Assembly: GCA_002441425.1 (NCBI GenBank) | Contig: DJWB01000001.1 | Coordinates: 224,602 to 288,601 of the forward strand | DNA length: 64,000 bases | Source: Patescibacteria group bacterium UBA6241 | Lineage (GTDB): Bacteria; Patescibacteriota; Minisyncoccia; Phycocordibacterales; Phycocordibacteraceae | Direction: 5' to 3' | Shown here: positions 1-64,000 of the stretch, in pieces | How positions within the stretch are numbered: position 1 is the first letter of the stretch | Layout of the letters: every line of letters begins with the position of its first letter | Position numbers and translations under genes: made by a program | The notes under the pieces: model-generated | The model's input: only the letters and a program-made list of their open reading frames with translations | Databases searched by the model: none | What the model was told of the DNA's origin: nothing

Positions 1-425
1 ATTCAGAAGCAATGAGTATTGAGCGAGGTGTAGACCTTCTATGGAAGAAGGTTCGTAAGACTATTTCTGGTCCCGGTTTTCTTATTGGAGTGCCGGTATA
101 CCTAGAGCCTTTAGCAAAGAGATCAGAACAGAACCCTGCAGTTGTAGAGCGTTTCCAAATTATTCTCGCAGGAAGTGAGATGGGGAAAGGATTCAGCGAA
201 CTCAACAATCCTATTGATCAGCGCGAACGGTTTATGAAGCAGCAAGCCCTGCGTGATGCAGGAGATGCCGAAGCGCAAATGGCAGACATGGAATTTGTTG
301 AGGCTCTTGAGTACGGAATGCCACCTGCATTTGGATTTGGTCTTTCAGAAAGACTTTTTAGTTTCCTTATGAATATGGATGTGCGCGAGGCGCAACTGTT
401 CCCGCTCATGCGTCCAAAAGAGTAG
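1..425 (+). CDS. lysS: Lysyl-tRNA synthetase (class II), C-terminal fragment; 5' end lies upstream of window
   Basis: Frame is open from nt 3. C-terminal class IIb motifs ERFQIILAGSEMGKGFSELNNP and GFGFGLSERLFSFLMN...LFP match LysRS motif 2/3 region. Confidence 0.8.
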   Translation, partial: SEAMSIERGVDLLWKKVRKTISGPGFLIGVPVYLEPLAKRSEQNPAVVERFQIILAGSEMGKGFSELNNPIDQRERFMKQQALRDAGDAEAQMADMEFVEALEYGMPPAFGFGLSERLFSFLMNMDVREAQLFPLMRPKE

Positions 426-462
426 GTTCAAAAGGGAGTGAATTTCCCTTATACTATATGTT

Positions 463-942
463 ATGAAAAAAATTATTACACTCACTAAAGGAACAGGCAC
501 CGGAGATACTAAAATTGGCGCGTTTGATGCCGCCTTATTTGATGCAGGTATAGCGAACTACAATCTAATTCGTTTATCTTCAATAATTCCTCCTGATTCA
601 GAAATACAGATTTGTAAGGCTGAGATACAGTCAGATGAGTTTGGTCATAAACTATATCTTGTATACGCCTCTCAAATTGAGAACGAAGCAGGAATGGATG
701 CATGGGCAGGAATTGGATGGGTGTTACAGCAAGAGGGAGATGGAAGAGGACTATTCACTGAACATGAAGGGCATAGTGAGCAAGAGGTTTCAAATCTCAT
801 AAATGAAACTCTCTCCTCTATGGTTCAGTACCGCCCAGAAACATATGGGGAGATTCAGAGCGTCACTACAGGTATAACTTGCACAGGAAAACCTGTATGT
901 GCTCTAGTTGCAGCAGTATATAAAGCGGAGGGATGGGAGTAA
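463..942 (+). CDS. pdaD: Pyruvoyl-dependent arginine decarboxylase
   Basis: The stretch GTGDTKIGAFDAALFDAGIANYNLIRLSSIIPP aligns closely with archaeal PdaD, including the SS self-cleavage site. Length is about 159 aa. Confidence 0.85.
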   Translation: MKKIITLTKGTGTGDTKIGAFDAALFDAGIANYNLIRLSSIIPPDSEIQICKAEIQSDEFGHKLYLVYASQIENEAGMDAWAGIGWVLQQEGDGRGLFTEHEGHSEQEVSNLINETLSSMVQYRPETYGEIQSVTTGITCTGKPVCALVAAVYKAEGWE

Positions 943-951
943 TACGTTTCC

Positions 952-1848
952 ATGATTGCAGAATTTCCAAACTTTAAGAAAATTGAACTTTCAGACAAAG
1001 AAAACGTTGATGCTCTCACAAAGGAATACCCTCCTTATTCTGATTTTGAGTTTGGGAGCCTTTGGGCATGGGATGTTAAGGAGGAGATGGCCTTATCTGT
1101 GCTTAATGGAAACCTGGTTGTTAAATTTACGGATTACACGACAGGGAATCCATTCCTAGCATTTTTAGGGAAGAACAAGGTTACCGACACAGCACGTGAA
1201 TTGCTTTCGTACTCTAAGAAAAATGGCTTTGAAGAGACACTTCATCTTATTCCAGAAACTGTAGCGAAGGGTCTAGACAAAGAACTCTTCTCTATTGAAG
1301 AGTCTCGGGACCATTTTGATTACGTGTGTGATATTAACCGTCACATAGAATACCCAGGGAAAGAGCTTAAATCCCAAAGGAATCTCCTTAAGATATTCAA
1401 GGATGCGAGTCCTGATTTTGAACAGGTATCTCTCATGATGGATACCAAGGAAGCACAACAAGAAGTTGTTGGTGTCTTGCGACGGTGGACTGAAGGCAAG
1501 GGATTTATTACAGATAGCGAGGCATTCGCATACGATCGTTTTATTTCAGGTGCATCATCACTTTCATACTCAGCGGTTGGCATACGCGTTGGCGCAGATC
1601 TTGTCGCATTCCATATTGTTAGTCTTCCTCCTGGGAATTGTGCGAATGCTCTTTTTGGCAAGGCTGACACCTCATATCGTGGTGTATACGCTGCTTTAGA
1701 TCATGTTGTGGCGAGAGATCTCCTTTCAAGAAATTATACACACATGAACATACAGCAAGATCTGGGAATAGAAGGTCTGCGAGCAGCAAAGCTTTCACTA
1801 CATCCCTCGCACCTACTTAAAAAGTATTCTGTGAGCTTGCTTGCATGA
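952..1848 (+). CDS. DUF2156 / aminoacyl-phosphatidylglycerol synthase (MprF C-terminal domain)-like protein, standalone soluble form
   Basis: About 298 aa with no TM segment. The C-terminal stretch DLGIEGLRAAKLSLHPSHLLKKY resembles the MprF synthase-domain end (FDLGVG...GLRRFKNKFAPEWRPHY). The N-terminal FEFGSLWAWD resembles the LFLYHWW region. Sits next to lysS. Confidence 0.5.
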   Translation: MIAEFPNFKKIELSDKENVDALTKEYPPYSDFEFGSLWAWDVKEEMALSVLNGNLVVKFTDYTTGNPFLAFLGKNKVTDTARELLSYSKKNGFEETLHLIPETVAKGLDKELFSIEESRDHFDYVCDINRHIEYPGKELKSQRNLLKIFKDASPDFEQVSLMMDTKEAQQEVVGVLRRWTEGKGFITDSEAFAYDRFISGASSLSYSAVGIRVGADLVAFHIVSLPPGNCANALFGKADTSYRGVYAALDHVVARDLLSRNYTHMNIQQDLGIEGLRAAKLSLHPSHLLKKYSVSLLA

Positions 1849-1873
1849 AGCTGATACACTAACTACTACATAT

Positions 1874-2791
1874 ATGACTTGGTTTCTAATTTCCCTCATT
1901 GGTCCGTTCCTGTACGCGATGACCAATTTTATAGATAAGACACTTCTTGAGAAGTACTTCAAGAGTGGAGGAGTGGGTACACTTCTTATCTTTTCTGCAC
2001 TCCTTTCAGGACTAGCACTTCCAATTCTGTTTCTTTTTGACCCCACAGTGTTTAGCGTTGGTCTTTTTAACATCTTAGTATTGGCCGCTGTTGGAATACT
2101 TAATGTGTTGGTTCTGTTCTTTTATTTAAAGGCTCTAGAGGATGAAGAGGCCTCAATTACAGTTGTTTTCTATCAGCTTGTTCCCGTATTTGCGTACGGA
2201 CTGGCCTACTTTATTCTTGGGGAGAGTCTTACCACAATTCAACTTATTGCTATGGCAATAGTTATATTTGGTACCTCTATCATTTCATTTGAGGTAGACA
2301 CGGAGAATAAGTTTAAGCTTAGGACGAAGACCATATTTTATATGGTCTCAGCGTCTTTCTGCTGGGCATTGGGATCAGTTATTTTCAAGGCCGTAGCTCT
2401 TGAAGAGCAGGTTGTGAGATCGCTTTTTTGGGAGCACCTCATGCTCACTATTATAGGTATTGGCCTATTCTTCTTTGTTCGTACCTACAGAGAGCATTTC
2501 ATTATCGCTGTTCGGCAGAACTCTGTGGCTATCTTCTCTCTCAATGTACTTAACGAGACACTGTACATGCTAGGGAACACTATATTTGCATTTGCATATC
2601 TGCTCGGACCAATAGCAGTAGTTCTACTTGCTGAGTCGTTCCAGCCTCTCTTTGCAATTCTTATTGGTGTATTTATGACAGTGTTCTTTCCTAGAATCAT
2701 TTCTGAAAAGATACATATTAAGCATCTGTGGCAAAAGGGAATCGCATTTGCAGTTACCTGCCTAGGAACCTACTTGCTATTTGCCTTTTAG
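1874..2791 (+). CDS. EamA/DMT-family membrane transporter (10 TM)
   Basis: Polytopic hydrophobic profile. Contains the EamA-like segment YLKALEDEEASITVVFYQLVPVFAYGLAYFILGESLT. The ATG at 1874 is the first ATG; the tool ORF begins at a TTG at 1841 that overlaps the upstream stop. Confidence 0.6.
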   Translation: MTWFLISLIGPFLYAMTNFIDKTLLEKYFKSGGVGTLLIFSALLSGLALPILFLFDPTVFSVGLFNILVLAAVGILNVLVLFFYLKALEDEEASITVVFYQLVPVFAYGLAYFILGESLTTIQLIAMAIVIFGTSIISFEVDTENKFKLRTKTIFYMVSASFCWALGSVIFKAVALEEQVVRSLFWEHLMLTIIGIGLFFFVRTYREHFIIAVRQNSVAIFSLNVLNETLYMLGNTIFAFAYLLGPIAVVLLAESFQPLFAILIGVFMTVFFPRIISEKIHIKHLWQKGIAFAVTCLGTYLLFAF

Positions 2792-2859
2792 TTTATCTAC
2801 ACTGTCAAAGATTGCGACCGCTAGGCCTGCTATAGTGAGTGTAAACGAACACGTATCCC

Positions 2860-3231
2860 ATGGGATTTAAAAAGCATCCAATTCTTTACATCATCTTGCC
2901 GCTTTGCGTTATTGCTATCGTGGCATCCTTTTACAGGTTTATGGTCCTTCGGGATTATATGGTTACTTATGAGGGCGTCTGCGATCCAGCTACACACAGC
3001 TGCTTCCTAGCATGCGTGGATGACTCTTGTTCAGAAACCTACTATTACTCTTTAGTACAAAAGAGAAGCCAAGATGTGATGGCTCAGTGCGGCCCCGATA
3101 TTACTGATTGTGAGCTCGCAAGTGTGTGCGTGGAATCTGACAGAGAATGCTCAATTGAGTACTGTGATTCTTCAGTAGATACTTGTGTTGGAGGCAATGC
3201 TCCAGCACCTTTGGAACTTATGCCTCAATAA
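2860..3231 (+). CDS. Small N-terminally membrane-anchored cysteine-rich protein (hypothetical)
   Basis: N-terminal TM helix followed by about 14 Cys in 90 aa. Lies immediately upstream of a sensor kinase. Confidence 0.35.
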   Translation: MGFKKHPILYIILPLCVIAIVASFYRFMVLRDYMVTYEGVCDPATHSCFLACVDDSCSETYYYSLVQKRSQDVMAQCGPDITDCELASVCVESDRECSIEYCDSSVDTCVGGNAPAPLELMPQ

Positions 3232-3233
3232 GT

Positions 3234-4874
3234 ATGATCTGCCACTATTTCCCAGAACCCCTTTATTTCTTTTACGTAGCTGATCTACCGGGGATTCTTT
3301 ATTATTCCCACATTCCTGCGATTATTTTGGCTCTATTAACAGGAGTTTTTGTACTCCTGAGTGACAGACACTCTCTTCTTAACAAGCTTCTTTTTGGACT
3401 CTGCCTTTCTTTCTCGTTATGGTCTCTCGGAACCCTTATCACATGGACAAACATTCATAGCGATATTCTTCTTTTTGTATGGTCTTTCCTTGGACCAATC
3501 GCAGCATTCATATCAGTACTTTCTATCTACTTCACATATGTTTTCCTGCAAAAGAAAGATGTGGGTCCAAAGCTAAAAGCCATCTTCATAGCACTGCTTG
3601 CGCCGATTCTTGTCTTTGCTGCGACTCCGTACACACTAAGCGGGTTTAATCTGTCAGTGTGTGATGCCTTTGGGTTTGAAGGTCCTGCAAATACTATCTA
3701 TTACCCAGCCCTAGGAGCTGTTGCGCTAGTTTGGATACTTATTCTTTTGATAAGACACTACTACAAAGCCCCTAAAAGCTTTAAATCACAGATCGTAATC
3801 ATGGGAACAGGAATTGAGCTCTTTCTCTTCTCATTCTTCACTATTGGCTTCTTGGGAACTTATTTAACAACTACAGGATTCTTGCCTGACTCTCAGATTG
3901 AGACCTATGGGTATTTCGGGATGATTGTGTTCATGGTCTATATAGGAGTGCTTATAGTTAGGTTTAAGGCCTTCCATGCTGGGCTTATTGCCGCACAAGC
4001 TCTCATTGTTGCGCTCATAATTCTTATTGGTGCTCAGTTCACCTTTGCGAGAAGCACAACCAATCTCACCTTGAATGCAATTGCGTTCTTCTTGACCACT
4101 GTTATTGGATACATTCTCATTAAAAGCGTTAAACGAGAAATAGAGCAGAGAGAGCACATTGAGTTGCTCGCAAAAGATTTGGAGAAATCTAACAGCCAAC
4201 AGATTATCCTTATTCATTTCATTACGCACCAGATTAAGGGATTCGTCACAAAGTCGCGAAACATCTTTGCAACAGTATTGGATGGAGATTATGGAGCCGT
4301 TCCCGAGTCTGTTAAGCCAATGTTGCAAGAGGGTCTCAATTCAGACACAAAGGGTGTTGCGACAATTCAAGAGATTCTTAATGCAGCAAATATTAAGAGT
4401 GGAAAAGTTACGTACGAGAAGCAGGAGATTGACCTTAAAGAACTTGTTGATTCTATCGCAGGGGAATTGAGAGCAAACGCCGACAAGAAAGGACTTACGT
4501 TTACGGTTGAGACTGGAGATGTTCCACTTATGTATTCTGGAGATCGCATGCAGCTCACTAATGCATTTAAGAACCTTATAGACAACTCAATTAAGTACAC
4601 ACCTTCTGGAGAAGTACATGTTTACTTAAGTGAAAAAGAAGGAAGAGTCCACTTTAGAATTACTGATACTGGTGTAGGCATTACCTCAGAAGACATGGAG
4701 CATTTGTTTACTGAGGGAGGACACGGCAAAGATTCTGCGAAGGTAAACGTTGAATCCACAGGATTTGGTCTCTACATCGTGAAGAATATTATTGAGGCTC
4801 ACCACGGGAAGGTCTGGGCTTCTTCAGATGGCGCCGGGAAGGGGGCAAGCTTCATTGTTGAGCTCCCGAAGTAG
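3234..4874 (+). CDS. Membrane sensor histidine kinase (multi-TM sensor domain, HisKA + HATPase_c)
   Basis: About 8 N-terminal TM helices. H-box HFITHQIKGF. G-boxes DTGVGIT and GFGLYIVKNIIEAHHGKVW. The ATG at 3234 follows the upstream stop at 3229-3231. No adjacent response regulator is present. Confidence 0.7.
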   Translation: MICHYFPEPLYFFYVADLPGILYYSHIPAIILALLTGVFVLLSDRHSLLNKLLFGLCLSFSLWSLGTLITWTNIHSDILLFVWSFLGPIAAFISVLSIYFTYVFLQKKDVGPKLKAIFIALLAPILVFAATPYTLSGFNLSVCDAFGFEGPANTIYYPALGAVALVWILILLIRHYYKAPKSFKSQIVIMGTGIELFLFSFFTIGFLGTYLTTTGFLPDSQIETYGYFGMIVFMVYIGVLIVRFKAFHAGLIAAQALIVALIILIGAQFTFARSTTNLTLNAIAFFLTTVIGYILIKSVKREIEQREHIELLAKDLEKSNSQQIILIHFITHQIKGFVTKSRNIFATVLDGDYGAVPESVKPMLQEGLNSDTKGVATIQEILNAANIKSGKVTYEKQEIDLKELVDSIAGELRANADKKGLTFTVETGDVPLMYSGDRMQLTNAFKNLIDNSIKYTPSGEVHVYLSEKEGRVHFRITDTGVGITSEDMEHLFTEGGHGKDSAKVNVESTGFGLYIVKNIIEAHHGKVWASSDGAGKGASFIVELPK

Positions 4875-4895
4875 CCATCTGGTATACTCGTCTGC

Positions 4896-6146
4896 ATGAA
4901 CCTAGCAGAAGAGCTCTCGGCACGCGGACTGGTTGAGCACACCTCAGCACCTCTTGAAACTATTCTCAGTACTCCTCGTACTGTATATCTTGGCGTTGAT
5001 CCGTCTGCAGACTCAATGCAGGCAGGGAACTTAGTTGTGGTGCTTTTGATGAAAAGACTTGCAGATGCAGGACACAAAATAGTGCTTCTTGTTGGGGGTG
5101 GAACAGGGATGATTGGAGACCCAAGAGAATCTGGCGAGCGTTCTCTTTCAGATACTAAAACTATAGAACGGAACAAGAAGGCTATACGTGCTCAGATGCA
5201 GCAGATTATCGGGAAGAAAGTAACACTTGTAGACAACGCAGATTGGCTCCTCAAAGTTAAGCTTGTTGATTTCTTGCGTGATATTGGGAAGCATTTCTCA
5301 GTTAACGAGCTGATCAAGCGAGACATAATCAAAAGAAGACTAGAAACACCGGACGAGAGTATTTCATACACTGAGTTTGCATACTCTCTCCTTCAGGGAT
5401 ACGACTACTTGATTCTTAGCAGAGAAAAAGGAGTAGATCTTCAGGTTGGTGCTTCAGATCAATGGACAAATATACTTTCTGGAGTTGACCTCATACGCCG
5501 CAAAGAAGGGAAAGAAGCATATGCGCTAACTTGCCCGTTAGTTACTGACGCAAATGGAAAGAAGTTTGGAAAGTCTGAAGGAAATGCTGTATGGCTTGAT
5601 GGACACAAGACTTCTCCGTTTAGTTTTTACCAGTTCTGGCTTAATCAGCCTGACGAAATGGTTGAGAAGTACCTAAAGATGTATACCTTCATTCCTTTGG
5701 ATCAGATTGAAGAGATTCTAAGAGAGCATCGGAATAATCCAGGAGCCCGCGAGGCTCAGGAAGCACTCGCAAGAAGTATTACGGAACTTGTTCACGGACC
5801 GGGCGCTACGGCCGCAGCCACAGCTGCATCAAGTGCGCTGTTTGGGAAGGAAGGGTTGTCTCATCTTCCTCGGGAGGCACGCTCAATGCTTCTTACGGAG
5901 GCGCCAAACCTTCATGTATTATCAAGCGATATCAAAAAAGGACTTAACGTCCTTGATGTGCTAGCGACAAGTCCGCTTGTTACCTCAAAATCTGAGGCCC
6001 GACGCCTTATTGAAGCAAAGGGTATTTCTCTAAACGGGACTCAAGTATCCGAGGTAGACCAGCTGCTTACAGAGGGAGACTTTTCAGACGGAATAGCGCT
6101 CCTCAAGAAGGGAAAGAGGGATGTGCTCGTTCTTGTTTTGAAATAG
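4896..6146 (+). CDS. tyrS: Tyrosyl-tRNA synthetase with C-terminal S4 domain
   Basis: Global alignment to bacterial TyrRS (DPSADS..., AGHKIVLLVGGGTGMIGDP, KFGKS as KMSKS). The HIGH motif is replaced by MQAGN. Confidence 0.9.
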   Translation: MNLAEELSARGLVEHTSAPLETILSTPRTVYLGVDPSADSMQAGNLVVVLLMKRLADAGHKIVLLVGGGTGMIGDPRESGERSLSDTKTIERNKKAIRAQMQQIIGKKVTLVDNADWLLKVKLVDFLRDIGKHFSVNELIKRDIIKRRLETPDESISYTEFAYSLLQGYDYLILSREKGVDLQVGASDQWTNILSGVDLIRRKEGKEAYALTCPLVTDANGKKFGKSEGNAVWLDGHKTSPFSFYQFWLNQPDEMVEKYLKMYTFIPLDQIEEILREHRNNPGAREAQEALARSITELVHGPGATAAATAASSALFGKEGLSHLPREARSMLLTEAPNLHVLSSDIKKGLNVLDVLATSPLVTSKSEARRLIEAKGISLNGTQVSEVDQLLTEGDFSDGIALLKKGKRDVLVLVLK

Positions 6147-6174
6147 TCGGGAGGTATCGTATACTCGCCCTATT

Positions 6175-6260
6175 GCGTCGGTGGCAGAGTGGTCAATTGC
6201 AATTGGCTGTAAACCAATCGGATTTATCCTACGTAGGTTCGAATCCTACCCGGCGCACCA
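6175..6260 (+). tRNA. tRNA-Tyr (anticodon GTA), long variable arm, encoded CCA
   Basis: Cloverleaf built by hand: acceptor gcgtcgg/ccggcgc, anticodon loop ctGTAaa, 14-nt variable arm, T-loop ttcgaat, 3' acca. Confidence 0.9.
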
Positions 6261-6350
6261 AAAAGGCACTCTTCAAAAGGGGTGCTTTTTGCGTAAATAG
6301 GCATATACTCTTCCTTAGATCATGGCCGCTACTGGCACTGGTCTTTTGTA

Positions 6351-6896
6351 TTGGAGGAGGGAACTGTGGAGCTTCCACGACTAGTACTGCTAACAACGCG
6401 AGGGAAGGCAAGTCTCGTTGCAGAACGGGATCGCCTGAAATCTGAGTTGCGGACGATTCGCGAGAATCGGCCGTCGCTTGATGCCCGCTCCCCTGGGAAC
6501 ACCAGCAGCGGGACTCGCATGGCGGGCGAAAATGCCCGGCAAGAGGACCTCTACCTGCAACGCGTAGAGGAAATCCAGCATATTCTGAGCGTTGCGCAAA
6601 CTGCGCCGAAACCGAAAGGGGTAAAGACGGTTCAAATCGGGCACATCATAACTCTGTGTTATGCCTCATGGGTTGAAAAAACCCCTGGGGGTCCGAAGAC
6701 CTCTCGCCGCACGCGCAGGTACTACGAAATCGTTGGCTTCCGCGAGGGAGACTGCGATACGACGCCAGCACGTCTCTGCTACGAGGCGGGCCTGGCGAAA
6801 CATTTCGTGGGGGAATCCAAGGGCCACAAGGTCCTGGTGCGCATGGATGGAGAAGTCCGTCCGGTTACCCTCACCAACATCAAGATGCCCAAGTAG
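6351..6896 (+). CDS. GreA/GreB-family (Gfh/Rnk-like) transcription factor paralog on a GC-rich cassette
   Basis: C-terminal FKBP-like region YYEIVGFREGDC...GLAKHFVGESKGHKVLVRMDGEVRPVTLTNI parallels the GreA C-terminus. N-terminal coiled coil. The tool start is TTG 6351; the likelier start is GTG at about 6366, after GGAGGAGGG. GC-rich with GC3-rich codons, unlike the flanking genes. Confidence 0.55.
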   Translation: MEEGTVELPRLVLLTTRGKASLVAERDRLKSELRTIRENRPSLDARSPGNTSSGTRMAGENARQEDLYLQRVEEIQHILSVAQTAPKPKGVKTVQIGHIITLCYASWVEKTPGGPKTSRRTRRYYEIVGFREGDCDTTPARLCYEAGLAKHFVGESKGHKVLVRMDGEVRPVTLTNIKMPK

Positions 6897-6972
6897 GGAG
6901 GACCTGGGCAAGTAAAGCGCCATCTCGTAGAAAGCGGGGTGGCGTTAGTGTGTATATGGTATCGTACTAGCA

Positions 6973-7929
6973 ATGGAATCAGACAAGCCTATTTTGCTCT
7001 CAGGTATCAAACCAACAGGGACCCCCCATATTGGCAATTACTTTGGTGCACTTCGTCAATTTGTAGAATTTCAAACTATTGGCACCCATCAGTGCTATTT
7101 CATGATTGCGGACTACCACGCATTAAACTCAGTCCAGAACGCAGGCCAGATGAGAGAGCTAACTAAGGAGCTTGTTTTAACGTTCTTAGCTATAGGACTT
7201 AATCCAGACAAGGTAGTTATCTTTAAACAGTCTGATGTGCCTGCACACACGGAGCTTGCATGGATTTTTGACACCATCACTACGGTTCCATACCTTATGC
7301 GCGCACATGCATACAAGGATGCAGAAGCAAAAAAGCATGAAATATCTGTAGGCACTTTTAACTATCCAATGCTCATGGCTGCAGATATTCTTTTGTATAA
7401 CGCAGCGAGAGTACCGGTTGGACAGGATCAGAAGCAACATATTGAATACGCGAGAGATACTGCCGAGAAGTTCAACCGTATTTATGGAGAAACCTTTGCG
7501 GTTCCTGAGGAATACATTGTTCCTGACGTTGCTATTGTCCCTGGAATTGACGGGCAAAAGATGAGCAAGAGTTACAACAACACGATCCCTCTCTTTGCGA
7601 GCCGTTCAGAAATTGAAGAGCTAGTTATGAGTATTGTTACAGACTCTTCAGGAGACCGACCTGAGAATGTGTATCAAATGCATAGACTACTCAAGTCTGA
7701 GCATGATTTGGTACCTGTATACGAAGAACATAAAGGAAAGTACAAAGCATTGAAGGAAGCACTCATAGAAGATCTTGATGCGTTCATAAAACCGATGCGA
7801 GAAAGATATGCAGAACTTGCTGCAAATCCTAAGATTGTCTCGGAAACTTTGGAAAAGGGAGCAGAGTTCGCGCGAGCACGTGCTGAGGAGAAAATTGAAG
7901 AGGTACGCAGGGCAGTTGGGGTTGCATAA
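6973..7929 (+). CDS. trpS: Tryptophanyl-tRNA synthetase
   Basis: Motifs GIKPTGTPHIGNYFGAL and KMSKS. Length 318 aa. Confidence 0.9.
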   Translation: MESDKPILLSGIKPTGTPHIGNYFGALRQFVEFQTIGTHQCYFMIADYHALNSVQNAGQMRELTKELVLTFLAIGLNPDKVVIFKQSDVPAHTELAWIFDTITTVPYLMRAHAYKDAEAKKHEISVGTFNYPMLMAADILLYNAARVPVGQDQKQHIEYARDTAEKFNRIYGETFAVPEEYIVPDVAIVPGIDGQKMSKSYNNTIPLFASRSEIEELVMSIVTDSSGDRPENVYQMHRLLKSEHDLVPVYEEHKGKYKALKEALIEDLDAFIKPMRERYAELAANPKIVSETLEKGAEFARARAEEKIEEVRRAVGVA

Positions 7930-8021
7930 GTTATCCCAAAGGGGATATTTACAGATATAGCACCTGTGGTATAGTTCGCGCGTGGCAACAAGTCCACGTC
8001 TGAACCTTAGGGAGGTTCGCC

Positions 8022-8213
8022 ATGCTTAACCACCATCTCCCGGAAAAGACGGCTCATTTTGAGGGCGAAGACTATGTCGCCCAACAAATGGCTTTCGTCG
8101 AAAGCCTGGGATCCGGGAACATGAACTCCGAGATCACCGGCTACCACTGCAACGGAGCGGCCAACCCGCCCTACGCTGAGGTCTTCTACCGGGAGCAAGC
8201 AACTGAACACTGA
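8022..8213 (+). CDS. Small hypothetical protein (63 aa) on GC-rich cassette
   Basis: Strong SD AGGGAGG 7 nt upstream of the ATG. GC-rich codons. A 10-bp-stem hairpin follows. No recognisable family. Confidence 0.35.
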   Translation: MLNHHLPEKTAHFEGEDYVAQQMAFVESLGSGNMNSEITGYHCNGAANPPYAEVFYREQATEH

Positions 8214-8224
8214 GCTCCCGTCCG

Positions 8225-8275
8225 CCCCGGACCCCACTGCTTCTTGTAAGCGAAAGGGTCCGGGGCGTGGTATTT
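8225..8275 (+). terminator. Hairpin (ccccggaccc / gggtccgggg, 10-bp stem) followed by a T-run
   Basis: Inverted repeat read directly from the sequence, downstream of the 63-aa ORF and upstream of aspS. Confidence 0.4.
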
Positions 8276-8285
8276 TATAGACATT

Positions 8286-9635
8286 ATGGAACGGACACTA
8301 ATTGGCGAGCTTTCCGCACACAAAGGAAGCGAGATTTGCATACAAGGATGGGTTGACGTGCGCAGAGACCAAGGGAAACTTGTCTTCTTTGATTTCAGAG
8401 ACAGGAGCGGGATTGTGCAGGGTGTAGTACTTCCAGGAGATGAGAGTCTTATGGAGATAGCTAAAACTGTCCGTACAGAAGCAGTTGTATCTGTGCAGGG
8501 AATTGTTAACGAACGTCCAGAGCGTAACGTACAGGCAGATAAGCTAAACGGAGATATTGAACTTGAAATCAAACGAATAACTATTCTTGCACTCCCACAG
8601 ACTCTTCCATTTGAGCTAGACGCAGAACTTAATCTTGATACGTATCTTGATTATCTCCCACTCACACTTCGCAGCGAGCGCAGTCGCGCAATCTTTACTG
8701 TGCAGGCTGAGATTGTGCGCGCATACCGTGCATTCTTAAACCAGGAAGGCTTTACAGAGTTCCAAGCACCAAAACTTATCGGAGACGATGCTGAGGGCAG
8801 CGGAGAAGTTTTTGAAGTCCCATACTTCTATGGGAAGACTGCGCATCTTGCCACTTCACCTCAGTTGTACAAGCAGATTATGGTTGGGGCATTGGAGCGA
8901 GTCTTTTCTATTGGCATCGTATTCCGCGCTGAGAAGCACAGCACAACAAGACACTTGAATGAGTACACCTCTATGGATATGGAGATGGGCTTCATCAAGG
9001 ACCACACAGATGTCATGGCAGTTGAGAACAAGCTTATGCGCTATGTCTCTGCTGAGCTTGCTAAGAACTGCAGCAAAGAGTTTGCGCTTCTTAAGGCTGA
9101 GGTGCCTGAAGTTCCAGAACGTATCCCAAATCTAAAGTTGCGTGAGGCGCAGGAATTGATTTTTGCAGAGACTGGCAAAGATAAGAGAAATGAACCAGAT
9201 CTTGAGCCGGAAGACGAGCGTTGGCTCTGTGAATGGTCTAAGCGTGAGCACAACTCAGACTTTGTGTTCGTTACGCACTATCCTGTCTCAAAGCGTCCTA
9301 TGTACACCTTTGAAGATTCAACTGATCCGGGATATACAAACGGGTTTGATCTTTTGTTCCGTGGCGTTGAGATAACTACAGGAGGGCAGCGTAGACATGA
9401 CTACGAGAATCTTATTGAAGGAATAAAAATGAAAGGTCTTGATCCTGAGAAGTTTTCTTACTATCTCCAGGCTTTCAAATATGGCATTCCACCGCACGGC
9501 GGATGGGGTATGGGTCTAGAGCGACTCACCGCAAAGTTCCTTAATCTTGCAAACGTTAAGGAGGCAACACTATTCCCACGAGATATTAACCGCATTGATA
9601 CTCGCCTTACGGAGAATGAACCAACTGAAGTATGA
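8286..9635 (+). CDS. aspS: Aspartyl-tRNA synthetase, short archaeal/type-2 form
   Basis: Motifs SPQLYKQ, FRAE, GGWGMGLERL. About 449 aa and lacks the GAD insertion. Confidence 0.85.
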   Translation: MERTLIGELSAHKGSEICIQGWVDVRRDQGKLVFFDFRDRSGIVQGVVLPGDESLMEIAKTVRTEAVVSVQGIVNERPERNVQADKLNGDIELEIKRITILALPQTLPFELDAELNLDTYLDYLPLTLRSERSRAIFTVQAEIVRAYRAFLNQEGFTEFQAPKLIGDDAEGSGEVFEVPYFYGKTAHLATSPQLYKQIMVGALERVFSIGIVFRAEKHSTTRHLNEYTSMDMEMGFIKDHTDVMAVENKLMRYVSAELAKNCSKEFALLKAEVPEVPERIPNLKLREAQELIFAETGKDKRNEPDLEPEDERWLCEWSKREHNSDFVFVTHYPVSKRPMYTFEDSTDPGYTNGFDLLFRGVEITTGGQRRHDYENLIEGIKMKGLDPEKFSYYLQAFKYGIPPHGGWGMGLERLTAKFLNLANVKEATLFPRDINRIDTRLTENEPTEV

Positions 9636-11044
9636 AGCTAACTTTTAAGAAAGGAGATATTGATTCTGCACCTAAGGGCTATACCCGTGTTCGCCTTACT
9701 GGGGAGTCACGAGGAACAAAGAGAGTAGTCCGTGAGAACGGAATTGAGTGGCTTGAAATTGGTGCAGGCAAAGGTTCAGAAATGAACCGTAGGAAGTTTG
9801 TGTTGCTGTGTCGCACAATCGTAAAAACTGCAAAAGAGAATAAGTGTAAGAAAATTGCACTACAGTTTGATCGCTCTCCAGAATACTTCTCTGGCATACA
9901 AAAGGATGTAACACCAGAGGAGGTTTCAAGAATTGCCGCAGAGAACTTTGAGATGGCAAACTTTGAGTTCACTACCTACAAGACAAAGCCTAAAGAGGGG
10001 TGGGTAGCTGTTGAAGAAATACTTTTGTACGGAAAATCCTCTGCCGCATTGGAGCGAGCAGCAAAGGATGGACAAGTAGTTGGACAGTATGTAAATACAT
10101 GCCGCGACCTTGCAAACACTCCTTCAAGCGACATGCCTCCACAGCAGCTTGCGAAGACTGCTAAAAAACTCGTAGCAAATCTTCCTGTTACGGTAACCAC
10201 ACTTGGGAAAGCGCAAATGCAGAAGCTGGGTATGGGAGGAGTTCTTGGCGTAGCAAAAGGTTCAAGCCAAGAACCTGCATTTATTGTTATGGAATACAAA
10301 GGTGCTGCTGGTGCGCCTGTAGTGCTTGTTGGGAAGGGAGTTACATTTGATTCTGGAGGAATCAACCTGAAGACAGATGGGGGACATGAGATGCATATGG
10401 ATATGTCTGGAGGCGCAGCCGTTATTAGTACAGTTGCACTCGCCGCGAAGTTAAAACTTAAGAAGCACGTTGTTGGACTCGTACCGGCAGTTGAAAACAT
10501 GCCTGGTCCTGCTGCATATCGCATTCATGACGTGCTCAAGACACTTTCAGGAAAGACGATTGAGGTTATGCATACCGATGCTGAAGGTCGTATTATTTTG
10601 GCTGATACACTCACGTATGCAAAGCGCTTCAATCCGAGCGTAGTTATTGATGTGGCAACTCTTACTGGTGCCTGTCATGTGGCACTTGGAGATTATGCGA
10701 GCGGGCTTTTTACAAGAGATGATGCGCTCGCACGCACCCTTGAAGACACTGCTGAAAAGAGCGGGGACTATGTATGGAGACTTCCACTTTGGGACGAATA
10801 TGAACCAGCAGTGCGCGGCACTATTGGAGACGTGGTGAATTCAGTTGGAGGCGCCTCAAGCAAGTACGGAGGTGCTACCAATGCTGCAATGTTCTTGTGG
10901 CAATTTGCCAAGGAGCTTAGCTGTCCCTGGGTTCATCTAGATATCGCTCCCCGTATGACTGCAGCACAGGGAGAAGAGCTTTCAAAGGGCGCAGTTGGCG
11001 CACCCGTTCGCCTGCTTATTTCCTTTATTGAGTCATGGAAATAA
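9632..11044 (+). CDS. pepA: Leucyl aminopeptidase (M17)
   Basis: Motifs VGKGVTFDSGG and M17 signature HTDAEGRIILAD. Confidence 0.85.
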   Translation: MKLTFKKGDIDSAPKGYTRVRLTGESRGTKRVVRENGIEWLEIGAGKGSEMNRRKFVLLCRTIVKTAKENKCKKIALQFDRSPEYFSGIQKDVTPEEVSRIAAENFEMANFEFTTYKTKPKEGWVAVEEILLYGKSSAALERAAKDGQVVGQYVNTCRDLANTPSSDMPPQQLAKTAKKLVANLPVTVTTLGKAQMQKLGMGGVLGVAKGSSQEPAFIVMEYKGAAGAPVVLVGKGVTFDSGGINLKTDGGHEMHMDMSGGAAVISTVALAAKLKLKKHVVGLVPAVENMPGPAAYRIHDVLKTLSGKTIEVMHTDAEGRIILADTLTYAKRFNPSVVIDVATLTGACHVALGDYASGLFTRDDALARTLEDTAEKSGDYVWRLPLWDEYEPAVRGTIGDVVNSVGGASSKYGGATNAAMFLWQFAKELSCPWVHLDIAPRMTAAQGEELSKGAVGAPVRLLISFIESWK

Positions 11045-11775
11045 CTAACACTCAGGGATTCACTATACGTGCCGGATCATTTGAGGGACCCTTTGAGCTC
11101 ATTATTGAGCTCATTGATAGAAGGAAGCTCTCTGTAAACGAGTTATCACTGACTCAAATCACTGACGACTATATTTCGTTTGTGCGTGGCCACGAAGCAT
11201 TTCCTATGGAGGATGCTGCGCAGTTTATTGGCGTAGCTGCCACACTTCTTCTTATAAAATCTAAGTCTTTGATTCCTGAACTGGAGTTGTCTACAGAAGA
11301 GGAGGAGGACGTTGATGATCTCAAACGGAGACTGATGCAGTACGAGAAAGTACGAGAAGCTATGAAGGAGCTTTCTCGTGTTTTTGGAACTGCAGTACTT
11401 GTTTCAGCGGGAGACCGTGTTCCTGAACCATTCTTTGCACCTTCACGTGATTTTACACAGGCAAGACTTTCAGAAGCTCTATTTAGCGCACTACAAACCT
11501 TGGAAAAGGCTGAGGAGAAATTGCCAGAGGCAAGAGTGCGCCCACTCGTTACCATTGAAGAGATGATGGATACACTTTTAAAGCGCGTTCAAACTGCCAT
11601 GACACTTTCATTTAAAGACTTCTCAAAGGGAAGTGCAGAGAAAGTTGAAGTTATTGTTTCTTTCTTGGCACTCCTTGAACTCGTTAAACAAGGCGCAGTT
11701 GAGGCATTGCAGCACGATCCGTTTGAAGATATTCGTATAACTAATACGAGTACAGGAGTTCCTCGGTACGGTTAA
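11035..11775 (+). CDS. scpA: Segregation and condensation protein A
   Basis: N-terminal FEGPFELIIELI...LSLTQITDDY is typical of ScpA. Confidence 0.8.
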   Translation: MEITNTQGFTIRAGSFEGPFELIIELIDRRKLSVNELSLTQITDDYISFVRGHEAFPMEDAAQFIGVAATLLLIKSKSLIPELELSTEEEEDVDDLKRRLMQYEKVREAMKELSRVFGTAVLVSAGDRVPEPFFAPSRDFTQARLSEALFSALQTLEKAEEKLPEARVRPLVTIEEMMDTLLKRVQTAMTLSFKDFSKGSAEKVEVIVSFLALLELVKQGAVEALQHDPFEDIRITNTSTGVPRYG

Positions 11776-12614
11776 AGCACAAACAAGAAGAAAAGGAGAG
11801 CTGCAACGATACGGTATATACCGAAAGAAATGAACGTATGCTTTCTCACGTACTGAAGAAGGAAACGAATCGCGAGAAGCGCAACAACAAACGAAACAAC
11901 GAACCCAACTCCTAAGTTGCCCGCATCTGCAGAGGAAAAAGCATGCGCACTTTTAAATAAGTCCAAAGCTGTTGCTGCTGCCATAACAGGAACTGCAAGC
12001 AAGAAGGAGAACTCAACAATAGCTACGCGGCGAACACCCATAACAAGACCACCAATGATTGTGGCAGCCGAGCGAGAGACTCCTGGAATAATAGCGAGTG
12101 CCTGGAACACACCAACAGCTATTGCCTGAGGATAGGTAATAGTAGTTACAGAATCCGCGCCATCTTCCTTCTCCTTATGGAGTAGTTCAAAGACAATAAG
12201 TGCAACACCCCCAATTCCAAGCGCCCAGAGCACAACTTCAACATTTCCAAGAAGATAGGTCTTCGCAAGGTCATGCAAGAGGAGCCCGATAATAGCGGTT
12301 GGTATAAATGCTGCAGCAATCTTTTTAAGTATTGAGAAATCTAGAAATGATCTCCAGTACAAGACTACAACTGCAAGAATTGCTCCTAGTTGGATGGCAA
12401 TCTCAAAACTCTTCAGAAACTCCGTAGAAGGGAGTCCAAGAAGCGTGCTCGTTAAGATGAGATGGCCAGTTGAGGAAATAGGGAGAAACTCAGTAATACC
12501 CTCAACAATTCCCAGGATGGCGCTATCTAGCAAAGTCATAGCAGCTAGTATAGCAGCCCATCCCCAGGTCAGGTGGGTTGCTGTTGAGCGAGGAGGCGGT
12601 ATTCTGACTAGCAT
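11772..12614 (-). CDS. uppP: Undecaprenyl-diphosphatase (BacA/UppP)
   Basis: Motif GIVEGITEFLPISSTGHL. Eight TM helices. Confidence 0.85.
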   Translation of the reverse strand: MLVRIPPPRSTATHLTWGWAAILAAMTLLDSAILGIVEGITEFLPISSTGHLILTSTLLGLPSTEFLKSFEIAIQLGAILAVVVLYWRSFLDFSILKKIAAAFIPTAIIGLLLHDLAKTYLLGNVEVVLWALGIGGVALIVFELLHKEKEDGADSVTTITYPQAIAVGVFQALAIIPGVSRSAATIIGGLVMGVRRVAIVEFSFLLAVPVMAAATALDLFKSAHAFSSADAGNLGVGFVVSFVVALLAIRFLLQYVRKHTFISFGIYRIVAALLFFLFVL

Positions 12615-13163
12615 ATGGCGCTCGCGCTCTCATCCCGATTAGAAGCCCTTCTTTTTGCCTCAGGCGAGCCGTTGGCAAAGACTAGACTCGCGACACTGCT
12701 TAATGTGTCTCAGGAGAGTATTGAGGACGCCCTTCACGCACTTTCTATAACACTTCAGGATCGGGGTCTTGCACTCGTTCAGACAGGTAGAGATGTTGAG
12801 TTGCGGACTGCCGCTGCAGCAGCTGAAGATATTAAGCATCTGCGTGAAAGCGAGCTTTCTCGCGATTTAGGCAAGGCAAGTCTTGAAACACTTGCACTTG
12901 TTATGTACAGAGGCAGCGCAACTCGTGGAGAGATTGACTGGGTTCGTGGCGTTAATTCAAGTGCAGCAGTCCGCTCTCTACTTTTGCGTGGATTAATTGA
13001 GCGCATTGAAGATCCTGCAGACAAACGCCGTGCAAGATACCAAGCCACCATAGACGCATTAGCTCATCTAGGCATACAAGCAAAAGAAGAACTTCCGCGG
13101 TATGCTGAGCTCAGCGCAGCACTAGCAGCACACGAAGCGAAGGCAGACGAAAGCGAATTATGA
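12615..13163 (+). CDS. scpB: Segregation and condensation protein B
   Basis: N-terminal LEALLFASGEPL motif. Length 182 aa. Confidence 0.8.
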   Translation: MALALSSRLEALLFASGEPLAKTRLATLLNVSQESIEDALHALSITLQDRGLALVQTGRDVELRTAAAAAEDIKHLRESELSRDLGKASLETLALVMYRGSATRGEIDWVRGVNSSAAVRSLLLRGLIERIEDPADKRRARYQATIDALAHLGIQAKEELPRYAELSAALAAHEAKADESEL

Positions 13164-14134
13164 CCACTGAGCAACCTGATTTACAGACACTAATCCGCAA
13201 ACTTGAAAAGCGGCATCAAAAGAAACAGGCGACCACTGCGCTCGTGGCAGGTACTGCCGTACTCGCACTCACCGTACTTGTTGCACCGCTTTTTATGCAA
13301 CCAGAGAAGAGTCAGATTGTTGAAGCTCCAGCTCCTCTTGCTCCTGTTGCAGTGTCAGATGCATTCGCAGATTTACGTCTGGAAGGGAAGGCTGCAATTG
13401 TATTTGATTTAACTACTCAAGAAACTCTTTATGAGCGCAATGCACGCTCTCAGCTTCCACTCGCGTCTCTCACTAAACTTCTCACCATATACGCAGCCGC
13501 CAACACACTTGCCCCTGAGTCTCAGGTTTCTATATCAAGCAGTGCACTTGCTGCGGAAGGAGAGAGCGGCTTCTCTGAGGGAGAGACTTTCACCTTTAAC
13601 GATCTTGCGCGCTTCACCCTCATTTCTTCTTCTAACGATGGAGCGGCAGCAATTGCAGAAGCTGCCGCTACAAAGCAGGCAATGTCAGGAAAGAATCTTC
13701 TTGCAGGGGCTGCAGCTGCAGCTGGGCTCTCTCAGACGTATGCACTAAATGGAACTGGACTTGATGAGAGCACCTCTGTCTCAGGAGGATACGGGTCTGC
13801 ATATGATGTAGCGCGTCTTTCAGGGGCTCTTCTTGAGAAGGCGCCTGATATTGCACACGCAACCGTCTCTAGTATGGGATCAGTCCGTTCTTCTACAGGA
13901 GCAGTACACACGCTTCCTAATACGAATCCTGATGTAGTACACATTCCAAATCTACTTCTTTCAAAGACAGGATTCACAGATCTCGCAGGAGGAAATCTTG
14001 CCGTCGTGTATGACGCAGGTATCGGGCACCCCGTTGCCGTTGTAGTGCTTGGATCAAGCAGAGAGGGTAGGTTCACAGATGTTGAGCGGCTTATTAATCG
14101 GACCCAGGAGTACTTTATTGGGATCGCACCATAG
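13160..14134 (+). CDS. dacA: D-alanyl-D-alanine carboxypeptidase (S11, low-MW PBP), N-terminally anchored
   Basis: Motifs SLTK (SxxK), SSSND (SxN), KTGFT (KTG). Confidence 0.7.
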   Translation: MTTEQPDLQTLIRKLEKRHQKKQATTALVAGTAVLALTVLVAPLFMQPEKSQIVEAPAPLAPVAVSDAFADLRLEGKAAIVFDLTTQETLYERNARSQLPLASLTKLLTIYAAANTLAPESQVSISSSALAAEGESGFSEGETFTFNDLARFTLISSSNDGAAAIAEAAATKQAMSGKNLLAGAAAAAGLSQTYALNGTGLDESTSVSGGYGSAYDVARLSGALLEKAPDIAHATVSSMGSVRSSTGAVHTLPNTNPDVVHIPNLLLSKTGFTDLAGGNLAVVYDAGIGHPVAVVVLGSSREGRFTDVERLINRTQEYFIGIAP

Positions 14135-14139
14135 GATTC

Positions 14140-15201
14140 ATGATTTTGGCTGCTGCAAGCGTCCTCATTCCTTCCGTAATTTCCTTCATCATAGGAATAG
14201 CGCTCTCACCTGTACTCACGCACTATTTGTATAAGTATCAGGCTTGGAAAAAGAAGCCGGGAAAGGGGACAGGTATGGGGGACACGCAGGGAACTCCTTT
14301 ATTTGATGAGCTCCATAGAGAGCGAGAAGTTTCTACACCTCGCATGGGAGGAATTATTGTATGGGGTTCAACGCTTATTACCGCACTTAGTATTGCGGGT
14401 TTTGCATTCTTCTTCGGAGAGCCCTTTGAGACTTTTAACTTTGTGAATCGTGGACAGACCTGGATTCCTCTATTTGCGCTTGCCATAGGCGCTCTCGCAG
14501 GGCTGATTGATGACGTGCTGGAAGTAACTAAATCAACTGGAGGACTACGTCTTCGTTGGCGTCTTTTTGTAGTTGCTGCCCTTAGTGCATTTGTGGGGTG
14601 GTGGTTCTATTACAAGCTTGGTGTTTCTTCCATAGGCATTCCGTTCTTTGGGGAGTTGCAGCTTGGCATACTCTTTATTGCCTTCTTCATGTTCGTGACG
14701 CTTGCCTTGTATGCCGGAGGCATTATTGACGGCATTGATGGACTTGCGGGGGGAGTATTTGCCATTATTTTCATGACGTATGCGGGTATCGCGTTTGCGC
14801 AGGAACAAATCTCGCTCGCTGCCTTTGCAGCTACAGTCTCAGGAGCGCTCGTGGCATTCCTTTGGTTTAATATTCCGCCCGCACGCTTTTATCTGTCAGA
14901 AACCGGGACCATGGCGCTTACGGTTGCGCTTGCGGTTGTGGCGTTCTCTACAGATGTTTTGGGCGAGGGAGTTGGAGTTTCTGTACTTCCAATTATTGCG
15001 CTTCCGCTTACCGTTACTGTATTTACCAGTATGCTCCAAGTACTTTCAAAGAAAGTGTTCAAGCGAAAGCTCTTCCAAATTGCACCTATTCATCACCACT
15101 TTGAAGCAATTGGGTGGCCAGCGTACAAAGTTACGATGCGGTACTGGGTTATTACACTTATCGCGGGTATTTTCGGGCTTGCACTAGCGCTGCTGAAATA
15201 A
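14140..15201 (+). CDS. mraY: Phospho-N-acetylmuramoyl-pentapeptide transferase
   Basis: Motif GLIDDVLE, polytopic membrane profile, and the GGIIVW region. Confidence 0.9.
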   Translation: MILAAASVLIPSVISFIIGIALSPVLTHYLYKYQAWKKKPGKGTGMGDTQGTPLFDELHREREVSTPRMGGIIVWGSTLITALSIAGFAFFFGEPFETFNFVNRGQTWIPLFALAIGALAGLIDDVLEVTKSTGGLRLRWRLFVVAALSAFVGWWFYYKLGVSSIGIPFFGELQLGILFIAFFMFVTLALYAGGIIDGIDGLAGGVFAIIFMTYAGIAFAQEQISLAAFAATVSGALVAFLWFNIPPARFYLSETGTMALTVALAVVAFSTDVLGEGVGVSVLPIIALPLTVTVFTSMLQVLSKKVFKRKLFQIAPIHHHFEAIGWPAYKVTMRYWVITLIAGIFGLALALLK

Positions 15202-15241
15202 TTCTTTGGAAGAACCGGGTATAGGATAGAATAGGGACATC

Positions 15242-16351
15242 ATGCGTCTATCCGGGGATCGTATTTTTGCCTTCATTATTGCAATCCTCGTAGTGGGAGG
15301 TGCTGCAATCTTTCTTTCTGCAGCTCTTGGGCTACTTGCTCGCGACGGCGCATCTATAAGCAGGCTCGCGATGACTCAGCTTGCGCTTGGACTTATTCCT
15401 GGAGTCCTTGCACTAGCAGCAATACGCTTCTCTCCTCCTGAGTGGATTATGAAAGCAGTGGTGCCGTTTTATATATTTTCTTTGGCTCTAACTGCACTAG
15501 TATTTGTTCCGGGACTTGGAGTACATGCAGGAGGCGCTACACGATGGATTGATCTTGGACCCATAACCATACAGCCTGCTGAGTTTCTGAAGCCTGCAGT
15601 AATTCTCATGCTTGCTCTGTATTTGGGAAAGATGAAAGACAAGATTAAAGACATGCGCTATGGCCTGCTCGCATTTGGCGTGATCGTGGGCCTTCCTGCA
15701 TTGCTACTCCTTGCTCAGCCAAACACTTCAACAACACTCATCATAGGGGCCACTGCTGCAGCGCTCTATTTCCTTGCAGGGGCTCCGTGGAGAGACTTTG
15801 CAGTTCTTGCAGTTATTACTATCGTTGCTTTAAGTGCACTTTTGTTCACGAGACCATATCTCATGAACCGTGTAATGACATTTGTGAATCCTGCGCATGA
15901 TTCCCTTGGAAGCGGGTACCAGATCCAACAATCTCTTATAGCTATTGGCTCAGGAGGGATGATTGGTCGGGGATTTGGTCAGAGCGCGCAGAAATATAAA
16001 TACTTACCCGAACCAGTAGGGGACTCAGTCTTTGCTGTATACGGAGAAGAGTTCGGATTTATTGGAACGGTTCTTCTTGTGCTTCTGTTTACTGCGTTTG
16101 CTATGCGTGGGTTCGCTATAGCAGCACAAGCTAGCACTGCCTTTGGTGCCTTTAGTGCGACAGGACTGACACTTTTGATTTCGCTTAGTGCGTTTATGAA
16201 TATCGGGGCGATGTTAGGTATCATGCCTCTCACCGGACTTCCGCTCCCGTTTGTCTCGCACGGAGGAACTGCACTGTTGGCTGCACTCGCCTCAGTTGGA
16301 ATTATTTTGAATGTCGCAGCACACAGGAGTAAGAGGAAGACCTTCGCGTAA
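15242..16351 (+). CDS. ftsW: SEDS-family peptidoglycan glycosyltransferase FtsW/RodA
   Basis: Conserved SEDS block QSLIAIGSGGMIGRGFGQS...DSVFAVYGEEFGFIG. Confidence 0.85.
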   Translation: MRLSGDRIFAFIIAILVVGGAAIFLSAALGLLARDGASISRLAMTQLALGLIPGVLALAAIRFSPPEWIMKAVVPFYIFSLALTALVFVPGLGVHAGGATRWIDLGPITIQPAEFLKPAVILMLALYLGKMKDKIKDMRYGLLAFGVIVGLPALLLLAQPNTSTTLIIGATAAALYFLAGAPWRDFAVLAVITIVALSALLFTRPYLMNRVMTFVNPAHDSLGSGYQIQQSLIAIGSGGMIGRGFGQSAQKYKYLPEPVGDSVFAVYGEEFGFIGTVLLVLLFTAFAMRGFAIAAQASTAFGAFSATGLTLLISLSAFMNIGAMLGIMPLTGLPLPFVSHGGTALLAALASVGIILNVAAHRSKRKTFA

Positions 16352-16353
16352 GT

Positions 16354-16935
16354 ATGCCGAGTCCAATTTTAATGATTGGAGTTTTAGTTGCGAGCATAGG
16401 AATTTTTTCCTACATACGCGATACCGTCCGCGGGAAAGTTAAGCCAAACCGAGTTACATGGCTGCTGTGGGCGATCGCGCCCCTTATCGCAACAGCAGCA
16501 GCAATTTCTGATGGTGTTGGGTGGGCAGTTCTCCCTGTATTTCTTTCAGGCTTTGGACCTCTTTTGGTATTCCTATTTTCCTTTGTGAACAAAGAATCAT
16601 ATTGGAAGCTTGGACGTTTTGATTATGTTTGTGCACTATTCTCCTTGCTCGCCCTTATTCTTTGGGCCATAACGAGCCAGCCTGCTATAGCTATATTGTT
16701 TGCAATCTTGAGTGACGCTGTTGCTGCCATACCAACCGTTGTTAAGGCATGGAAGCATCCAGAGACAGAGAATGCAGGCCCATTCCTTTCTGGACTCTTT
16801 ACTTCCTCAACGGCATTTACAGCCATAACTGCGCTACGGTTCTCTGAAATAGCGTTCCCGATATACCTCATAAGTATCAACTGCGTTCTCGTCTTCTCAA
16901 TTCTGAGAAAAAGGGTTCATCTGGGGAAAACCTAG
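16354..16935 (+). CDS. Hypothetical polytopic membrane protein (about 6 TM) between ftsW and murG
   Basis: Hydrophobic profile only. Confidence 0.35.
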   Translation: MPSPILMIGVLVASIGIFSYIRDTVRGKVKPNRVTWLLWAIAPLIATAAAISDGVGWAVLPVFLSGFGPLLVFLFSFVNKESYWKLGRFDYVCALFSLLALILWAITSQPAIAILFAILSDAVAAIPTVVKAWKHPETENAGPFLSGLFTSSTAFTAITALRFSEIAFPIYLISINCVLVFSILRKRVHLGKT

Positions 16936-16962
16936 GTTCTGCTATAATCCAGCTATTCTGGT

Positions 16963-18105
16963 ATGAAAATACTTTTTACTGCAGGAGGCACAGGGGGTCA
17001 CTTTTACCCACTTATTGCTATTGCTGAGGCAATACGTGATGTTGTGGCAGAACAGAAGATACTTCCTCCAACCCTGTACTACTTGGCAGACAAGCCGTAT
17101 GACGAAGAGGTTCTTTTCGCAAACGATATTATTTTCCTTAAGGCACCCGCAGGCAAGGTCCGCAGATACGCCTCGTTTGCGAATGTAACAGATATCTTTG
17201 TTACCTTTGCCGGTGTAGTTAAGGCATTCTTTATACTCCTTAGGATTTATCCTGACGTGATTATTTCTAAAGGTGGGTATGCAAGTGTCCCTACGGTTAT
17301 AGCAGCCTCTTTGTTGCGCATTCCACTCATTGCGCACGAGTCAGATGCAAAGCCAGGAAGAGCTAACTTGCTTGCCGCAAAATCTGCAGTGCGCATTGGT
17401 GTTGCCTTTGAAAGTGCGCGTGAAGCTTTCCCACAAAAGTATCAATACAAAGTTGCAAAGACCGGCATTCCCGTGCGCAAGCGGCTTATGCAGAAGATTC
17501 CTCGTACTGAAGCGGTACAGACACTAGGTCTTGATCCACTTGTACCAACAGTCTTTATTGTTGGAGGATCATCAGGATCTCAACGCATAAACGAGACTGT
17601 CCTTGATGCACTCCCTGATCTTGTTTCCTTTGCGAACGTGATTCACCAAACAGGAAAGACTCACTTTGAAAGTACTCGCCAGACAGCAAGTGTAATTCTA
17701 GGGAAGAGTGCACATAAGGAGCGCTACCATCCATACCCGTATCTAAACGCAGATACATTAGTCCAGGCGGCAGGCGCAGCTGATGTTGTTATCGCACGTG
17801 CTGGATCTACTTCTATTACGGAAATCTCCCTATGGGGCAAGCCATCAATACTCATCCCTATTCCAGAAAGTATCAGCCACGACCAGAGAACAAATGCATA
17901 CACATATGCGCACACAGGTGCTGCCGTTGTTTTAGAAGAAGCGAATCTTACACCCCATGTACTTGCGAGCGAGGCAAGGCGTATTAGTACAGACACTATT
18001 GTGGCTACTCGCATGAGTTCTTTAGCTCAAGGATTTGCAAATCCTGATGCAGCAAGCATTCTTGCAAAAGAGGCTATTCGCATAGCACTCTCTCACGAAA
18101 AATAG
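16963..18105 (+). CDS. murG: UDP-GlcNAc:lipid I GlcNAc transferase
   Basis: N-terminal ILFTAGGTGGHFYP and the C-terminal GT28 domain. Confidence 0.85.
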   Translation: MKILFTAGGTGGHFYPLIAIAEAIRDVVAEQKILPPTLYYLADKPYDEEVLFANDIIFLKAPAGKVRRYASFANVTDIFVTFAGVVKAFFILLRIYPDVIISKGGYASVPTVIAASLLRIPLIAHESDAKPGRANLLAAKSAVRIGVAFESAREAFPQKYQYKVAKTGIPVRKRLMQKIPRTEAVQTLGLDPLVPTVFIVGGSSGSQRINETVLDALPDLVSFANVIHQTGKTHFESTRQTASVILGKSAHKERYHPYPYLNADTLVQAAGAADVVIARAGSTSITEISLWGKPSILIPIPESISHDQRTNAYTYAHTGAAVVLEEANLTPHVLASEARRISTDTIVATRMSSLAQGFANPDAASILAKEAIRIALSHEK

Positions 18106-18106
18106 T

Positions 18107-19540
18107 ATGTCTGTACGAACTCGTTTTGCTCCAAGTCCAACCGGATTCATACACGTAGGAAGTGCGCGCACTGCGTTGTATGCGTGGCTCTTTGCCAAAA
18201 AGCACGGAGGTCAGTTTGTTCTTCGCATTGAAGACACAGACAAGGCTCGTGAGGTTGAGGGTGCTATCGGGCACTTAATGGAGTCTCTTAAGTGGTTGGG
18301 TATTCAATGGGACGAGAGTATTGATGTAGGGGGTCCCTACGAGCCATACCTCCAATCTGCACGTATAGACTCACACCAAGATTACGCACGTCGCCTTATT
18401 GATGCGGGCTTTGCATATCCAGACCCCTATACGCCCGAAGAGGTAGACGTATTTAGGAAGAGGGCAGAGGAAGAGAAGCGACCGTTTCTATTCCGTGATC
18501 ATCGCCCTGACCAATTTGAGGAATGGGATGGTACGAAACCATTGCGCTTTAAAGTGCCGGTTATAAAGAGGTATGAGTGGGAGGATGTTGTGTTTGGAAC
18601 TCTCTCCGCAGGTGAGGAGGCTCTGGACGATTTCATTCTCATAAAGGGAGATGGCTACCCAACCTATAACTTTGCACATGTTATAGACGATATTGAAATG
18701 CGTGTTACGCACGTCATGCGCGGACAAGAATTCATATCTTCAACTCCAAAGTTCCTCTCGTTATATGACGCTCTTGGAGAGACACCACCTATTTTTGCAA
18801 CACTCCCTCCAATTCTTGGAGATCAAGGTACTAAGAAACTTTCAAAGCGAGACGGTGCGAAAGACATTCTTGAGTATCGTGACGAGGGATACTTGCCTGA
18901 AGCTATGATTAATTTCTTGGCGCTTCTTGGATGGAACCCAGGCGGAGAGAAAGAGATTTACACACGCAACGAACTTGTAGCCGCATTTGAACTTGAGCGT
19001 ATTCAGCGATCTGGCGCACGCTTTGACGAAGAAAAACTTTTGTTCATGAACAGAGAGCACATGCGTATGTTGTCTGATGAAGCGTTCATAGAGCGCGGAG
19101 GGTTAACGGCGCCTGACACTGCAAAATTAAAGAAAGCAGTTCCACTCCTTAAAGAAAGAACCCATACATTTGGAGAAGCGAAAGCTATGCTTGCAGGGGA
19201 GCTGGCTTGTCTGTGGGAAGCCCCAAAACTGGCCAAAGAGCTACTTATTGCCAAAGAGCCAGCAGAGCGCCCAGACCTTACTAAAACAGCCCTGGAGGCC
19301 ATTTTGGAGGCCCTAGACGGCATTCCAGAGAGCCTTTCTGTAGAGGAGGTGAAGGAGATCCTCATGCCTCTCGCAGACGCGGAAGAGGCGAAGGGGAAGG
19401 GAGGAAGAGGGGCAGTGCTGTGGCCAGCTCGGTACGCACTATCGGGTCTAGAAAAATCTCCAGACCCATTTATCTTGGTATCTATTCTTGGAACAGAGGA
19501 ATCTACTTCACGCCTACGCACTGCGCTTGCTATACTGTAG
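18107..19540 (+). CDS. gltX: Glutamyl-tRNA synthetase
   Basis: Motifs RFAPSPTGFIHVGSARTALY and KLSKRDGA. Confidence 0.9.
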   Translation: MSVRTRFAPSPTGFIHVGSARTALYAWLFAKKHGGQFVLRIEDTDKAREVEGAIGHLMESLKWLGIQWDESIDVGGPYEPYLQSARIDSHQDYARRLIDAGFAYPDPYTPEEVDVFRKRAEEEKRPFLFRDHRPDQFEEWDGTKPLRFKVPVIKRYEWEDVVFGTLSAGEEALDDFILIKGDGYPTYNFAHVIDDIEMRVTHVMRGQEFISSTPKFLSLYDALGETPPIFATLPPILGDQGTKKLSKRDGAKDILEYRDEGYLPEAMINFLALLGWNPGGEKEIYTRNELVAAFELERIQRSGARFDEEKLLFMNREHMRMLSDEAFIERGGLTAPDTAKLKKAVPLLKERTHTFGEAKAMLAGELACLWEAPKLAKELLIAKEPAERPDLTKTALEAILEALDGIPESLSVEEVKEILMPLADAEEAKGKGGRGAVLWPARYALSGLEKSPDPFILVSILGTEESTSRLRTALAIL

Positions 19541-19543
19541 CGG

Positions 19544-20881
19544 ATGTTGAAGTTCCGTTTATTCTTTTTAGGAATCTGTGTGCTTGGTCTTTCTCTTTCC
19601 GGAATTTCTGGAGAAGTTTTTGCGCAGAGTGTGGACGAGATTAAATCTCAAATAGAAGAGCACAACGGAAAAATTCAAGCTCTTGAGAAAGAGATTAATG
19701 AGTATCAAAAGCAACTCAATGTTGTGTCCGGACAGAAGCAGACTCTGCAGTCTGCAATTAAGACATTGGATATTTCTCGCCAACAAACTTCTACACAGAT
19801 AAATCTTACGCAGAACAAAATCTCCTCAACAAATCTAAAACTTGAGAAACTTTCGTACGATATTGAAGATACTGAGCAACTTATAGCGCTTGACCAGCGC
19901 ACACTCGCAAAGTCTATTCGGACCATGGCAGAGACTGGAGATATTTCTCTAATTGAGCAGGTCTTTGCTTCCGACAACCTTACAGCTGCATGGGTTGCTA
20001 TGGATGACGCTGCGGCAATTAACGACGCATTGCGTGCGAACGTTGCAAACCTGAACGAAGCAAAAGAAAATCTCACCGGACAGAAAGAAGATGTGAGCGC
20101 AAAGAAGAACGAACTTACCTCGTTGCAGGGAGAGCTTTCTAACCAGAAGAAAGCGCTAGACGTTGCAAAGAGCGAGAAAGACAAACTCCTTACACAAACC
20201 AAAAACCAAGAGAGCACGTATCAGGCATTAATAGCTACAAAACGAGCAGAGCAGAAGGTGTTTGAATCAGCACTCTCAAGCCTTGAGAACAGTCTTGCCT
20301 CTATCGGAAAGGGAGCTGCACCAACTGCGCAAACTGGCGCGCTTGCGTGGCCGTACTCTTCAACATTCGCAGCTTCCTGCGCAGGGAAGGCGAGTGCTCT
20401 TGGAAACACCCGCTGCATTACGCAGTATTTTGGAAACACTGCATTCGCAACTGCAAACGCGCAGATATATAACGGTTCAGGACACAATGCCATTGATATT
20501 GGAATGCCTTCAGGTACTCCTGTACTTTCAGCTCTCTCTGGAACAGTTACAGCAACAGGGAACACAGACGCAGTTCCTGGCTGCTACTCATTTGGAAAAT
20601 GGGTTGTAGTGAAGCATCCAAATGGACTCTCAACCCTGTACTCACACCTTTCCTCAATTGGTGTATCCGCAGGACAGAGTGTAAGTACAGGTCAGTTCCT
20701 TGGAAACTCTGGTATGACAGGGTACGCAACTGGTCCTCACCTACACTTTGGAGTGTATGCATCTGCGGGTATTCAGATTATGACTTTGGCACAGTACAGA
20801 GGGGCAACCACTCCATGTGCACGGGCAACCATGCCTGTTGCGCCTAAGGATGCATACTTGAATCCTATGTCGTATCTCTAA
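19544..20881 (+). CDS. Coiled-coil M23 peptidase (EnvC/NlpD-like murein hydrolase activator or peptidase)
   Basis: Signal/TM segment, long coiled coil, and a C-terminal M23 domain (HNAIDIG, HLHFGV). Confidence 0.75.
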   Translation: MLKFRLFFLGICVLGLSLSGISGEVFAQSVDEIKSQIEEHNGKIQALEKEINEYQKQLNVVSGQKQTLQSAIKTLDISRQQTSTQINLTQNKISSTNLKLEKLSYDIEDTEQLIALDQRTLAKSIRTMAETGDISLIEQVFASDNLTAAWVAMDDAAAINDALRANVANLNEAKENLTGQKEDVSAKKNELTSLQGELSNQKKALDVAKSEKDKLLTQTKNQESTYQALIATKRAEQKVFESALSSLENSLASIGKGAAPTAQTGALAWPYSSTFAASCAGKASALGNTRCITQYFGNTAFATANAQIYNGSGHNAIDIGMPSGTPVLSALSGTVTATGNTDAVPGCYSFGKWVVVKHPNGLSTLYSHLSSIGVSAGQSVSTGQFLGNSGMTGYATGPHLHFGVYASAGIQIMTLAQYRGATTPCARATMPVAPKDAYLNPMSYL

Positions 20882-21509
20882 TTCTCCACAGCACTCTTGA
20901 AGCAAATGTTCTGTGCGGAGACCAGCGTATGGAGATAAGTTCTAGTTCCTTTTGGTGTATATCTTTTTCAAGTCCATAGAGCTGCTCAATAGATCTACGC
21001 AGTCCAAGATCGCCCGGAGAGAACACATCCTCTCTTTGAAGAGCAAACATAAGGAACATTTCTGCAGTCCAGCGTCCAATACCCCACACTGAAGAAAGTT
21101 GCATCACTGCTTCTTCTTCAGGGAGTTTTGTAAGAAGGAGGAGATTGAGTTTTCCGGAGAGGACTGCTTTTGAAAGTTCTTTGAGAGATTTTACTTTTGC
21201 CGCAGAAAGTCCTGCCTTGCGCAGCGTTGGGGCTCTAAGTTTTTGAATAGCCTCAGGGGTAACTTCTCCTTTGCATGCGTCTCGTACTCGTCTCCAGATA
21301 GTGTCGGCAGCTTTTGTAGAGAGCTGCTGACCAGTTATTGAACTTGCGAGCTCCGCAAAGAGTTTATTTCCTGTCTTTCTTCTGCGAACTGCCTTTCCAC
21401 GCAGATGCTCTGCGTGGGGCAGGGCAGCTGCGTACAAAATAGGATCAACAATTTTCAGATGATTTAGTGCTGCATCCACTCCCTCCTCCTTTTTGACAGA
21501 CATGGCCAT
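20865..21509 (-). CDS. HhH-GPD DNA glycosylase (AlkA-like 3-methyladenine glycosylase)
   Basis: HhH-GPD segment VWGIGRWTAEMFLMFALQREDVFSPGDLGLRR. Confidence 0.65.
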   Translation of the reverse strand: MAMSVKKEEGVDAALNHLKIVDPILYAAALPHAEHLRGKAVRRRKTGNKLFAELASSITGQQLSTKAADTIWRRVRDACKGEVTPEAIQKLRAPTLRKAGLSAAKVKSLKELSKAVLSGKLNLLLLTKLPEEEAVMQLSSVWGIGRWTAEMFLMFALQREDVFSPGDLGLRRSIEQLYGLEKDIHQKELELISIRWSPHRTFASRVLWRIRDTT

Positions 21510-21524
21510 AGTATACTGGCCTAT

Positions 21525-21719
21525 ATGGTTAGGTTCATAATCCTGCTCATTATCCTCGTCTTGGCACTCTCATACTTTGGGATTTCAATACGAAATATAG
21601 TTGAGTCTCCCACAGGCCAGGACAACTTCACGTTTGTCTGGGCACACATAAAAGAAGGCTGGGAACTCCTTGTGGTCTGGGTGGCAGGAATTATTCAGTC
21701 TCTAAAGAATATATTCTAG
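21525..21719 (+). CDS. Small 2-TM membrane protein (hypothetical)
   Basis: Hydrophobic 64-aa ORF. Confidence 0.3.
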   Translation: MVRFIILLIILVLALSYFGISIRNIVESPTGQDNFTFVWAHIKEGWELLVVWVAGIIQSLKNIF

Positions 21720-21721
21720 AT

Positions 21722-21979
21722 ATGGAAGGAGAAGTAAAGCAAAAGCAGATATCAATCGTCCTTCCTACGGACGCAAAGGCAGAATTTGTAAACGCAACAC
21801 AGGTTACGGTGTCAGATGATGCAGTGCTCATTCAGTTCGCATATGTACGCCCAAATTCAGAAACTGGCCAGTTAGTCTCAGAAATAGCACTTTCTCCAAA
21901 ACACGCCATTGAATTCAGCAGAGCACTTGATGCCACAATTAAGCAGCATTTTACTCGTCATCTGACGGATCAGGTGTAA
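21722..21979 (+). CDS. Small hypothetical protein (85 aa)
   Basis: ORF followed by a hairpin carrying the recurring ACGCTTCATCTT motif. Confidence 0.35.
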   Translation: MEGEVKQKQISIVLPTDAKAEFVNATQVTVSDDAVLIQFAYVRPNSETGQLVSEIALSPKHAIEFSRALDATIKQHFTRHLTDQV

Positions 21980-22067
21980 ATTCATGTGAGCCGCATGAAC
22001 GCTTCATCTTGCGTTCATGAGGTCTTCTATATAGTGACAAAGGATTATTAATCCTAAGACACAACAC

Positions 22068-22304
22068 ATGAAAACAACTTTCCTTGGAATCGCTGCATTA
22101 GCTGCAGTTATCGCAGTCCCAAGCCTCTCGCTTGCGGCAACATTCGCATATGTTAATCAGGCAGGTGAGGTTATGACTACTGAAGCAGCAACACCTACCG
22201 AGGCACTTATGACTGCACCAAACATTGATGAACACAGTGGCGTTATGCTCATAAACAGCTCTACCGACTCAGAAGTTGTTGGAGACAGCGTTAACGGAGT
22301 GTAA
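22068..22304 (+). CDS. Small secreted protein (signal peptide)
   Basis: N-terminal MKTTFLGIAALAAVIAVPSLSLA. A 38-bp perfect palindrome lies downstream. Confidence 0.4.
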   Translation: MKTTFLGIAALAAVIAVPSLSLAATFAYVNQAGEVMTTEAATPTEALMTAPNIDEHSGVMLINSSTDSEVVGDSVNGV

Positions 22305-22326
22305 TCACTTTAGTGATTCATCGCTA

Positions 22327-22364
22327 ACAAGGTCCTCCTGCAAATATTTGCAGGAGGACCTTGT
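22327..22364. terminator. Perfect 38-bp palindrome (acaaggtcctcctgcaaat|atttgcaggaggaccttgt), likely bidirectional terminator
   Basis: Read directly from the sequence. As RNA it forms a 17-bp stem. Confidence 0.5.
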
Positions 22365-22427
22365 CCGTTAACGCTTCATCTTCATGAAGATTACGCGATA
22401 TTTATTACTATACGTAAAGAGTATTAC

Positions 22428-23300
22428 TTGATAGACTACATGCATATGACTACGATCTTTTCGCGCGCACAAAGCGCCACACTTTTCCTTTTACTAATGT
22501 TAGGCTTCGGCTTCATACCAGCAGCAACTCATGCAGCTGAGGATGACTTAGGCTGTCTACTCATTACCAGCACTCCGAGAGGATACGAAGTATTTGAAGG
22601 AGAGAAGGACATTGAGATTCGTTCAGGAGAGCGAATTATCCTTGCATGGATTGGAATCAATGCTGAATCAGGTGAGGATCGTGACGGCACCTCAATTTCT
22701 ACTGTTGGACTACGTCTGTTTACCGCGCAAGGGAGCGGCTCTTACGATTTCACTTTTAAAGATGGGTCAGACGAAACAACCTGTACTGCTAATTTGCAGC
22801 TTGCAGGAGGGCAGCAAACAAACACCGTTGATACTTCAGACATAGATGAGGACGCGGGTGTTCTCTCTATTAGTTCCATTCCACTTCTCTCTGGAGGTGT
22901 AGCAGCGCGCGGTGCTTCTGTGCCAGTTGCATACATTAAGGTTGAGAACACAAGTACAGAGGCCGCAAAGATAGAAGGGTTTACTCTTGTACAAAATGGT
23001 TCTGCTGATACCGATGTAGTTATTGGATTTGCAACGAACGATGACAAAGGAGGATCTCGTTCTGTTATTGGAGGCAACGAAGACGACACTGTCTTTGACG
23101 GACGTGAGGCATACGTACCTTTGTCAGCAGTACTCAATCCAAAGTCATTCCGTATCTTTACACTGAAGAGTATTCTAAGTGCTGACGCGAGTGGGGAAGC
23201 AGGGAACACTCTTATGCTAGACGTTGATTCTGTTGATACTGGAGCCAAAGTATACGGGGCCTTCCCTATACGCGGCACAACTTGGAGACTCGGCTTCTAG
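22428..23300 (+). CDS. Secreted hypothetical protein (signal peptide, about 290 aa)
   Basis: Hydrophobic N-terminus ending AATHAAED. No recognisable domain. Confidence 0.45.
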   Translation: MIDYMHMTTIFSRAQSATLFLLLMLGFGFIPAATHAAEDDLGCLLITSTPRGYEVFEGEKDIEIRSGERIILAWIGINAESGEDRDGTSISTVGLRLFTAQGSGSYDFTFKDGSDETTCTANLQLAGGQQTNTVDTSDIDEDAGVLSISSIPLLSGGVAARGASVPVAYIKVENTSTEAAKIEGFTLVQNGSADTDVVIGFATNDDKGGSRSVIGGNEDDTVFDGREAYVPLSAVLNPKSFRIFTLKSILSADASGEAGNTLMLDVDSVDTGAKVYGAFPIRGTTWRLGF

Positions 23301-23336
23301 CCAAAACCAAGGCTTCTGCGGTAGAATCAGGGCCAC

Positions 23337-24206
23337 ATGACGTATCAAGTGCTTCTATTCTACAAATACGTAGAAATCCAAGATCCCGAGCTTCTAAAGG
23401 AGCAGATTCGGGATCTTGCTGCTGCACACTCTTTAACTGGACGTATCCTCGTTGCTAACGAGGGAATTAACGGAACTGTTGAGGGGGAAGTTGAGCACAC
23501 AGAACAATTCGCATCAGCACTTCTCTCTTACCCTCTATTTTCTGATATGGGTATTAAGCGAAGTGTAGGGACAGGAGATTCATTCCCTAAACTCTCTGTT
23601 AAAGTTCGTGACGAGATTGTAGGAACACACTTTGACAAGAAGATTGATCCAACAAAGAAAACCGGCAAGCGATTGTCTGCAGAGGAATTGCGCACGTGGT
23701 ACGAGGAGCAGCGTGACTTTGTTGTAGTTGATATGCGCAACGACTACGAATACAAGTCTGGTCACTTTAAGGACTCAATAAACCCAGAGCTGGAAAATTC
23801 ACGTGATCTTCCTAAGGCGCTTCCTAAGCTAGAGCCTCTTAAGAAGAAGACGGTCCTTACCGTTTGTACTGGAGGTATTCGTTGCGAAAAGATGTCTGCG
23901 TTCTTGCTTGAACACGGATTTGAAGATGTGTATCAGCTAGACAATGGAATCCATGGGTATATGGAGAAGTTCCCCGGGAAGGATTTTGAAGGGGCACTCT
24001 ACACGTTTGATAATAGAAAGACCATGGACTTCGGAGGAGACCGGAGTGTGATTGGCACCTGCTATTTGTGTTCGGAGCCTACAGAGCTCTATGTGAACTG
24101 CAAAAATGATTTCTGTCACCTGCATTTCCTTGCATGCGCAAACTGTCAGAGTGAGGACGGTACCTTCTGCTCAAAATCTTGTGCGAGCAAAATAGCAACG
24201 ACATAA
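23337..24206 (+). CDS. trhO: Rhodanese-domain tRNA U34 hydroxylase family (UPF0176/YceA/TrhO)
   Basis: N-terminal LLFYKYV...GRILVANEGINGT, rhodanese CTGGIRCEK, and a C-terminal Cys cluster. Confidence 0.75.
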   Translation: MTYQVLLFYKYVEIQDPELLKEQIRDLAAAHSLTGRILVANEGINGTVEGEVEHTEQFASALLSYPLFSDMGIKRSVGTGDSFPKLSVKVRDEIVGTHFDKKIDPTKKTGKRLSAEELRTWYEEQRDFVVVDMRNDYEYKSGHFKDSINPELENSRDLPKALPKLEPLKKKTVLTVCTGGIRCEKMSAFLLEHGFEDVYQLDNGIHGYMEKFPGKDFEGALYTFDNRKTMDFGGDRSVIGTCYLCSEPTELYVNCKNDFCHLHFLACANCQSEDGTFCSKSCASKIATT

Positions 24207-24249
24207 GTTTCATGAATGCTTCATCATACTCAGTGTAGAGTATGACTAT

Positions 24250-24579
24250 ATGATTCTTTCCCTTATCTTCGGATTTGTTATCGGTGCGGGCGCAATTATT
24301 TTCATCCTACAAAACACAGCCACAGTTGCACTTACCTTTATTGGTTGGCAATTTGAGAGTTCTCTCGCAATTGTAGTTATGCTCTCAATACTCGTAGGTA
24401 TTGTCTTTAGTCTCCTTGCATCAATTCCTAGCGCCATTAGAAGCAGCATGGCCATAGCAAGGCTCAAGAAGCAGAATAAGTCCCTCCAGGAAGAGGCTCA
24501 GAGCTACCTGCATACCGCTCAAGAAGCGACTGCACGCCTTAATGCGTCTTCAACTCCAACTCATCCTTCAGCGATGTAG
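24250..24579 (+). CDS. LapA/DUF1049-like small inner-membrane protein
   Basis: Two TM helices followed by a short coiled tail, in LapA-like arrangement. Confidence 0.45.
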   Translation: MILSLIFGFVIGAGAIIFILQNTATVALTFIGWQFESSLAIVVMLSILVGIVFSLLASIPSAIRSSMAIARLKKQNKSLQEEAQSYLHTAQEATARLNASSTPTHPSAM

Positions 24580-25053
24580 AAAGCAGGGAAGTACCACTCC
24601 CCCGACACTGGTTTCAAAATTGAGACCAATCGGGGGAGTCCTTATACCTACCTTTAACTGGAGGAATAGAGGGGAGACACCAGAAATGTCACACCCTCTA
24701 CATCAGACCTAGAACCATAGACAACGACAGGGAAAAGAAAACTTCTGCCAACAGACGAATACAGATCAGCGAACGCGCGGCTTATATAAGCGGCTATTTG
24801 TTTATCGTAAAAGGTATATTGTGCGCACATTAGAAACAAAGCTCTTTCTTGGCCTTTAATGGATTTATCCTCTGAGATGATTTGTCCCTTACTCTTCCCT
24901 GTTTGGACACTTAAGAAAATATTTCTCTGCGGTATCCTTGTCGCTACTTTTATCTTTAAAGTTAAGGAAACTTTATTTTGCATAAATCTGACCACTTCCC
25001 CGATTTCCAAATTCTGCCGCTAGGGAAGACCTAAGCGGGATCATAGTTGAGGG

Positions 25054-25347
25054 TTGACCTTCACTTCCCTATTTGCCATGCTTGCGATGGGCAGAAGGAG
25101 GTTGATCTTTGCCATGAAGACACTTCTCATTGCTGTTGAGATATTTTGCATTTTTCTTTCGGCAGTCCTCATTCTGTTTGGGATACTTAGCCTACTGAAC
25201 CTCGCATACATTTCAGCCAACCCAATTGAAGAGTGTGTGCGGGAAGTTTTACTTTCAGCCTTAAGCGTCCCTTTAATTCTTTTTGGTCTCTACCTGGACC
25301 GCCTTGTGCCTATCTTAATAGAGCGCAGGAGAATCAAATACCACTAG
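25054..25347 (+). CDS. Small membrane protein (hypothetical)
   Basis: Hydrophobic ORF followed by a hairpin terminator at about 25346-25374. Confidence 0.35.
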   Translation: MTFTSLFAMLAMGRRRLIFAMKTLLIAVEIFCIFLSAVLILFGILSLLNLAYISANPIEECVREVLLSALSVPLILFGLYLDRLVPILIERRRIKYH

Positions 25348-25817
25348 ACCGCCGCAGATTGCGACGGTCTTTTAATTTAGTAGCAGGCCAATTATCTAGC
25401 GTGCCTTCTTGCCGTAGTATGTTGCGCGAACTTGCTTCTTAACACCCTTTGCTGAGAAGCCTTTCTTTACACCAGGGCCCTGGAAGCCTGGAACCTTTTT
25501 TGATGCACTCATATGCTGCTATCCCTTTGTTGCAACGATAAGCACATGGAGCAAGCTAATAATAGTACTTGCAAACCCTGTCCAGAATGCGTACACCTCA
25601 AGTCCAGGCTGAATTCTCGTTCTTCGTTTTTTGTGGGCGCGTGCCATATACAAAAAAGAATATCACAGCTAGCGCAGTGCAGTGAGAATGAGCTGCACAA
25701 GGGAGATAAGCATACCCATGACTCCAGTTAGAAACGCATACTTTTGTAGCTTCTTGTTTTTCTTGCTGCGAAAGCCAGCACCCACAAGTCGCTTCTGACT
25801 GTAATCAAGTCCCATAC

Positions 25818-26606
25818 TTAACAGGTTACATTCTTTACTATGTACTCGTATGCTTCGTCCACAGAATCAACAACCTGGAATAGGTTAAGGTCTGCCTCAT
25901 CAATGTTGTGATACTTAGCAAACAGATGGTTCTTAAAGAGATCAACTATTGGATCCCAGTAGTCTTTTCCGTACAGGACTATAGGAACTGGATTGATTTT
26001 CTTGGTCTGCACGAGCGTAAGAATCTCAGTAAACTCATCAAGCGTTCCGTATCCTCCCGGGAAATACACATAGACTTCAGACGCGAAGGCGAGCATCACT
26101 TTACGCACAAAGAAGTGATCAAACGTAAACGAGCTATTAACATATTTGTTAAGTGACTGATCGTCAGACAGTCTGATGTTTAGACCAATTGAAGACCCTC
26201 CCGCATCAAATGCTCCCTTATTCCCTGCCTCCATAATTCCGGCTGATCCACCTGTGATAACCGAGTACCCGTTCTTGGCGAGTTTTCCTCCGAGCTCAAC
26301 GGCTGCCTCGTAGTATGGATCTCCAGGCTGAGTACGCACGCTTCCAAAAAAGGTTGCAGTAAGTCCGAAATTCTTAAGAAGATCAAAGCCATCAACAAAT
26401 TCGGCCATGATCTTAAATACTCTCCAGCTCTCAAGCTTCTGAGGCTTACAGACAAGAGGCGCAGGATTCTCTGGAACATCGCGCTTCCCTTCTTCAATTA
26501 CGCGCGACAAAATTGAACCCATCTCATGTGCACGCTCTCGCGTATTTGAGTGATCAGGAATAGTAATGTCTCCTGTTGGTGTTGAAATTATCGGTTGGTC
26601 TCCCAT
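25818..26606 (-). CDS. LOG-family (TIGR00730) nucleotide 5'-monophosphate nucleosidase
   Basis: Motifs VITGGSAGIMEAGNKGA and YFPGGYGTLDEF. Confidence 0.8.
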   Translation of the reverse strand: MGDQPIISTPTGDITIPDHSNTRERAHEMGSILSRVIEEGKRDVPENPAPLVCKPQKLESWRVFKIMAEFVDGFDLLKNFGLTATFFGSVRTQPGDPYYEAAVELGGKLAKNGYSVITGGSAGIMEAGNKGAFDAGGSSIGLNIRLSDDQSLNKYVNSSFTFDHFFVRKVMLAFASEVYVYFPGGYGTLDEFTEILTLVQTKKINPVPIVLYGKDYWDPIVDLFKNHLFAKYHNIDEADLNLFQVVDSVDEAYEYIVKNVTC

Positions 26607-27217
26607 GGAATATCGTATGTACTAAACTCGGGCAATAATTTTCTAGTATACGCTATGCGCGAGATAACTTCGGCATGGCAAAACGCTCCAGTGAGCGCAT
26701 TATGCGGTTTTGGTTCCTCAGGTATTCCGCAATAACGAAGCGCAGCATCAAGATTAATTGCTGAGTGCGCATGATTTTGTGGCGGCACAATTCCCTGCCC
26801 TGTCATGTGTAACCAAACGAGGGTATGCACGTCTATAGTGCGCTTTGCAAACGGACACTCAATACCCGCACGCTTGCATGCAGCCTGCACGAACTCTAAA
26901 TCAAAAGAAGGATTCTGTGCAGCAAGTGTTCTGTCCTTTGGGCGGTCTGTTGCCCACGCAACAAATGCTTGTACAAGACCCGCTTCTGTTTGCCTTTCTG
27001 GAGAAACAATTTCCTCTTCTGTAAACCCGTTTATACGTAGCGCATCCTCATCCACAGAAGCCCCCTCCCAGATGCGACACTCCTCATAAAACTGGTTAGT
27101 AGGATCTTCAAGATCCAGAGCACCTATTGAAAGAATGGAATGTGTTTCCGGCACGAGTCCTGTTGACTCAACATCTAGAACAATCATGCACGTATTGTAC
27201 CCTACAGCCCTGGGCAA
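26588..27217 (-). CDS. DEDDh 3'-5' exonuclease (DnaQ/epsilon-like)
   Basis: Motifs MIVLDVESTGL and HNALTGAFCHAEV. The likely true start is the internal ATG at about 27188 (MIVLDV). Confidence 0.7.
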   Translation of the reverse strand: MPRAVGYNTCMIVLDVESTGLVPETHSILSIGALDLEDPTNQFYEECRIWEGASVDEDALRINGFTEEEIVSPERQTEAGLVQAFVAWATDRPKDRTLAAQNPSFDLEFVQAACKRAGIECPFAKRTIDVHTLVWLHMTGQGIVPPQNHAHSAINLDAALRYCGIPEEPKPHNALTGAFCHAEVISRIAYTRKLLPEFSTYDIPWETNR

Positions 27218-27621
27218 TTTGCTGCAGGAGCATACCCTGCCGCCTCAGCCTCAGCTTTAGTTGCAAACCAGACCCTGTTTTCTGGCTTTATGCGGTTTGA
27301 GGAGCTACATGTTGGCAGATAGTACTTAGTACCGTTCTTAGAGGCCATGTAGGTGCCTGTGGTGGCCTTTGCGGCCTGCGCAGGAGCAGCCCCGACAGCT
27401 GCAGGCCCTCCCCCGCCAACAGGCACAGCAGGGACTTCAAACAACTCAAAGCTAATATCGGACCCTCCCCCTGAAAGAGCCTGGTCCTTCCCTGTTACAT
27501 ACCCAAGTCCAAAGGCTGCGAATATAGACCCAAGGAATACCATAACAACCAAAGCATCCGTTGGAACCCGGCCTAAAAGGGCCTTGCTCCTCTGTATAAG
27601 GCCTGGTATAGTCATATGCAT
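27202..27621 (-). CDS. Membrane-anchored protein with C-terminal Ada-like zinc-binding domain
   Basis: N-terminal TM segment and a Gly/Ala/Pro linker. C-terminal KYYLPTCSSSNRIKPENRVWFATKAEAEAAGYAPAANCP resembles the Ada N-terminal metal-binding domain. Confidence 0.45.
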   Translation of the reverse strand: MHMTIPGLIQRSKALLGRVPTDALVVMVFLGSIFAAFGLGYVTGKDQALSGGGSDISFELFEVPAVPVGGGGPAAVGAAPAQAAKATTGTYMASKNGTKYYLPTCSSSNRIKPENRVWFATKAEAEAAGYAPAANCPGL

Positions 27622-27683
27622 ATCAGTATATAGTCTTCAACAGGTGTGATGGGGTATATCCCCTCCCCTGATTTACTACGTGT

Positions 27684-27962
27684 ATGGCACATACAAAAGC
27701 CGGGGGTTCAACAAAAAACGGGCGCGACTCAGGACCGAAGTATCTCGGAGTGAAGGTTGCTGATGGTCAGGCTGCACGCCCAGGCATGGTTATCGTTCGC
27801 CAACGCGGTACGAAGATTGAAGCTGGAAAGGGTGTGAAAGTTGGCCATGACCACACTCTTTACTCTGTAGTTACCGGAATTGTTTCATTCCGTAACCGAC
27901 GCAAGACCAACTTTGACGGACGAGTCGTCAGCAAGAAAGTTGTAGACGTTGTTGCTGCGTAA
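27684..27962 (+). CDS. rpmA: Ribosomal protein bL27
   Basis: N-terminal [16 protein letters not shown]. Confidence 0.9.
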
Positions 27963-27982
27963 CAACCTCCCCTACCTAAAAC

Positions 27983-28014
27983 AAAAGACCCGCATAAAGC
28001 GGGTCTTTTGTTTT
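27983..28014. terminator. Bidirectional hairpin terminator between rpmA and rplI
   Basis: Sequence aaaagacccgc-ataa-agcgggtcttttgtttt. Confidence 0.6.
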
Positions 28015-28026
28015 ACTACGCGCTTC

Positions 28027-28452
28027 CTACTCAGCCTCAACAATAACTGAAATCTTTCCAAATACTTCTCCAACAGCAACAGGAACTTCAATTGTTCCGA
28101 GTTCTTTAACAGGCTTTTCAAGCTTGATTGCCTCAACGGGAAGGCTTGTAGCAGATGCAATCTCTGCAGCATCAACTGCGTCATACAGATGTCCCTTCTC
28201 GTTTGCCTTCTTGCGAATAACAATGCGCTCCTCAGCGAGTGCAGCAATGCGGTCCTGTACGAGCTTCACATCAAGCTCCTTACGATCCTTGTTCTGCTGT
28301 GCACGAAGCTCAGCCTGCTTTACGTTTGCTGGAGTTGCTGGCGCCGCCATGCCGCGAGGGATAAGGAAGTTAAGGGCGTGTCCGCTCGCACATTCAATAA
28401 TGGCTCCTGCACGCCCTGTGTTCTTCACGTCTTTGAGTAGTACGACTTTCAT
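28027..28452 (-). CDS. rplI: Ribosomal protein bL9
   Basis: N-terminal MKVVLLKDVKNTGRAG. Confidence 0.85.
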   Translation of the reverse strand: MKVVLLKDVKNTGRAGAIIECASGHALNFLIPRGMAAPATPANVKQAELRAQQNKDRKELDVKLVQDRIAALAEERIVIRKKANEKGHLYDAVDAAEIASATSLPVEAIKLEKPVKELGTIEVPVAVGEVFGKISVIVEAE

Positions 28453-28545
28453 ATAGGACTATCCTACAGAGAAAGGTCTCTGGGTGCAAATAAAAGCACC
28501 CTCCTTCCGAAGAAGTGAGGGCGCTAAAGTATTCCGTCGTTCTGA

Positions 28546-29145
28546 TTACGGGAGACGGCCGCCGGTGATGGTGACGACACGCGCACCAGCCCAGCGGCTG
28601 CCACGACCGTCCACCTTGACCAGGTCCACGTCCCAGAAGGGCGTGACATGGAGACAGTGGCCGATGAAGACCAGGCTGATGGCCCGGGCCCCGTTTTCAA
28701 TCAGCAGAAGGTTCGGCTGGCCGTTGTCGCGCAGGATGACGTCTGGCTGTTCAGCGTCGTGCAGCAGCAGACGCGCGAACAGATCGGGCATCTTGTCGGT
28801 GAGATGGGTCTCGCCGGCTTTCGTGCACGCGTGCTCCGCCTTGACGCACAGCTCCGGTCCTTGAAGCGGACCGTCGTCGCAGAGCGGCAGGGCTTTCACG
28901 TTCACCGGCATGGCCAGGAACGGCGAGCAGTTGTCCTCCTGGCTGTACCAGTGCAGAAGAGCCGGCGACAGACGCACTTGCGTCTGCAGGCTCCTCAAGG
29001 CCATGACCCCGTCACCTTCCTTGAAGGTCGGCGACGGCAGATGGGCCCGGTTGATCAGACGCTTTTCGGGCGCGTCAGCCACCAGAGCAAGAGCATTCAT
29101 TAGATTTTCCTCCAGGAATACACTGCGTACGATTAAGTTCGTCAC
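28546..29145 (-). CDS. Hypothetical protein (199 aa) on GC-rich cassette
   Basis: GC3-rich codons. SD GGAGGAAAATCTA precedes the ATG. The antisense ORFs are Arg/Gln-rich and were judged non-coding. No family recognised. Confidence 0.45.
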   Translation of the reverse strand: MTNLIVRSVFLEENLMNALALVADAPEKRLINRAHLPSPTFKEGDGVMALRSLQTQVRLSPALLHWYSQEDNCSPFLAMPVNVKALPLCDDGPLQGPELCVKAEHACTKAGETHLTDKMPDLFARLLLHDAEQPDVILRDNGQPNLLLIENGARAISLVFIGHCLHVTPFWDVDLVKVDGRGSRWAGARVVTITGGRLP

Positions 29146-29239
29146 AGCAGAAAAAAGCCAGAAGCTGCTTTCTGCTGTGACGAACTGAGGATATTTACGA
29201 AGAACAGCTCATAGCATTATACCATGCTATGAGCTGTTC
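29137..29239. promoter_or_regulatory. Two tandem perfect hairpins (17-bp and 16-bp stems); a near-consensus promoter for the minus-strand cassette gene is embedded in hairpin 1
   Basis: Hairpin 2 is 29137-29185; hairpin 1 is 29202-29239. On the minus strand, TTGGAC (29240-29245) + 18 nt + TATAAT (29216-29221) spans the loop and arm of hairpin 1. Confidence 0.5.
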
Positions 29240-29255
29240 GTCCAAACGTTGTGTA

Positions 29256-30521
29256 TTACTTCCCTGTCCTTAAGAATTCAACTGCACGAGCCTTCTGGGG
29301 ATCTTTTCCTGCAACGATGTCTTCCTTGGTTACCTCTATCTTAATGTCTGGAGTGAGTCCTCCTTCTGAAATAGATCGGCCTGAAGGGGTAAGCCAGCGA
29401 GCAACAGTCACCTTGAGCGCTCCTCCATTGATATCAACCAGTTCCTGCACTGATCCCTTTCCAAAGGATCGAGTTCCGATAAGTGTGGCAACACCAGCGT
29501 CTTGCAATGCTCCTGCAAGAATCTCGGAAGCAGAGGCTGATCCCTGATCCATGAGAATAACTACTTTTGTTCCCTCAGGTATTCCTCCCTTTCCACTGCT
29601 GCGGTGCACAATATTCTCTTGCTTTCCCTTGTAGTCTTCTGTTACCACAACTGAGCCGCGAGGAAGGAAGTGGCTTGCGATAGAGACCGCTGCTTCAAGA
29701 TAGCCTCCTGGGTCTCCGCGAAGATCAATAATGAGGTTCTTTGAACCAGACGCTTTGAATTCTGTAAGTGCCTTTGCAAATAGTTGTCCTGAGTTTGCAG
29801 TAAAGCTGTACAACGCAATGCTATAGACTCCCGTCTCACGATCATACGTGTTCTCAATGGTTGGAACTGCAATGGTGTCGCGTACTACACTAATCTCCAT
29901 AGTTTCTCCATCTCTGAGTACCGTAAAGATAACGGTAGTCCCCTTTTCTCCACGAATCTTCTTAACTGCTTCGTCAGTAGAAAGTCCTTCGGTTGAAGCC
30001 CCATCAATTGCAAGGATCCCGTCACCAGAGCGGATACCTGCACGCTCTGCTGGAGTTCCCTTAAGGGGCGCTATAACCGTGAGGAGTCCTTCTTTTACTC
30101 CAATCTCCATTCCTACTCCTTCAAAGTTTCCCTTTATGTCGTCTTGGAAAACCTTAGCCTCAGCCGGAGGAAGAAACACGGTATAGGGGTCCCCATAAGA
30201 CGCAGTAAGTCCCTGAATTGCGCCCCAAAGTTTTTCCTTTGCCGTTGGGTTACTTGAAGAAGCGTGTGTCTCAACGAATCTAGTATTAAGTGCATTCCAT
30301 GCCTTCCAGAAAGCACCGAGATCTACAGATTCATCTGGTGTTGCATCAAGACCATCTCCTAGCAATGGAACGTTTGAGAAAAAGCTATTCCCTCCTGCAG
30401 CACCCACAGAAACTCCTCCCGCAAAACCAATAGCGAGAACGAGTGCGAATGCAATTCCCATCTTTGCAAACTTTCCAAGTGGTCGTGCTTGGGATTCTTT
30501 TTCTTCAAGTTCCGGTGTCAT
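29256..30521 (-). CDS. ctpA: Carboxy-terminal processing peptidase (S41A, PDZ)
   Basis: PDZ block followed by LIIDLRGDPGGYLEAAVSIASHFL. Confidence 0.85.
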   Translation of the reverse strand: MTPELEEKESQARPLGKFAKMGIAFALVLAIGFAGGVSVGAAGGNSFFSNVPLLGDGLDATPDESVDLGAFWKAWNALNTRFVETHASSSNPTAKEKLWGAIQGLTASYGDPYTVFLPPAEAKVFQDDIKGNFEGVGMEIGVKEGLLTVIAPLKGTPAERAGIRSGDGILAIDGASTEGLSTDEAVKKIRGEKGTTVIFTVLRDGETMEISVVRDTIAVPTIENTYDRETGVYSIALYSFTANSGQLFAKALTEFKASGSKNLIIDLRGDPGGYLEAAVSIASHFLPRGSVVVTEDYKGKQENIVHRSSGKGGIPEGTKVVILMDQGSASASEILAGALQDAGVATLIGTRSFGKGSVQELVDINGGALKVTVARWLTPSGRSISEGGLTPDIKIEVTKEDIVAGKDPQKARAVEFLRTGK

Positions 30522-30568
30522 ACGAGTAGTGTAGCACGCACCTTTATGCCCACATATCGTATAGGAGG

Positions 30569-31513
30569 GTGTGTTTAGAACGGTATACTGAAAGCAAGAT
30601 GATAACGCGACACACTCGTGGAAAGACCACGTGGATTGATCTTGAGTACCCGACCTCTGAGGAACTTCTCACCGTAATGGGTGAGTTTCAGATTGATGAG
30701 CGAGTACGTGAGGAGATTCTGACTCCTACTCCCTATCCGTTTACCATTGCCTTCCCTGGCTACTGCTACTTGGTGCTTCACTTCCCAACCGCAGACGCAC
30801 AGAGCGGTGCAAAAGTACAAGAAGTTGATTTTATTGTAGGGAAAAACTTCATCATTACAGCAAGGTACGAAGTCATTCATCAAATTCACTCTCTTCACAA
30901 GATTATTGAAGCTGAGGAATTGCTTGGTAAGACACAGAAGCAATTCAAAATTGAAGAGCTCCTTTCGCGAATCATGGACCGCATGTATGTGGGAATCAGT
31001 GAAGAGATTGAGCAGGTGGGATACCGTCTTGATCGCATTGAGCGGGATATATTTTCTGGAAAAGAGCGTGAAGCAGTACGCACTATTTCAGACACTGCAC
31101 GAATCTTGCTTAGGTTTGAAACTGCGCTTACAAGACACGAGACTCCACTTGCTGACTTCCTCACATTCCTCGGAGCTCCTGCGTTCTTCGGCACGAAGTT
31201 TGATGAGTACGCAGCACACATAGAAGGAGGTCGTAATCATGCTGCAGCTATGGTGGCTGCATACCGCTCAACGGCAACAGAGCTACGTATTACAAATGAT
31301 TCCCTTCTCACCTCATCACAAGATCGGATCATTAGGAGGCTTATGGTGTTTTCATTTGTGAGCTATCCTCCCCCACTTCTGGCCGTTATCTTTGCTATGC
31401 GTACGGATCTCCCAATTGTCGGAGGTCAAAACGACTTCCTGTGGGTTATCGCCATTATGCTCGGCTCTTCCCTATTCTTGTTCCTCATAGCACGTTTCAA
31501 TCGCTGGCTATAA
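30569..31513 (+). CDS. CorA-like divalent cation transporter (divergent)
   Basis: Large cytoplasmic N-domain and two C-terminal TM helices with YPPPLLAVIFAMRTD (no canonical GMN). Confidence 0.5.
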   Translation: MCLERYTESKMITRHTRGKTTWIDLEYPTSEELLTVMGEFQIDERVREEILTPTPYPFTIAFPGYCYLVLHFPTADAQSGAKVQEVDFIVGKNFIITARYEVIHQIHSLHKIIEAEELLGKTQKQFKIEELLSRIMDRMYVGISEEIEQVGYRLDRIERDIFSGKEREAVRTISDTARILLRFETALTRHETPLADFLTFLGAPAFFGTKFDEYAAHIEGGRNHAAAMVAAYRSTATELRITNDSLLTSSQDRIIRRLMVFSFVSYPPPLLAVIFAMRTDLPIVGGQNDFLWVIAIMLGSSLFLFLIARFNRWL

Positions 31514-31534
31514 ATGCGGTAGTATAGAGACATT

Positions 31535-32998
31535 ATGTCTTGGTTTTCTCAGCTGTTTGCGCGTGCCCCAAAACCACTTACAAGCGACGCGCCGCTTTTT
31601 TTCACCAATACACTCACTGGGAAAAAGGATCTCTTTTCTCCCCAAACAGCGGGACAGGCGACCATGTATTCTTGTGGTCCTACCGTCTACAGCAAGGCTC
31701 AAATTGGAAATCTTCGCGCCTATATATTCTCTGATCTTATTGCACGAGTACTTTCTGAAAATGGATATCGTGTCCGTAGAGTTATAAACATTACAGATGT
31801 TGGACATCTGCAAGGAGACGGTGACGAAGGAGAGGACAAGATTGAAGCAGGAGCAAAGAAAGAGGGACTCAATGCTGAAGCAATTGCCACAAAATATACG
31901 AAACTCTTCGTTGACGATTTGTCTGATCTTAATGTAGATGTTGCACACATTCAGTTCCCTCGTGCTACAGAATATATAAAGGAACAGATTGCTATTATTA
32001 AACTCCTTGAAGAAAAGGGATTCACGTACCGCACCTCAGATGGAATTTATTTTGATACTGAAAAATACCCAAATTATGGTGCGCTAGATCATAGCGGACC
32101 TAAACTTAAAGAAGAAGCGTTCGCAGAGATTGGACGAAGAATAAAAACAAATAAGGATAAACAGCATCCCGCAGATTTTGCTCTTTGGAAGTTCTCTCCG
32201 CTAGGTGCGCGCAGACAGCAGGAGTGGAGTTCGCCTTGGGGTATCGGATTCCCTGGATGGCACATTGAATGTTCTGCAATGGCACGTGCACTCTTGGGAC
32301 AACCTATTGATATCCATACGGGCGGTATGGACCACATACCTGTGCATCACACCAATGAGATTGCGCAGTCTGAATGTGCATTCGGAAAACCTCTTGCACG
32401 CTTCTGGATACATGAAGCCTTCCTTACTCTCTCAGGAGAAAAGATTTCAAAGTCTTTGAATAACGATATATACCTCTCAGATATTATTGAGCGAGGATAC
32501 AGTCCGCTTGCATTACGATATTTTTTCTTGCAGGCACATTACCGCACTCCCCTCTCGTTCTCATGGGAAGCACTCGCTGCAGCGAATGAAGCATTAGAGC
32601 GACTGACAAAGCTTGCCCGCCGTATTAACGAAGAGGCAAAGTACAAGGCAACTCCTACAGACACGAGTCGCAGAGTTATTGCATTGTTGCGAGACGATCT
32701 TGCAACACCTGCAGCTCTTGGACTTCTATGGGAAGCGGTGCGTGACGAAGATATGGAGCGAACAGAACAGCTTGCCGTTATTCTTGCTGCAGATGCAGTG
32801 TTTGGACTTTCGCTGCTAGAACCAGCTCAGAAGATTGAAGTACCTGAAAATATTCAGAGACTCATAGAAAAGCGCGAAGAAGCACGGAAAAGTAGAGATT
32901 TTGCTACTGCAGACGCACTTCGTATCCACATAGCAAACAGTGGATATCATGTTGAAGACGGCCCTTCTGGCCCCATAGTCACCACCCGTCCTGGTTGA
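31535..32998 (+). CDS. cysS: Cysteinyl-tRNA synthetase
   Basis: Co-linear with E. coli CysRS (MYSCGPTVY, WHIECSAM, KISKSLNN). HIGH is replaced by QIGN. Confidence 0.9.
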   Translation: MSWFSQLFARAPKPLTSDAPLFFTNTLTGKKDLFSPQTAGQATMYSCGPTVYSKAQIGNLRAYIFSDLIARVLSENGYRVRRVINITDVGHLQGDGDEGEDKIEAGAKKEGLNAEAIATKYTKLFVDDLSDLNVDVAHIQFPRATEYIKEQIAIIKLLEEKGFTYRTSDGIYFDTEKYPNYGALDHSGPKLKEEAFAEIGRRIKTNKDKQHPADFALWKFSPLGARRQQEWSSPWGIGFPGWHIECSAMARALLGQPIDIHTGGMDHIPVHHTNEIAQSECAFGKPLARFWIHEAFLTLSGEKISKSLNNDIYLSDIIERGYSPLALRYFFLQAHYRTPLSFSWEALAAANEALERLTKLARRINEEAKYKATPTDTSRRVIALLRDDLATPAALGLLWEAVRDEDMERTEQLAVILAADAVFGLSLLEPAQKIEVPENIQRLIEKREEARKSRDFATADALRIHIANSGYHVEDGPSGPIVTTRPG

Positions 32999-33011
32999 TA
33001 GAATAGAGGGA

Positions 33012-34376
33012 ATGGCCACCTCAAGTGTGATGCGCGTCCCTCCCCAGAGTCTTGATTCTGAGCGTGCACTTTTAGGTGCTCTCCTTTTAAAGCCTGATGC
33101 ACTGCATGATATTGCAGACTTAGTTAAGCCTGATTCCTTTTACGCTGAGAAGCATCGTTTGATATTTGAATGCATGCGCGAACTTGCTGAGCGCGGCGAG
33201 CCTATTGATATTCTTTCTCTTGGAGAACGTCTTCAGTCAAAAGGGACTCTGGAGCGCTGTGGAGGACGTGCATACATCGCGGAACTTGCAGGAAGTGCGC
33301 CAACTCCGGGCAACTACAATCACTATGCAGATCTTGTGGTGCGTAAACATCTTATGCGCTCACTTATTGATGCTGCACATGACATAACTGAAGCCGCGTA
33401 CGACGAATCAACTGACACGGCTGTACTTTTAGACCAAGCAGAGAAATCAATCTACGCTATTGGAAATGCTTCTGCCGTACACAAGTTCGTTGCTATTGCA
33501 GACAAAGTAGATGATGCATGGGAGCGTATTGAACAACTTTCAAAGAGCAAAGATGCAATTCGTGGAGTTTCAACAGGCTTCCCAGACTTGGATGGACTCC
33601 TCTCAGGACTCCACAAATCTGATCTCATAATCCTTGCTGCTCGTCCTTCAATGGGAAAGACTTCCCTTGCGCTTGATATTGCACGCAATGCGGCAGTTCG
33701 TCATGACGTACCAGTAGGAATCTTCTCTCTTGAGATGAGTTCCGAGCAGCTTGTGGATCGTATGCTTTCTGCTGAATCATTTGTTAACTCTTGGAAGATG
33801 CGCACCGGTGCTATTCATGCGGAAGAGGATTTTGGAAAGATTAGAGACGCACTGGAGAGCTTGTCTAAGGCTCCTATCTATATTGACGACAAGCCAGCAC
33901 AGAACATTCTTTCTATGCGTGCTGTAGCGCGCAGACTTAAGCGCGAACGCGGTATTGGACTGATTGTAGTTGATTACTTGCAGCTCATGGCTCCAACCAA
34001 TACCAAAGCTTCAGACTCAATGGTGCAGCAGGTTACAGAGATCTCTCGCTCCCTAAAGTCTCTTGCTCGCGAGCTTGAGGTTCCTGTTATTGCACTCTCA
34101 CAGCTTTCTCGTGCAGTTGAGCAGCGCGGAGGAAAGCCTCGCCTTTCAGATCTTCGTGACTCAGGATCTATTGAGCAGGATGCGGATGTGGTTATGTTTA
34201 TCCATCGCGAGGACAAGCAGAACAAGGAGAGTGATAGACCAAACATTGCAGAGATTCTTGTTGAAAAGCATCGTAACGGTCCTACAGGAAAGATTGAGTT
34301 GTACTTTGATGAAAAGCGCACCAGCTTTATGCCTATGGATAAGTCAGGGTACGGGGACTTGGCTTCTGAGTTTTAA
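33012..34376 (+). CDS. dnaB: Replicative DNA helicase
   Basis: Walker A ARPSMGKTSLAL and DnaB C-terminal blocks. Confidence 0.9.
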   Translation: MATSSVMRVPPQSLDSERALLGALLLKPDALHDIADLVKPDSFYAEKHRLIFECMRELAERGEPIDILSLGERLQSKGTLERCGGRAYIAELAGSAPTPGNYNHYADLVVRKHLMRSLIDAAHDITEAAYDESTDTAVLLDQAEKSIYAIGNASAVHKFVAIADKVDDAWERIEQLSKSKDAIRGVSTGFPDLDGLLSGLHKSDLIILAARPSMGKTSLALDIARNAAVRHDVPVGIFSLEMSSEQLVDRMLSAESFVNSWKMRTGAIHAEEDFGKIRDALESLSKAPIYIDDKPAQNILSMRAVARRLKRERGIGLIVVDYLQLMAPTNTKASDSMVQQVTEISRSLKSLARELEVPVIALSQLSRAVEQRGGKPRLSDLRDSGSIEQDADVVMFIHREDKQNKESDRPNIAEILVEKHRNGPTGKIELYFDEKRTSFMPMDKSGYGDLASEF

Positions 34377-34378
34377 GT

Positions 34379-34984
34379 ATGAGAGATCGTATTGAAGACC
34401 TCGCTCATGCCTTTACGAGATTCCCTGGAATAGGACCTCGCCAGGCGAAGCGTTTTGTATACCATCTGCTTTCAGCCCCTCCCCAGGAGCGCGCACGTCT
34501 TGCAGACCTTGTCCTTAATCTTTCTAACGACATTCGCCAGTGCGGACTCTGCATGCGCTTTGCGCAGACTAATAGCGAGAACCTCTGTATGTATTGTGCG
34601 GACACACACAGAGATGATTCAGTCCTCATGATTGTAGAGAAGGACCAGGATGTTGCTGCAGTTGAAAGAGCAAACACCTATAAAGGCAGATACTTTGTGT
34701 TGGGCGGCGTACTCACCCTCTCAGGCAAAGGAACTATTCGCGAACGAGAGCTTGTACGCATTGTTGAGTTGCGTGCTGCCTCTGGACTCTCTGAAATTGT
34801 ACTTGCCCTCTCAGCAACGTCTGAGGGAGAGCATACTGCAGACCGTGTTCGCCAGATCCTGACACCGTTGCGTGGTCCTATGACTCTTACAGAGCTTGGA
34901 AGAGGCCTCTCAACAGGTGCTGAGCTTGAATACGCTGATTCCACTACCCTTTCCGAAGCGCTTCGCAATCGCAAGGAGACCTAA
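34379..34984 (+). CDS. recR: Recombination protein RecR
   Basis: HhH motif FPGIGPRQAKRF, zinc finger CGLC...CMYC, Toprim domain. Confidence 0.9.
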   Translation: MRDRIEDLAHAFTRFPGIGPRQAKRFVYHLLSAPPQERARLADLVLNLSNDIRQCGLCMRFAQTNSENLCMYCADTHRDDSVLMIVEKDQDVAAVERANTYKGRYFVLGGVLTLSGKGTIRERELVRIVELRAASGLSEIVLALSATSEGEHTADRVRQILTPLRGPMTLTELGRGLSTGAELEYADSTTLSEALRNRKET

Positions 34985-35016
34985 TCAAAAAAGACTCCCT
35001 CGGGAGTCTTTTTTGA

Positions 35017-35346
35017 TTACTTGATTGCGTCAATCTTTACTTTGACGTATGGCTGGCGGTGTCCGCGGCGCTTCAAGTAGTTGCTCTTTGCTTTGTACTT
35101 AACAACCTCTACTTTCTTTGCGCGTCCTACAGACTGAACAGTTCCAGTAACTGTCTTTCCTGAGACTGTTGGAGTTCCGAGAGTAAGTGTACCGTTGTCG
35201 GTCATAAGCACCTGATCAAAAGTAACCGTATCTCCCTTCTTCAGGTCCTGAGTAGCAGCACCCCGACCGAGTTTCTCAATCGTAACGGTTGCGCCGGGAG
35301 CAACCACATACTGCTTTCCACCGGTCTTTATAACTGCGAGTTCCAT
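35017..35346 (-). CDS. rplU: Ribosomal protein bL21
   Basis: N-terminal MELAVIKTGGKQYVV. Confidence 0.9.
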   Translation of the reverse strand: MELAVIKTGGKQYVVAPGATVTIEKLGRGAATQDLKKGDTVTFDQVLMTDNGTLTLGTPTVSGKTVTGTVQSVGRAKKVEVVKYKAKSNYLKRRGHRQPYVKVKIDAIK

Positions 35347-35394
35347 AGTAGGGCCATTCTAGCCTGTTTAAAGTAAAAAGCAAGGAGTAGGGCG

Positions 35395-36456
35395 CTAGTC
35401 CTCCTCGTCAGTTCCTGGCTTATCTAAAAGGTTTATTTCAATCTCAATCTTCTCCTTGGCTATACGGTACACATCCTTATCTATCTTCCCGAGCTCTTTC
35501 ATACCGCTGTTGTAGTGGGATACAGAGGTTCCCAGGGCCGTTCCAAGCTTCCTGTAGTACTCCTGATAGGCTCCTAGGTGCTTCCCGAGCTCTCCCACGC
35601 GCTTTTGTATCTCCTCTGCCTGCTTCTCAATCTGGAGGGCTTTTAGGCCCTGCATAACGGTCTGCAAATACGCGAGGAAAGAGGTTGGGGAGACGATAAT
35701 AACCTTGCTCTTTGAGGCTGCGCGCTGAATAAGATTCTCGTCCTCCCCTGCTCCTACCTGGTTCGTAAGGAGGTCGTAATAAATACCCTCAGAAGGGATG
35801 AACATAAACGCAAAGTCCATGGTTCCCTCTTCAGGCCTGATGTATTTTGCGGTCTCAGTGATTCTAAGCTTGAGATCATTCACGAATGCTTTTTCAAGCG
35901 TAATTCGCTCTGTTCCCTCTGCATGAATGTACCTGTTGTAGTTGTCCAAAGAGAACTTTGAATCAATAGGAACTATTTTGTCATTCACATACACAGCAGC
36001 GTCTACAATCTCTCCGTTACTGAACGGATGCTGCATACGATACATACCCGGAGGCAATACATTCTTGAGCACGGTCTCAAGGTAGTACTCTCCCAAGATT
36101 CCGCGCTGCTTTGGGTTCTTAAGAATATCTTGCAAGTTCTTAAGCTGTTCTGCAAACTTGCCAGTCTCTCTTCCAATTTCCTTAACACTCGTTATCTCCT
36201 CTGTTATCTCGCGAATAAGACGTGAGGATTCCCCGAGCTGGCTTCGCATGGTCTCATTCACCTGTTTAGATGATTCGTTCATGCGAGAGTCCAAAGAACG
36301 TTCCAGATTCTCTATCTGCTTCTGAAGCATAAGCAATCCTCCAGACTCCTGTGCGTGATCCTTTTGACTCTCCTTTCTGCGCAGAATAAGCCACAGACCG
36401 ACTCCCTGCAGGAAGACGAGTCCAAGAACTATGAGTGCGATTGAAAGCGTGTTCAT
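35395..36456 (-). CDS. rmuC: DNA recombination protein RmuC
   Basis: N-terminal TM segment, coiled coil, and a C-terminal RmuC nuclease-like block. Confidence 0.75.
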   Translation of the reverse strand: MNTLSIALIVLGLVFLQGVGLWLILRRKESQKDHAQESGGLLMLQKQIENLERSLDSRMNESSKQVNETMRSQLGESSRLIREITEEITSVKEIGRETGKFAEQLKNLQDILKNPKQRGILGEYYLETVLKNVLPPGMYRMQHPFSNGEIVDAAVYVNDKIVPIDSKFSLDNYNRYIHAEGTERITLEKAFVNDLKLRITETAKYIRPEEGTMDFAFMFIPSEGIYYDLLTNQVGAGEDENLIQRAASKSKVIIVSPTSFLAYLQTVMQGLKALQIEKQAEEIQKRVGELGKHLGAYQEYYRKLGTALGTSVSHYNSGMKELGKIDKDVYRIAKEKIEIEINLLDKPGTDEED

Positions 36457-39191
36457 GCAGGAAGTATACGTGATTTAGTCTCAGGGCGAATAAAGAACAC
36501 CCACTTCGCAAGCTCTATAGTTGCTAGGTTAATGAGACCAAAGCCAAAGAGAATTGCGAGCTGCAGCAGAGTAGGTTCCGTAACATGAACCAGAACCTGT
36601 AGGAATGGAATATACAGTGCTCCGAAGAGGAATGCGGTACTTCCAAGGAGCGCAAGCAGCAAGAAGCGGTTAGAAAGCAGAGGCAACTTCCAAAGCGGAG
36701 TTCCAAGGCTCTTCATTGAGAATGCCATGAAGATACAGTTCACAGACACAGCAACGAACATAAGTGTCTGAATTTCATCTAGTGGGAGCCCGAGGTTCAA
36801 GAGGAACAAGTAGATTCCAATAAGGATTGCTGCGGTGAGAGAACCAACCAGCACAATGAGCTTCATCAGTTTTGGTGAAAGCACGCGTGCTATCTCAGGG
36901 TCCTTTGGTTTGCGCTTCATTGCAGAAGGATACAGAGGCTCAAAGGCAAATGCGAAATTCATAAATCCTCCCTCAATAAGATTAGACCAGAGCACCTGTG
37001 TTGGCAGGATCGGAAGCGGGAGTCCCACTATAAGCGCAAATCCAATGAGGATAACCTCACTGAAGTTTGTAGAGAGCATATACGCAAAGATTTTCTTAAA
37101 GTTCTCACGCAACCTACGCCCCTCACGAATGGCCGCTGTAATAACTGAGAATCCGTTATCAAGCAGCACGAGGTCTGAAGCTTCCTTTGCAACATCTGTT
37201 CCAGAACCAACCGCTACTCCAATGGCTGCAGCGCGTAGTGCCGGTGCGTCATTAACTCCGTCTCCGGTCATAGCAACAACTTCGCCAGCATCTCGCAACA
37301 CATTCGCAATACGCAGTTTCTCAGCAGGGGCTACGCGTGAGAATACGGTGTGCGTGTTTAGAATCTCAAGCAATTCTGCATCTGAAAGTACTGAGAGCTC
37401 TGCTCCGGTATACGCACGCTCTCCCTCTTCTGCAATCCCTACTATCTTTGCTATAGCGAGTGCAGTTTCAGGGTTATCTCCCGTTAGCATGAGCACGCGC
37501 GCACCCGCGTCCTGCATGTCATGAATCGCTACTTTTGCTTCCTCGCGTATGACATCAGAAAATACAAGGAACCCAACCAACGCACCGGTACTCAGGTATC
37601 CTTGGAGATCCTTTTCTGCAGGGAATGCTCTAGCTGCACCCTCTACACGCGCAACACCAATAACACGCTTTCCATCTCTGGCAGCTGTCTCAAGTGCACG
37701 AAGGAAGTACGTGCGTGTTTTATCTGTTAGAGGCTCAGCATCTCCTGTAGCGCCAACAACTAAAGACGTACTAGAAAGCAGCAATTCAGGGGCACCCGTA
37801 ATATATGCAATTGGATTCTTCTCGTTCTGCACGAGCATTCCTCCAAATCTGCGAGAGGAGTCAAAGTGAAGCTCGTCTAGACGCGGGTACGCACTCAGAC
37901 ATGCTTGTTGAGAAATACCTGCCTTAAGTCCTGCGAGCACAATAGCCTGTTCAATAGGTCTTCCGTGCACTACAAGCTTCTCGTCTCCTTCTGCCTCAGG
38001 ACGCTCTTCAACATACGCATTTGAAGCAAGGACTGCTGCGGTGAGCAATCTCCTTGCTTCTCCTTCCTGCCCGCTCTCACTAATCTCGTGCATGCTTACG
38101 TATGACTCCAGGGTCATACGACCTTCGGTAAGAGTTCCTGTCTTATCTGTAAGAATAATACTTGTTGTTCCAAGCGTTTCTGCAGCAAGCAGGTTGCGGA
38201 CTAGTCCTCCTGATTTAAGGATCCGCTCCATACCGAGCGCAAGCACAACTGTCACTGCTGCAGGAAGTCCCTCAGGCACACTCGCCACAGCAAGCGCGAT
38301 TGCAGTGAAAAGAGTTTCCTCAAAAGGAAGTCCTCGTATAACACCGAGTGCAAAAATTCCTACCATAATGAACGCAACTGCAATCAGGATGAATCGCGCA
38401 ACCTGACGAATATCCTTCATGAGAGGCGTTACTGATTCATCTTTCTTCCCAAGTTCAACAGCAATTCGTCCAATCTCTGTATCTCCTCCGATAGCAACTA
38501 CAATTGCCCTTCCCGCACCAGACGCTACGAGTGTACCTGCGTACGCCATACCACTTCGCTCAACAAGTGGGGCTTCCTCAGCAGCTGCCTCTGTGTCTTT
38601 CTCAACGGCCAACCACTCGCCTGAGAGTGCTGATTCGTTAATAGTGAGACCATGTACTTCAATGAGACGCATGTCTGCAGGAACTGCGTTTCCAGCAGAA
38701 AGTACAACGACATCTCCAACAACGAGCTGTTCGGCAGGAATCTTTAGAGGCTCTCCATCTCTAAATACCACTGCATGTTGTGCTTCTCCCTTCTTTAGCG
38801 CTTCAAATGCTTTTGATGCTCTTCCCTCCTGCAGAAGTCCCATACCCACGTTCACCAGAAGTGCGATGGTAATCACAATTGCATCAGTGTAGTGCGCAAG
38901 AGATGCTGTAGCGATAACCGCAAGCACGAGCACTAACGTAATAGGACTCTTGAACTGCTGGAACAGTTTCATAAGCATGCCGTCCCGATCTGGAGTTGGC
39001 ATACTGTTTGGCCCTTTTTCCTTTAAACGGTCAATTGCTTCGCTTTTAGTGAGTCCCTTTTCACTACTTGTTCGTAGATGTTCCCCTACTTCTTTGATAG
39101 TACGTGCGTGCCAATGTTCTGAAATAAGCATAGATACGAGAAGTATACCAAGCCAATCACGGTATGGTAGGATTTTTCCATGACCATACAC
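36453..39191 (-). CDS. P-type cation-transporting ATPase (type II, Ca2+/Mg2+-like)
   Basis: Motifs DKTGTLT, MTGDGVNDAPAL, and an N-terminal cation-ATPase domain. The real start may be the internal Met at about 39131. Confidence 0.85.
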   Translation of the reverse strand: MYGHGKILPYRDWLGILLVSMLISEHWHARTIKEVGEHLRTSSEKGLTKSEAIDRLKEKGPNSMPTPDRDGMLMKLFQQFKSPITLVLVLAVIATASLAHYTDAIVITIALLVNVGMGLLQEGRASKAFEALKKGEAQHAVVFRDGEPLKIPAEQLVVGDVVVLSAGNAVPADMRLIEVHGLTINESALSGEWLAVEKDTEAAAEEAPLVERSGMAYAGTLVASGAGRAIVVAIGGDTEIGRIAVELGKKDESVTPLMKDIRQVARFILIAVAFIMVGIFALGVIRGLPFEETLFTAIALAVASVPEGLPAAVTVVLALGMERILKSGGLVRNLLAAETLGTTSIILTDKTGTLTEGRMTLESYVSMHEISESGQEGEARRLLTAAVLASNAYVEERPEAEGDEKLVVHGRPIEQAIVLAGLKAGISQQACLSAYPRLDELHFDSSRRFGGMLVQNEKNPIAYITGAPELLLSSTSLVVGATGDAEPLTDKTRTYFLRALETAARDGKRVIGVARVEGAARAFPAEKDLQGYLSTGALVGFLVFSDVIREEAKVAIHDMQDAGARVLMLTGDNPETALAIAKIVGIAEEGERAYTGAELSVLSDAELLEILNTHTVFSRVAPAEKLRIANVLRDAGEVVAMTGDGVNDAPALRAAAIGVAVGSGTDVAKEASDLVLLDNGFSVITAAIREGRRLRENFKKIFAYMLSTNFSEVILIGFALIVGLPLPILPTQVLWSNLIEGGFMNFAFAFEPLYPSAMKRKPKDPEIARVLSPKLMKLIVLVGSLTAAILIGIYLFLLNLGLPLDEIQTLMFVAVSVNCIFMAFSMKSLGTPLWKLPLLSNRFLLLALLGSTAFLFGALYIPFLQVLVHVTEPTLLQLAILFGFGLINLATIELAKWVFFIRPETKSRILPA

Positions 39192-39635
39192 CAGACTATT
39201 AAGGCAGGAATTCCTGATGCGTTGCGCGCTAGAGATGAGGTGCGCCTGCGTACACTTCGTTCTCTTGCTACTGCTATGACTAATGAAGTGGTGAGCAAAA
39301 AGCGTAAGCCAGATGAGTTTTTAACTGATGAGGAGGCTCTTGTAGTCCTTAAACGAGCAGCGAACCAGCGCAAAGATTCAATTGAGCAGTTTACGGCCGC
39401 AGGTCGCACAGAACTTGCTGAGCCTGAGATTGCAGAGCTTGCTGTTATTGAGACTTTTCTTCCTGAGCTTATGAGCAAGGAGGAGATTCGCGCAATTGCT
39501 ACTGAAAAGCTCACCGCTATGGATATTACAGAGAAAAAAGATGCAGGCCGCTTCATGGGATCCTTGATGCAGGAACTAAAAGGCAAAGCTGATGGAGGAG
39601 ATGTGAAAGAAGTGGTGGACTCTCTTTTGAGCTAG
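39180..39635 (+). CDS. yqeY: GatB/YqeY-domain protein
   Basis: 151 aa with the typical YqeY helical pattern. Confidence 0.7.
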   Translation: MTIHQTIKAGIPDALRARDEVRLRTLRSLATAMTNEVVSKKRKPDEFLTDEEALVVLKRAANQRKDSIEQFTAAGRTELAEPEIAELAVIETFLPELMSKEEIRAIATEKLTAMDITEKKDAGRFMGSLMQELKGKADGGDVKEVVDSLLS

Positions 39636-39717
39636 TGGTAGCATTGCGCCGGACCCAGAACAAAGAATTCTGGGACAGTGATGGTCGGGTGTCTCCACTT
39701 TTTTATGGAGCACACTT

Positions 39718-40053
39718 TTGACTGACGCATACGTTATTTACCCCGAGCTCTGGGAAGTGAATGAAGGAGCCAAACTAGTGGTCCGCATCTTCCCGAGCGG
39801 AATCCGCAAGATCCGGAAGGATCCGAAGGCTTTCGCATATGGGCTGCTGCGCGCGCAGCTTGAGCTTGGACAGCGCTTTGTCGTCTCATATACAGAGGGT
39901 GTCTTCTTGATTGAAGGCTATGTATGTTCCGCAGTTCGCGGGATAGACATATGGGCGGAAGCTAACACCTTCCTCTGCCTGCTGGATATGTGCACTGGCC
40001 TTACGCTCAGTCCGATTTCTGAGCGCCGGTTCTACAGACGTAAAGCCGCCTAG
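39718..40053 (+). CDS. Hypothetical protein (111 aa) on GC-rich cassette, TTG start
   Basis: GC3-rich codons. Followed by a classic terminator (aacgcacc-tctcttct-ggtgcgtttt). Confidence 0.4.
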   Translation: MTDAYVIYPELWEVNEGAKLVVRIFPSGIRKIRKDPKAFAYGLLRAQLELGQRFVVSYTEGVFLIEGYVCSAVRGIDIWAEANTFLCLLDMCTGLTLSPISERRFYRRKAA

Positions 40054-40105
40054 TCAAACGCACCTCTCTTCTGGTGCGTTTTCTTTTTATCTATAGGATG
40101 AGTGT

Positions 40106-40918
40106 ATGAAGAAGTATGTGGTTATAGAGAAGCCTGTGGGGCAAACTCCTCTGGAGGCCATCCGTGTATATCAGGAGCAGCATCAAGAATATACAGATAT
40201 TCCAATGAGTTATGCGGGCAGACTTGACCCAATGGCTTCGGGAAAGCTTTTAGTACTTATAGGAGAAGAGTGCAAAAGGCAGAAGAAGTATCACGGATTG
40301 GATAAGGAGTATGTAATTGAAGTCGTGCTTGATATCGGAACTGATACCGGAGATGTATTGGGTATGGCAACTCATACAGAGACCAGCTCAAGACCAACAG
40401 AAGGAGAGCTTAAGGATGCACTTTCAAAAGTAACGGGAATTGCTGAAGTTCCCTATCCCGCCTTCTCCTCAAAGACTGTTAATGGGAAGCCATTGTTTCT
40501 ATACTCCCTTGAGGGAAATTTGGATTCAATAGAGATTCCCACACATACAGAGGAAGTTTTCTCAATCACCCCTTTGAAATCTGAATCGGTACCAAGCTCT
40601 GTTCTTCAGAAGCGCATTTCTGAAACTCTGTCCCTTGTTCCTCGTTCAACTGAGCCCTCTAAAGAATTGGGTGCAGACTTTAGACAGGATGCCGTCCGAG
40701 AATCATGGAGGGAGCTTTTCACTGCATATCCAGACAGGACATACTGCGTGTATACGCTTCGCGTTGCGTGTGGATCTGGCACTTACATGCGTACGCTTGC
40801 TGGACGCATTGCACACGTACTTGGAACCAAAGGCTGTGCCCTGTCCATACATCGCACCAAGATTGGGAAAAGAATATCTGTAGCTGGGATTCCTCTTTGG
40901 ATACGGAAGTATACATAA
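40106..40918 (+). CDS. truB: tRNA pseudouridine-55 synthase
   Basis: Catalytic Asp motif YAGRLDPMASGKLLVL. Confidence 0.85.
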   Translation: MKKYVVIEKPVGQTPLEAIRVYQEQHQEYTDIPMSYAGRLDPMASGKLLVLIGEECKRQKKYHGLDKEYVIEVVLDIGTDTGDVLGMATHTETSSRPTEGELKDALSKVTGIAEVPYPAFSSKTVNGKPLFLYSLEGNLDSIEIPTHTEEVFSITPLKSESVPSSVLQKRISETLSLVPRSTEPSKELGADFRQDAVRESWRELFTAYPDRTYCVYTLRVACGSGTYMRTLAGRIAHVLGTKGCALSIHRTKIGKRISVAGIPLWIRKYT

Positions 40919-40922
40919 CGTG

Positions 40923-40950
40923 AAAAAGCGCCACAGGGCGCTTTTTCTTT
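40923..40950 (+). terminator. truB hairpin terminator (agcgcc-acag-ggcgcttttt)
   Basis: Read from the sequence. Confidence 0.6.
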
Positions 40951-40951
40951 G

Positions 40952-41111
40952 GTGAGGAATTACTTACCCTCGCGCGAATCTACTTCGAGAATATTTAGCC
41001 CTCTCACGCCTCGCGGACTCGCGCTCGGGGTTGAATGCATATCTGATTTCTGAATTTAGGAGGGGGGTATGAAAAATGCATTCGGGAAATAAACAGCCCG
41101 GGGCTGTTTGG
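40952..41111. repeat. IR1 left copy (about 160 bp)
   Basis: About 90% identical to the reverse complement of 42982-43158. Begins with gtgagga. Confidence 0.85.
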
Positions 41112-41201
41112 TATTAAGAAAATGTCGCGAGCGCGGCTGGTATTCTGAGGAGAGGATATGAAGCAAAAATCTATGTATCGTGAGGAGTTTTATGAAGAAC
41201 T

Positions 41202-42944
41202 ATGATATATACTTCCTATATCGCCTTAGCTTCACGGAATTCAACCATGTCAAATTTTAACGGTGCTCCGAGACAGTCTGATCCTCTGAAACAGGAGCAG
41301 TTCAATTCTGCGGAAGACAGCGCTTTCGACCAGGCGCGTGAACGCGTCCTTGCGAGAAATAGAGACTTTGTAGAAACCGACAAAAACAGAGAGGAATCAT
41401 TCTCTGCACCTCGAACCGTTCAGGAAGAGCAGGATGATATAGAATGGAAAAATTTGCTCCTAAACACCGAAGCTACACTCGGGAGCATTGGTAACCCAGA
41501 CCAACGTAAGTTACTACAAGCAAACCCTGTTATGGCAAATGATGCTACGTATTTCTTAGCATCACAGACTTCGAGCTGGATAGATAGTAGGCATCTTGCC
41601 AAGAATATTCCTGACGATGTTCAGGAAGTGTGGAGGAGTGCGGAAAAGGATGACCGAAAACTTTTTGTTGAGACCGGTAAGCGCCTTTATCCTGAAGTGG
41701 AGCTTTCGTCTAACAATGTTGATACGATTTTTGGAACCCTTAAGAACGATGCCATGAAGTTCAGTAGCAAGGAACTAAAAGATTGGCTTCAAGATTTTCC
41801 TGTGCATGGAGCTGCCAACAGTTCCATGAATGGAAGTCCTGATAAGTTCCTAAGTCAGGTTGAATCCTTTATTCAAAGAGGAGCGGACAGTATCGGGAGA
41901 GCACGCAAGAGCAGTGACCCTGTTACATCAATGGAAATCGCAGCCGTTGGAAAAGGTCTATACGCGCTCGAACTACTCAGACAAGATCTGGAGCAACGCG
42001 TCCAAGAGAGAAAGGAGCCAAAAATTCAACATGGTGCTCTTAATACTGATGAAGAACTTCGTCGCAAAGCTGCGGAGCTCAGTAAATTAAATATTAGTGG
42101 AGAAATGAGCGCAGACACCAAGGCAAAACTTGAGGCTCACAGAGCAAAAATGGGGCTGTCTGTTTCTCCCGAAGTGCAACAAGGAATTCCAGTTTCTGAG
42201 GTAGACCCAGTTCGACCAGAAGCTACCTCTGAAGAGCATCCAAACACCCCGCAAACGCCAGGAGAAAAATTCTTTGCAGCGAAGGAAGCGGAACTCAAGG
42301 GAAACATCCAGAGCTTCTTTGAAGAGGAGAACGCGGAGTTCTCAAAAGTAGAGGTAAGCGGTCCTGCTTTTGTTGAGAATCCTGAAAAGCTTGAGATGAA
42401 GAAGGATTCGCTTCAGAGGGCTGAAGCACTCGTAAAAAGACTTCTCGATCCTAAATCTGCTGAAGACATCCGGGACAACTGGTTGGAGAATATAGACGAG
42501 ACAAATAATCTTTCGCAGTTTTTTACTAATGCGCTGACAAAAGAGATTCAGGGCAGCAGAACTGCGCCAAAGGAAGGAGGCAGTAGGAATATTGCCAGCT
42601 CTCTATTTAAGGAAATCATTCACAAGCGCCTGTATCCTTACCTGTCACCGTTGCCGCCTGCAGCTACCCTAAGTTCCAGAGGATTCGAACAGTTTAAAAA
42701 CCCCGCTCTTAAATACTGGGGAGAATCACTTACTAATGATGGTTTGACGGTTAACGAACCGGAAGCCCTGTTAGAAAAACTTGAAAGTGCGATTACTCAC
42801 GCCGCAAGTCAATTAGAGCTCGCACAGAGCGATACAGTGAATCCTCCTACCTCACTGGAATTAAGAATGGTTGGAGAACGCATTTTAGGCATAGAGCTAC
42901 TTAGAAGTGCCATAAAACAAAAACTTGAGCTTAGGAATCAGTAA
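41202..42944 (+). CDS. Large acidic hydrophilic protein of unknown function (580 aa), cargo bracketed by IR1
   Basis: Long ORF with no TM segment and no recognisable catalytic motif. Glu/Lys-rich helical character. The alternative start is Met16. Confidence 0.5.
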   Translation: MIYTSYIALASRNSTMSNFNGAPRQSDPLKQEQFNSAEDSAFDQARERVLARNRDFVETDKNREESFSAPRTVQEEQDDIEWKNLLLNTEATLGSIGNPDQRKLLQANPVMANDATYFLASQTSSWIDSRHLAKNIPDDVQEVWRSAEKDDRKLFVETGKRLYPEVELSSNNVDTIFGTLKNDAMKFSSKELKDWLQDFPVHGAANSSMNGSPDKFLSQVESFIQRGADSIGRARKSSDPVTSMEIAAVGKGLYALELLRQDLEQRVQERKEPKIQHGALNTDEELRRKAAELSKLNISGEMSADTKAKLEAHRAKMGLSVSPEVQQGIPVSEVDPVRPEATSEEHPNTPQTPGEKFFAAKEAELKGNIQSFFEEENAEFSKVEVSGPAFVENPEKLEMKKDSLQRAEALVKRLLDPKSAEDIRDNWLENIDETNNLSQFFTNALTKEIQGSRTAPKEGGSRNIASSLFKEIIHKRLYPYLSPLPPAATLSSRGFEQFKNPALKYWGESLTNDGLTVNEPEALLEKLESAITHAASQLELAQSDTVNPPTSLELRMVGERILGIELLRSAIKQKLELRNQ

Positions 42945-42981
42945 ATCGAACCTTCCATTCAAAACTATAAGGTGGGAATTT

Positions 42982-43158
42982 TCCACAAAGCAGCCCGAGA
43001 CATTGTCTCGGGCTGCTTTGTTCCCGAATGCATTTTTTCATACCCCCCTCCTAAATTCAGAAATCAGATATGCATTCAACCCCGAGCGCGAGTCCGCGAG
43101 GCGCGAGAGGGCTAAGTATTCTCGAAATGGGTTCGCGCGAGGGTTAGGAGTTCCTCAC
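42982..43158. repeat. IR1 right copy (inverted), includes an extra 12-bp-stem palindrome
   Basis: Hand alignment to 40952-41111 in reverse complement. Confidence 0.85.
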
Positions 43159-43283
43159 AAAAAGATACTTCCTCGGAAGATAGTTCGGAATACAATCCCG
43201 CCCATGGCGGGATTGTATTCATTTTCGCGCGCAGACGCGCGGCATTCTCAGACGGCGGGGATACTCTGAAATGCATGGATTTG
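43155..43283. repeat. IR2 left copy (129 bp) containing a 33-bp perfect palindrome (43188-43220) and a GC palindrome (43226-43241)
   Basis: Identical to the reverse complement of 44719-44847. Confidence 0.9.
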
Positions 43284-43330
43284 CACTTCTCTTTCGAGCC
43301 ATACCGTCGCAAGTGATACCATGCAAAGAT

Positions 43331-44875
43331 ATGGCACCGAGATATTTTCTCTACGCGCGCAAAAGTACCGAGCCGGACGACAAGCAAGCGATGAGTATTC
43401 CGGCGCAGCTCGTTGAGTTGCGAGAGTTCGCGCGGAGAGAAAACCTGAATATTGTCAGTGAGTACACTGAATCAAAAAGCGCAAAGACACCGGGACGCGA
43501 TGTGTTTGGCGATATGATGATGCGTCTTGAGCGCGACGAAGCCAACGGAATAATCGCGTGGCATCCCGATAGGTTGGCGAGAAACAGCATTGACGGTGGG
43601 CGCATCATATACGCCGTAGACACGGGCAAGATCGTGTCGTTGCGCTTTCCGACATTCTGGTTTGAACCCACGCCACAGGGTCTATTTATGCTTCAGGTGG
43701 CGTTCGGGCAGTCCAAGTACTATTCAGATAACCTCGGCGAGAACACGAGGCGTGGGATGCGGCAGAAACTGCGTAGAGGCGAGTGGCTCACAAAAGCGCC
43801 GTTCGGGTATACCAACAACCCTAAAACCCGCAATATCGAGCCGGACGCGGTAAAAGCAAAAATCATCGTTCGCGCTTTTGACGAGTACGCAACCGGAAAA
43901 TATACGCTCGTTTCCATGGCGCAGTTTCTCCAAGACCTCGGCATCACGACCAAAGCCGGAACACAGCTCGGCAAAGCGTCCATAAAGCGCATTTTGACGA
44001 ATCGTGCATACCTCGGCTTTACGAAACACCTCGGCGAATTCTTTCCCGGCTCGTTCGCTTCGATTATCACTTCAACGCAGTTTGAAGCGGTGCAAAATAT
44101 CCTCGCAAAACGCGAGCATCGCTACAAACGCCGTCAAAGGAACGATTTCCCGTTTACCAATCTTTTTCGCTGCACTGAGTGTACGTCTATGTACACGGCG
44201 CAATGGACAACTGGAAAATCTGGCGGACGCTATCGCTACTACCGTTGCACGAAAAAGAAAGGAAACTGCACATCAGGCTATGTGCGCGAGGATATATTGC
44301 TCGCGCAAATTCAAGAGCGGATCGAAAGCATCTCGCTTCGCGATAGGCATACGGGCTGGATGTTGAACAAGGTGGACGAGTGGGAGCGCAAAGAAAATAG
44401 TTCCAACGGGAGCGAGATACAAAATCTTTCTTCCAAGATATCAGCGAGCGAAGAGCGCATGGACAAACTGGTTTCCGCATACCTGGACGGCGATATCCCC
44501 AAGCCAATCTATTTGAAGCGGAAAGACGAAATTATGCGCGCTCTCGCCTCGCTGAACGAAGAAAAGAAAGATTTCGAGAACGGAAAGAAAAAGTGGGTCG
44601 AACCCTTGCGTGCGTGGGTTCTAGACACCAAACAAGCCATGGAATTGAGTTCGTCCGACAACTTGCACGAAATCTCCGCTTTCGTCAGGAAGGTCGGAAC
44701 GAACCCCCGTATTGAATACAAATCCATGCATTTCAGAGTATCCCCGCCGTCTGAGAATGCCGCGCGTCTGCGCGCGAAAATGAATACAATCCCGCCATGG
44801 GCGGGATTGTATTCCGAACTATCTTCCGAGGAAGTATCTTTTTGTGACCTCACGGGGAATCGAACCCCGATTTGA
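43331..44875 (+). CDS. Large serine recombinase (resolvase catalytic domain + recombinase domain + zinc ribbon + coiled coil)
   Basis: N-terminal YFLYARKSTEPDD...SIPAQ catalytic Ser region, Cys cluster CTECT...YRCTKKKGNC, and a coiled-coil tail. The ATG at 43331 is internal to the tool ORF. The ORF reads through IR2 and 30 nt into tRNA-Glu before its first stop, so the true C-terminus is uncertain. Confidence 0.8.
   Translation: MAPRYFLYARKSTEPDDKQAMSIPAQLVELREFARRENLNIVSEYTESKSAKTPGRDVFGDMMMRLERDEANGIIAWHPDRLARNSIDGGRIIYAVDTGKIVSLRFPTFWFEPTPQGLFMLQVAFGQSKYYSDNLGENTRRGMRQKLRRGEWLTKAPFGYTNNPKTRNIEPDAVKAKIIVRAFDEYATGKYTLVSMAQFLQDLGITTKAGTQLGKASIKRILTNRAYLGFTKHLGEFFPGSFASIITSTQFEAVQNILAKREHRYKRRQRNDFPFTNLFRCTECTSMYTAQWTTGKSGGRYRYYRCTKKKGNCTSGYVREDILLAQIQERIESISLRDRHTGWMLNKVDEWERKENSSNGSEIQNLSSKISASEERMDKLVSAYLDGDIPKPIYLKRKDEIMRALASLNEEKKDFENGKKKWVEPLRAWVLDTKQAMELSSSDNLHEISAFVRKVGTNPRIEYKSMHFRVSPPSENAARLRAKMNTIPPWAGLYSELSSEEVSFCDLTGNRTPI
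44719..44847. repeat. IR2 right copy (inverted); its last 3 nt overlap the tRNA-Glu 3' end
   Basis: 129/129 identity to 43155-43283 in reverse complement. The palindrome sits at 44782-44814. Confidence 0.9.
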
Positions 44876-44916
44876 TCCGTGAGAGGGATCTGTCCTAACC
44901 GTTAGACGATGAGGCC
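44845..44916 (-). tRNA. tRNA-Glu (anticodon CTC), no encoded CCA
   Basis: Hand-built cloverleaf: acceptor ggcctca/tgaggtc, D-arm identical in layout to E. coli tRNA-Glu, anticodon loop ctCTCac, T-loop ttcgatt. Confidence 0.85.
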
Positions 44917-44958
44917 GTATGGCCATTTATACCAGAATCAGGTGCCGTACGCTAGGGT

Positions 44959-46230
44959 CTACCGACGCTTCCACTCACGTTCTTGGCGAACGAGACGCGA
45001 TGCATCTTCAGGGTTTCTGAGAAGCGCCTCAGATACCCGCTCCATACGCACAGACTGGGAACCTTTAACAAGAACCACATCATTTTCTGATACGAGATCA
45101 ACAAGGAGTGTCGCTGCATCCTGAGCTGTATCAACTGCATACGCCGCATCTTCAGAAAGTCCTGCTGTCTTCGCAGCTTCATAGGTAGCGCGCGAACGAA
45201 CACCCACAGCAACGAGCATGTCTGCCTTTTGGGCAACAAGAGTTCCAATTCGCGCGTGCTCTTCCTGAGAGTATCTTCCAAGCTCCAACATATCTCCCAA
45301 AACTGCGATACGTCTTCCCTTCTGCGGTATAAGAGAAAGCGAAGAAAGACCTTCTTCAACTGCTGCAGGAGATGCGTTGTATGAGTCGTCAATAATGTAC
45401 GAGTTGTGTATACCTAGAAGAACTCGTGCACGTCCAGGAGGAGCTACGTAGTTTGCAAGACCTGCAAGAACATCAGCGCGAGAGATGTTTAATGCCTTTG
45501 CAAGTGCCAGCGCTGCTGCTGGCGCATACAACTGAGGCCTTCCGAGTGCTCCTTGTACCTTAATCTCTTCGTTATCAATCTGTGCACGCATACCGCTCGC
45601 TTCTCCTTCAGCATAAAACTCAGGGCTGGCAATGCAGATGTCTGCATCTTTTGAGAATCCAAATGTAGTTACGGAAACAGGAAGTCTTGCTGCCATTGTC
45701 TTTGCATATGTATCCTCTGCACAAATAATCAACGGAGCTTCCGGGTTAAGCGCATACGCGGGAGTGAATTCTTCGTCTCGCACCGCCTGTGGTCCTTCAT
45801 ATGCCTCAACATGTACAGGCACATCGGGAAGTCTCGTGACAACAACTGCATCAGGCTTTGCAATGCGAAGAATTCGTTTTAGGTCTCCAGGCCTGTCTGC
45901 GCCAACTTCTAGAATTAGAAGCTTTGGATAGTGGCTTGGCAGCATGATAAGTGCGAGCGCTTCTTGGAATACGCCGAACCATGCAGCGGGATTCTCCCAA
46001 GGGTTCTTTGCACCGATAACCGTAAGAGGAAGTCCGAATTCGCTGTTATAGCTTTTCTCGCTTGCTCTCAGGAAATGGGTCTCAGAAAATGCCGCGGCGA
46101 GTGCGTCTTTCGTAGAGGTCTTCCCTACGCTTCCTGTAACCATAACTATCTGGGGCTGGTACTTGTTTAGAATCGCTCGCGCAAGAATGGCGAGAAATAC
46201 TGCTACCGGAGCTTTTAGGAGCTTTTTCAT
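44959..46230 (-). CDS. murF: UDP-MurNAc-tripeptide--D-Ala-D-Ala ligase (Mur ligase family)
   Basis: P-loop GSVGKTSTK and DDSYNASP signature. Confidence 0.75.
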   Translation of the reverse strand: MKKLLKAPVAVFLAILARAILNKYQPQIVMVTGSVGKTSTKDALAAAFSETHFLRASEKSYNSEFGLPLTVIGAKNPWENPAAWFGVFQEALALIMLPSHYPKLLILEVGADRPGDLKRILRIAKPDAVVVTRLPDVPVHVEAYEGPQAVRDEEFTPAYALNPEAPLIICAEDTYAKTMAARLPVSVTTFGFSKDADICIASPEFYAEGEASGMRAQIDNEEIKVQGALGRPQLYAPAAALALAKALNISRADVLAGLANYVAPPGRARVLLGIHNSYIIDDSYNASPAAVEEGLSSLSLIPQKGRRIAVLGDMLELGRYSQEEHARIGTLVAQKADMLVAVGVRSRATYEAAKTAGLSEDAAYAVDTAQDAATLLVDLVSENDVVLVKGSQSVRMERVSEALLRNPEDASRLVRQEREWKRR

Positions 46231-47960
46231 AGACTAGATGCGTATTCTGCCCTATCTGGCGGAATTTCGTAATAGTTAATCAAAAAGTGTGTGAGATCCA
46301 TGAATGGGTGTGTGAGCGTCTCAGATGCATACTGCACATTCTGTGGCTCACGTGTATACAAGAGAATAATGAACTTCGGATCGTACGCTGGGAAATACCC
46401 GAAGAATGAGTGGAAGTATCTTCCTTCTGCATACTTCCCGCCTGGCCCTGCAATCTGTGCTGTTCCTGTCTTTGCAGCGACACTCATCTCTGGAATACGA
46501 ACCGTTCCATTCGCAAGCTTTAGATCAACAACGTTAACCAACATGCGCGTAGTTTCTGCTGTTGCCTCAGCACCAAACACTCGTTCAGGCTGCCCCCATG
46601 ACAACTTCTTTTCAATACCAGATTCAAGACGCACCGAGCGGACAAGATGCGGGGTTACGATCTGTCCCTGATTTGCGAGAGCTGCGAGCGCACGCACCAT
46701 CTCAATGGGTGTTTGCGCGATACCCTGCCCGTACGAAGCAGTTGCGTATTCAATATCGCGAGGACTCGTTTCAATGTTGTCCAAGCTTCCTGAAATCTCA
46801 CTCGGCAAATCAATACCAGTTTCAGTCCCCATACCTAAATCCTTGAAATAGTGACGCATCTTTTCGTGCCCTACCTGGAGTGCGATGTATGCAGCTCCCA
46901 TGTTTAAAGACTGAGACAGTACTTGCTGCATTGGCGTTACACCGCGCGCCTTAAGGTCGTAATTGCAGAACGTCTTGTTATTAAGTGTTGTACACCCCGT
47001 ATCGTTATACGTTGAGTTAGCGGTTACTGCTCCTGAATCAAGCCCCGCTGCCATGGTGAGCGCTTTAACAATAGAACCGAACTCATACCGGTGCTCAACA
47101 AGAGGATTTCCAAAGTGCGTAGAGTCTCCATTCGCAAAATCATTCGCATTAAATGAAGGGGCTGTATCAAGTGCGATTATCTCCCCAGTCTTAGGGTCCA
47201 TGATGATTCCACCGGTCTCTCTACTTCCGTATTGAGTATTAACACTGAGGAGAATCTGATCCAGCTTTTCTTGCACCACTGGCTCAATTGTTGTTATAAG
47301 GTCTCCTTCGCGTGTCTCTCTTGCGTCAACAACAACACTATCAATGTTCGCAAAGAGTTCTGAAAAGAAGTTCCCAAACAATCCAACTGAGCCGCGACTT
47401 AATACATCGTTGTAGTAGCGCTCAAGTCCAAACCGCCCCGCAAGAGTATCGTCATCATCAAACGCAACAAATCCAATAGATTGTGCCGCACGTGTACTTC
47501 CTGGATAGGATCGCCATCGCTCTCGCTCCAGCTGTATACCCTCAATCTCAAGTGCTTCAATTGCCTGTCCCTGTTCTTCAGACACACGCTTTGCAACAAC
47601 TTCGTATGGATCGTCCGTACGAGCTGCTGACTCCATAAATACCGCCTCCTCAATAGGAATAATTGCAGAAAGCGCAGCATATGCTGCGCCTGGATCGGTT
47701 AGTCTCTTTGGTGTCATAGCAACGGTAAAGCCATTTGAAAGCGTCGCTGCTGAAATGATGGTGCCGTCCTTCCTGGTGAAATAAATACTTCCACGATCAT
47801 ACAGCTCCTGGCTCGCGGAAATGTATTGTCGTTCAGCACGTAGTGCAAAATCTGCACCATGAACTACTTGTACGAAATAAAGACGAGTTATGAGAAGTGC
47901 AGCAACAAGAATCAACCCAATGGATAGAATGCGCAGCCGTCCTCGTATCGCCCTACGCAT
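46227..47960 (-). CDS. ftsI: Division transpeptidase PBP (FtsI-like)
   Basis: N-terminal TM anchor and motifs SIVK, SQSLN-like, KTGTAQ. Confidence 0.85.
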   Translation of the reverse strand: MRRAIRGRLRILSIGLILVAALLITRLYFVQVVHGADFALRAERQYISASQELYDRGSIYFTRKDGTIISAATLSNGFTVAMTPKRLTDPGAAYAALSAIIPIEEAVFMESAARTDDPYEVVAKRVSEEQGQAIEALEIEGIQLERERWRSYPGSTRAAQSIGFVAFDDDDTLAGRFGLERYYNDVLSRGSVGLFGNFFSELFANIDSVVVDARETREGDLITTIEPVVQEKLDQILLSVNTQYGSRETGGIIMDPKTGEIIALDTAPSFNANDFANGDSTHFGNPLVEHRYEFGSIVKALTMAAGLDSGAVTANSTYNDTGCTTLNNKTFCNYDLKARGVTPMQQVLSQSLNMGAAYIALQVGHEKMRHYFKDLGMGTETGIDLPSEISGSLDNIETSPRDIEYATASYGQGIAQTPIEMVRALAALANQGQIVTPHLVRSVRLESGIEKKLSWGQPERVFGAEATAETTRMLVNVVDLKLANGTVRIPEMSVAAKTGTAQIAGPGGKYAEGRYFHSFFGYFPAYDPKFIILLYTREPQNVQYASETLTHPFMDLTHFLINYYEIPPDRAEYASSL

Positions 47961-47963
47961 AGA

Positions 47964-48242
47964 TTAGCGGCGTGAAAGCGCAGGTGCTTGTGCCTTAACT
48001 GCATAGCTCACGGAAACCGGTGCAACGAGCCCTAGAGAGCTTGGCTTCGCGGCGTCAATCTCGGAAACCATTTGGTAGTAAGTATTCTCAAGTTGCGCAA
48101 TCTTCCCTTCAGTTACATGCACCTCAACAGCAAGGTCTGTCTGCCACGCAGCTAGAGAGACCGTTACGATAATGAGAGCTAGGTATGCCACAACCAGAGC
48201 TGCACAAGAATATCCAAGAATTGAAATGGTTCGGTCAGGCAT
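47964..48242 (-). CDS. ftsL: FtsL-like small bitopic division protein
   Basis: TM segment plus a short coiled coil between rsmH and ftsI. Start taken at an internal Met; the tool ORF (to 48407) overlaps rsmH. Confidence 0.45.
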   Translation of the reverse strand: MPDRTISILGYSCAALVVAYLALIIVTVSLAAWQTDLAVEVHVTEGKIAQLENTYYQMVSEIDAAKPSSLGLVAPVSVSYAVKAQAPALSRR

Positions 48243-49185
48243 ACACAGGAAAGGAATGAAGATTAATAGATTTTTTTGGTGCAGGGGCTCCTGCTTCAAA
48301 CACACGCAACTTTGCACTACGCGCACGAGGATTTGCTTTGCACTCCGCCTCTGAAGGCACGAGGGGCTTACGAGACACCAAAGTGCCCTGCCCAGCCTGA
48401 GCTGCATCGCGGAACATGCCTTTCACAATCCGGTCCTCAATGCTGTGGAAAGTAATGACCGCAACACGTCCTGCATCTGGAACGCGCGTGAGCGCCGCTC
48501 CTACTCCCTCGCGAATAGCACCGAGTTCGTCATTTGTTGCGATGCGTAGTGCTTGGAATGTTTTTGTCGCTGGATGAAGACGGCGATGCTTGTACCAAGC
48601 TGGTGTCCCTGCTTCTATAGCGCTCACCAACTGGTGCGTAGTGCTAATTTCAGCTTCTTCCCTCGCCTCCACGATGCTCTTTGCAATTTTTCGTGAAAAT
48701 CGTTCTTCTCCTAGAGACCAAAGGAGATCTGCGAGAGATTCCTCAGAGAGATGGTTTACGAGATCACCTGCAGTTGTTGCAGTCTCTGGGTCTCCATACG
48801 TCATGAGAAGAGGCTCGTCAGCACGAAATGAGAATCCTCTTCCGTTTGCAAGCTGAAACCCACTCCATCCAAGATCAAAGAGGATCTTCGTGGGAGTAAG
48901 CTTCTGCTCGTCCAAAATCTCAGCAAGATCACGGAAGTTTCCATTTACGAGACGCACATCAGGACGTGATTCTTCTGGGGTTTCATCAACTACTGCTTGA
49001 GCTCGTACGAGCGCATCAGCATCTGCATCAATTCCCACGAGCACACCATCCTTTCCGAGCTTCTTTAGAAGTTCACGGAAGTGTCCTGCGCCTCCAAGAG
49101 TTGCATCAACTACTACGTCGTCAGGCTGCACCAAAAGCGCGTCTACGGATTCATTTAGGAGAACGGTTTCGTGACGAGCTTCCAT
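48235..49185 (-). CDS. rsmH: 16S rRNA m4C1402 methyltransferase
   Basis: N-terminal VLLNESVDAL...DATLGGAGH. Confidence 0.9.
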   Translation of the reverse strand: MEARHETVLLNESVDALLVQPDDVVVDATLGGAGHFRELLKKLGKDGVLVGIDADADALVRAQAVVDETPEESRPDVRLVNGNFRDLAEILDEQKLTPTKILFDLGWSGFQLANGRGFSFRADEPLLMTYGDPETATTAGDLVNHLSEESLADLLWSLGEERFSRKIAKSIVEAREEAEISTTHQLVSAIEAGTPAWYKHRRLHPATKTFQALRIATNDELGAIREGVGAALTRVPDAGRVAVITFHSIEDRIVKGMFRDAAQAGQGTLVSRKPLVPSEAECKANPRARSAKLRVFEAGAPAPKKSINLHSFPVYA

Positions 49186-49188
49186 ACG

Positions 49189-49623
49189 CTAGGTGAGGCC
49201 TTTCTGGCCGAGAGTCTCTGCAAACTGATCGGCATCTCTCTCAATATCTGTGGTGTACTGCTCCCATACCGGTTCGTCCCACAACTCAACACGATCTGAT
49301 ACTCCAGCAACAACACACTTTCCTGAAAGACCTGCGTAGGTTCGTAAGTAATCAGGTACGAGCACGCGTCCTGCACTGTCTACATCTGCTTCATTTGCTC
49401 CTGCAAGCATAAGGCGCGCGAATGCTCGTCCTGCTGCTCCTCCTGAAGAATGCTGTGCAAACTTCTGTGCTTCTTTCTTCCATGCAGCCTTTGGATACAC
49501 AAAGAGACAGTGATCCAAACCACGCGTCACAATTACAGAAGAACCTAACTCTTTCCGAAACTTTGCCGGAAGAGAGACGCGGTTCTTTGCATCAAGGGTG
49601 TGACGGTATTCTCCGATAAACAT
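49189..49623 (-). CDS. mraZ: Transcriptional regulator MraZ
   Basis: N-terminal MFIGEYRHTLDAKNRVSLPAKFR and duplicated SpoVT/AbrB-like halves. Confidence 0.85.
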   Translation of the reverse strand: MFIGEYRHTLDAKNRVSLPAKFRKELGSSVIVTRGLDHCLFVYPKAAWKKEAQKFAQHSSGGAAGRAFARLMLAGANEADVDSAGRVLVPDYLRTYAGLSGKCVVAGVSDRVELWDEPVWEQYTTDIERDADQFAETLGQKGLT

Positions 49624-49799
49624 AGAAGGTAGTTGCGCGAGATTTAGATGAAGAACATATATTCCCACTTCATCCCACTAGTAGCTAAGTATATGACACT
49701 TTGCCCCACTCTCCTCATCTCCCCTTCAGGAAATTGTGCATAACTATAATCACAAAAGGCCCGAATCTAGGGCCTTTTAATAACCTATTTGTGAGAAAT

Positions 49800-50543
49800 T
49801 TATCCTAAGAGCGCCGCAAATCTCGGTATAAGTGTGGAAGCTTCTGGAGAGGCCTTACTAACATCAGTTGGTTCAACACCCTCTGGCAAGTAGCCGGGTG
49901 AAAGCAGCAACTTTCTTGTGACATCTTGGGCAGTGAGCTCTGGATGAAACTGGAAAGTGTACATCTTCGGACCATAGCGAAGGCCACTAAACTTACACTG
50001 CGCTCCTGTAGCAATAAGTTCTGCTCCCTCAGGCAATGTAGTTAGGCTGTCTTTGTGGCCATACTGCGCAATAAAAGCATCAGGCATACCCGTAAAGAGA
50101 GGGTCTGATTTTCCCGTGTCTGTTAAGAGCACTTCGTGAGAACCTATCTTTTTCTGTGTGGGATCACACGATACTTTCCCTCCCTTCCATTCACCAATAA
50201 TCTGGTGCCCGTAACAAATACCGAGCGTAGGAATAGCATTTTGGAAAATATACTCAAGCAAAGGAGTTACCTGAGTGAGTATGGCTTGTGAAGTGGAACG
50301 AGCAGGGTCCTCCATTGCCCTTCCTCCATCAAAATCATATTCTCCAGAACCTCCGAAAATAACGCCTGCAGCGTCTTCAATAATTTGCTCAGGCATGTTC
50401 CAAGGGATAGATGCGTCAAGAGCATTCTTAAACACAGGGTAGTACTCAGTACCCGCGAGCGCACGAGTGTATTCTCCTTGCTCCCCTTCAACCATCTCTG
50501 GGCGGGTGCGGGATTGTATAACGAGAATCTTTTTCATAGTCAC
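49800..50543 (-). CDS. Class I glutamine amidotransferase-like protein
   Basis: Motif GICYGHQI with the nucleophile Cys, and a GATase1 fold pattern. Confidence 0.7.
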   Translation of the reverse strand: MTMKKILVIQSRTRPEMVEGEQGEYTRALAGTEYYPVFKNALDASIPWNMPEQIIEDAAGVIFGGSGEYDFDGGRAMEDPARSTSQAILTQVTPLLEYIFQNAIPTLGICYGHQIIGEWKGGKVSCDPTQKKIGSHEVLLTDTGKSDPLFTGMPDAFIAQYGHKDSLTTLPEGAELIATGAQCKFSGLRYGPKMYTFQFHPELTAQDVTRKLLLSPGYLPEGVEPTDVSKASPEASTLIPRFAALLG

Positions 50544-50616
50544 ACCGTATCATCTTAAGCTTCCTAATAAAAATCAGGCGATGGATATGTTCCACCGCCT
50601 GAGGCAAGATTACGCG

Positions 50617-51609
50617 CTACTCGCGAAACAGCAGCGGTCCCGTCACGGTCTGGTCGGTGCCATGGACGATGAGCGAATCAAGCGCCATCCACACTCCGCC
50701 CAGTGGCCTCCACTTGCCAGTGGCAAGATCAAAGCCGTAGAACATCCGATAGATCGCGTTACGCGAGGGCTCATGCAGAAGACGCATGGGCTCCACGAAC
50801 GGCTGCCGGTACATCTGTGACGTGGGTTGACTGCGAATCAGCTTCAAGAGCTGAGGGATGCTGTCCGTATCGCTCTTGCGCATCGGAACACCCCGTTCTC
50901 GCAGTTCCTGCTTCATGCCCTGAGGCAGGTGCACCTTGATGTGCCTGCTTCTGGTCCCCTGTACTGGCTTGAGCACACTCGCGCTTGCGAGCGCGGGCGA
51001 GATGTACCAGTCCAGATCTCCGTCATGTGTGGACGAGACCAGATCCCACCAGCCAAACTGGAGTCCGTACTGTTTGTTCCCCTCGTGAGAGATGGAACTA
51101 ACCGAGCGGTCCTCCAACTCGTGGAATTCGGTTTCCTCGGGCCTGCTTCTCGCGAGAAGCATTCCCTCATGATCTTTCGCTTCTTCAAGCGTCAGACCCG
51201 GACCGAAATGCAGTTCGTCATCGGTCGCCCGATAATTGCTCTGCACCCAGCGAATTGCTGGCCACGACGCTTGAACCCTTTTCAGGTTCTGGGCGAAAGC
51301 CGGATTGCAGAGTCCCGTGAGACCGAGGCCACACGGGCGCTCTTCAATCTCGTAGGGTCTGATCTGATTGTACACGTCCACGACGCAATCAATCCGCACG
51401 ATCAGAGAAGGCACGCCGCAGTGCTTGCCGACCCAGGTGTTCCCCACAGGAAACACGCGAGACCAGTCTTTCAGGATTTCTACGCCCTGAAAGACAGCTT
51501 CTGTGGGCATGTACTCCACCTCCTGCGACAAGTTGGTTCTCCACTCGCCGCCGTGGTGTTTGATAGCTCCCGAAGGTGCTTCAGCACCGGGAAAATCAAC
51601 TCCGTCCAT
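50617..51609 (-). CDS. Hypothetical protein (330 aa) on GC-rich cassette
   Basis: GC3-rich codons. SD GGAAGGAAG precedes the ATG. Bounded upstream by a 20-bp-arm palindromic terminator. No family recognised. Confidence 0.45.
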   Translation of the reverse strand: MDGVDFPGAEAPSGAIKHHGGEWRTNLSQEVEYMPTEAVFQGVEILKDWSRVFPVGNTWVGKHCGVPSLIVRIDCVVDVYNQIRPYEIEERPCGLGLTGLCNPAFAQNLKRVQASWPAIRWVQSNYRATDDELHFGPGLTLEEAKDHEGMLLARSRPEETEFHELEDRSVSSISHEGNKQYGLQFGWWDLVSSTHDGDLDWYISPALASASVLKPVQGTRSRHIKVHLPQGMKQELRERGVPMRKSDTDSIPQLLKLIRSQPTSQMYRQPFVEPMRLLHEPSRNAIYRMFYGFDLATGKWRPLGGVWMALDSLIVHGTDQTVTGPLLFRE

Positions 51610-51687
51610 TGAATACTTCCTTCCATAATTGAACGCGTTGCTGAGTATGTGAGAAGCTTCTGCTTCTGATAGAAAGAACTTCCTACC

Positions 51688-51733
51688 CTAGAAAAAGCGC
51701 GAGACCCATTGCTGGGTCTCGCGCTTTTTCTAG
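51688..51733. terminator. Perfect 20-bp-arm palindrome (ctagaaaaagcgcgagaccc-attgct-gggtctcgcgctttttctag), bidirectional terminator
   Basis: Read from the sequence. Sits between greA and the GC-rich cassette. Confidence 0.6.
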
Positions 51734-51885
51734 GAGTTTCTCTATCCAGAAATTTTACGCAGTGACCCAGGCCCTCTTCATAAAGAGAGTCCATAGGACA
51801 ACCACGTAAATCTGCTGGAAATAAGTCACCTAGTAACCTTATACCCAAAAAGAACCCTGTCAATAAGGGTTCTTGGGATAAATTC

Positions 51886-52356
51886 TTAGCTCACTTTCTC
51901 AATGCTGTACGTCTGCTTTCCGTTAGGAGTTTCAAACGTAAAGACGTCTCCCTTCTTCTTTCCCATGAGTGCCGCGCCAAGTGGAGAAACGTGCGAGAGC
52001 TTGTGTACACGCATGTCAGCTTCTTCGCTTCCTACAATAGTGTACTCGTGAGCCTCAGCACTTCCTTCTTTCTTAATCGTAACCGTGGAGGTGAATCCAA
52101 CTACATCTTTCTTCTTTCCGTCAGTAACAATCTTCGCTCGCTTAACCAATTCTTCTAGTTTGCGAATACGCTCCTCTGTTGCTGCTTGCAACTCGCGTGC
52201 TTCTTGGTATTCAGCATTCTCTGAAAGATCCCCAAGAGAACGTGCATACTCCAAGTTCTCCGCAATCTCTGTACGACGCACAGTTTTGAGTGTCTCAAGT
52301 TCCTTGAGCATTTCGTCAAACTTTTCCTGGCTAACGACGGTTTCCTGATCGGTCAT
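51886..52356 (-). CDS. greA: Transcription elongation factor GreA (canonical)
   Basis: Motifs GDLSENAEYQEARE and the C-terminal FKBP-like domain. Confidence 0.9.
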   Translation of the reverse strand: MTDQETVVSQEKFDEMLKELETLKTVRRTEIAENLEYARSLGDLSENAEYQEARELQAATEERIRKLEELVKRAKIVTDGKKKDVVGFTSTVTIKKEGSAEAHEYTIVGSEEADMRVHKLSHVSPLGAALMGKKKGDVFTFETPNGKQTYSIEKVS

Positions 52357-52426
52357 GTATGTAGTGAATGAATGATGGGCTTTGTAGCTGTATTCTACGG
52401 GCTCCTACGAAGCCGTCAAATAGTCT

Positions 52427-54178
52427 TTATTCAAAATATTCTGGAGCAGTTCTATGGAGCTCCGAGAGCGCATGATATGTCGCGTAAATACCCCCCACAG
52501 CATTCGTTGAGGGTCCTCGCTCCATAACCACCACATATACATACTTTGGTTTGTCGTATGGGAAGTATCCTACGGCCCAGGAGTTATAGAATTCATTATT
52601 AACCCCAAGCTGCGCAGTACCCGTCTTTCCTGCAAGTTCAACAAAGGAGAGATCTGAAAGTCCTATGGAAGTTCCCTCAGTTGCACCCAACCGCATTCCA
52701 TCCCTTGCAACCTGTAGTGCAGCTTGATCTACTGGAATACTCTTCCCTTCAAGTGGCGCATCTTTCACAAGAGTAGGACGGATCAATTTCCCGCCATTAG
52801 CAACAGCAGCAACAGCTCTCGCCGCTTCAAGTGGAGTTACCTGCATCGCGTACTGTCCAATGGCAGTGTTGTACGTATCTCCTACACGCCATGGTTCTCC
52901 GTATCGTTCTTCCTTCCACTCTGGAGTAGGTACAAATCCTTCCGCCTCTCCTTCAAGTTCAATACCGGTGCGCGAGGTAAATCCAAACAAGTCGTACCAA
53001 TATTTAAGTCGTGCAATCCCAAGTCCTCTAATTCCGTCATACCCTCCTCCTACGGCATAAAAGTACACGTCAGAGGACCATGCCACGGCACTGCGTGCGT
53101 TCATGGGACCATGCACTTTCCAGTCTTTAAAGATTGAAGGACGGGAAGGATCATATGGGTTGGGTATAGAAATAAACCCATTTGAAACAATAATGGTCTC
53201 GGGAGTAACCACTCCATCAGTAAGCGCTCCTGCAACTTCCATCGGCTTTACAATTGAACCAGGAGTATAGAGACCAGACACGGCTCTATCCAAATACACT
53301 TGTCGGGTATCTTTTTGGTACGACGCAATAAGTTCACTCGGACCACCCGAAGAGAGCACGTTAGGATCGTATTCAGGATACGAGACAAGTGCATGTACTT
53401 CTCCGGTGTTTACGTCCATAAGAATCGCAGAGCCGCCTTTGAAAGGAATACGGTCTGCAAGTTCCTGTATGGATCGTGCAAAGGCACGTTGCGCACGTGA
53501 GTCAATTGAAAGTGTGACCGTCTGGCCTTTCTCTGCAGGCTTAACTGTTCCAGAGGACTGAATCTTTCCAAGCGCGTCCTCCTCAACGAGCAATGTTCCA
53601 TTCTTTCCAGACAGTATGTCGTTCATCGCAGACTCAACTCCGCTCAATCCCTTTATTTCTGTATCATAGAACTTCCCTGACGAGTCTCTCTTTGGATACG
53701 ATACGTACCCGAGCAGGTGTGCAAATCCTGGAGATTCATACTTTCGCGTTACGAACCCATCATCTCCTGCTTCATTAAACACAAGCGCAACTCCATTGCG
53801 ATCAACAATAGCGCCACGCTCTGCAAACAATACTTGTGGGCGCAGTCTATTACGCTCGCTCTGTGCCGAGTACCGCTCTCCCTGCAACATTTGCAGATTC
53901 GCTGCCTGTGCGACAAGTGCAGTTAGTATGAGCACTGCAACAAGACCAATGCCCGCAAATGTATTCGGTGCGATAGGTTTTTCAAGACGCCCCTCAAGCT
54001 GTCCCGTATCAAATCCGGACAGGTTTGAAGAATCCAGAAATATTTCATCAGGATCAAGTTCCCGCTCTCTTCTCCTTCTTCGTCCTCTCCCAAATAGCAT
54101 TACTCTATGATACGCGTCTTCACGAAACGATGCACGAGGAGCGCAAAAGCCGTCGCACACGCTCCTCCTATAGCCCAT
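52427..54178 (-). CDS. mrdA: Penicillin-binding protein 2 (elongation transpeptidase)
   Basis: Motifs SIVKP, SSD (SxD/N) and KTGTAQ, downstream of mreBCD. The tool ORF N-terminus overlaps mreD; the real start is probably later. Confidence 0.8.
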   Translation of the reverse strand: MGYRRSVCDGFCAPRASFREDAYHRVMLFGRGRRRRRERELDPDEIFLDSSNLSGFDTGQLEGRLEKPIAPNTFAGIGLVAVLILTALVAQAANLQMLQGERYSAQSERNRLRPQVLFAERGAIVDRNGVALVFNEAGDDGFVTRKYESPGFAHLLGYVSYPKRDSSGKFYDTEIKGLSGVESAMNDILSGKNGTLLVEEDALGKIQSSGTVKPAEKGQTVTLSIDSRAQRAFARSIQELADRIPFKGGSAILMDVNTGEVHALVSYPEYDPNVLSSGGPSELIASYQKDTRQVYLDRAVSGLYTPGSIVKPMEVAGALTDGVVTPETIIVSNGFISIPNPYDPSRPSIFKDWKVHGPMNARSAVAWSSDVYFYAVGGGYDGIRGLGIARLKYWYDLFGFTSRTGIELEGEAEGFVPTPEWKEERYGEPWRVGDTYNTAIGQYAMQVTPLEAARAVAAVANGGKLIRPTLVKDAPLEGKSIPVDQAALQVARDGMRLGATEGTSIGLSDLSFVELAGKTGTAQLGVNNEFYNSWAVGYFPYDKPKYVYVVVMERGPSTNAVGGIYATYHALSELHRTAPEYFE

Positions 54179-54369
54179 AGCGGCAACACATGTACTCCTG
54201 GAGAGAAATACAATGCTTCAGCAAAAAGGCCCAGCGCAAACCCTGCGAACGGGAGCAACAAAGCTGCTGCAAGAAGGAGCAGTGCTGAAACGGGGTACGG
54301 AAAGAAAAAGAACGAGAGCACCGCACTCACGAGGACGACTATGCGGATCATGGCAGAATAGTTACCCAT
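54100..54369 (-). CDS. mreD: Rod shape-determining protein MreD-like small membrane protein
   Basis: Three-TM 89-aa ORF between mreC and pbp2. Confidence 0.45.
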   Translation of the reverse strand: MGNYSAMIRIVVLVSAVLSFFFFPYPVSALLLLAAALLLPFAGFALGLFAEALYFSPGVHVLPLWAIGGACATAFALLVHRFVKTRIIE

Positions 54370-55133
54370 GTCGTTGAGAAAGGATTTAGATACGGACGAA
54401 TGCCCACTGCAGAGCGTGGAGAAGAAGGATCATTCCCTACTGAGCTAACCACACCCACGGGCGCAAATGAGGAACCGTCTATATATACAAAATCTCCCTC
54501 TGAAACTCCTGACTCTCTTGCTGCAGTTGCAGTAAACGCTCCGCTTCCTTTGCCACTCAAGATAAGTGCCAGTCGCTCTTCCCCAACCCAGCTCGTCGTT
54601 TCGCGTGCGGGTGCTGAGTATAAGAGTACGCGTGCAGTGCGTTCAGTTACGCTTTCAATAGTTCCAAGCGGTACTCCTCCAGGACCAAGTACACGCATGC
54701 CTGGCCCAACTCCTGCGCTCTCTCCCTGATCTAGAACAAACGTGTCGTACGGAGACACTGGCGGACGAACAAGTACTGCTGCAAGTATTTCGTCAGTGCG
54801 TTCTGTGCGTGTGCCGAGCAACTTAGTTAAGTCTTGCACTTTTGCCTGAAGAGCTAGCTGCTCTGCCTTCAGAGCCGTATTTTCTGCAAGAAGCTCATCA
54901 CGCTCTTTGGTGAGGGTGGTTGCATTGCCAAAGAATGAAGTGGCGCTTTGTACATTTGCTGAAAGTGCAGCGCCCGTCTTCCAAAAAGGAGTACCGAGAG
55001 CGGCGAGTGCTCCAGGCGCAACTGCGCGCAGTATAAGAAACAGGACAGCAATACCCACTACAGACAGCGAGGCAGGACCTATCCAGGAATTGCCTATGAG
55101 CGAATTACGTTTTCGGGAGAATTGCGTCTTCAT
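54348..55133 (-). CDS. mreC: Rod shape-determining protein MreC
   Basis: TM segment, coiled coil, and a beta-rich C-domain. Position after mreB. Confidence 0.7.
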   Translation of the reverse strand: MKTQFSRKRNSLIGNSWIGPASLSVVGIAVLFLILRAVAPGALAALGTPFWKTGAALSANVQSATSFFGNATTLTKERDELLAENTALKAEQLALQAKVQDLTKLLGTRTERTDEILAAVLVRPPVSPYDTFVLDQGESAGVGPGMRVLGPGGVPLGTIESVTERTARVLLYSAPARETTSWVGEERLALILSGKGSGAFTATAARESGVSEGDFVYIDGSSFAPVGVVSSVGNDPSSPRSAVGIRPYLNPFSTTWVTILP

Positions 55134-56160
55134 GCATAAATGCGTCCGCCCACGGACGAGGATCTTCTGTAACTACACCAGTACCGCGCACCACAGCAGT
55201 AAGTGGGTCGCTTGCTACATGTACAGGCACGCCGAGCATTTTAGCTAAAAGCTCTGGAAGACCACGCACCAGCGCACCTCCTCCAAATACGGTTACACCC
55301 CGTTCAAGTACATCTGAGAGAAGTTCAGGAGGAGTGTGTTCAATAACATCCTTCATAGCTTCCATAAGAGAATCCATTGAAGGCGCGAGTGCCTCTCTCA
55401 CATGCGCATCGGTAAGCACAATCTCTCTTGGGAGTCCTGTTGCAAGATCGCGGCCACGAATTGCCTTTTCTAGTCCTGTCTCAAGCGGCAGTACCGCACC
55501 AATAGCAATCTTTGTGTCTTCAGCGGTCTTCTCGCCAATAGCAAGCTGGAACTCGCTTCGTACGTAGTCAATGATGTTGTCATTGAACCGATCTCCTGCA
55601 ACCTGCGAACTCTTTGACGCAACCGTGCCTCCGAGCGCAATAACTGCAATGTCTGTTGTACCAGCTCCGATATCAAGAACCATGGTTCCCAATGCTTCCA
55701 TAACGGGAAGTTTTGCACCAATAGCACCTGCCATAGGTTCCTCAAGGATAAATACTTCGCGTGCACCTGCCGTGAGTGCAGCATCACGTACCGCACGACT
55801 CTCCACGTTTGTAACTCCGGTTGGAACTCCCACCACTACACGTGGCCCAAACAGACGAGAACGTCCTCCCTGCGCTTTATTAATGAAATACGCAAGTAAC
55901 TCTTCTGTTACTTCAAAATCAGAGATAACTCCATGCGAGAGAGGACGCACTGCACGAATGTGCGGAGGGGTCTTGCCAAGCATTTGCTTTGCGCTTTGCC
56001 CAACTGCCACCATCTGTCCTGTCTTTTCGTTAACGGTAACAACAGAAGGCTCTGCGATAACAATCCCGCGGCCACGAACATAGACAAGCGTATTGCCGGT
56101 ACCTAAATCAATACCAATGTCAGTTGAGAACAAAGAGTTCTTTGAAAATCGGTTAGCCAT
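55105..56160 (-). CDS. mreB: Actin-like rod shape-determining protein MreB
   Basis: Motifs DLGTGNTLVYV and EPMAGAIGA. Confidence 0.9.
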   Translation of the reverse strand: MANRFSKNSLFSTDIGIDLGTGNTLVYVRGRGIVIAEPSVVTVNEKTGQMVAVGQSAKQMLGKTPPHIRAVRPLSHGVISDFEVTEELLAYFINKAQGGRSRLFGPRVVVGVPTGVTNVESRAVRDAALTAGAREVFILEEPMAGAIGAKLPVMEALGTMVLDIGAGTTDIAVIALGGTVASKSSQVAGDRFNDNIIDYVRSEFQLAIGEKTAEDTKIAIGAVLPLETGLEKAIRGRDLATGLPREIVLTDAHVREALAPSMDSLMEAMKDVIEHTPPELLSDVLERGVTVFGGGALVRGLPELLAKMLGVPVHVASDPLTAVVRGTGVVTEDPRPWADAFMHEDAILPKT

Positions 56161-56162
56161 AC

Positions 56163-57407
56163 TTATCGTTGAAGCAACTCAGCGCGGCCCACGCGAGTAA
56201 CCTCGCCTGTCTTCCTATGAACAAGCTCAACCTGTCCTGTCGCGAGTGCTTCTTTCCCAATAACAATTCTCCACGGAATACCAATGAGGTCTGCATCTGC
56301 AAACTTCTCTCCGGCACGGGCATCCCGGTCGTCATACAGCACGGACTTTCCAGCATCAGTAAGTTCCTCATATAACCCTTCTGCAAAGGCAGCAATCTCT
56401 GCGTCATTTCCTGCGAGAGAAACGAGGTGGTACGCAAAAGGAGAAACAGACTCAGGCCACACGATTCCCTTTTCGTCCGCAAAAGCTTCAACAATCGTTC
56501 CCATGAGACGAGTGATGCCAATGCCGTATGAACCCAAAATAACGGGCTTCTCGTTGCCCTCTTCGTCTCTATACGTGAGTCCTAATTGCTGAGACTTCAC
56601 ATCTCCGAAACTAAAGATATTTCCAACTTCAACTGCTTTCTCTTCAACAAGATCTTCTCGTTTAATATCAAGCTGTGCGAGTACTTCTGGAGTAAGTACT
56701 TCCTTGTTAACAGCAAGTCGCTTTTCTTTGTGTACATAAATAATATCCTCCCCAGCATCACAGAGAGTCTGGAACTCGTGACTAAATTGTGTGAACGCGC
56801 CTCCTGACGCAAAGGTGAGATAGGTGCGCTCTCCAAGTCCTACACGCATAAATACGTTGTGGTATGCCTGAATGGCTGCGTTATAAAATTTAAGGTGCGC
56901 TTCCTCGTCACGTGTGTAGGAATACATATCCTTCATAACAAATTCCCTTCCACGCATAATTCCTGACTTTGCGCGAAGCTCATTTCGCAGCTTTGTCTGG
57001 AACTGGTACACGAATGCAGGAAGATCTCGGTAGCTCTCAAGGTACTCAGTCATGAGTTCAGTAATAGGCTCTTCGTGGGACCATCCGAATCCAACCTCAG
57101 ATCCATTCTTAAGTTCAGACTTAAACCAGACGTCTACGTTCTTATCATCCCAACGATCAGTCTTCTCCCAGAGCTCCTTGCTCTGCAGACTTGTCATGAG
57201 TAGTTCGTGAGCACCTACTGCCTCCATCTCCTCACGCACAATTTCTTTGATACGCTCAACAACTTTGAGTCCGAGAGGGAGATACGCGTACACCCCTGCC
57301 ATTTCTTTGTGTACATATCCTGCACGAATAAGAAGCTGTGCATTCTTGGCAAGCTCGTCCTTTGGGGCTTCCCGACGAGTCTTTGTGAAGAGGCTGGACT
57401 GGCGCAT
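56163..57407 (-). CDS. proS: Prolyl-tRNA synthetase, short form lacking the INS editing domain
   Basis: Motif 2 RGREFVMKDMYSY and class IIa layout. Length is 414 aa, versus about 570 aa for INS-containing forms. Confidence 0.85.
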   Translation of the reverse strand: MRQSSLFTKTRREAPKDELAKNAQLLIRAGYVHKEMAGVYAYLPLGLKVVERIKEIVREEMEAVGAHELLMTSLQSKELWEKTDRWDDKNVDVWFKSELKNGSEVGFGWSHEEPITELMTEYLESYRDLPAFVYQFQTKLRNELRAKSGIMRGREFVMKDMYSYTRDEEAHLKFYNAAIQAYHNVFMRVGLGERTYLTFASGGAFTQFSHEFQTLCDAGEDIIYVHKEKRLAVNKEVLTPEVLAQLDIKREDLVEEKAVEVGNIFSFGDVKSQQLGLTYRDEEGNEKPVILGSYGIGITRLMGTIVEAFADEKGIVWPESVSPFAYHLVSLAGNDAEIAAFAEGLYEELTDAGKSVLYDDRDARAGEKFADADLIGIPWRIVIGKEALATGQVELVHRKTGEVTRVGRAELLQR

Positions 57408-57509
57408 GATGCTCCCAGTATACGACTCTCCGCACCTGAGGGCAAAACCATACTTTTGACTGAATATGCTGAGGGTGTAGTGTCTATATAGATCAGAGGG
57501 AGGAAGCTG

Positions 57510-58109
57510 ATGAGACTCTGTGTATCTGTTTCGGGACGCACCGGAACACAGAAGGCTGAGATCCTTTGTGAGCTACACCGGCTTGCTGAGGGCGCGCGAT
57601 TTGCGCGAGGAGACACCGATCGGGATTACCGGCCCGGCGATCTTCTGAACGTTCGCAACTATCTCACCCGGAATTCGTTTGACTGTATGCGTCGGAGTGA
57701 GTCGTTCTTGTGGACGATCCGTCATGACGGCGCAGACTACGGAATGTCGGAAGGCGCGCTTCAGTTTGCGCTTCGCGGGCGTGAGGACGAACCGATTCTA
57801 GCGCTTACGAGTGTGGTGCCGCGTATGGTTCCCGAGCTTCACAAGGCGGTTCACGAGATCACCGGCGATCCTGAATCCTATGTACCGTTTTATGTTCTCT
57901 CCACAGAAGAGGACCTGATGCGGCGCAGATGGACAACGGATGCGGGGTACCGAGACCGCCGGACTGCCGAACGGCTCTTTGAAGAAAAGGACTGGTTCAG
58001 AGAAGCGAGAAACAGCTCTGTTCCCTTCCGGTTCGTTCGCAACAACGTGAGCCCCGAACACACCGCGAGGCGCATTCTAACGCGCCTTGGCATTGAGCCG
58101 CTTTCCTAA
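57510..58109 (+). CDS. Hypothetical protein (199 aa) on GC-rich cassette, possible degenerate P-loop/kinase-like
   Basis: SD GAGGGAGGAAG precedes the ATG. N-terminal VSVSGRTGTQKAEI is loosely P-loop-like. GC3-rich codons. Confidence 0.4.
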   Translation: MRLCVSVSGRTGTQKAEILCELHRLAEGARFARGDTDRDYRPGDLLNVRNYLTRNSFDCMRRSESFLWTIRHDGADYGMSEGALQFALRGREDEPILALTSVVPRMVPELHKAVHEITGDPESYVPFYVLSTEEDLMRRRWTTDAGYRDRRTAERLFEEKDWFREARNSSVPFRFVRNNVSPEHTARRILTRLGIEPLS

Positions 58110-58122
58110 GGGAGGCGGCTTT

Positions 58123-58719
58123 TTATATAGACTGAATCTCTTGAATGAGTTCTGGAAACTCTTCTTGCAGAAAATGTCCCTTATCTGGAAAGGTTCGCAC
58201 TGCTGCATCTGGCAGTTTTTCTTTGTACTTCTCAAGCGCTGAGAACGGGACTATAGGATCGTCTGTGCTGTGATACACGAATATCTTTGACGTCTGCGCA
58301 GATACCTTTTCAAGAGAATCCGGGAGTACAAAGTCTGCAAGTGAATAGTCCGTATCACTGGTATCAAATGGCGCAGCAACAAGCCACAGTGCTGAGATAG
58401 ATACAGGAAGCGTGTGTTCGCTCAGATACTTTGCAAGAAAGATTCCTCCCAATGAATGCCCAACCAATCTCACCTCGTCTTTAAGGAATGGAACCACCTT
58501 TTCAAACCAAATACACCACTCCACATACTTGGCGTTGTATTTGGAAGGCATGGTAGGCGCAAAGACCAACCATTCATCTCCGAGTTCCTCAGCAAGAGAA
58601 TTCTTCCACCGTCCACCAAATTCTTTAAACGGATCGTATGTCCATTCCTTCAGTGCATCCAAGTATGCGTCGTATGTATCAAAGGTTTCTCCCCCGTGAA
58701 TGAATACGAGCTGCTTCAT
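58123..58719 (-). CDS. Alpha/beta hydrolase (YdeN/RBBP9-like serine hydrolase)
   Basis: Nucleophile elbow GHSLGG. Length about 198 aa. Confidence 0.7.
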   Translation of the reverse strand: MKQLVFIHGGETFDTYDAYLDALKEWTYDPFKEFGGRWKNSLAEELGDEWLVFAPTMPSKYNAKYVEWCIWFEKVVPFLKDEVRLVGHSLGGIFLAKYLSEHTLPVSISALWLVAAPFDTSDTDYSLADFVLPDSLEKVSAQTSKIFVYHSTDDPIVPFSALEKYKEKLPDAAVRTFPDKGHFLQEEFPELIQEIQSI

Positions 58720-58721
58720 AG

Positions 58722-59813
58722 CTAACTAACGATTCTAAATATATCGTTTGCGGTTACTACAAGCATAAGAAGAATAAGGAGCGCAAACCCAACAGTATTG
58801 AATGAGTTTGCAACAATAGGATGGATTGGGCGCCTGGTTATAGCTTCAATGATCACAAAGAGGAGTCTTCCTCCATCAAGCGCCGGCACAGGGAGCAGGT
58901 TAATAAGTGCCAAGTTAATAGATATGAGTGCAGTTATGGAGAGCAAAGATGCGAGTCCGTTAGACGACGCACTTCCAACTGCTCCTGCAATACCAACGGG
59001 TCCTGAGACCTGAGACAAATCTGCACTAAAGGTAAAGAGTGCCGCAAAGAAATGGAACAGTGCTACTGCTGTCTGCTTGGTAAGCTCCCACGTGAGAATT
59101 GCCCCTTGAATAGGTGCTTCCCAAAGCGGGACAGACACGGTGCCAATTGTTGCGAGTCCTACCCCGAGCGCTTTGCGTTCAGGGTCTGATGCAATAACTC
59201 CTGACTCAGCAGTTATAAAAATCTCCTGCGCCTCTTCCCCACGCTCAACAGAAAGCGTAATAGGACCGCTCTGCTCTGTAATTAGTGTAGTGAACGTCTC
59301 AGGATCTGCACCTTCGTATAGAGTGTCGTTGCTTTCAGCTGAAAGAATTATATCCCCCTGAACAAGTCCTGCGCGGGCAGCTGGAGAATCCGGAAGCACG
59401 CTTGCAACTGCAAGTTCTGCATCTGGGGCAGACTTCGCTTCCTCTGGAGAAAGTGCGCGCACCGTACCCATGGTGAGTGTTGCACTGATAAGAAGGTAGG
59501 CAAACAAAAGGTTCATTCCAATACCAGCAACAAGCACCGCAGCTTGCAGAATGCGTGGACGCGAAGAGAATGCGCGCGGATCTTTCGCTGCTCCTGGCTC
59601 TGGGTCTTCTCCGAATATCTTTACGAACCCTCCAAATGGAAGCCAGTTAAGTGTGTACTCGGTCTCCCCTATTTTCTTTCCGAATGCTTTAGGCGGATAC
59701 CCTATACCAAACTCATCCACACGCATCTTTGAAAGTTTAGCCACTACAAAGTGCCCAAACTCATGAACAACGATGAGCGCAACGAGCACGAGGATAAAAA
59801 TAACAATAGTCAT
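58722..59813 (-). CDS. rseP: Site-2 protease RseP (M50, PDZ)
   Basis: HEFGH motif, PDZ, and a C-terminal LDGG motif. Confidence 0.85.
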   Translation of the reverse strand: MTIVIFILVLVALIVVHEFGHFVVAKLSKMRVDEFGIGYPPKAFGKKIGETEYTLNWLPFGGFVKIFGEDPEPGAAKDPRAFSSRPRILQAAVLVAGIGMNLLFAYLLISATLTMGTVRALSPEEAKSAPDAELAVASVLPDSPAARAGLVQGDIILSAESNDTLYEGADPETFTTLITEQSGPITLSVERGEEAQEIFITAESGVIASDPERKALGVGLATIGTVSVPLWEAPIQGAILTWELTKQTAVALFHFFAALFTFSADLSQVSGPVGIAGAVGSASSNGLASLLSITALISINLALINLLPVPALDGGRLLFVIIEAITRRPIHPIVANSFNTVGFALLILLMLVVTANDIFRIVS

Positions 59814-60367
59814 TATTGAGAGACTTCAGTTTCCTTTCGTTTTCCGAGTGCATCTAGTGCCTCATTCGCCTTATCAATCTTCTTCTGCACTTCCTCCTTG
59901 AAGCGTGTTACTTCATCCTTGCCCATACCTCCTTCCTTTTCAGCTGCATCAATAGCTTTGAGTGCATCTGTACGGTGTCCGCGAAGCGTAATACGTGCCT
60001 GCTCCACTTTCTCTCCTGCAACCTTGAGGAGCATGGTGCGGCGCTCGCTCGTGAGTTCTGGGAACGTTACGCGTAGTCCCTGGTCATCTGTAGCGAGACC
60101 AACTCCGAGGTCTGCATCGGAAATTGCCTTTTCAATACTCTTCGTGAGTGATTTGTCCCAAGGAATGATGCGTAGAGAACGAGCGTCCTCAATAGTTACA
60201 GACGCAACCTGGTGTACTGCTTGGCGAGAGCCATATACTTCAGGCTTCACCGTGTCCAAAATAGAAGGGGTAGCGCGCCCAGTACGGACACTAGAAAGCT
60301 CACGCACGAGCCACTCCTCAGTCTCCTTAATGCTTGAATCAAGCGGGGAAAAATCAAATGATGCCAT
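59813..60367 (-). CDS. frr: Ribosome recycling factor
   Basis: Co-linear with Frr; length 184 aa. Confidence 0.9.
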   Translation of the reverse strand: MASFDFSPLDSSIKETEEWLVRELSSVRTGRATPSILDTVKPEVYGSRQAVHQVASVTIEDARSLRIIPWDKSLTKSIEKAISDADLGVGLATDDQGLRVTFPELTSERRTMLLKVAGEKVEQARITLRGHRTDALKAIDAAEKEGGMGKDEVTRFKEEVQKKIDKANEALDALGKRKETEVSQ

Positions 60368-60382
60368 ATGGTCCTTAGTGTA

Positions 60383-61066
60383 TCACTTCCCCAGTTTCTC
60401 CGGCAAAACTAATAGAAGATGCTCAAAGATTAATTTCAGAGGTGCTGAGCGCTCATGAAGGATGGGGAGGAATTTTGTGAGTTCCTCAAGGAGCAGATCC
60501 AAATCTGGAGTACTCGTTTTCTCGCGTGCTGCATACGCGGCACGTGTAATTCCCTCAACGAGTGCGAGCGCTTCAAGTCTCGCTGCCTGCTTCTCCTCAT
60601 CTTTGTCAGACTTTGTTTTCGTTATGAGTTTTGCTACAAGCTTTTCACGCTCTTCTTTCGTAGCAGAAAGAAACTCATCTGCAGCTGTTCTTTCTTGATC
60701 AGGGCTTGCGCCCAGAGACATAAGTCTTGAACGCAACGTTGGCAGTACGATTCCTTCAGCAGGAACAACTAATATAAGTGTGGTCCCCTCTGCGGGTTCT
60801 TCAAAGAGTTTCAGGAGTGCGTTCTGTGCCTCATGAAAGAGTCTTCCTGCGGAAATGATGATGACCTTCTTGTCTCCTTGTACGGGTGCTTGAGCGGCAA
60901 AGACCGTAATGCGACGCGCATCATCAACAGAGAGGTGCCCGTACTCAAATAGCGTTACATCAGGGTTCCCTTTGGACGAGAGCCCGAGCTCCTGTTCGCT
61001 GAACGTGAGTGCAGCTTGTATTCCCTCCTCTTTAGGGCCTGCATACACATACGCATGGTGGGTCAT
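60383..61066 (-). CDS. holB: DNA polymerase III delta' subunit (short)
   Basis: Motifs NALLKLFEEP and LPTLRSR. Confidence 0.7.
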   Translation of the reverse strand: MTHHAYVYAGPKEEGIQAALTFSEQELGLSSKGNPDVTLFEYGHLSVDDARRITVFAAQAPVQGDKKVIIISAGRLFHEAQNALLKLFEEPAEGTTLILVVPAEGIVLPTLRSRLMSLGASPDQERTAADEFLSATKEEREKLVAKLITKTKSDKDEEKQAARLEALALVEGITRAAYAAREKTSTPDLDLLLEELTKFLPILHERSAPLKLIFEHLLLVLPEKLGK

Positions 61067-61123
61067 TTCCTTAGGATACCCTGGTGCTAGACTATCTGTA
61101 TAGGAGGTAACGGACTCAAATCT

Positions 61124-61588
61124 ATGAACACGAAAGTAGTAACAGGAATAGTAGTCGTGCTCGCACTTTTAGTTGTGGGCTGGTGGTATTGGGCGGTGAT
61201 GGCCCCTGCAGCACTTGCGCCAACTGAAAACAATCCGGAGGAGAGCGTGAATGGTGTCGCTATCTCAGAGGAGAATGCAAGCACTATGATTGTAGGAACC
61301 TGGAGAAGCACTGAGGACGCAAACTTTGTGCGGAGTTTCAGCAGTGACGGAACTGTAACTGATAGCTACGAAGGAATTGCAGACGCTACTGTGACAGGAC
61401 AGTGGAGCTTTGTTACAGATCTCAGCCAGGAACCTGCTAGTCTACCTGTCGTTAAAGATGCGCGAGTACTGAAGATTGAGTTTCCTGAGGAAGCACTTTA
61501 CTTTGCTATAACCGGTCTTTCTGAGACTGATCTCAGCATGATATATCTTTCTGGAAACGGTGTTCTGCAGTTTACACGAGTTAACTAA
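61124..61588 (+). CDS. N-terminally anchored hypothetical protein (154 aa)
   Basis: TM segment followed by a soluble domain. Terminator hairpin at about 61600-61635. Confidence 0.4.
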   Translation: MNTKVVTGIVVVLALLVVGWWYWAVMAPAALAPTENNPEESVNGVAISEENASTMIVGTWRSTEDANFVRSFSSDGTVTDSYEGIADATVTGQWSFVTDLSQEPASLPVVKDARVLKIEFPEEALYFAITGLSETDLSMIYLSGNGVLQFTRVN

Positions 61589-61637
61589 AGAGACAGCTTG
61601 AATACTAAAGGCCCGCTATATGCGGGCCTTTAGTATT

Positions 61638-61666
61638 TTGACACTAGTACCTATGTTAGGTATAAT
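61638..61666 (+). promoter_or_regulatory. Perfect sigma70 consensus promoter TTGACA-17 nt-TATAAT
   Basis: TTGACA at 61638-61643 and TATAAT at 61661-61666, read directly. SD GGGGAG and ATG 61702 follow. Confidence 0.6.
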
Positions 61667-61701
61667 ATAGGTATCGTCCGCGCCTTCAGGGGAGAATTCC
61701 A

Positions 61702-62133
61702 ATGCGCACCAGTGTCCTTTCCATTCTTGTTTTCGGTTCCGTCATCGGCGTCGCGGGCATCGCCTGCGCCCAGGATCGTGCGCCGGCCAACATCCAGTTC
61801 GTGCACGAGCCGACCGGCCAGGAGTTTTCTCCGCCGCCGGTTCGGTTCGTCCGGACCAACCTGGCCGAGCAACGCATCGCCGAACGGCAGCGGGCCATGG
61901 ACAACGTGACCTGCGCCTACGAGCACGGCGTCGCCGGCTGCGAACAGCAGCCGTTCGCGAGCGACGAGCGCATTCTGCTCGCCGAGCGTCTGTGCGCGGA
62001 ACGCGTGCATCAGGTCTATTCCTATCGCAGCCAGATCTATCTGACCTGTCTGCGCGAGGAACTGGTTCCCCAGGGCTTCACCGTCCTGGAACCCAGCCAG
62101 GTCGCCGCTTACTACAACGTCGCGACCAACTGA
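61702..62133 (+). CDS. Secreted Cys-containing hypothetical protein (143 aa) on GC-rich cassette
   Basis: Signal peptide MRTSVLSILVFGSVIGVAGIACA. Very GC-rich codons. Terminator at 62155-62186. Confidence 0.45.
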   Translation: MRTSVLSILVFGSVIGVAGIACAQDRAPANIQFVHEPTGQEFSPPPVRFVRTNLAEQRIAERQRAMDNVTCAYEHGVAGCEQQPFASDERILLAERLCAERVHQVYSYRSQIYLTCLREELVPQGFTVLEPSQVAAYYNVATN

Positions 62134-62214
62134 CCGAAACCCGAAAAACAATGAGAGGCCCCCGCAGCGATGTGTGGGGCCTTTTAATTTCTATACAGTG
62201 GAGGTTACTTATAC

Positions 62215-62243
62215 TTGACAAAATATTGTATATGGACTATAAT
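62215..62243 (+). promoter_or_regulatory. Second perfect TTGACA-17-TATAAT promoter
   Basis: TTGACA at 62215-62220 and TATAAT at 62238-62243. Confidence 0.6.
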
Positions 62244-62296
62244 AGTATCAGTAGTGCGGTATGTGAGCCGCTAACCCTCTCTTGTGGAGATCCGAG

Positions 62297-63004
62297 ATGC
62301 GTCCCATCGCACTTGCCCTTTCTGCTTCCATTACTGCCCTGATCGCCTTCCCCGCCCTCGCCGACTGCGACACCGTCGTCTACGGCAGCGTCCAGAGCGC
62401 CTATGTCTACCAGGACATCGGCGTGGTCGCGACCGACAGACCGGTTCTGCAAGCCGGCGTCAGCAAGGTCTGCGGCAAATTCACCTATGATCTGTGGACT
62501 TCAACGGAGCTGTCCACCGACGGCCCCTACGGAAACCGCAGCTACGGTGACGAGCTGGACCTGACGGTCAACTACGACACGGAAATCAGCGACACCCCGA
62601 TCGGCGTCGTTAAAGTCCAGGTTTCGGCAGCGTACTACATCGCCGCCGACTTCGGGAACGTGGACGACGACTTCGGCCAGGTCTATGTGGACTTCGGTCG
62701 GCCCATTCAATTCGGGAGCGCTACGGTCACTCCGTATGTGCGCCCGATGCAGTGGCTCGGCGTGGAGACCATCCAAGACACCACCCTGGTGCGTGCGGGC
62801 GTTCGCTTCAACATCCCACTGGATCAGAACTGGTCTGTCCGTGGAGATGCTTCGCGCACCTCCGACCTCACGCATGGGACGGGCGTCTTCCGCGGCGACG
62901 TGACGGCAACCCGAGATATGGGAAGCTGGAACCTCTCGCTCAGCGCGAAGTTCACCGAGGCCACGCAAACGGTCTTCGGGATCGGCGCAAGTCGCGTCTT
63001 CTGA
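62297..63004 (+). CDS. Secreted beta-rich hypothetical protein (about 235 aa) ending in ...RVF, on GC-rich cassette
   Basis: Signal peptide MRPIALALSASITALIAFPALA. Alternating hydrophobic pattern and a C-terminal Phe, as in outer-membrane beta-barrels. The tool ORF starts at GTG 62282. Terminator at 63034-63069. Confidence 0.45.
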   Translation: MRPIALALSASITALIAFPALADCDTVVYGSVQSAYVYQDIGVVATDRPVLQAGVSKVCGKFTYDLWTSTELSTDGPYGNRSYGDELDLTVNYDTEISDTPIGVVKVQVSAAYYIAADFGNVDDDFGQVYVDFGRPIQFGSATVTPYVRPMQWLGVETIQDTTLVRAGVRFNIPLDQNWSVRGDASRTSDLTHGTGVFRGDVTATRDMGSWNLSLSAKFTEATQTVFGIGASRVF

Positions 63005-63071
63005 ACCAACGACGAGGTGCAGTAATGAAAGAAAAGGACCCCTTCGCTTCCGAGCGTCGGGGCCTTTTTAA

Positions 63072-64000
63072 TTACTTCTTTGAGATAATACTCTTCTTAT
63101 ACGTATCTAAATGTTTGAGTGCTACTCCTGTTCCGCGCGCTACACAATAATAGGCATCCTGCGCGAGCTTGGCCTCAACGCCCGTACGGCGATACACAAG
63201 CTCTGGAAGATTGCGGAGCTGGGAAGTTCCTCCGGTTAGGATAATGCCGTTATCAATAATGTCTGAAGCCAATTCTGGAGGAGTATCCTGAAGCACTTTG
63301 CGCACTGCATTCATCATCTCGCGCAACTCCCTATTCATTGCCTGTACAACTTCGTTTGTGCGCAGCTCAACAGTGCGTGGAAGTCCAGAAACTAAATCAC
63401 GTCCTTTAATAGACATGGTGAGCTCCTCAGTAACAGGGACAGCAGAGCCAATCTGAATCTTGATCTCCTCAGCAGTCTTGTCTCCAATAGCAAGGTTGTA
63501 CTGCTTCTTTACGTAATCAATGATGGAGCGGTCTAGCTTGTTGCCTGCAATCTTAACTGAGGTGGACGCCACGATACCTCCTAGTGAGATCACGGCCACA
63601 TCAATAGTGCCGCCACCAATGTCCGCAACCATGCGCCCCAATGCTTCCTGAATAGGAATACCTGCACCAATAGCAGCGAGGATTGGTTCTTTGACGACGT
63701 ACGCATCAGCTGCACCTGCTTTAACTGCCGCTTCAATAACAGCGCGCTTCTCAGTTGAAGTTACACCTGCAGGAACTGAAATGAGCACCGTTGGCTTAAA
63801 TATGTTTTTCCCAAGTGCCTTTTTAATGAAGTACCTGAGCATTGCTTCAGTAACGCGGTAGTCAGCAATAACACCGTCTTTCATAGGGCGGTATGCCTGA
63901 ATAGAGTCAGGAGTCTTCCCCACCATTGCTTTCGCTTCAGCACCAATTGCGAGTACTTTGTTGTTTTCAGTTGAAACCGCAACAACAGAAGGCTCGTTGA
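63072..64000 (-). CDS. Second MreB/Mbl-family actin homolog; N-terminus lies beyond the window end
   Basis: Motif EPILAAIGAGIP and co-linear with MreB. The frame is open to 64000. Confidence 0.8.
   Translation of the reverse strand, partial: NEPSVVAVSTENNKVLAIGAEAKAMVGKTPDSIQAYRPMKDGVIADYRVTEAMLRYFIKKALGKNIFKPTVLISVPAGVTSTEKRAVIEAAVKAGAADAYVVKEPILAAIGAGIPIQEALGRMVADIGGGTIDVAVISLGGIVASTSVKIAGNKLDRSIIDYVKKQYNLAIGDKTAEEIKIQIGSAVPVTEELTMSIKGRDLVSGLPRTVELRTNEVVQAMNRELREMMNAVRKVLQDTPPELASDIIDNGIILTGGTSQLRNLPELVYRRTGVEAKLAQDAYYCVARGTGVALKHLDTYKKSIISKK

Follow-up and report, generated by a model that had tools for sequence, protein, structure and literature searches.

A trpS-linked Gre-family paralogue of Patescibacteria without the catalytic tip carboxylates, and its probable exchange among related lineages

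Introduction

Between a tRNA-Tyr gene and trpS, a Paceibacterota-like member of the Patescibacteria carries a GC-rich gene for a second protein of the Gre family, here called gre2, whose altered coiled-coil tip and deviant composition raise two questions: whether its product still promotes transcript cleavage, and how the gene came to occupy this position. In GreA, residues D41 and E44 hold the second catalytic Mg2+. Gfh1, the anti-cleavage Gre homologue of Thermus and Deinococcus, inhibits all catalytic activities of RNA polymerase (RNAP) and undergoes a pH-dependent domain flip. Gre paralogues that do not stimulate cleavage are known, Gfh1 and Rv3788 having an acidic tip and Rnk a short coiled coil. 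Both Gfh1 and Rv3788 (Mycobacterium tuberculosis) bind the secondary channel and inhibit catalysis: Gfh1 retains conserved acidic tip residues, and Rv3788, a rival of GreA for the channel that prevents the addition of nucleotides, relies for its inhibition on its two conserved acidic residues, while the coiled coil of Rnk is about half length and unable to reach the active site (PMC4598747).

Results

A second Gre-family gene in the slot between tRNA-Tyr and trpS

The window (i.e., the whole stretch of DNA that was analysed, 64,000 nucleotides) contains the following genes in and around the slot, together with the canonical greA:

4896-6146: tyrS
6175-6260, plus strand: tRNA-Tyr (GTA), left border of the slot, called by ARAGORN and matching the Rfam tRNA family with 60.7 bits
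6353-6361, plus strand: Shine-Dalgarno sequence of gre2 (GGAGGAGGG), 5 nt from the GTG and conserved in L001 and L002
6366-6896, plus strand: gre2, divergent Gre-family paralogue of 176 amino acids plus stop, with a GTG start
6973-7929, plus strand: trpS, right border of the slot and invariably the next gene downstream of gre2
51886-52356, minus strand: canonical greA, with an intact GDLSENAEY tip

The reading frame of gre2 lies intact on the plus strand within 6262-6960, where the sequence-only reading had placed it, and it is the sole long frame with homologues in the 712-bp interval 6261-6972. Although the listing of open reading frames has it run from a TTG (6351-6896), the GTG at 6366 is the likely start, because GGAGGAGGG stands 5 nt upstream of it and because gene callers returned an identical 176-residue product from two other assemblies (P0001, P0002). 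The tRNA-Tyr at the left border is 98% identical to those of L003 and L004. The canonical greA is recognized by the two Pfam models for Gre domains (E 3e-22 and 5e-25), and its score against TIGR01462 is 165 bits (cut-off 139).

Homology and fold of gre2

The resemblance of gre2 to GreA is weak in the single sequence and significant at the level of profile and fold. Taken alone, gre2 falls short of every curated Pfam and NCBIfam family cut-off: it reaches 13.5 bits with the C-domain family PF01272 (E 0.073, cut-off 26.9) and 28.9 bits with the NCBIfam GreA model (E 9e-7, cut-off 145), does not match Pfam PF03449, and retrieved only spurious coiled-coil matches from the PDB, so that a family profile was needed. 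A profile of 30 family members (the search for related loci used a 5-member alignment) aligned by hmmsearch over the full length of PDB Gre proteins, with E. coli GreA (1grj_A, E 7.7e-13, residues 5-157) followed by Gfh1 (E 3e-11 to 4e-10) and GreB (4e-7). In hhalign, the family matched a GreA/Gfh1 alignment with 98.3% probability (E 2e-14, 152 columns), and 15 of the 30 members individually match the Pfam GreA_GreB C-terminal domain, down to E 3.5e-16. The gre2 motif IVGxxEGDC...P.R.SY...L...F.G...G parallels IVGxxEAD...IS..SP.G.AL.G of GreA, giving the two proteins a common IVGxxE(G/A)D signature in their C-terminal part.

The AF2 model (pLDDT 88.6, pTM 0.76) has a beta-rich C-terminal domain, and Foldseek matched it to GreA, Gfh1 and GreB with E values between 5e-11 and 7e-7 and, for GreA and Gfh1, TM scores of 0.70-0.79. 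GreA is the best fold match (9a7t_B, E 5e-11, TM 0.71/0.79), listed at the top together with RNAP-bound Gfh1 (3aoi_X, 3aoh_X). In contrast to the Gre matches, Rnk gave a TM of only 0.33/0.42 (3bmb_A) and 15.4 bits with its NCBIfam model NF004548 (E 0.013, cut-off 126); no match to Pfam zf-dskA_traR was obtained at E up to 1, and all fold matches are of the Gre type, which leaves DksA/TraR without a counterpart here. The predicted protein divides as follows:

6396-6593, plus strand: N-terminal coiled coil, residues 11-76, its two predicted helices (11-33 and 55-76 by DSSP on the AF2 model) aligning to those of GreA
6465-6527, plus strand: tip loop, residues 34-54, NRPSLDARSPGNTSSGTRMAG, in the register given by the hmmsearch and hhalign profile alignments
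6594-6893, plus strand: C-terminal Gre-like globular domain, residues 77-176, weakly matching Pfam GreA_GreB C-term (E 0.073) and presumed to dock on RNAP

Together these profile and fold matches bear out the sequence-only reading in its claim of a second, divergent Gre-family protein beside the canonical greA: the two-domain fold and the full-length profile homology are those of GreA/GreB, whereas the curated models do not recognize the protein and the acidic tip pair is absent from it.

The coiled-coil tip lacks both catalytic carboxylates

In both profile alignments (hmmsearch against PDB GreA, and hhalign), D41 of GreA aligns with N45 of gre2 and E44 with G49; as read from these alignments, gre2 is without both catalytic carboxylates. 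The two methods agree in pairing ARSPG of gre2 with AREHG/ARSLG of GreA, and the register is further supported because the residue counts between anchor motifs nearly equal those of GreA (T(xx)G to AR, 30 against 29; AR to AQ, 37 against 36). The first acidic residue had indeed appeared to be lost when the DNA was read by itself, but the Glu of the SENA motif, thought at that time to be kept, is not: GENA of gre2 is six residues out of register, and its E55 lies C-terminal of the E44 position. The ENA tripeptide common to both proteins could nonetheless be more than chance.

Between the helices, the tip is predicted to be a 21-residue loop rich in Gly, Ser, Thr, Asn and Pro, with two arginines; in the AF2 model it has no helix and low confidence (pLDDT 58-72), unlike the tight helical hairpin of GreA. 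Acidic residues still near the tip are D39, E55, E60 and D61. Family-wide, both the sequence and the length of the tip are hypervariable, though the tip is conserved within the sub-clade of the window. Most of the trpS-linked clade has D at position 54 and D/E at position 55, but the sub-clade of the window has Gly at position 54.

gre2 is probably transcribed apart from its neighbours

Signals flanking the two borders of the slot are these:

6138-6165, plus strand: sigma-70-like promoter upstream of tRNA-Tyr (TTGAAA, 16-nt spacer, TATACT), a consensus match only, at 10 of 12 positions
6261-6290, plus strand: A-tract, hairpin and T-tract after tRNA-Tyr, resembling an intrinsic terminator (-14.6 kcal/mol, z -3.9)
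6916-6946, plus strand: terminator-like 13-bp hairpin 3' of gre2 (-21 kcal/mol, z -5.2)
6954-6968, plus strand: ATATGGTATCGTACT, a conserved motif resembling an extended -10 element (TGgTATCGT) and standing 7 nt ahead of the ATG of trpS

The stem after tRNA-Tyr is preserved in L001 despite changed bases. Each of the 11 lineages compared has a hairpin at this point 3' of gre2, though the stems differ in sequence, and in many of them a T-rich tract follows it; ATGGTATCGT is nearly invariant before trpS, again in 11 of 11. Co-transcription of gre2 and trpS is therefore disfavoured: the terminator hairpin and the conserved promoter-like motif that lie between the two genes make separate transcripts probable. 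No Shine-Dalgarno sequence precedes the trpS ATG, and to judge from the sequence the trpS mRNA may be leaderless. An Rfam scan from the tRNA to aspS returned only the tRNA above threshold, with no T-box or other element.

A fixed slot with a patchy occupant

Among 1.8 billion representatives, the gre2 family forms 31 clusters at 50% identity, whose hosts are Patescibacteria wherever identifiable, the remaining members lying on unclassified metagenome contigs; the reading frame is intact across these clusters and more than 12 lineages. Wherever gre2 occurs (12 of 12 lineages), the next gene downstream is trpS, across a gap of 76-93 bp, and the slot contains homologues as distant as 25-30% identity. 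The order tyrS, tRNA-Tyr, gre2, trpS, aspS is common among relatives; gre2 also precedes trpS in L012, L093 and L094, where the retrieved part of the contig showed no tRNA-Tyr. The tRNA-Tyr/trpS junction, which the sequence-only reading had proposed to inspect for an empty site, proved empty or filled with other cargo in L020, L015, L023, L025, L031 and L032, and 80 other TrpS loci (56-82% identity) are without gre2. A search for decayed gre2 remnants in the junctions of relatives lacking the gene found nothing better than E 0.02 (tblastn) or 0.7 (HMM). Some lineages have two tandem paralogues: in L012, L093 and L094 a further Gre-like gene stands upstream. Distant relatives whose tip reads WHDN directly precede, or overlap, thymidylate kinase.

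Composition, selection and horizontal exchange

As had been suspected from its composition, gre2 stands out from the host genes. GC content is 0.585 in 6401-6800 and about 0.42-0.46 in the flanks, and the GC3 of gre2 is 0.638 (that of host genes being about 0.40), compared with 0.35-0.45 for most of the 53 large reading frames in the window, of which only three are higher. Its GC3 is also high in L003 (0.63) and L004 (0.69).

Against three orthologues, dN/dS of gre2 is 0.12, 0.08 and 0.18, i.e., the gene is under purifying selection, with a pN three times that of its flanks. Over eight pooled flanking genes, the window, L003 and L004 are equidistant (pN 0.064-0.071, pS 0.72-0.73). For gre2, in contrast, the window and L003 differ by pN 0.054 and pS 0.346, while the comparisons with L004 give pN 0.21-0.23 and pS 0.67-0.74; the synonymous difference to one relative is thus 0.35 in gre2 as against 0.66-0.78 in nine neighbouring genes. 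Strong synonymous constraint was rejected as the source of the low value, since pS saturates against L004, which is equidistant by its flanks. The history of gre2 is discordant with that of its flanks and indicates horizontal exchange between related lineages, in support of the view of gre2 as a foreign gene.

The interval between tRNA-Tyr and trpS contains no integrase, and a repeat search over 6100-7050 found no repeat of the tRNA 3' end and no att-like repeats; of the marks of an integrative element, only the empty site in relatives and the deviant composition are present. A phage origin found no support (no match in PHROGs, no relative in IMG/VR, no tblastn match in 50,697 phage records), and PADLOC returned no defence-system match. 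Elsewhere in the same genome, a GC3-rich serine recombinase abuts a tRNA-Glu gene.

Discussion

We consider gre2 to be an accessory, horizontally exchanged, non-cleaving RNAP secondary-channel factor, a reading to which we give a probability of about 0.55. On this account it would be a paralogue of the Gre transcript-cleavage factors that is functional, restricted to certain lineages and still built of their two domains: its C-terminal domain, as homology suggests, would most likely bind at the rim of the RNAP secondary channel, and its coiled coil would enter the channel. With D41 and E44 replaced by N45 and G49, and the rigid helical tip apparently swapped for a 21-residue flexible loop, gre2 would not stimulate cleavage in the manner of GreA. 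The absence of the first acidic residue already makes a non-cleaving role in the secondary channel the most plausible one. As an occupant of the channel, gre2 may compete with the resident GreA and modulate or inhibit RNAP catalysis, probably blocking or tuning the polymerase instead of rescuing it. At the level of the gene, it appears to be accessory and self-contained, having a ribosome-binding site of its own and terminator hairpins on both sides, in a fixed slot at a near-constant distance upstream of trpS, and apparently evolving about three times faster than its neighbours. Its alleles would be replaced horizontally among Patescibacteria that are related to one another. The conserved flanks, tRNA-Tyr and the trpS promoter, probably serve homologous recombination in this, and such replacement would explain the GC-rich, non-host codon usage of gre2.

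Comparison with known systems places gre2 near several of them and within none. It has the two-domain architecture of E. coli GreA (1GRJ) and a near-equal spacing of TxxG, AR and AQ, but differs in its tip and in being accessory, patchy and horizontally exchanged while coexisting with a canonical GreA. Like Gfh1 (2F23, 3AOH/3AOI), it is a Gre-fold paralogue found beside GreA, its model superposes best on the RNAP-bound conformation of that protein (TM 0.70/0.79), and it would share with Gfh1 the lack of cleavage stimulation, which has been shown for the latter. Unlike Gfh1, which belongs to the Deinococcus-Thermus lineage and has the acidic tip ESSDDYDDSG, gre2 resides in metagenome-assembled genomes of Patescibacteria and has a tip, SPGNTSSGTRMAG, without acidic residues, and in sequence it is not nearer to Gfh1 than to GreA. 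Rv3788 likewise is a second Gre-like protein, and by analogy the same action may be proposed for gre2, which however lacks acidic residues at the two positions of Rv3788. Rnk (E. coli regulator of nucleoside diphosphate kinase; 3BMB) also has the Gre fold and binds RNAP without cleavage, as gre2 may do; the coiled-coil segment of gre2, in contrast, is one residue longer than that of GreA (by the AR-to-AQ count), although in each arm the predicted helix is shorter by about 7 residues, the loop lying between the two. The sequence-only reading had proposed a Gfh1/Rnk-like competitor rather than a cleavage factor, and of this proposal the non-cleaving role stands as most plausible, whereas the specific likeness does not, Gfh1 keeping its acidic tip and Rnk having a short coiled coil. 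An analogue, though not a homologue, is TFS4, a Sulfolobus paralogue of TFIIS/TFS that has lost both acidic tip residues and inhibits RNAP through the secondary channel; it is lineage-restricted, induced by virus infection, and coexists with the canonical factor (PMC5715097). TFS4 resembles gre2 as a paralogue of a cleavage factor without the acidic tip pair beside a canonical one, but it has an unrelated zinc-ribbon fold, and its tip is a shorter hairpin with three lysines, that of gre2 being longer, Gly/Ser-rich and with two arginines. Because inhibition by Gfh1 and Rv3788 requires the acidic residues of their tips (PMC4598747), the acid-free tip of gre2 might also simply be inert.

Could gre2 still cleave? 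A GreB-like activity would call for D39, E55 of GENA, or the D/E pair found immediately ahead of the conserved RQ in most of the family to take the place of D41 and E44, and the SENA-like ENA tripeptide, the D and D/E at position 54/55 in most trpS-linked members and the preserved Gre architecture would suit it. We think this quite unlikely, since two independent profile alignments place E55 six residues C-terminal of the E44 position, position 54 is Gly in the sub-clade of the window, the residues aligned to D41 and E44 are N and G, the tip varies in sequence and length as a catalytic motif does not, and a canonical GreA is already encoded in this genome. Alternatively, the constant association with trpS could mean that the function is unrelated to general transcription: the fold might have been repurposed beyond the RNAP channel, for expression of trpS, tyrS or tRNA-Tyr, for aromatic aminoacyl-tRNA metabolism, or for an Rnk-like role in nucleotide metabolism. 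Such a role would accord with the near-constant spacing to trpS in 12 of 12 lineages, the frequent tyrS-to-aspS cluster, the proximity of the WHDN-tip relatives to thymidylate kinase and the weak Rnk match. But gre2 and trpS are probably transcribed separately, trpS occurs without gre2 in most relatives, the conserved position is explained equally well if alleles are replaced through homologous flanks, and no Gre-fold protein is known to act outside RNAP; we therefore regard this role as unlikely.

That gre2 might be the cargo of a site-specific element, recently inserted at the tRNA-Tyr 3' end, was suggested by its foreign composition and by the location at a tRNA gene, and the variable or empty junctions of relatives, as well as the recombinase at tRNA-Glu, would be in keeping with this. 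Yet there is neither an integrase nor any second reading frame between the tRNA and trpS, the tRNA 3' end has no direct repeat, the slot is filled down to 25-30% identity in relatives, some of them with no adjacent tRNA-Tyr detected, the order of divergence of gre2 agrees with that of its flanks, and no homologue turned up in the viral collections searched; a recent insertion is accordingly very unlikely. Least credible is a decaying, functionless duplicate of greA. Lost catalytic residues, fast evolution and a patchy distribution are what decay would produce, but not a dN/dS of 0.08-0.18, frames intact in all these lineages and clusters, a conserved ribosome-binding site and terminator, and a tip motif conserved within the sub-clade.

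Returning to gre2 as a non-cleaving channel factor, one may go further, tentatively and in a form that we hold to be unlikely as a whole, and see in its family mobile, arms-race-driven RNAP "plugs" of candidate-phyla bacteria, counterparts of the archaeal TFS4. Their role would be to silence transcription in the host (dormancy or abortive infection upon phage attack) or else to shield the channel from inhibitors made by phages or competitors, with the hypervariable tip as the determinant of specificity and with alleles traded by recombination at the tRNA-Tyr/trpS slot.

In place of the catalytic tip, the trpS-linked clade has a variable, acid-free loop. The discordant synonymous divergence offers a clean and small case, from uncultivated bacteria, of alleles being replaced while their place on the chromosome stays fixed, and gre2 behaves like an accessory gene open to exchange, in genomes that are very small and otherwise poor in regulators. 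If gre2 binds RNAP, it would represent a further mode of transcription regulation through the secondary channel and a natural experiment on what a Gre tip does without its carboxylates.

The interval between tRNA-Tyr(GTA) and trpS contains one convincing gene, gre2, with one hairpin on each side:

4896-6146, tyrS, upstream of gre2
6175-6260, plus strand, tRNA-Tyr(GTA)
6261-6290, A-tract, hairpin and T-tract 3' of tRNA-Tyr (-14.6 kcal/mol, z -3.9)
6351-6896, gre2 open reading frame as listed, from a TTG start
6353-6361, strong Shine-Dalgarno sequence of gre2, GGAGGAGGG
6916-6946, 13-bp hairpin 3' of the gre2 stop codon (-21 kcal/mol, z -5.2)
6973-7929, plus strand, trpS

The TTG at 6351 overlaps the Shine-Dalgarno sequence; starting at the GTG at 6366 gives a 176-aa product identical in extent to gene-caller predictions on two independent assemblies, and the orthologues at related loci L004 and L005 have an ATG in the same position. 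The product is 99% identical to predicted protein P0001 and 89-90% identical to P0002. Also upstream, beside tyrS, is a promoter-like site for tRNA-Tyr, and downstream follow trpS, aspS and a leucyl-aminopeptidase gene. The 356-bp trpS-aspS spacer (7930-8285) is GC-rich (0.53-0.54), contains only short ORFs, has no Rfam match, and shows the lowest conservation of any stretch when compared with L003 and L004 (57-65% identity). We regard gre2 as a working gene because its dN/dS (Nei-Gojobori) is low (0.12, 0.08 and 0.18 against L003, L004 and L005) and its reading frame, ribosome-binding site and downstream hairpin are all conserved.

Gre homology emerges from profiles and structure

As a single sequence, gre2 falls under every curated family threshold tried (Pfam, NCBIfam): the Pfam GreA_GreB C-terminal domain scores E 0.073, the Pfam Gre N-terminal domain does not match, and the top NCBIfam GreA model reaches 28.9 bits where the cut-off is 145, yet this match spans the full length. 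BLASTP against the window's own GreA gave no significant match, and phmmer against the PDB returned coiled-coil noise only. That resident, canonical greA does lie at the coordinates given in the sequence-only reading (51886-52356), on the minus strand; its product matches both Pfam Gre domains, and its tip reads GDLSENAEY.

Searched exhaustively with HMMER, 1.84 billion cluster representatives yielded 31 relatives with E no higher than 1e-3, 30 of which were aligned. The resulting profile matches E. coli GreA (E 7.7e-13), Gfh1 (~3e-11) and GreB (4e-7), all over their full length, and half of the aligned members (15/30) individually match the Pfam GreA_GreB C-terminal domain. With hhalign, the trpS-linked clade aligns to a small GreA/Gfh1 alignment at 98.3% probability (E 2e-14). 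An AlphaFold2 model built on the 30-member alignment (pLDDT 88.6, pTM 0.76) has long helices at 11-33 and 55-76 and a beta-rich C-terminal domain; its closest PDB fold matches are GreA (TM 0.71/0.79), RNAP-bound Gfh1, GreB and 1GRJ, with Rnk much poorer (TM 0.33/0.42). Gre-family homology and a Gre fold are thus well supported.

The tip of the coiled coil lacks the GreA carboxylates

Both profile alignments are anchored by gre2 ARSPG (40-44) on GreA AREHG/ARSLG (36-40) and by R66-V67 on GreA R61-I62, and both place N45 on GreA D41 and G49 on GreA E44 (E. coli numbering), with one residue inserted. Residue counts agree with that register: from TxxG to AR there are 30 residues in gre2 and 29 in GreA, and from AR to AQ 37 and 36, so that the hairpin arms would join near residues 45-49. 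The loss of D41 proposed in the sequence-only reading thus holds, but its equation of GENA (54-57) with SENA, by which E44 would be kept, does not: E55 lies six residues, or ~1.7 helical turns, further down helix 2. By this register, gre2 is without both catalytic carboxylates.

Residues 34-54 (NRPSLDARSPGNTSSGTRMAG), which include P36, P43, G44, G49 and G54, are non-helical in the model (pLDDT 58-72); each arm of the rigid coiled coil would be ~7 residues shorter than its GreA counterpart, and a flexible loop of 21 residues would cap it. In the family at large, the segment differs in both sequence and length and is frequently rich in Cys or Gly; in many members a D-[DE] pair immediately precedes a conserved RQ. 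In the sub-clade to which the window belongs (window, L003, L004, L005), the motif ARS(P/A)G..(S/G)G.RM.GE(N/S)AR is kept down to 49% identity, which argues that the tip is locally constrained. A separate subgroup, with the tip GG(D)xWHDNxAFE(E/D), seems to retain both acidic positions and lies upstream of thymidylate kinase instead of trpS. Its Gre-like proteins P0025 and P0038 (L006 555-1609; L007 and L008 2654-3698) are encoded directly upstream of the kinase, the frames overlapping in one case and lying 1 nt apart in the other, an arrangement that recalls the link of Rnk to nucleotide kinases.

Fold and profile homology place gre2 in the Gre superfamily. It does not qualify as a GreA/GreB equivalog, since thresholds failed and the catalytic residues are absent, and DksA/TraR was likewise rejected. 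The earlier Gfh1/Rnk-like label was also abandoned, because gre2 has no acidic tip and belongs to a different lineage from Gfh1, and its coiled coil is full-length, which sets it apart from Rnk.

A conserved slot with replaced alleles

The nearest genomic relatives are MAGs of Patescibacteria / Candidatus Paceibacterota. L003, L004 and L005 (gre2 identity 89%, 68% and 49%) share the order tyrS, tRNA-Tyr, gre2, trpS, aspS, pepA, and distant members (25-35% identity) hold the same place upstream of trpS:

L010, tyrS, tRNA-Tyr, gre2, trpS
L096, tyrS, tRNA-Tyr, response-regulator-like ORF, gre2, trpS
L011 and L095, gre2 then trpS
L012, L093 and L094, gre2 preceded by another, still more divergent Gre-like ORF and followed by trpS

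The tandem ORFs (L012 31-624, L093 450-998, L094 2216-2791; 182-197 aa) have a recognisable Pfam GreA_GreB C-domain and a barely alignable N-terminal half.

From gre2 stop to trpS start is 76-93 bp in 12/12 lineages; a hairpin is always present there, its stem varying in sequence from lineage to lineage. A nearly invariant ATGGTATCGT (window 6954-6968) stands 6-8 nt before the trpS ATG in all 11 lineages compared (window, L003-L005, L010-L012, L093-L096), and no Shine-Dalgarno sequence precedes that ATG. We infer that the hairpin is a terminator and ATGGTATCGT an extended -10-like promoter from which trpS would be transcribed as a leaderless mRNA. A related sequence, GGTATCGTATACT, is found directly before tRNA-Tyr (6153-6165).

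gre2 is absent from 80 metagenomic loci with a TrpS of 56-82% identity. The empty junction for which the sequence-only reading suggested searching relatives is nearly realised in two gre2-less loci with both tRNA-Tyr and trpS (L020, 388 bp; L015, 564 bp); other gre2-less junctions are filled by genes of other kinds (dihydroorotate dehydrogenase, a LAGLIDADG-like ORF, a permease or a FemAB-like gene), and no gre2 remnant was detectable in the junctions of gre2-less relatives. The tyrS/tRNA-Tyr/trpS interval is a general gene-turnover hotspot. Its cargo at L023 3107-4969, L025 2228-3265, L031 3117-4909, L032 4148-4762 and L096 2186-2890 comprises a LAGLIDADG-like ORF, dihydroorotate dehydrogenase (truncated in L032), an antisense permease, a FemAB-like protein and a response-regulator-like ORF.

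Signals of both native and foreign origin are present in gre2. Its slot is conserved, and its identity declines in the same order as that of TrpS and TyrS. Its composition is foreign, as originally proposed: GC3 is 0.64 against a cluster of 0.35-0.45 for window genes, and only 3/53 other ORFs exceed it. The contrast recurs in the low-GC hosts L003 and L004 (0.63 and 0.69 against ~0.40), whereas in GC-richer hosts gre2 GC3 equals or falls below that of the host. Apart from gre2, the GC3-rich ORFs comprise ORFans without a Pfam match and a serine recombinase that abuts tRNA-Glu. The latter, a large protein (43271-44875, plus strand; GC3 0.60; domains Resolvase, Recombinase, Zn_ribbon_recom) whose gene overlaps tRNA-Glu (44844-44916, minus strand) with its 3' end, resembles what is left of an integrated element, or the edge of one. 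Four more ORFs (GC3 0.61-0.80, other genes near 0.40), at 28546-29100 (minus), 50617-51609 (minus, adjoining canonical greA), 57510-58109 (plus) and 62297-63004 (plus), have no Pfam match; they resemble gre2 in composition and may represent a pool of foreign genes that were inserted singly.

Across eight pooled flanking genes, the window, L003 and L004 are equidistant (pN 0.064-0.071; pS 0.72-0.73, saturated), but gre2 of the window and L003 are close (pN 0.054; pS 0.346 over 135 synonymous sites, 0.245 in the C-terminal half) and both far from L004 (pN 0.21-0.23, pS 0.67-0.74). Judging from these distances, at least one allele replacement must have taken place at the slot after these lineages split, whatever the root. 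Insertion at a tRNA integration hotspot, as suggested by the sequence-only reading, fits poorly: the interval contains no integrase, a repeat search found no att-type repeat, no phage relative was found (PHROGs, IMG/VR, tblastn of phage records), and distant relatives share the slot. The most economical mechanism would thus be homologous replacement by way of the flanks, which are highly conserved (tRNA-Tyr 98% identical; hairpin, putative promoter and trpS-start region ~90%).

Proposed action of gre2

The gre2 protein evolves ~3x faster than its flanks and has a hypervariable tip; some lineages have tandem paralogues, the distribution is patchy and alleles are exchanged horizontally. All these features are typical of genes in genetic conflict. 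A role in defence or an arms race is nevertheless unlikely, and PADLOC defence models gave no match for gre2. Precedents for inhibition through the RNAP secondary channel include Gfh1 and Rv3788, which require their acidic tips (PMC4598747), and archaeal TFS4, an RNAP inhibitor induced on virus infection, which has lost both acidic residues (PMC5715097). Judging by homology, gre2 would dock on the beta-prime rim helices with its C-terminal domain, and its coiled coil would enter the channel; since the D41 and E44 equivalents are missing, it would be unable to place Mg-B and water as GreA-type cleavage requires. For this reason we favour, at a probability of about 0.55, a reading in which gre2 acts as a channel occupant that would rival the resident GreA and modulate or inhibit catalysis.

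Follow-up and report, generated by a model that had tools for sequence, protein, structure and literature searches.

Covarying RNA hairpins and an overlapping promoter-like sequence as the candidate regulatory head of an orphan-gene cassette between ctpA and rplI in a small Patescibacteria clade

How is an orphan gene expressed when it is lodged between two housekeeping genes, and what do the two long inverted repeats ahead of it contribute? This question is raised by a locus in the genome of Patescibacteria group bacterium UBA6241, of which a stretch of 64,000 nucleotides (hereafter the window) was analysed. To our knowledge, transcription signals of the Patescibacteria (CPR) have hardly been studied by experiment. 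The upstream gene (29256..30521, minus strand; stop codon TAA at 29258–29256) encodes a ctpA-like carboxy-terminal processing protease with Peptidase_S41 and PDZ domains. A spacer of about 155–164 nt separates it from the orphan gene (28546..29100, minus strand), which encodes 184 aa and has 64% GC and a GC3 of 0.79. The start region of the orphan gene (29098..29113, minus strand) consists of the Shine-Dalgarno (SD) sequence GGAGG (29113–29109), an 8-nt spacer and the ATG (29100–29098). A canonical intrinsic terminator of the orphan gene (28488..28525, minus strand), with a GC-rich stem followed by UUUUAUUU, is present at the 3′ end, and a terminator is found there in all lineages. The rplI promoter TTGCAC-17-TAGGAT (28461..28489, minus strand) ends 8 nt before the ATG (28452) of the downstream gene rplI (28027..28452, minus strand; ribosomal protein L9), and this leaderless-type arrangement is kept in 73 of 75 relatives. 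The first-pass annotation had described ctpA and the cassette gene as convergent. Both ctpA (30521..29256) and the orphan gene (29100..28546) are on the minus strand and thus in tandem, and as rplI is also on this strand the three genes are co-directional.

The two perfect inverted repeats reported at 29137–29185 and 29202–29239 are both present at these positions. Hairpin A (29202..29239, minus strand) begins 17 nt past the ctpA stop and is formed by arms at 29202–29217 and 29224–29239, which give a perfect 16-bp stem with a 6-nt loop, GGTATA on the minus strand (GGUAUA in RNA), a folding energy of −26.9 kcal/mol and the tail UUCGUAAA; over a longer stretch of 19 nt the arms are 95% complementary. 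Hairpin B has arms at 29137–29153 and 29169–29185 that form a perfect 17-bp stem, and the helix extends to 19 bp, a 1×1 mismatch and a further 4 bp (29136..29186, minus strand; 23 bp in total) beneath a variable loop, with a folding energy of −34.8 kcal/mol. When the spacer was folded as 164 nt, the energy was −74.9 kcal/mol as compared with −34.9 ± 4.0 kcal/mol in shuffled sequences (z = −10). The window contains 10 perfect inverted repeats whose arms are 14 nt or longer, as opposed to 0 in five mononucleotide shuffles, and the arm sequence of each hairpin occurs only in its own hairpin within the 64-kb window. Three further candidates in the region were rejected. An outer inverted repeat (29114–29128 and 29246–29260, 80%) is probably due to chance, because it is not conserved in the related lineages L003 or L007. 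A pairing of GACGAAC, 5′ of hairpin A, with GUUCGUC in the 5′ arm of hairpin B changes in the sister group (described below) without co-variation. An upstream ORF or N-terminal extension from a GTG in the 3′ arm of hairpin B would share the frame of the gene in the window and in L007, but not in L153.

Both hairpins are kept in six diverged lineages of one small Patescibacteria clade. These fall into group 1 (three lineages; L003, L006 and L007 share the promoter sequence of the window) and a sister group (L153, L158 and L159). Across the six lineages, 97.4% of the cells are paired, versus 43–56% when the partners are slid. Ten pairs are changed on both sides (seven in hairpin A and three in hairpin B), a count that was reached by 1 of 500 shuffles, while the covariation score was reached by none of the 500. 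The cells read on the sense strand include 22 G·U and no A·C, which indicates RNA structures on the strand of ctpA and the orphan gene; sense-strand G·U pairs occur in hairpin B of L159. RNAalifold independently recovered the same two helices, and the stabilities range from −22 to −27 kcal/mol for hairpin A and from −31 to −36 kcal/mol for hairpin B. Between the window and L007 the stems in the spacer are 91% identical; the synonymous sites of ctpA differ at 67%. The loop of hairpin A is conserved (GGUAUA or AGUAUA) and that of hairpin B is free to vary. The 1×1 mismatch of hairpin B remains a mismatch in all six lineages and is never converted to a pair. Comparison of the aligned sequences thus establishes both hairpins as sense-strand RNA structures maintained by compensatory mutation, and the earlier view of them as functional structures rather than chance repeats is borne out by their covariation in the six lineages.

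Hairpin A had also been proposed to double as the terminator of ctpA, which is plausible from its position. In relatives that carry another insert at this junction, a canonical terminator lies 6–18 nt past the ctpA stop, where hairpin A sits. The covariation of hairpin A, including its sense-strand G·U pairs, needs an RNA that starts upstream, i.e. the ctpA transcript. As in an intrinsic terminator, the stem-loop is stable, lies just past the stop and is formed on the coding strand. The stem is AU-rich, unlike that of a canonical terminator, the first 8 nt 3′ of it contain only 3–5 U residues (UUCGUAAA, UUCAUAUA, UUCUUAAU, UUAUUUCC and UUCGUUCC), and a terminator scan made no call at hairpin A. 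Long perfect hairpins at the ends of genes are also formed by the canonical bidirectional terminators of the same genome (e.g. 27977–28015, 34982–35019 and 51687–51734), whose usual position after the stop is shared by hairpin A; however, they have GC-rich stems flanked by A- and T-tracts, whereas hairpins A and B are AU-rich and without such tracts. Taken together, hairpin A is plausibly a terminator or insulator of the ctpA transcript.

The promoter-like sequence that had been noted on the minus strand, TTGGAC-18-TATAAT, does overlap hairpin A, and hairpin B lies between this match and the SD sequence. The −35-like hexamer TTGGAC (29240..29245, read from 29245 to 29240 on the minus strand) is located directly 5′ of hairpin A. 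It is followed by an 18-nt spacer and TATAAT (29221–29216), which is preceded by TG (29224–29223). The extended −10 TGGTATAAT (29216..29224, minus strand) thereby occupies the loop and the first 2 nt of the 3′ arm, and the −10 hexamer itself consists of the last four loop bases and the first two bases of that arm. A promoter scan reported the match as TGGACG-17-TATAAT (10/12 with TG). TTGGAC has no more than 3 of its 6 bases in common with TTGACA; what makes the match a strong one is its perfect extended −10. Transcription is predicted to start at about 29208–29210, within the 3′ arm of hairpin A. By itself, TGNTATAAT occurs twice in the window versus 1.5 expected by chance, so that the count of the motif is not significant and its position, orientation and conservation are what matter; the other TGnTATAAT of the window, again in an intergenic region, has the correct orientation towards a gene that starts 14 nt further on. 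TTGGAC-18-TGGTATAAT is found in the window, L003, L006 and L007, and none of the three lineages of group 1 departs from TGGTATAAT or from the TTG at −35, while the spacer between them changes with compensation. That promoters of such a type are used in this lineage is demonstrated by rplI, which is preceded by TTGnnn-17-TAnnnT in 73 of the 75 relatives.

The sister group (L153, L158 and L159) has TTGACG-17-TATACC instead, a −10 element without a T at −7; this final T is present in all 73 of the −10 boxes of rplI. No other promoter was visible in the sister group; there at least, expression of the orphan gene may require read-through of hairpin A. A transcript begun inside hairpin A cannot form the hairpin, and the covariation of A consequently lends no support to the promoter. 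With a perfect match in the group of the window and TATACC in the sister group, read-through from ctpA is a serious rival, which is weighed below. At the ctpA stop, what is left of the ancestral rplI promoter (TTGAAT-17-TAATAC) was judged inactive; its last base is never T in any carrier.

For hairpin B, attenuation and occlusion of the SD sequence had been suggested, and neither agrees with the present observations. An attenuator would combine a leader terminator with a U-tract and a mutually exclusive fold. Hairpin B is followed by UAAUCGUA or UCAAUCGU, neither of which is a U-tract, and the minimum-free-energy folds of all six lineages contain the same hairpin B with no competing structure. 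A search of Rfam gave no family, leader or riboswitch, above noise for the hairpin region. The SD sequence is 22 nt away from hairpin B on its 3′ side and takes part in no conserved pairing, as opposed to the SD-sequestering leaders of the IS200 type, in which it is buried in a conserved stem. A candidate pairing of the GGAGG with an anti-SD-like CCUC in the linker between A and B was rejected, the linker being deleted in L003 and L007. The helix does have the geometry of an RNase III substrate, namely about two turns of double-stranded RNA with a small internal loop. By exclusion and by this geometry, the best reading of hairpin B is an element for stability or processing of the leader.

Just 3′ of hairpin B there is a conserved motif, UYAAYCGU (29129..29136, minus strand). 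RNAalifold proposed a closing helix, P1, of 4 bp between GGAC/UGAC, 5′ of hairpin A, and CGU(N) of this motif. P1 is weak: in the window one of its positions is a G·A mismatch, and UUG/CAA is an alternative pairing with which it competes. It is conceivable, though we consider it unlikely, that the twin hairpins, P1 and UYAAYCGU constitute an undescribed three-way-junction cis-regulatory RNA of a self-contained orphan-gene module, perhaps bound by the orphan protein or a cellular factor, the same DNA also serving as terminator and promoter. The reduced CPR genome would then show dual coding in an extreme form.

The history of the cassette was examined next to its structure. Homologues of the orphan gene were found only in the same slot, between ctpA and rplI, of the one small clade. 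A covariance model of the hairpins, searched against the window and 85 loci, matched only carriers of the orphan gene, and these carriers are monophyletic. The designation "foreign gene", in the sense of a recent transfer, therefore does not hold, because gene and hairpins are monophyletic and their divergence has gone along with that of ctpA and rplI. The ctpA|rplI junction is a hot spot for insertions, and the genes found in it differ from lineage to lineage; the composition of the cassette is unlike that of its flanks. The orphan gene has no match in Pfam, NCBIfam, PHROGs, PADLOC or a PDB profile search, and BLAST gave no phage or plasmid match. Its dN/dS of 0.18–0.68 indicates purifying selection, the sister group included. 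Protein evolution is five to ten times faster in this gene than in its neighbours, and the gene keeps a GC3 near 0.8 despite the drift of the genome to low GC; fast protein evolution together with high GC might hint at an unusual selective regime, e.g. conflict, defence or addiction. The structure prediction of the orphan protein has a mean pLDDT of 36, which makes the model unusable. Long ORFs on the plus strand antisense to the orphan gene are expected at a GC3 of 0.8.

From these data we propose that the region is the regulatory head of a self-contained cassette, with hairpin A as a terminator or insulator overlapped by a promoter and hairpin B as a stability or processing hairpin of the leader; the chances that this reading is right seem to us about evenly balanced. 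The cassette, in the order hairpin A, hairpin B, SD, orphan gene and its own terminator, would go back to one insertion between ctpA and the rplI promoter, which the ancestor of the small clade acquired and passed on vertically. At the 3′ end of the ctpA transcript, hairpin A would form, terminate or insulate that transcript and stabilise its 3′ end. The same DNA would be the promoter of the cassette, with the −35 just 5′ of the stem and the extended −10 as the loop. The 5′ arm of hairpin A would then be the promoter spacer and so free to co-vary. Transcription would begin in the 3′ arm near 29209 and yield an mRNA leader of about 109 nt with hairpin B as its main feature. Hairpin B may set the stability or processing of the mRNA, either by stabilising its 5′ end or as a substrate of the RNase III type, or may bind a protein. 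The hairpins and the downstream terminator would keep expression of the orphan gene separate from that of the housekeeping genes on either side. In this scheme we infer three things: termination at hairpin A, where transcription starts, and what hairpin B does.

In the read-through alternative, which we regard as possible but rather doubtful, no internal promoter works, the orphan gene is expressed from ctpA, and hairpins A and B, possibly closed by P1, make up a structured RNA between the two cistrons, which governs the processing, differential stability or protein binding of the joint transcript, the promoter match being secondary or incidental. It would fit the covariation of hairpin A, which requires a transcript starting upstream of it, as well as the poor U-tract, the conserved UYAAYCGU and a P1 pair (GGAC/UGAC with GUNN) that switches from U-A to G-C or G·U between the groups; in addition, the gene is still constrained in the sister group, which has TATACC and no alternative promoter. 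The extended −10 and the TTG at −35 are nevertheless invariant in three lineages and correctly placed and oriented, and we estimate the probability of such a match by chance at ~0.004 (1.5 sites per window multiplied by the intergenic fraction, the orientation and the −35). The conservation of the loop sequence in hairpin A and not in hairpin B also speaks for the promoter, and P1 has only 4 bp, with the G·A mismatch in the window itself. Moreover, between the groups a weak −35 with a perfect extended −10 is traded for a better −35, TTGACG (spacer 17), with a weaker −10, and real promoters evolve by such trade-offs.

Palindromes that overlap a promoter are typical of operators, and terminator palindromes can double as transcription-factor sites, as for LexA at the yobI terminator (bioRxiv 10.64898/2026.08.19.745784). 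The inverted repeats could accordingly act as DNA, either as operators of dimeric transcription factors (promoter overlap and downstream roadblock) or as cruciforms occluding the promoter. The almost invariant stems of hairpin B would agree with this, but all 22 non-Watson-Crick pairs are sense-strand G·U, so that DNA symmetry is broken where RNA pairing is kept; the arm sequence of hairpin A is replaced at seven pairs with retention of pairing, and arms of 16–19 bp are far longer than operator half-sites. We consider action as DNA very unlikely. Even less probability is given to classical attenuation or a riboswitch, with hairpin B as a signal-responsive conditional terminator or SD mask. A long, structured and conserved leader ahead of a gene with an SD sequence would suit such a device, but besides the missing U-tract, the single fold in six lineages, the 22-nt distance to the SD sequence and the lack of an Rfam match above noise, the CCUC stretch is deleted in L003 and L007, and the almost perfect helix has no conserved internal loops resembling a ligand pocket except the one 1×1 mismatch. 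Equally improbable in our view is that the hairpins are recombination or mobile-element sites (attC-like, an IS200/IS605-type end, REP or MITE) left from the insertion of the cassette. The insertion hot spot and the deviating composition of the cassette would fit such an origin, and the left end of IS200 is very similar (PMC4513863). The hairpins are nonetheless single-copy and not dispersed in many copies as REP or MITE repeats are, with a match only at the orthologous site, no second copy in the window and no true copy in metagenome and viral collections or in relatives without the gene; the 17-mer of hairpin B gave 67 matches to metagenome and viral contigs, all of them chance matches to a single arm. 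They are placed 5′ of the gene and nearly perfect, and the locus is a single cassette between housekeeping genes, in disagreement with integrons, in which cassettes form arrays, each with an imperfect attC hairpin at its 3′ side, beside a tyrosine integrase; the 3′ end of the present cassette has an ordinary terminator and no matching hairpin. The cassette has neither a transposase nor an integrase, the latter sought as far as the neighbouring genes, and no phage or plasmid match, and compensatory change has kept up the structure for long since the one insertion in the distant past.

Hairpins that serve as RNase III sites or as stabilisers are known, for example, from the R1.1-type sites of phage T7, the rpsO-pnp leader and the 5′ stem-loops of ompA and aprE; their helices of at least about 20 bp have a small internal loop and occupy intercistronic positions or the 5′ end of the mRNA. 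Hairpin B (19 + 4 bp and a mismatch) resembles them in geometry only. For hairpin A, a close parallel is with promoter-coupled terminators, in which the termination site is followed within 35 bp (mode ~10 bp) by a start on the same strand, the −35 overlaps the stem, the T-tract lies in the spacer and the −10 follows the hairpin (Fletcher et al., bioRxiv 10.64898/2026.08.19.745784). In both cases one short stretch of DNA between tandem genes would serve termination and initiation, and a stem-loop palindrome overlaps promoter elements. The geometry of the promoter-coupled terminators is not found at hairpin A, where the core promoter is within or abuts the hairpin, with the 5′ arm as the spacer and the loop as the −10; because the predicted start is in the 3′ arm, it would lie upstream of the termination point. 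A coupled promoter is reported to raise the efficiency of termination (bioRxiv 10.64898/2026.08.19.745784), which could compensate for the weak U-tract of hairpin A.

The left end of IS200 has a terminator hairpin at nt 12–34, a transcription start at about nt 40 and a leader stem-loop at nt 69–138 (PMC4513863). The order is the same as in the present locus, namely a shielding hairpin, a start at the hairpin, a long leader stem-loop, the SD sequence and the gene, and this analogy may suggest tight, insulated and low expression in both. In contrast to hairpin B, the leader stem of IS200 sequesters the SD sequence; furthermore, IS200 is multi-copy and encodes a Y1 transposase, while the orphan cassette is single-copy, vertically inherited and encodes an orphan protein.

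The reach of the finding is limited to a handful of metagenome-assembled genomes, to which the element is confined and from whose sequences we infer its function. Within this clade, a 45-bp stretch appears to be two-layered, with an RNA hairpin maintained by compensatory mutation and a promoter using its arm and loop. If true, this would extend the coupling of terminators and promoters, which has lately been proposed, to a geometry of full overlap. A lineage-specific leader RNA that is absent from Rfam is attached here to a fast-evolving orphan gene, and the insulated expression of this gene, if it is as proposed, suggests that its product needs a controlled level.

The minus strand of the window carries, in order, ctpA (30521..29256; an S41 peptidase with a PDZ domain), a 155-nt spacer, a GC-rich gene for a protein of 184 residues without family assignment (29100..28546, here the orphan gene), a canonical terminator (~28525–28488), the rplI promoter (TTGCAC-17-TAGGAT, 28461–28489, ending 8 nt ahead of the gene) and rplI (28452..28027). 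The first-pass annotation had described ctpA as convergent, which is wrong; ctpA and the orphan gene lie in tandem. Its sequence observation of two perfect hairpins, a promoter match and a Shine–Dalgarno (SD) motif was confirmed in the minus-strand spacer, and its interpretation was supported in part. From the ctpA side, the spacer contains a −35-like TTGGAC (29245–29240), hairpin A (16 perfect pairs, 29239–29224 with 29217–29202, loop GGTATA), a 15-nt linker and hairpin B (29186–29136; 19 bp, a C·U mismatch, 4 bp and a 3-nt loop), whose perfect 17-bp core is the repeat noticed originally. TATAAT (29221–29216), preceded by TG, constitutes a perfect extended −10 (TGGTATAAT) and occupies the loop of hairpin A and the first two bases of its 3′ arm. 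After hairpin B, 22 unpaired nt lead to the SD (GGAGG), which is separated from the ATG by 8 nt. The spacer folds with −74.9 kcal/mol, compared with −34.9 ± 4.0 kcal/mol in shuffles, and no perfect inverted repeats of the size of hairpins A and B occurred in shuffled windows. The window belongs to a Patescibacteria genome (Paceibacteria/Parcubacteria-like); NCBI genomes labelled “Patescibacteria group bacterium” and a contig from a JGI metagenome contain identical or near-identical DNA. Two short contigs from metagenomes, independent of each other (L004 and L005), start at the loop end of the upper stem of hairpin B (CGGCTTTTTTCTGCTG...), probably because assembly broke off at the inverted repeat and not as a transcript end.

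Alignment of six distinct spacers, three from the lineages of the window (group 1: window, L003 and L007) and three from a sister group (group 2: L153, L158 and L159), points to hairpins A and B being conserved RNA structures transcribed in the ctpA/orphan-gene direction. Standard pairs fill 97.4% of the 228 cells of the two-helix structure, versus 43–56% when the partners were slid by 1–3 columns. Both sides have changed in 10 of the 39 pairs (7 in hairpin A and 3 in hairpin B), the covariation score was reached by no shuffle, and RNAalifold, run unguided, gave the same two helices. The 1×1 mismatch of hairpin B is C·U, U·U or A·C in the six spacers and never a pair; its loop varies freely, whereas that of hairpin A is GGUAUA or AGUAUA throughout. 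Folding energies are kept at −22 to −27 (A) and −31 to −36 kcal/mol (B), and between the window and L007 the stem columns are 91% identical while 67% of the synonymous sites of ctpA differ. An A·C cell on the sense strand corresponds to G·U on the opposite strand. All 22 non-Watson–Crick standard pairs are G·U on the sense strand, with no A·C, and pairing on the antisense strand is lower (87.7%). This sense-only G·U usage, together with the higher sense pairing, argues for RNA and makes it unlikely that the repeats are DNA operators.

The covariation of hairpin A requires an RNA starting upstream, which can only be the ctpA transcript; the simplest reading would therefore have the hairpin act at the 3′ end of ctpA by terminating, insulating or protecting that end. 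In relatives with another insert after ctpA, a canonical terminator, with a GC-rich stem between A- and T-runs, starts 6–18 nt past the stop codon; hairpin A starts 17 nt past it. The earlier suggestion that this hairpin doubles as the ctpA terminator is thus favored by position and covariation, but the element is atypical, with an AU-rich stem and a tail in which only 3–5 of the first 8 nt are U. Among the remaining long hairpins of the window, most are classical bidirectional terminators. A perfect loopless 19+19 palindrome with AGGAGG/CCTCCT (22327–22364; ACAAGGTCCTCCTGCAAAT and ATTTGCAGGAGGACCTTGT) was also observed 64 nt upstream of an ORF without a Pfam match (22428–23300).

The ctpA search retrieved 80 genomes, and the ctpA–rplI gap was measurable in 75, in most of which rplI follows after only ~19 nt. 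At this distance ctpA contains the rplI −35, and its stop codon shares bases with the −10. TAnnnT precedes rplI in 73 of 75 relatives, ending 6–11 nt before the ATG (8 nt in 48 cases). TTGnnn matches at a spacer of 16–18 nt numbered 71, and the ten commonest combinations all have a 17-nt spacer. By these motifs, the lineage clearly uses sigma-70-type promoters. TTGnnn-17-TAnnnT, ending ~8 nt ahead of the ATG and with no SD, was thus seen for rplI in 73 of 75 relatives (window and L008–L085) and marks a conserved promoter of an mRNA that is leaderless or nearly so. TGnTATAAT recurs just once in the window (16940–16948; TGCTATAAT): correctly oriented, it falls between two ORFs of the plus strand that are 27 nt apart, its end being 14 nt from the ATG of the ORF at 16963–18105, which implies a very short leader.

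Within group 1, the −35 and extended −10 of the putative orphan-gene promoter are invariant while the spacer separating them has undergone compensated changes. This invariance, the promoter type used by the lineage and the placement of the second TGnTATAAT speak for a genuine promoter. Group 2 has TTGACG-17-TATACC, a better −35 and spacer, but its −10 lacks the final T found in every rplI −10 box, and no alternative promoter is visible there. The difference could reflect promoter turnover, from a weak −35 with a perfect extended −10 to a good −35 with a poor −10. It could also mean that, at least in group 2, transcription continuing from ctpA expresses the orphan gene. Such read-through, with the hairpins as intercistronic structured RNA, is the main rival; we consider it less likely than an internal promoter.

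The attenuation or occlusion proposed originally found no support for hairpin B. Attenuation is unlikely since no U-tract follows the hairpin and no competing structure appeared in the folds of the six lineages. Nor is SD occlusion favored, as the SD lies 22 nt downstream and is not conservedly paired; a CCUC in the A–B linker of the window that could pair with it was rejected, the stretch being deleted in other lineages. RNAalifold also gave a tentative 4-bp helix (GGAC/UGAC with GUNN) that would bring A and B together in a three-way junction; one of its pairs switches between the groups, but the window has a G·A mismatch there. Hairpin B, with ~23 bp and one conserved mismatch, would be 5′-proximal in the putative mRNA, whereas a read-through RNA would place it between cistrons. 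This geometry resembles that of RNase III substrates and 5′ stabilizer stem-loops.

Sites of a mobile element are an unlikely explanation of the hairpins. They are neither a repeat nor a known RNA. Outside its own hairpin no arm sequence recurs in the window, and a covariance model of the element, run on the window and 85 loci, matched only the orthologous site in orphan-gene carriers. Searches against phages and plasmids gave no match; a 17-mer of hairpin B had 63 metagenome and 4 viral matches, all single-arm chance matches. For the element, Rfam returned only sub-threshold microRNA-like matches, as for any long hairpin. A sub-threshold Rfam match to Rickettsia sRNA47 inside ctpA (29444–29561, plus strand, antisense; 33 bits against a gathering threshold of 60, E = 3.9e-6) is probably spurious. 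Elsewhere in the window, a 129-nt perfect inverted repeat (43155–43283 and 44719–44847) surrounds most of the gene for a large serine recombinase (43271–44875, plus strand; Resolvase, Recombinase and Zn_ribbon_recom). Its left arm contains the recombinase start codon, and 4 nt of its right arm are shared with the 3′ end of tRNA-Glu(ctc) (44844–44916, minus strand). Candidate explanations are an invertible segment, the edge of an integrated element and an artefact of assembly.

Among ~15 billion proteins, the orphan protein has just a handful of homologues (identities 93%, 89%, 47%, 35%, 32% and 31%), and all share the ctpA–orphan–rplI slot. The ctpA|rplI junction is an insertion hot spot, because in other relatives (L008–L085) it carries unrelated inserts that differ between lineages, including a multi-pass membrane protein of 187 aa (in some cases accompanied by a gene of ~880 aa), a family of 192-aa proteins, minus-strand ORFs of ~110 aa, and a 145-aa protein in L077. 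Carriers of the orphan gene are monophyletic in the ctpA+L9 tree and its dS (0.37–1.2) is no higher than that of the flanking genes; the cassette therefore entered once and co-diverged with its neighbors, and is not recently foreign. The protein evolves 5–10 times faster than CtpA or L9, with dN 5–10 times that of the flanks and dN/dS of 0.18–0.68 versus 0.04–0.11. GC3 of the orphan gene is nevertheless 0.74–0.83 in the window and in the orthologues in L007, L153 and L159, even where that of ctpA/rplI is 0.36–0.43.

According to a 2026 preprint, terminators and promoters of tandem adjacent units often overlap, a coupled promoter raises termination, and transcription factors can bind at palindromes that serve as terminators (bioRxiv 10.64898/2026.08.19.745784). 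The locus would work alike, but in the preprint class termination occurs ~10 bp upstream of the start and the −10 follows the hairpin (bioRxiv 10.64898/2026.08.19.745784), whereas at the present locus the core promoter is entirely inside hairpin A or adjacent to it. The left end of IS200 follows the same order, with a terminator hairpin, a transcription start directly behind it and a long leader stem-loop; in contrast, IS200 encodes a transposase and has the SD masked by the leader (PMC4513863). With about even confidence, we propose that the orphan-gene cassette begins with a terminator/insulator RNA hairpin (A) that the cassette promoter would overlap; a conserved leader hairpin (B) with a putative post-transcriptional role comes next.

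Follow-up and report, generated by a model that had tools for sequence, protein, structure and literature searches.

The segment 40948-44847 of the window (the whole 64-kb stretch of Patescibacteria DNA analysed here) is probably a small mobile element in its integrated state, made up of a gene for a large serine recombinase (LSR) and a single cargo gene. This 3.9-kb element lies at the 3' end of a tRNA-Glu gene and has the layout A - cargo - A'|B - LSR - B', where A and A' are the arms of one inverted repeat (IR1) and B and B' those of another (IR2). It is one member of a very large Patescibacteria LSR family, of which species-representative genomes contain at least 588 loci. An earlier note on this DNA had considered an undescribed LSR-borne cassette with long terminal inverted repeats; indeed, our literature search turned up no published description of this family of small integrase-plus-cargo elements, and, to our knowledge and from the same search, no described LSR element combines an internal attP with IR-bracketed modules. 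Here we argue that the likely nature of the element is that of a tRNA-targeting unit of recombinase and cargo.

Anatomy of the element

The features are as follows (positions in the window).

40921-40947: chromosomal flank with the hairpin terminator after truB, gaaaaagcgccacagggcgctttttc (sequence read)
40948-41100: IR1-L, arm A; left end of the element, putative inverted copy of the left (P) arm of attP
40948-40955: core copy in arm A, TTTGGTGA, within IR1-L
40967-40980, minus strand: decayed P-arm motif in arm A, GATTCGCGCGAGGG
41202-42944, plus strand: cargo gene for a 580-aa orphan protein (ORF)
42985-43021: 37-nt local palindrome immediately downstream of the cargo stop codon, reaching into the inner end of A' (self-complementary, 97%)
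43009-43162: IR1-R, arm A'; its last ~45 nt are the family-conserved P arm
43130-43143: P-arm motif in A', GGTTCGCGCGAGGG; GTTCG starts 24 nt before the repeat boundary
43155-43162: junction J, where A' meets B, with the shared core TCACAAAA (three-junction comparison)
43155-43283: IR2-L, arm B; holds the putative P' half-site
43167-43171: ACTTC of the P' half-site in arm B, offset 12 from the boundary
43188-43220: GC-rich hairpin in arm B
43226-43241: second hairpin in arm B
43331-44875, plus strand: LSR gene (Pfam domains, homologue alignment)
44719-44847: IR2-R, arm B'; bounds the element on the right, its outer tip and the tRNA 3' end together making up the putative attL
44844-44916, minus strand: tRNA-Glu(CUC), integration target and putative left arm of attB (Rfam, 59.3 bits)
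44861-44865 (plus-strand CGAAC): T-loop GTTCG of tRNA-Glu, starting 18 nt from the repeat boundary

Both repeats are far beyond chance, as can be judged from the blastn E-values of the repeats (2e-64 and 5e-56). The IR2 arms (43155-43283 and 44719-44847) are 129 nt long and, as noted earlier, identical at 129/129 positions in inverted orientation (100% complementary). The IR1 arms share a 129-nt core match (40948-41076 and 43034-43162, 93%) plus a 29-nt extension, which blastn merges into 40948-41100 and 43009-43162 (154 nt, 91.6% identity). Hence, the previous estimate of about 90% over some 160 bp was essentially right, its coordinates being off by a few to ~27 nt; in particular, the IR1-R start at 42982 took in the separate local palindrome at 42985-43021, which is probably the terminator of the cargo gene. 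IR1-R and IR2-L overlap by 8 nt (43155-43162), and tRNA-Glu(CUC) overlaps IR2-R by 4 nt, not 3 as first counted. Mismatches amount to 13/154 in IR1 versus 0/129 in IR2 (Fisher p = 3e-4), with 8 of the 13 falling in the outer 50 nt, and the P-arm motif of arm A is mutated (GATTCG in place of GGTTCG). Because IR1 has decayed and the left-end motif is altered, the window copy may have lost its mobility as a complete unit. A blastn search revealed no further copy of IR1, IR2 or the LSR gene elsewhere within the 64-kb window, but the equivalent layout is found in relatives.

A family of elements at tRNA genes

An IR pair of 107-146 bp (median 131 nt) surrounds the LSR gene in 70 of 80 loci from GTDB species representatives. 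Of the 77 pairs scored over all loci, 58 reach an identity of 98% or more. A second pair, of 160-430 bp, surrounds variable cargo and adjoins the first with an overlap of 4-9 nt; it was counted in 17 loci with enough upstream sequence, and in locus L097. The 3' end of a convergent tRNA overlaps arm B' in 58 loci, usually by 4 nt, and 6 further loci have a convergent tRNA with no IR call. The targets are tRNA-Glu, -Ser, -Arg, -Gly and -Leu, with insertion at the discriminator/CCA position. The suggestion that the segment is an element integrated at a tRNA is supported. A strong hairpin lies ~35-65 nt from the core in every member, and the elements, 3.6-6 kb in size, contain no phage, replication or transfer genes. 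Loci L064 and L033 hold tandem arrays, and in L092 and L093 two additional cassettes, both lacking an LSR gene, stand between the LSR gene and the tRNA. The multi-cassette arrays of L092 and L093 have palindromic inter-cassette repeats.

When long repeats are found in metagenomic DNA, a reality check is important: could the repeats or the gene order come from a mis-joined assembly, as the earlier note allowed? The window derives from a k141 metagenome contig, and assemblies often break in these repeats: the JGI contigs L002 and L003 terminate within IR2-L, and the first bases of many GTDB contigs fall in A' or B. However, the same architecture is seen in the 70 of 80 independent assemblies, which stem from many projects and assemblers, and in complete or near-complete chromosomes (CP060229, twice, and OY970382); IR1 of the window, being only 91.6% identical, is not a collapsed duplicate; and the decayed IRs examined retain 94% identity in their outer 20 nt versus 84% in the inner part. 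Since the layout recurs across loci and in such chromosomes, an artefact is, for all practical purposes, ruled out.

A probable attachment site inside the element

The two IR pairs, previously taken as separate features, appear to belong together as the halves of a single composite sequence (A'+B) that has an attP-like site at its middle. The left side of junction J matches the left-end junction and its right side matches the tRNA junction, with identity switching within TCAC, and in each locus a core of 4-6 nt is common to all three junctions. Judging from this pattern, A'|B is likely an intact attP-like site, with the end of A' as the P arm and the start of B as the P' arm; B' against the tRNA is, by the same logic, probably attL, and the flank against A is probably attR. 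The crossover would fall within TCAC, at 43155-43158. The flank 40921-40947 would then represent the distal (B') arm of the original attB: joined to the tRNA across the shared core, it would restore ...GGTCA-CCA-AAG, that is, a tRNA-Glu gene that encodes its CCA and has the hairpin behind it.

The left arm of the central junction contains a mimic of the tRNA T-loop, GGTTCGCGC, placed 6 bp farther from the core than the real T-loop (GTTCG starting 24 versus 18 nt from the boundary). At least 42 of 55 loci show this outward shift of GTTCG by 6 bp, 45 of 54 have ACTTC at an offset of 12, and nearly all have the motif GGTTCGCGCAAAGG upstream of arm B. In the sites of the LI integrase, the zinc-ribbon motif of attB is nearer to the centre than that of attP, by 5 bp (PMC3783163). 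The T-loop offset would roughly correspond to this kind of attP/attB offset known for LSRs. The IR pairs would stand back to back because the internal attP, with ~130-300 bp on each side, recurs, split and inverted, at the element ends. Canonical LSRs need ~50 bp, so that site recognition does not explain repeats of 130-430 bp.

The recombinase and the cargo

The Pfam search matched PF00239, PF07508 and PF13408, in agreement with the expected set of PF00239, PF07508 and a zinc ribbon; specifically, the protein has a resolvase catalytic domain with the YARKS serine, a recombinase domain and a Cys4 zinc ribbon with a coiled-coil insert. No LSR from curated phages or plasmids is more than ~30% identical to it, and it scores below every NCBIfam cut-off. 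The distant sequence matches are SprA/YokA (E = 1e-11), CcrB and XisF, and the match to the IS607 model is marginal (E = 4e-4, 20 bits versus a cut-off of 110).

The alignment of homologues places the true start at 43331 (MAPRYFLYARKS), not at 43271. The reading frame does run through IR2-R into the tRNA, as had been noticed, with the stop codon at 44873-44875, 32 nt into the tRNA. The conserved protein, however, ends near 44718 (~residue 462), and the codons from 44719 on lie in IR2-R and then in the tRNA. Whereas pN/pS is 0.16-0.37 in the core, it is 0.46-1.06 in the tail, which displays no third-position excess, is absent in L006 and is frameshifted in L007. Accordingly, the claim of a partly repeat-encoded C-terminus holds for the reading frame and not for a constrained protein: to judge from these patterns, the tail is unconstrained read-through.

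The cargo ORF, coding for 580 aa, is as first described. Its product has no Pfam, NCBIfam or PADLOC match, finds only itself among 5.8 billion clusters, and has three distant relatives (26-34% identity) among 1.84 billion representatives. Across the family, the cargo varies and is exchanged between relatives.

Orientation of the modules

The arrangement could be envisaged as two independently invertible flip-flop modules, a candidate named in the earlier note, with the LSR acting as invertase on the central site and either end and causing phase variation of cargo and/or LSR expression. Near-perfect IRs bracket each module and their tips carry conserved LSR half-site motifs; the LSR module occurs in nature in both orientations, flipped copies being rare (L091, L025, L088); the cargo, too, lies either opposite to the LSR gene (~18 of 20 loci) or on the same strand (the window and L042); and the combination of a perfect IR2 with a decayed IR1 in the window suggests ongoing exchange between B and B'. 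The orientations are, however, strongly biased: among the 65 species-representative loci with a called tRNA, the LSR gene points towards the tRNA in 64 (~64:1), and the ratio for the cargo is ~18:2, whereas a working switch should often show both states. Furthermore, inversion between perfect IRs would leave the 130-300 bp up- and downstream of each gene unchanged, so that an ON/OFF effect is not obvious, and LSRs without a directionality factor have been reported to recombine only attP with attB (PMC3783163). The cargo flip in L086 and L087 may be an arbitrary traversal of the assembly graph because the A arm exceeds k = 141. The bias does not support frequent flip-flop, and free inversion of the two modules is quite improbable. 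Still, L091 (tRNA-Ser(+) > B > LSR > B' > A) is not an assembler collapse, its IR being only 87% identical, and the rare flipped copies imply occasional inversion, or occasional integration by way of the other repeat copy.

Horizontal spread and exchange of cargo

The LSR of the window and that of L006 share 79% identity, as compared to 37% for MurF and 34% for PBP. Between the window and L097, which share the truB | tRNA-Glu | murF site, pS is 0.51 for the LSR gene versus 0.81-0.85 for host genes; the cargo is unrelated, and beyond the ~45-nt P arm, towards the interior, the A arms are different. Across species, six loci (four GTDB species representatives and the metagenome contigs L090 and L091) show 92-95% DNA identity in the backbone A'+B+LSR+B'; they lie at different tRNA-Ser isoacceptors where a tRNA was called and have different cargo where seen. 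LSR modules are found at different tRNAs and in several copies per genome. Comparison of relatives thus shows the backbone to move horizontally and the cargo to be swapped.

These data bear on two further scenarios. The first is a fixed, immobile remnant, that is, an ancient insertion, domesticated or decaying, the repeats of which persist only by gene conversion and have no present function. IR1 and the left P-arm motif have indeed decayed in the window, the cargo is an orphan gene, and an empty truB | tRNA-Glu site was looked for and not found. However, the LSR gene has an intact reading frame and evolves under purifying selection (pN/pS ~0.2), IR2 is perfect, the LSR pS relative to L097 is well below that of host genes, and the family shows recent spread. 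The remnant scenario is unlikely, and it could hold for the window copy alone, leaving the nature of the family unchanged.

The second scenario posits a resident LSR platform at the tRNA (B-LSR-B' plus the P arm) that hosts exchangeable, non-autonomous, IR-bracketed cargo cassettes in an integron-like fashion, the cassettes being inserted or replaced either by an LSR acting in trans or, following uptake of DNA, through homologous recombination within the shared arms. The comparison of the window with L097 (related LSR modules at the same site, unrelated cargo, A arms differing beyond the P arm) fits it, as does the L014/L015/L018/L027/L090 lineage, in which the A arms and the LSR gene are 92-95% identical and the cargo differs where seen (L027, L090), and so do the extra cassettes in L092 and L093 and the tandem arrays in L064 and L033. 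Yet the LSR modules are clearly mobile, given their different tRNAs, multiple copies per genome and low pS, and neither free circles of a cassette nor junctions made by a cassette alone were identified. A resident platform is conceivable, if rather doubtful; it overlaps with the mobile tRNA-targeting unit that we favor and does not exclude it.

Comparison with known systems

The closest counterparts are the large serine integrases (LI/A118, Bxb1, phiC31, SPbeta SprA, XisF and CcrAB of SCCmec), which have the same domain set, a short shared core instead of long direct repeats, and a distal motif about half a helical turn farther out in the attP than in the attB arm. Unlike them, the present family targets tRNA 3' ends of several isotypes, consists of 3.6-6 kb elements without phage, replication or transfer genes or an evident directionality factor, and appears to retain an internal attP, with modules bracketed by near-identical IRs of 110-430 bp. 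In Tn4451 (TnpX), Tn5397 (TndX) and IS607, an LSR or serine transposase is likewise the sole mobility gene, and the elements excise to a circle whose joined ends are the recombination site; these, however, have short, imperfect end similarity, a relaxed target choice (GA dinucleotide), and no tRNA specificity, internal second site or long IRs.

Tycheposons of Prochlorococcus are also small cargo elements with a site-specific integrase at tRNA genes of streamlined genomes, with variable cargo, tandem arrays and a minority that carry a large serine recombinase; however, 910 of 937 use tyrosine recombinases, many have replication genes, partial tRNA direct repeats flank them, and the double inverted-repeat layout is not reported for them (bioRxiv 10.1101/2020.12.28.424599). 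In Hin/Gin/Pin invertons, a serine recombinase gene lies inside an IR-bounded segment, as hin does in the H segment, but the enzymes are ~190 aa with a C-terminal HTH, the sites are ~26 bp, an enhancer and Fis are needed, and both orientations are common, traits that the window element lacks. The earlier observation that the locus fits neither a direct-repeat tRNA island nor a Hin/Gin inverton is upheld. Integrons share variable single- or few-gene cargo adjoining the recombinase gene and multi-cassette arrays (here L092 and L093); nevertheless, IntI is a tyrosine recombinase acting on folded single-stranded attC, the integron platform is neither tRNA-targeted nor mobile like the LSR element, and the cassettes of the latter have long terminal IRs.

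A possible mechanism

By our leading inference, the element, when free, would be circular and would have two attP repeats in inverted orientation: one copy of X = A'+B and its inverse would stand between the LSR segment and the cargo segment. The 3923-bp contig L090 (cargo, X of 399 bp, LSR and a 100% identical X') holds one circle's worth, and 13 of 120 LSR clusters, none of them on a contig longer than 4.1 kb, have an ORF that continues from B' into an A arm. Long perfect IRs could, by fold-back traversal of the assembly graph, also have given rise to the circle-like contigs (L086, L087 and L090), and in L087 the A'|B evidence spans only 6 nt. If real, such a circle would resemble the yeast 2-micron plasmid, with its two long IRs, two unique segments between them, a recombinase gene on the molecule and a target site inside each repeat, although FLP is a tyrosine recombinase and the plasmid replicates and does not integrate. 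Recombination of attP with attP is not known for LSRs.

Integration would proceed through the X copy at the 3' end of the LSR gene, leaving the other copy as the internal site, and homologous gene conversion would keep the arms nearly identical. No directionality factor is evident in the two-gene element, which leaves excision without an explanation. As two identical attP copies should integrate equally in both orientations, the ~64:1 ratio needs an extra assumption: selection or a cis preference might keep the LSR gene free of transcription from the tRNA or the cargo. Finally, the LSR may recognize the tRNA T-arm and acceptor end as an attB arm, in which case the use of many different tRNAs by this family would follow.

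Architecture of the element

Between truB and tRNA-Glu(CUC), the window carries an element that, according to ORF calling, contains two genes only, namely a cargo gene and the gene of a large serine recombinase (LSR), each enclosed by its own pair of long inverted repeats. The cargo pair (IR1) consists of the arms A and A' and the LSR pair (IR2) of the arms B and B', so that the order is A, cargo, A', B, LSR, B' and the tRNA gene; the central A'/B junction is denoted J, the composite repeat A'+B is denoted X, and its inverted copy X'.

Features of the element and its flanks (window coordinates)
ends at 40918: truB (PF01509), with a hairpin terminator directly after it
40948-41100 and 43009-43162: IR1 (arms A and A'), 154 nt, 91.6% identity
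41202-42944: cargo ORF, 580 aa, between the IR1 arms
43155-43162: overlap of the inner arms A' and B, 8 nt, TCACAAAA
43155-43283 and 44719-44847: IR2 (arms B and B'), 129 nt, perfect
43331 (true start, from homologues) to the stop at 44873-44875, 32 nt within the tRNA: LSR ORF
44844-44916, minus strand: tRNA-Glu(CUC), overlapping the right arm of IR2 by 4 nt

The perfect inverted repeat around the LSR that had been claimed in the earlier note is confirmed over all its 129 nt. The repeat around the cargo is real as well, although its coordinates and its length (154 nt) had to be corrected; similarly, the right arm of IR2 does overlap the tRNA end, by 4 nt rather than 3, and the LSR frame does run into the tRNA, its stop lying 32 nt inside. 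No further copy of IR1, IR2 or the LSR is present elsewhere within the 64-kb window. With a GC content of 0.48, the element does not differ from the host. The direct core repeat at the element ends comprises 8 nt and is imperfect (TTTGGTGA / TTTTGTGA). Mismatches are found at 13 of the 154 positions of IR1, concentrated in the left-end P arm, the arm of the attachment site described below, as compared to none of 129 in IR2 (p = 3e-4); given this decay, the window copy may be partly disabled.

An Rfam-type search of the repeats for RNA families yielded sub-threshold chance matches only, and a promoter and terminator scan of the element gave counts no higher than expected from shuffled sequence. 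Within arm A (41068-41092, with the inverted copy in 43017-43041), a Shine-Dalgarno-like AGGAGGGGGG precedes a 7-codon mini-ORF, MKNAFGK, which may be a chance occurrence or a leader of the cargo gene. Outside of the element and unrelated to it, a 111-aa ORF (39718-40053) that is also a gene call in JGI contigs lies between yqeY and truB; no family match was found for it.

The recombinase and its repeat-encoded tail

An HMM search, as had been proposed for checking the recombinase, recovered the full LSR domain set: the catalytic domain PF00239 (E = 2.3e-21, residues 26-172 of the 534-aa call), PF07508 (8.9e-13) and PF13408 (1.2e-10). The YARKS motif with the serine nucleophile is invariant across 32 homologues, as are the zinc-ribbon residues Cys281, 284, 306 and 313; behind them, about 100 aa are rich in heptads and would form the coiled-coil insert. 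With a length of about 462-514 aa and LSR-type C-terminal domains, the enzyme has the defining features of large serine integrases. By sequence it is remote from all characterised ones: the comparison with SprA gives E = 1e-11, CcrB and XisF fall below their cut-offs, and the best relative in curated phage and plasmid collections shares at most about 30% identity.

The start chosen by the gene caller, 43271, lies inside the left arm of IR2 and yields the 534-aa product, whereas all homologues begin at the equivalent of 43331 (M-x-KPKYFLYARKS); hence, database entries of this family often have spurious N- and C-terminal extensions encoded by the repeat and the tRNA. In most relatives, which are cited here by locus or contig handles such as L006, the ORF passes through B' into the tRNA, and the apparent tail motifs are DNA features translated as codons: the spurious GNRTP is the T-arm, and EVSxC and PSxFVAxRR are the P' half-site and a GC-rich hairpin. 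That the right arm of IR2 might encode a functional C-terminal tail was considered and is ruled out, since from codon 463 or so pN/pS is 0.46-1.06 without third-position excess, as compared to 0.16-0.37 in the core, and since the tail is absent in L006 and frameshifted in L007. Therefore, the functional LSR ends at the repeat boundary.

Serine integrases catalyse the attP x attB reaction unidirectionally, and excision requires a directionality factor. No candidate for such a factor is visible in the two-gene element of the window. In one sub-lineage, the cargo modules repeatedly have a small Xre-family HTH gene at one of their ends (L086:3562-3768, L090:1449-1667 and the cassettes of L092 and L093), and these genes could be regulators or directionality factors; the element in the window has no Xre-type HTH gene.

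A widespread family with a common layout and tRNA targets

When 8,000 candidates were scored, more than 6,500 relatives of the LSR (protein clusters) were retrieved. The top 120 are 61-88% identical to it; few of these are named by source, and most of the names given are Paceibacterota or other Patescibacteria. Scanning a single genome for each species gave at least 588 loci, often several per genome, of which 80 were analysed in detail for their layout. An inverted repeat pair of 107-146 nt surrounds the LSR in 70 of these 80, and of the 77 pairs scored over the whole set of loci, 58 have an identity of 98% or more. In 58 loci out of 80, the 3' end of a convergent tRNA reaches into the outer arm, mostly by 4 nt, and six further loci have a convergent tRNA without a repeat call; L025 is the sole locus among the 80 where the tRNA is upstream and co-directional. 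The targets are tRNA-Glu(ctc/ttc) in 28 loci, tRNA-Ser with five different anticodons in 23, tRNA-Arg in four, tRNA-Leu in two and tRNA-Gly in one.

Where at least 2.5 kb of upstream sequence exists, a second inverted repeat pair could be scored; it was found in 17 loci and in the related genome L097, measures 160-430 nt, is mostly 98-100% identical, usually abuts the first pair with a 4-9 nt overlap, and encloses 1-5 kb of cargo. The same layout is seen in the complete or near-complete chromosomes CP060229 (twice) and OY970382 and is, therefore, no assembly artefact. Many contigs end within the repeats, as would be expected of repeats that exceed the k-mer of the assembler.

Several genomes harbor two or three copies, and tandem arrays are found in L064, L033, L092 and L093. 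In the array of three LSR elements in L064, two 191-bp spacers (3942-4132 and 7517-7707) that separate non-identical elements are 100% identical, and each opens with a degenerate tRNA-Ser 3' fragment beside arm B'. A second variant of the P arm, ACATTCGAACTTTGT, occurs to the right of B' at L033:7508-7560 and at the junctions J1 and J3 of L064, and in L033 arm B' of one element abuts the A arm of another. These arrangements suggest that new elements can insert at a resident attR, targeting its tRNA-mimic P arm. In L093 (4618-9589) and L092 (6790-13150), the LSR is followed by two LSR-less cassettes and then by tRNA-Leu, an order that resembles an integron array; each cassette ends in an Xre-type HTH gene of 67-68 aa, with GC-rich palindromic repeats of about 75 nt between the cassettes. 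A 127-bp direct repeat in L093 (1-127 = 9463-9589) includes an apparently intact attB beside the tRNA.

In the window (44959-48407) and in nine relatives (L005, L006, L036, L041, L057, L060, L078, L097 and L098), tRNA-Glu(ctc) lies directly upstream of the murF - PBP - rsmH - mraZ (dcw) cluster. This site carries an LSR element in many distant species and is thus an insertion hot spot.

Attachment sites and proposed target recognition

In each locus, a core of 4-6 nt is common to the left end (flank/A), to J and to the right end (B'/tRNA). The core varies with the target, being TCAC(A) at tRNA-Glu, CCGCA at tRNA-Ser and GCACA at tRNA-Gly, -Leu and -Arg, and covers the last base of the acceptor stem, the discriminator and the first bases of the tail. 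The left side of J is the same as that of the left end, and its right side is the same as that of the tRNA junction, which makes the right end attL (tRNA arm plus B), the left end attR (A' arm plus flank) and J an undivided attP, with the P arm at the end of A' and the P' arm at the start of B; read from the tRNA, this attP lies in inverted orientation. If the window flanks were joined across the core, ...GGTCA-CCA-AAG would be regained ahead of the truB hairpin, giving a tRNA-Glu whose CCA is encoded and whose terminator is shared; the empty site is predicted to read ...GCGCTTTTTCTTTGGTGACCTCACGGGG... Metagenome-wide pattern scans for such a site (truB terminator or 3' end, a short gap, tRNA-Glu 3' end) returned no match, so that the insertion boundaries are drawn from the junction comparison only.

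The last 45 nt or so of A' are conserved in the family and contain GGTTCGCGCAAAGG. The distance from the start of GTTCG to the repeat boundary is 24 nt in the P arm, as compared to 18 nt in the T-loop of the tRNA, an outward shift of 6 bp that is found in at least 42 of 55 loci, with 11 others mis-scored on a nearby GTTAG. In the LI integrase system, the motif of the zinc-ribbon domain is 5 bp nearer to the centre in attB than in attP (PMC3783163). The short core common to attP and attB in LSR systems and the offset of the distal motif between the two sites are both found here, although the shift is 6 bp, not 5. We infer that the LSR reads the T-arm of the tRNA as an attB arm, the P arm being a T-loop mimic at attP spacing; such recognition would explain the use of many different tRNAs.

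On the other side, the start of arm B is marked by an ACTTC that is conserved at offset 12 in 45 of 54 loci. In decayed B arms, the outer 20 nt remain 94% identical as compared to 84% in the inner part, so that both half-site copies seem to matter. A B-type TTCG spacing in the P' arm was also considered but proved confined to one lineage and is not general. Each arm B by itself folds into a strong hairpin; an RNAalifold run for covariation in this hairpin predicted no more than 7 pairs, with the alignment slipping in register.

Orientation bias, flipped copies and circle-like contigs

Of the 65 species-representative loci with a called tRNA, 64 have the LSR facing it. In about 18 of 20 loci, LSR and cargo lie on opposite strands, the exceptions being the window and L042. 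A freely flipping switch would not be expected to show such a bias, nor would orientations chosen arbitrarily by an assembler. Flipped copies do exist: L091 reads tRNA-Ser(+), B, LSR, B', A, and this assembly can be trusted because its arms are only 87% identical, while L025 and L088 hold similar flipped copies. Of the two readings offered in the earlier note, that of an integrated LSR cassette without a found description stands, and that of independently invertible modules is unlikely. In L025, a second copy of a 46-nt stretch containing the 5' part of tRNA-Glu lies 200 nt upstream of the first (2035-2080 and 2235-2280), which suggests an earlier rearrangement at this tRNA.

In 13 of 120 LSR clusters, all on contigs of at most 4.1 kb, the LSR ORF reads from B' into an A arm, with an ARTHF-like motif. 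The 3923-bp contig L090 consists of exactly cargo, X (399 bp, A'+B), LSR and X' (100% identical), as would a circle with two inverted X copies; this match is no more than suggestive, as the same contig could result from an assembly graph folding back at perfect repeats. The pair L086 and L087 was set aside as proof of cargo inversion, the A arm being longer than the assembler's k-mer and the orientation perhaps arbitrary. In L089, which lacks arm B, the sequence upstream of the LSR (1-119) matches the 3' coding region of the LSR (1449-1567) in reverse complement; this contig is probably a fold-back chimera from an inverted repeat, a warning against trusting short contigs of the LSR family.

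Mobility and cargo

Between genomes, the LSR is much better conserved than the housekeeping genes next to it: the LSR of the window and that of L006 are 79% identical, as compared to 37% for MurF and 34% for PBP. Similarly, L097 carries an element at the identical truB/tRNA-Glu/murF site, with both repeat pairs 100% identical; its LSR is 85% identical to that of the window, with pS of 0.51 versus 0.81-0.85 (saturated) for host genes, whereas the cargo is unrelated and the A arms diverge inward of the P arm. In another lineage, A'+B+LSR+B' is 92-95% identical at the DNA level across six loci, of which four are from GTDB species representatives and two are the metagenome contigs L090 and L091; these backbones sit at different tRNA-Ser isoacceptors where a tRNA was called and carry different cargo where cargo is seen. 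Taken together, these comparisons indicate that the backbone spreads horizontally and that the cargo is exchanged. Across loci, the cargo includes ABC-transporter genes, a pilin-like gene, ATPase/methylase-like sets, a 694-aa cytochrome-domain protein and many unknowns; the 580-aa cargo of the window is an orphan, with no family match and no informative homologue.

Comparison with known systems

The Hin/Gin invertases are serine recombinases of about 190 aa with a C-terminal HTH, 26-bp sites and an enhancer, and both orientations are common. Here, by contrast, the LSR has about 462-514 aa, the repeats measure 129-154 nt, and among species representatives the two orientations of the LSR module relative to the tRNA stand at 64:1. 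Classical tRNA islands and prophages employ a tyrosine integrase and are bounded by direct repeats of a tRNA 3' segment (15-50 bp), whereas this recombinase is of the serine type and the long repeats are inverted. The earlier view that the element fits neither of these models is, therefore, upheld. Integrons combine the tyrosine recombinase IntI with attI and attC-bounded cassettes; the element has no tyrosine recombinase, and its cassettes end in long inverted repeats with LSR half-site motifs. A phage or plasmid was rejected, given the two-gene content, the lack of IMG/VR relatives and the identity of at most about 30% in curated collections, and the likeness of the inferred circle to the 2-micron plasmid is one of topology only. 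Tycheposons are tRNA-linked cargo islands of streamlined marine genomes that, unlike the present element, mostly use tyrosine integrases and partial-tRNA direct repeats (bioRxiv 10.1101/2020.12.28.424599); in function, they are the closest analogues described. No published description of such LSR elements was found in open-access full text, and an earlier description beyond it is possible.

A possible mechanism

We regard it as established that the element is integrative, driven by the LSR, and targets tRNA 3' ends through a reaction of attP (J) with attB. The free form can be envisaged as a circle with an LSR segment and a cargo segment, kept apart by X on one side and its inverted copy on the other. 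Integration through the X copy at the 3' end of the LSR would split that copy into the terminal A and B', and the other copy would stay intact as J. Since two identical attP copies should integrate equally both ways, the 64:1 bias needs an added assumption: either the X copy traversed by the LSR ORF would be preferred in cis, or there would be selection against configurations that let tRNA or cargo transcription enter the LSR gene. We infer that the orientation biases of the LSR and of the cargo follow one shared logic.

The identity of the arms within an element, set against their rapid divergence between lineages, requires concerted evolution, for which homologous gene conversion suffices in principle; the variable lengths of arm A would fit repeat expansion and contraction. 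It is tempting, if rather speculative, to view these elements as a new minimal self-contained class in CPR bacteria, a circle of 3.6-6 kb with two inverted attP-bearing repeats and an integrase reading the universal T-loop/acceptor end of tRNAs, in which the long repeats are mechanistic; we consider this doubtful. If the long, concertedly evolving repeats have a mechanistic role, this could be to let either copy serve for integration, to flip or amplify the circle, to make a separate directionality factor dispensable for excision, or to permit orientation-free cassette exchange after natural transformation.

Implications for Patescibacteria

An intact internal attP, with both modules within long near-identical inverted repeats whose arms far exceed the length of an att site, is an unusual architecture for a serine integrase and raises questions of directionality because no partner factor is visible. 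We regard the interest of these elements as high, owing to their prevalence in CPR bacteria, the T-loop-mimic att logic and the long repeats; apparent generic recognition of the tRNA T-arm by a serine integrase could also interest integrase engineers. The repeats systematically break short-read CPR assemblies beside tRNA genes, so that cargo is easily lost from bins. Patescibacteria (CPR) comprise a large share of bacterial diversity and have tiny genomes; to our knowledge, descriptions of their mobile elements are few. The small cargo islands found here at tRNA genes throughout Patescibacteria are due to one highly conserved integrase family, which, considering its size and the range of its cargo, is plausibly a major route of gene flow in these bacteria.
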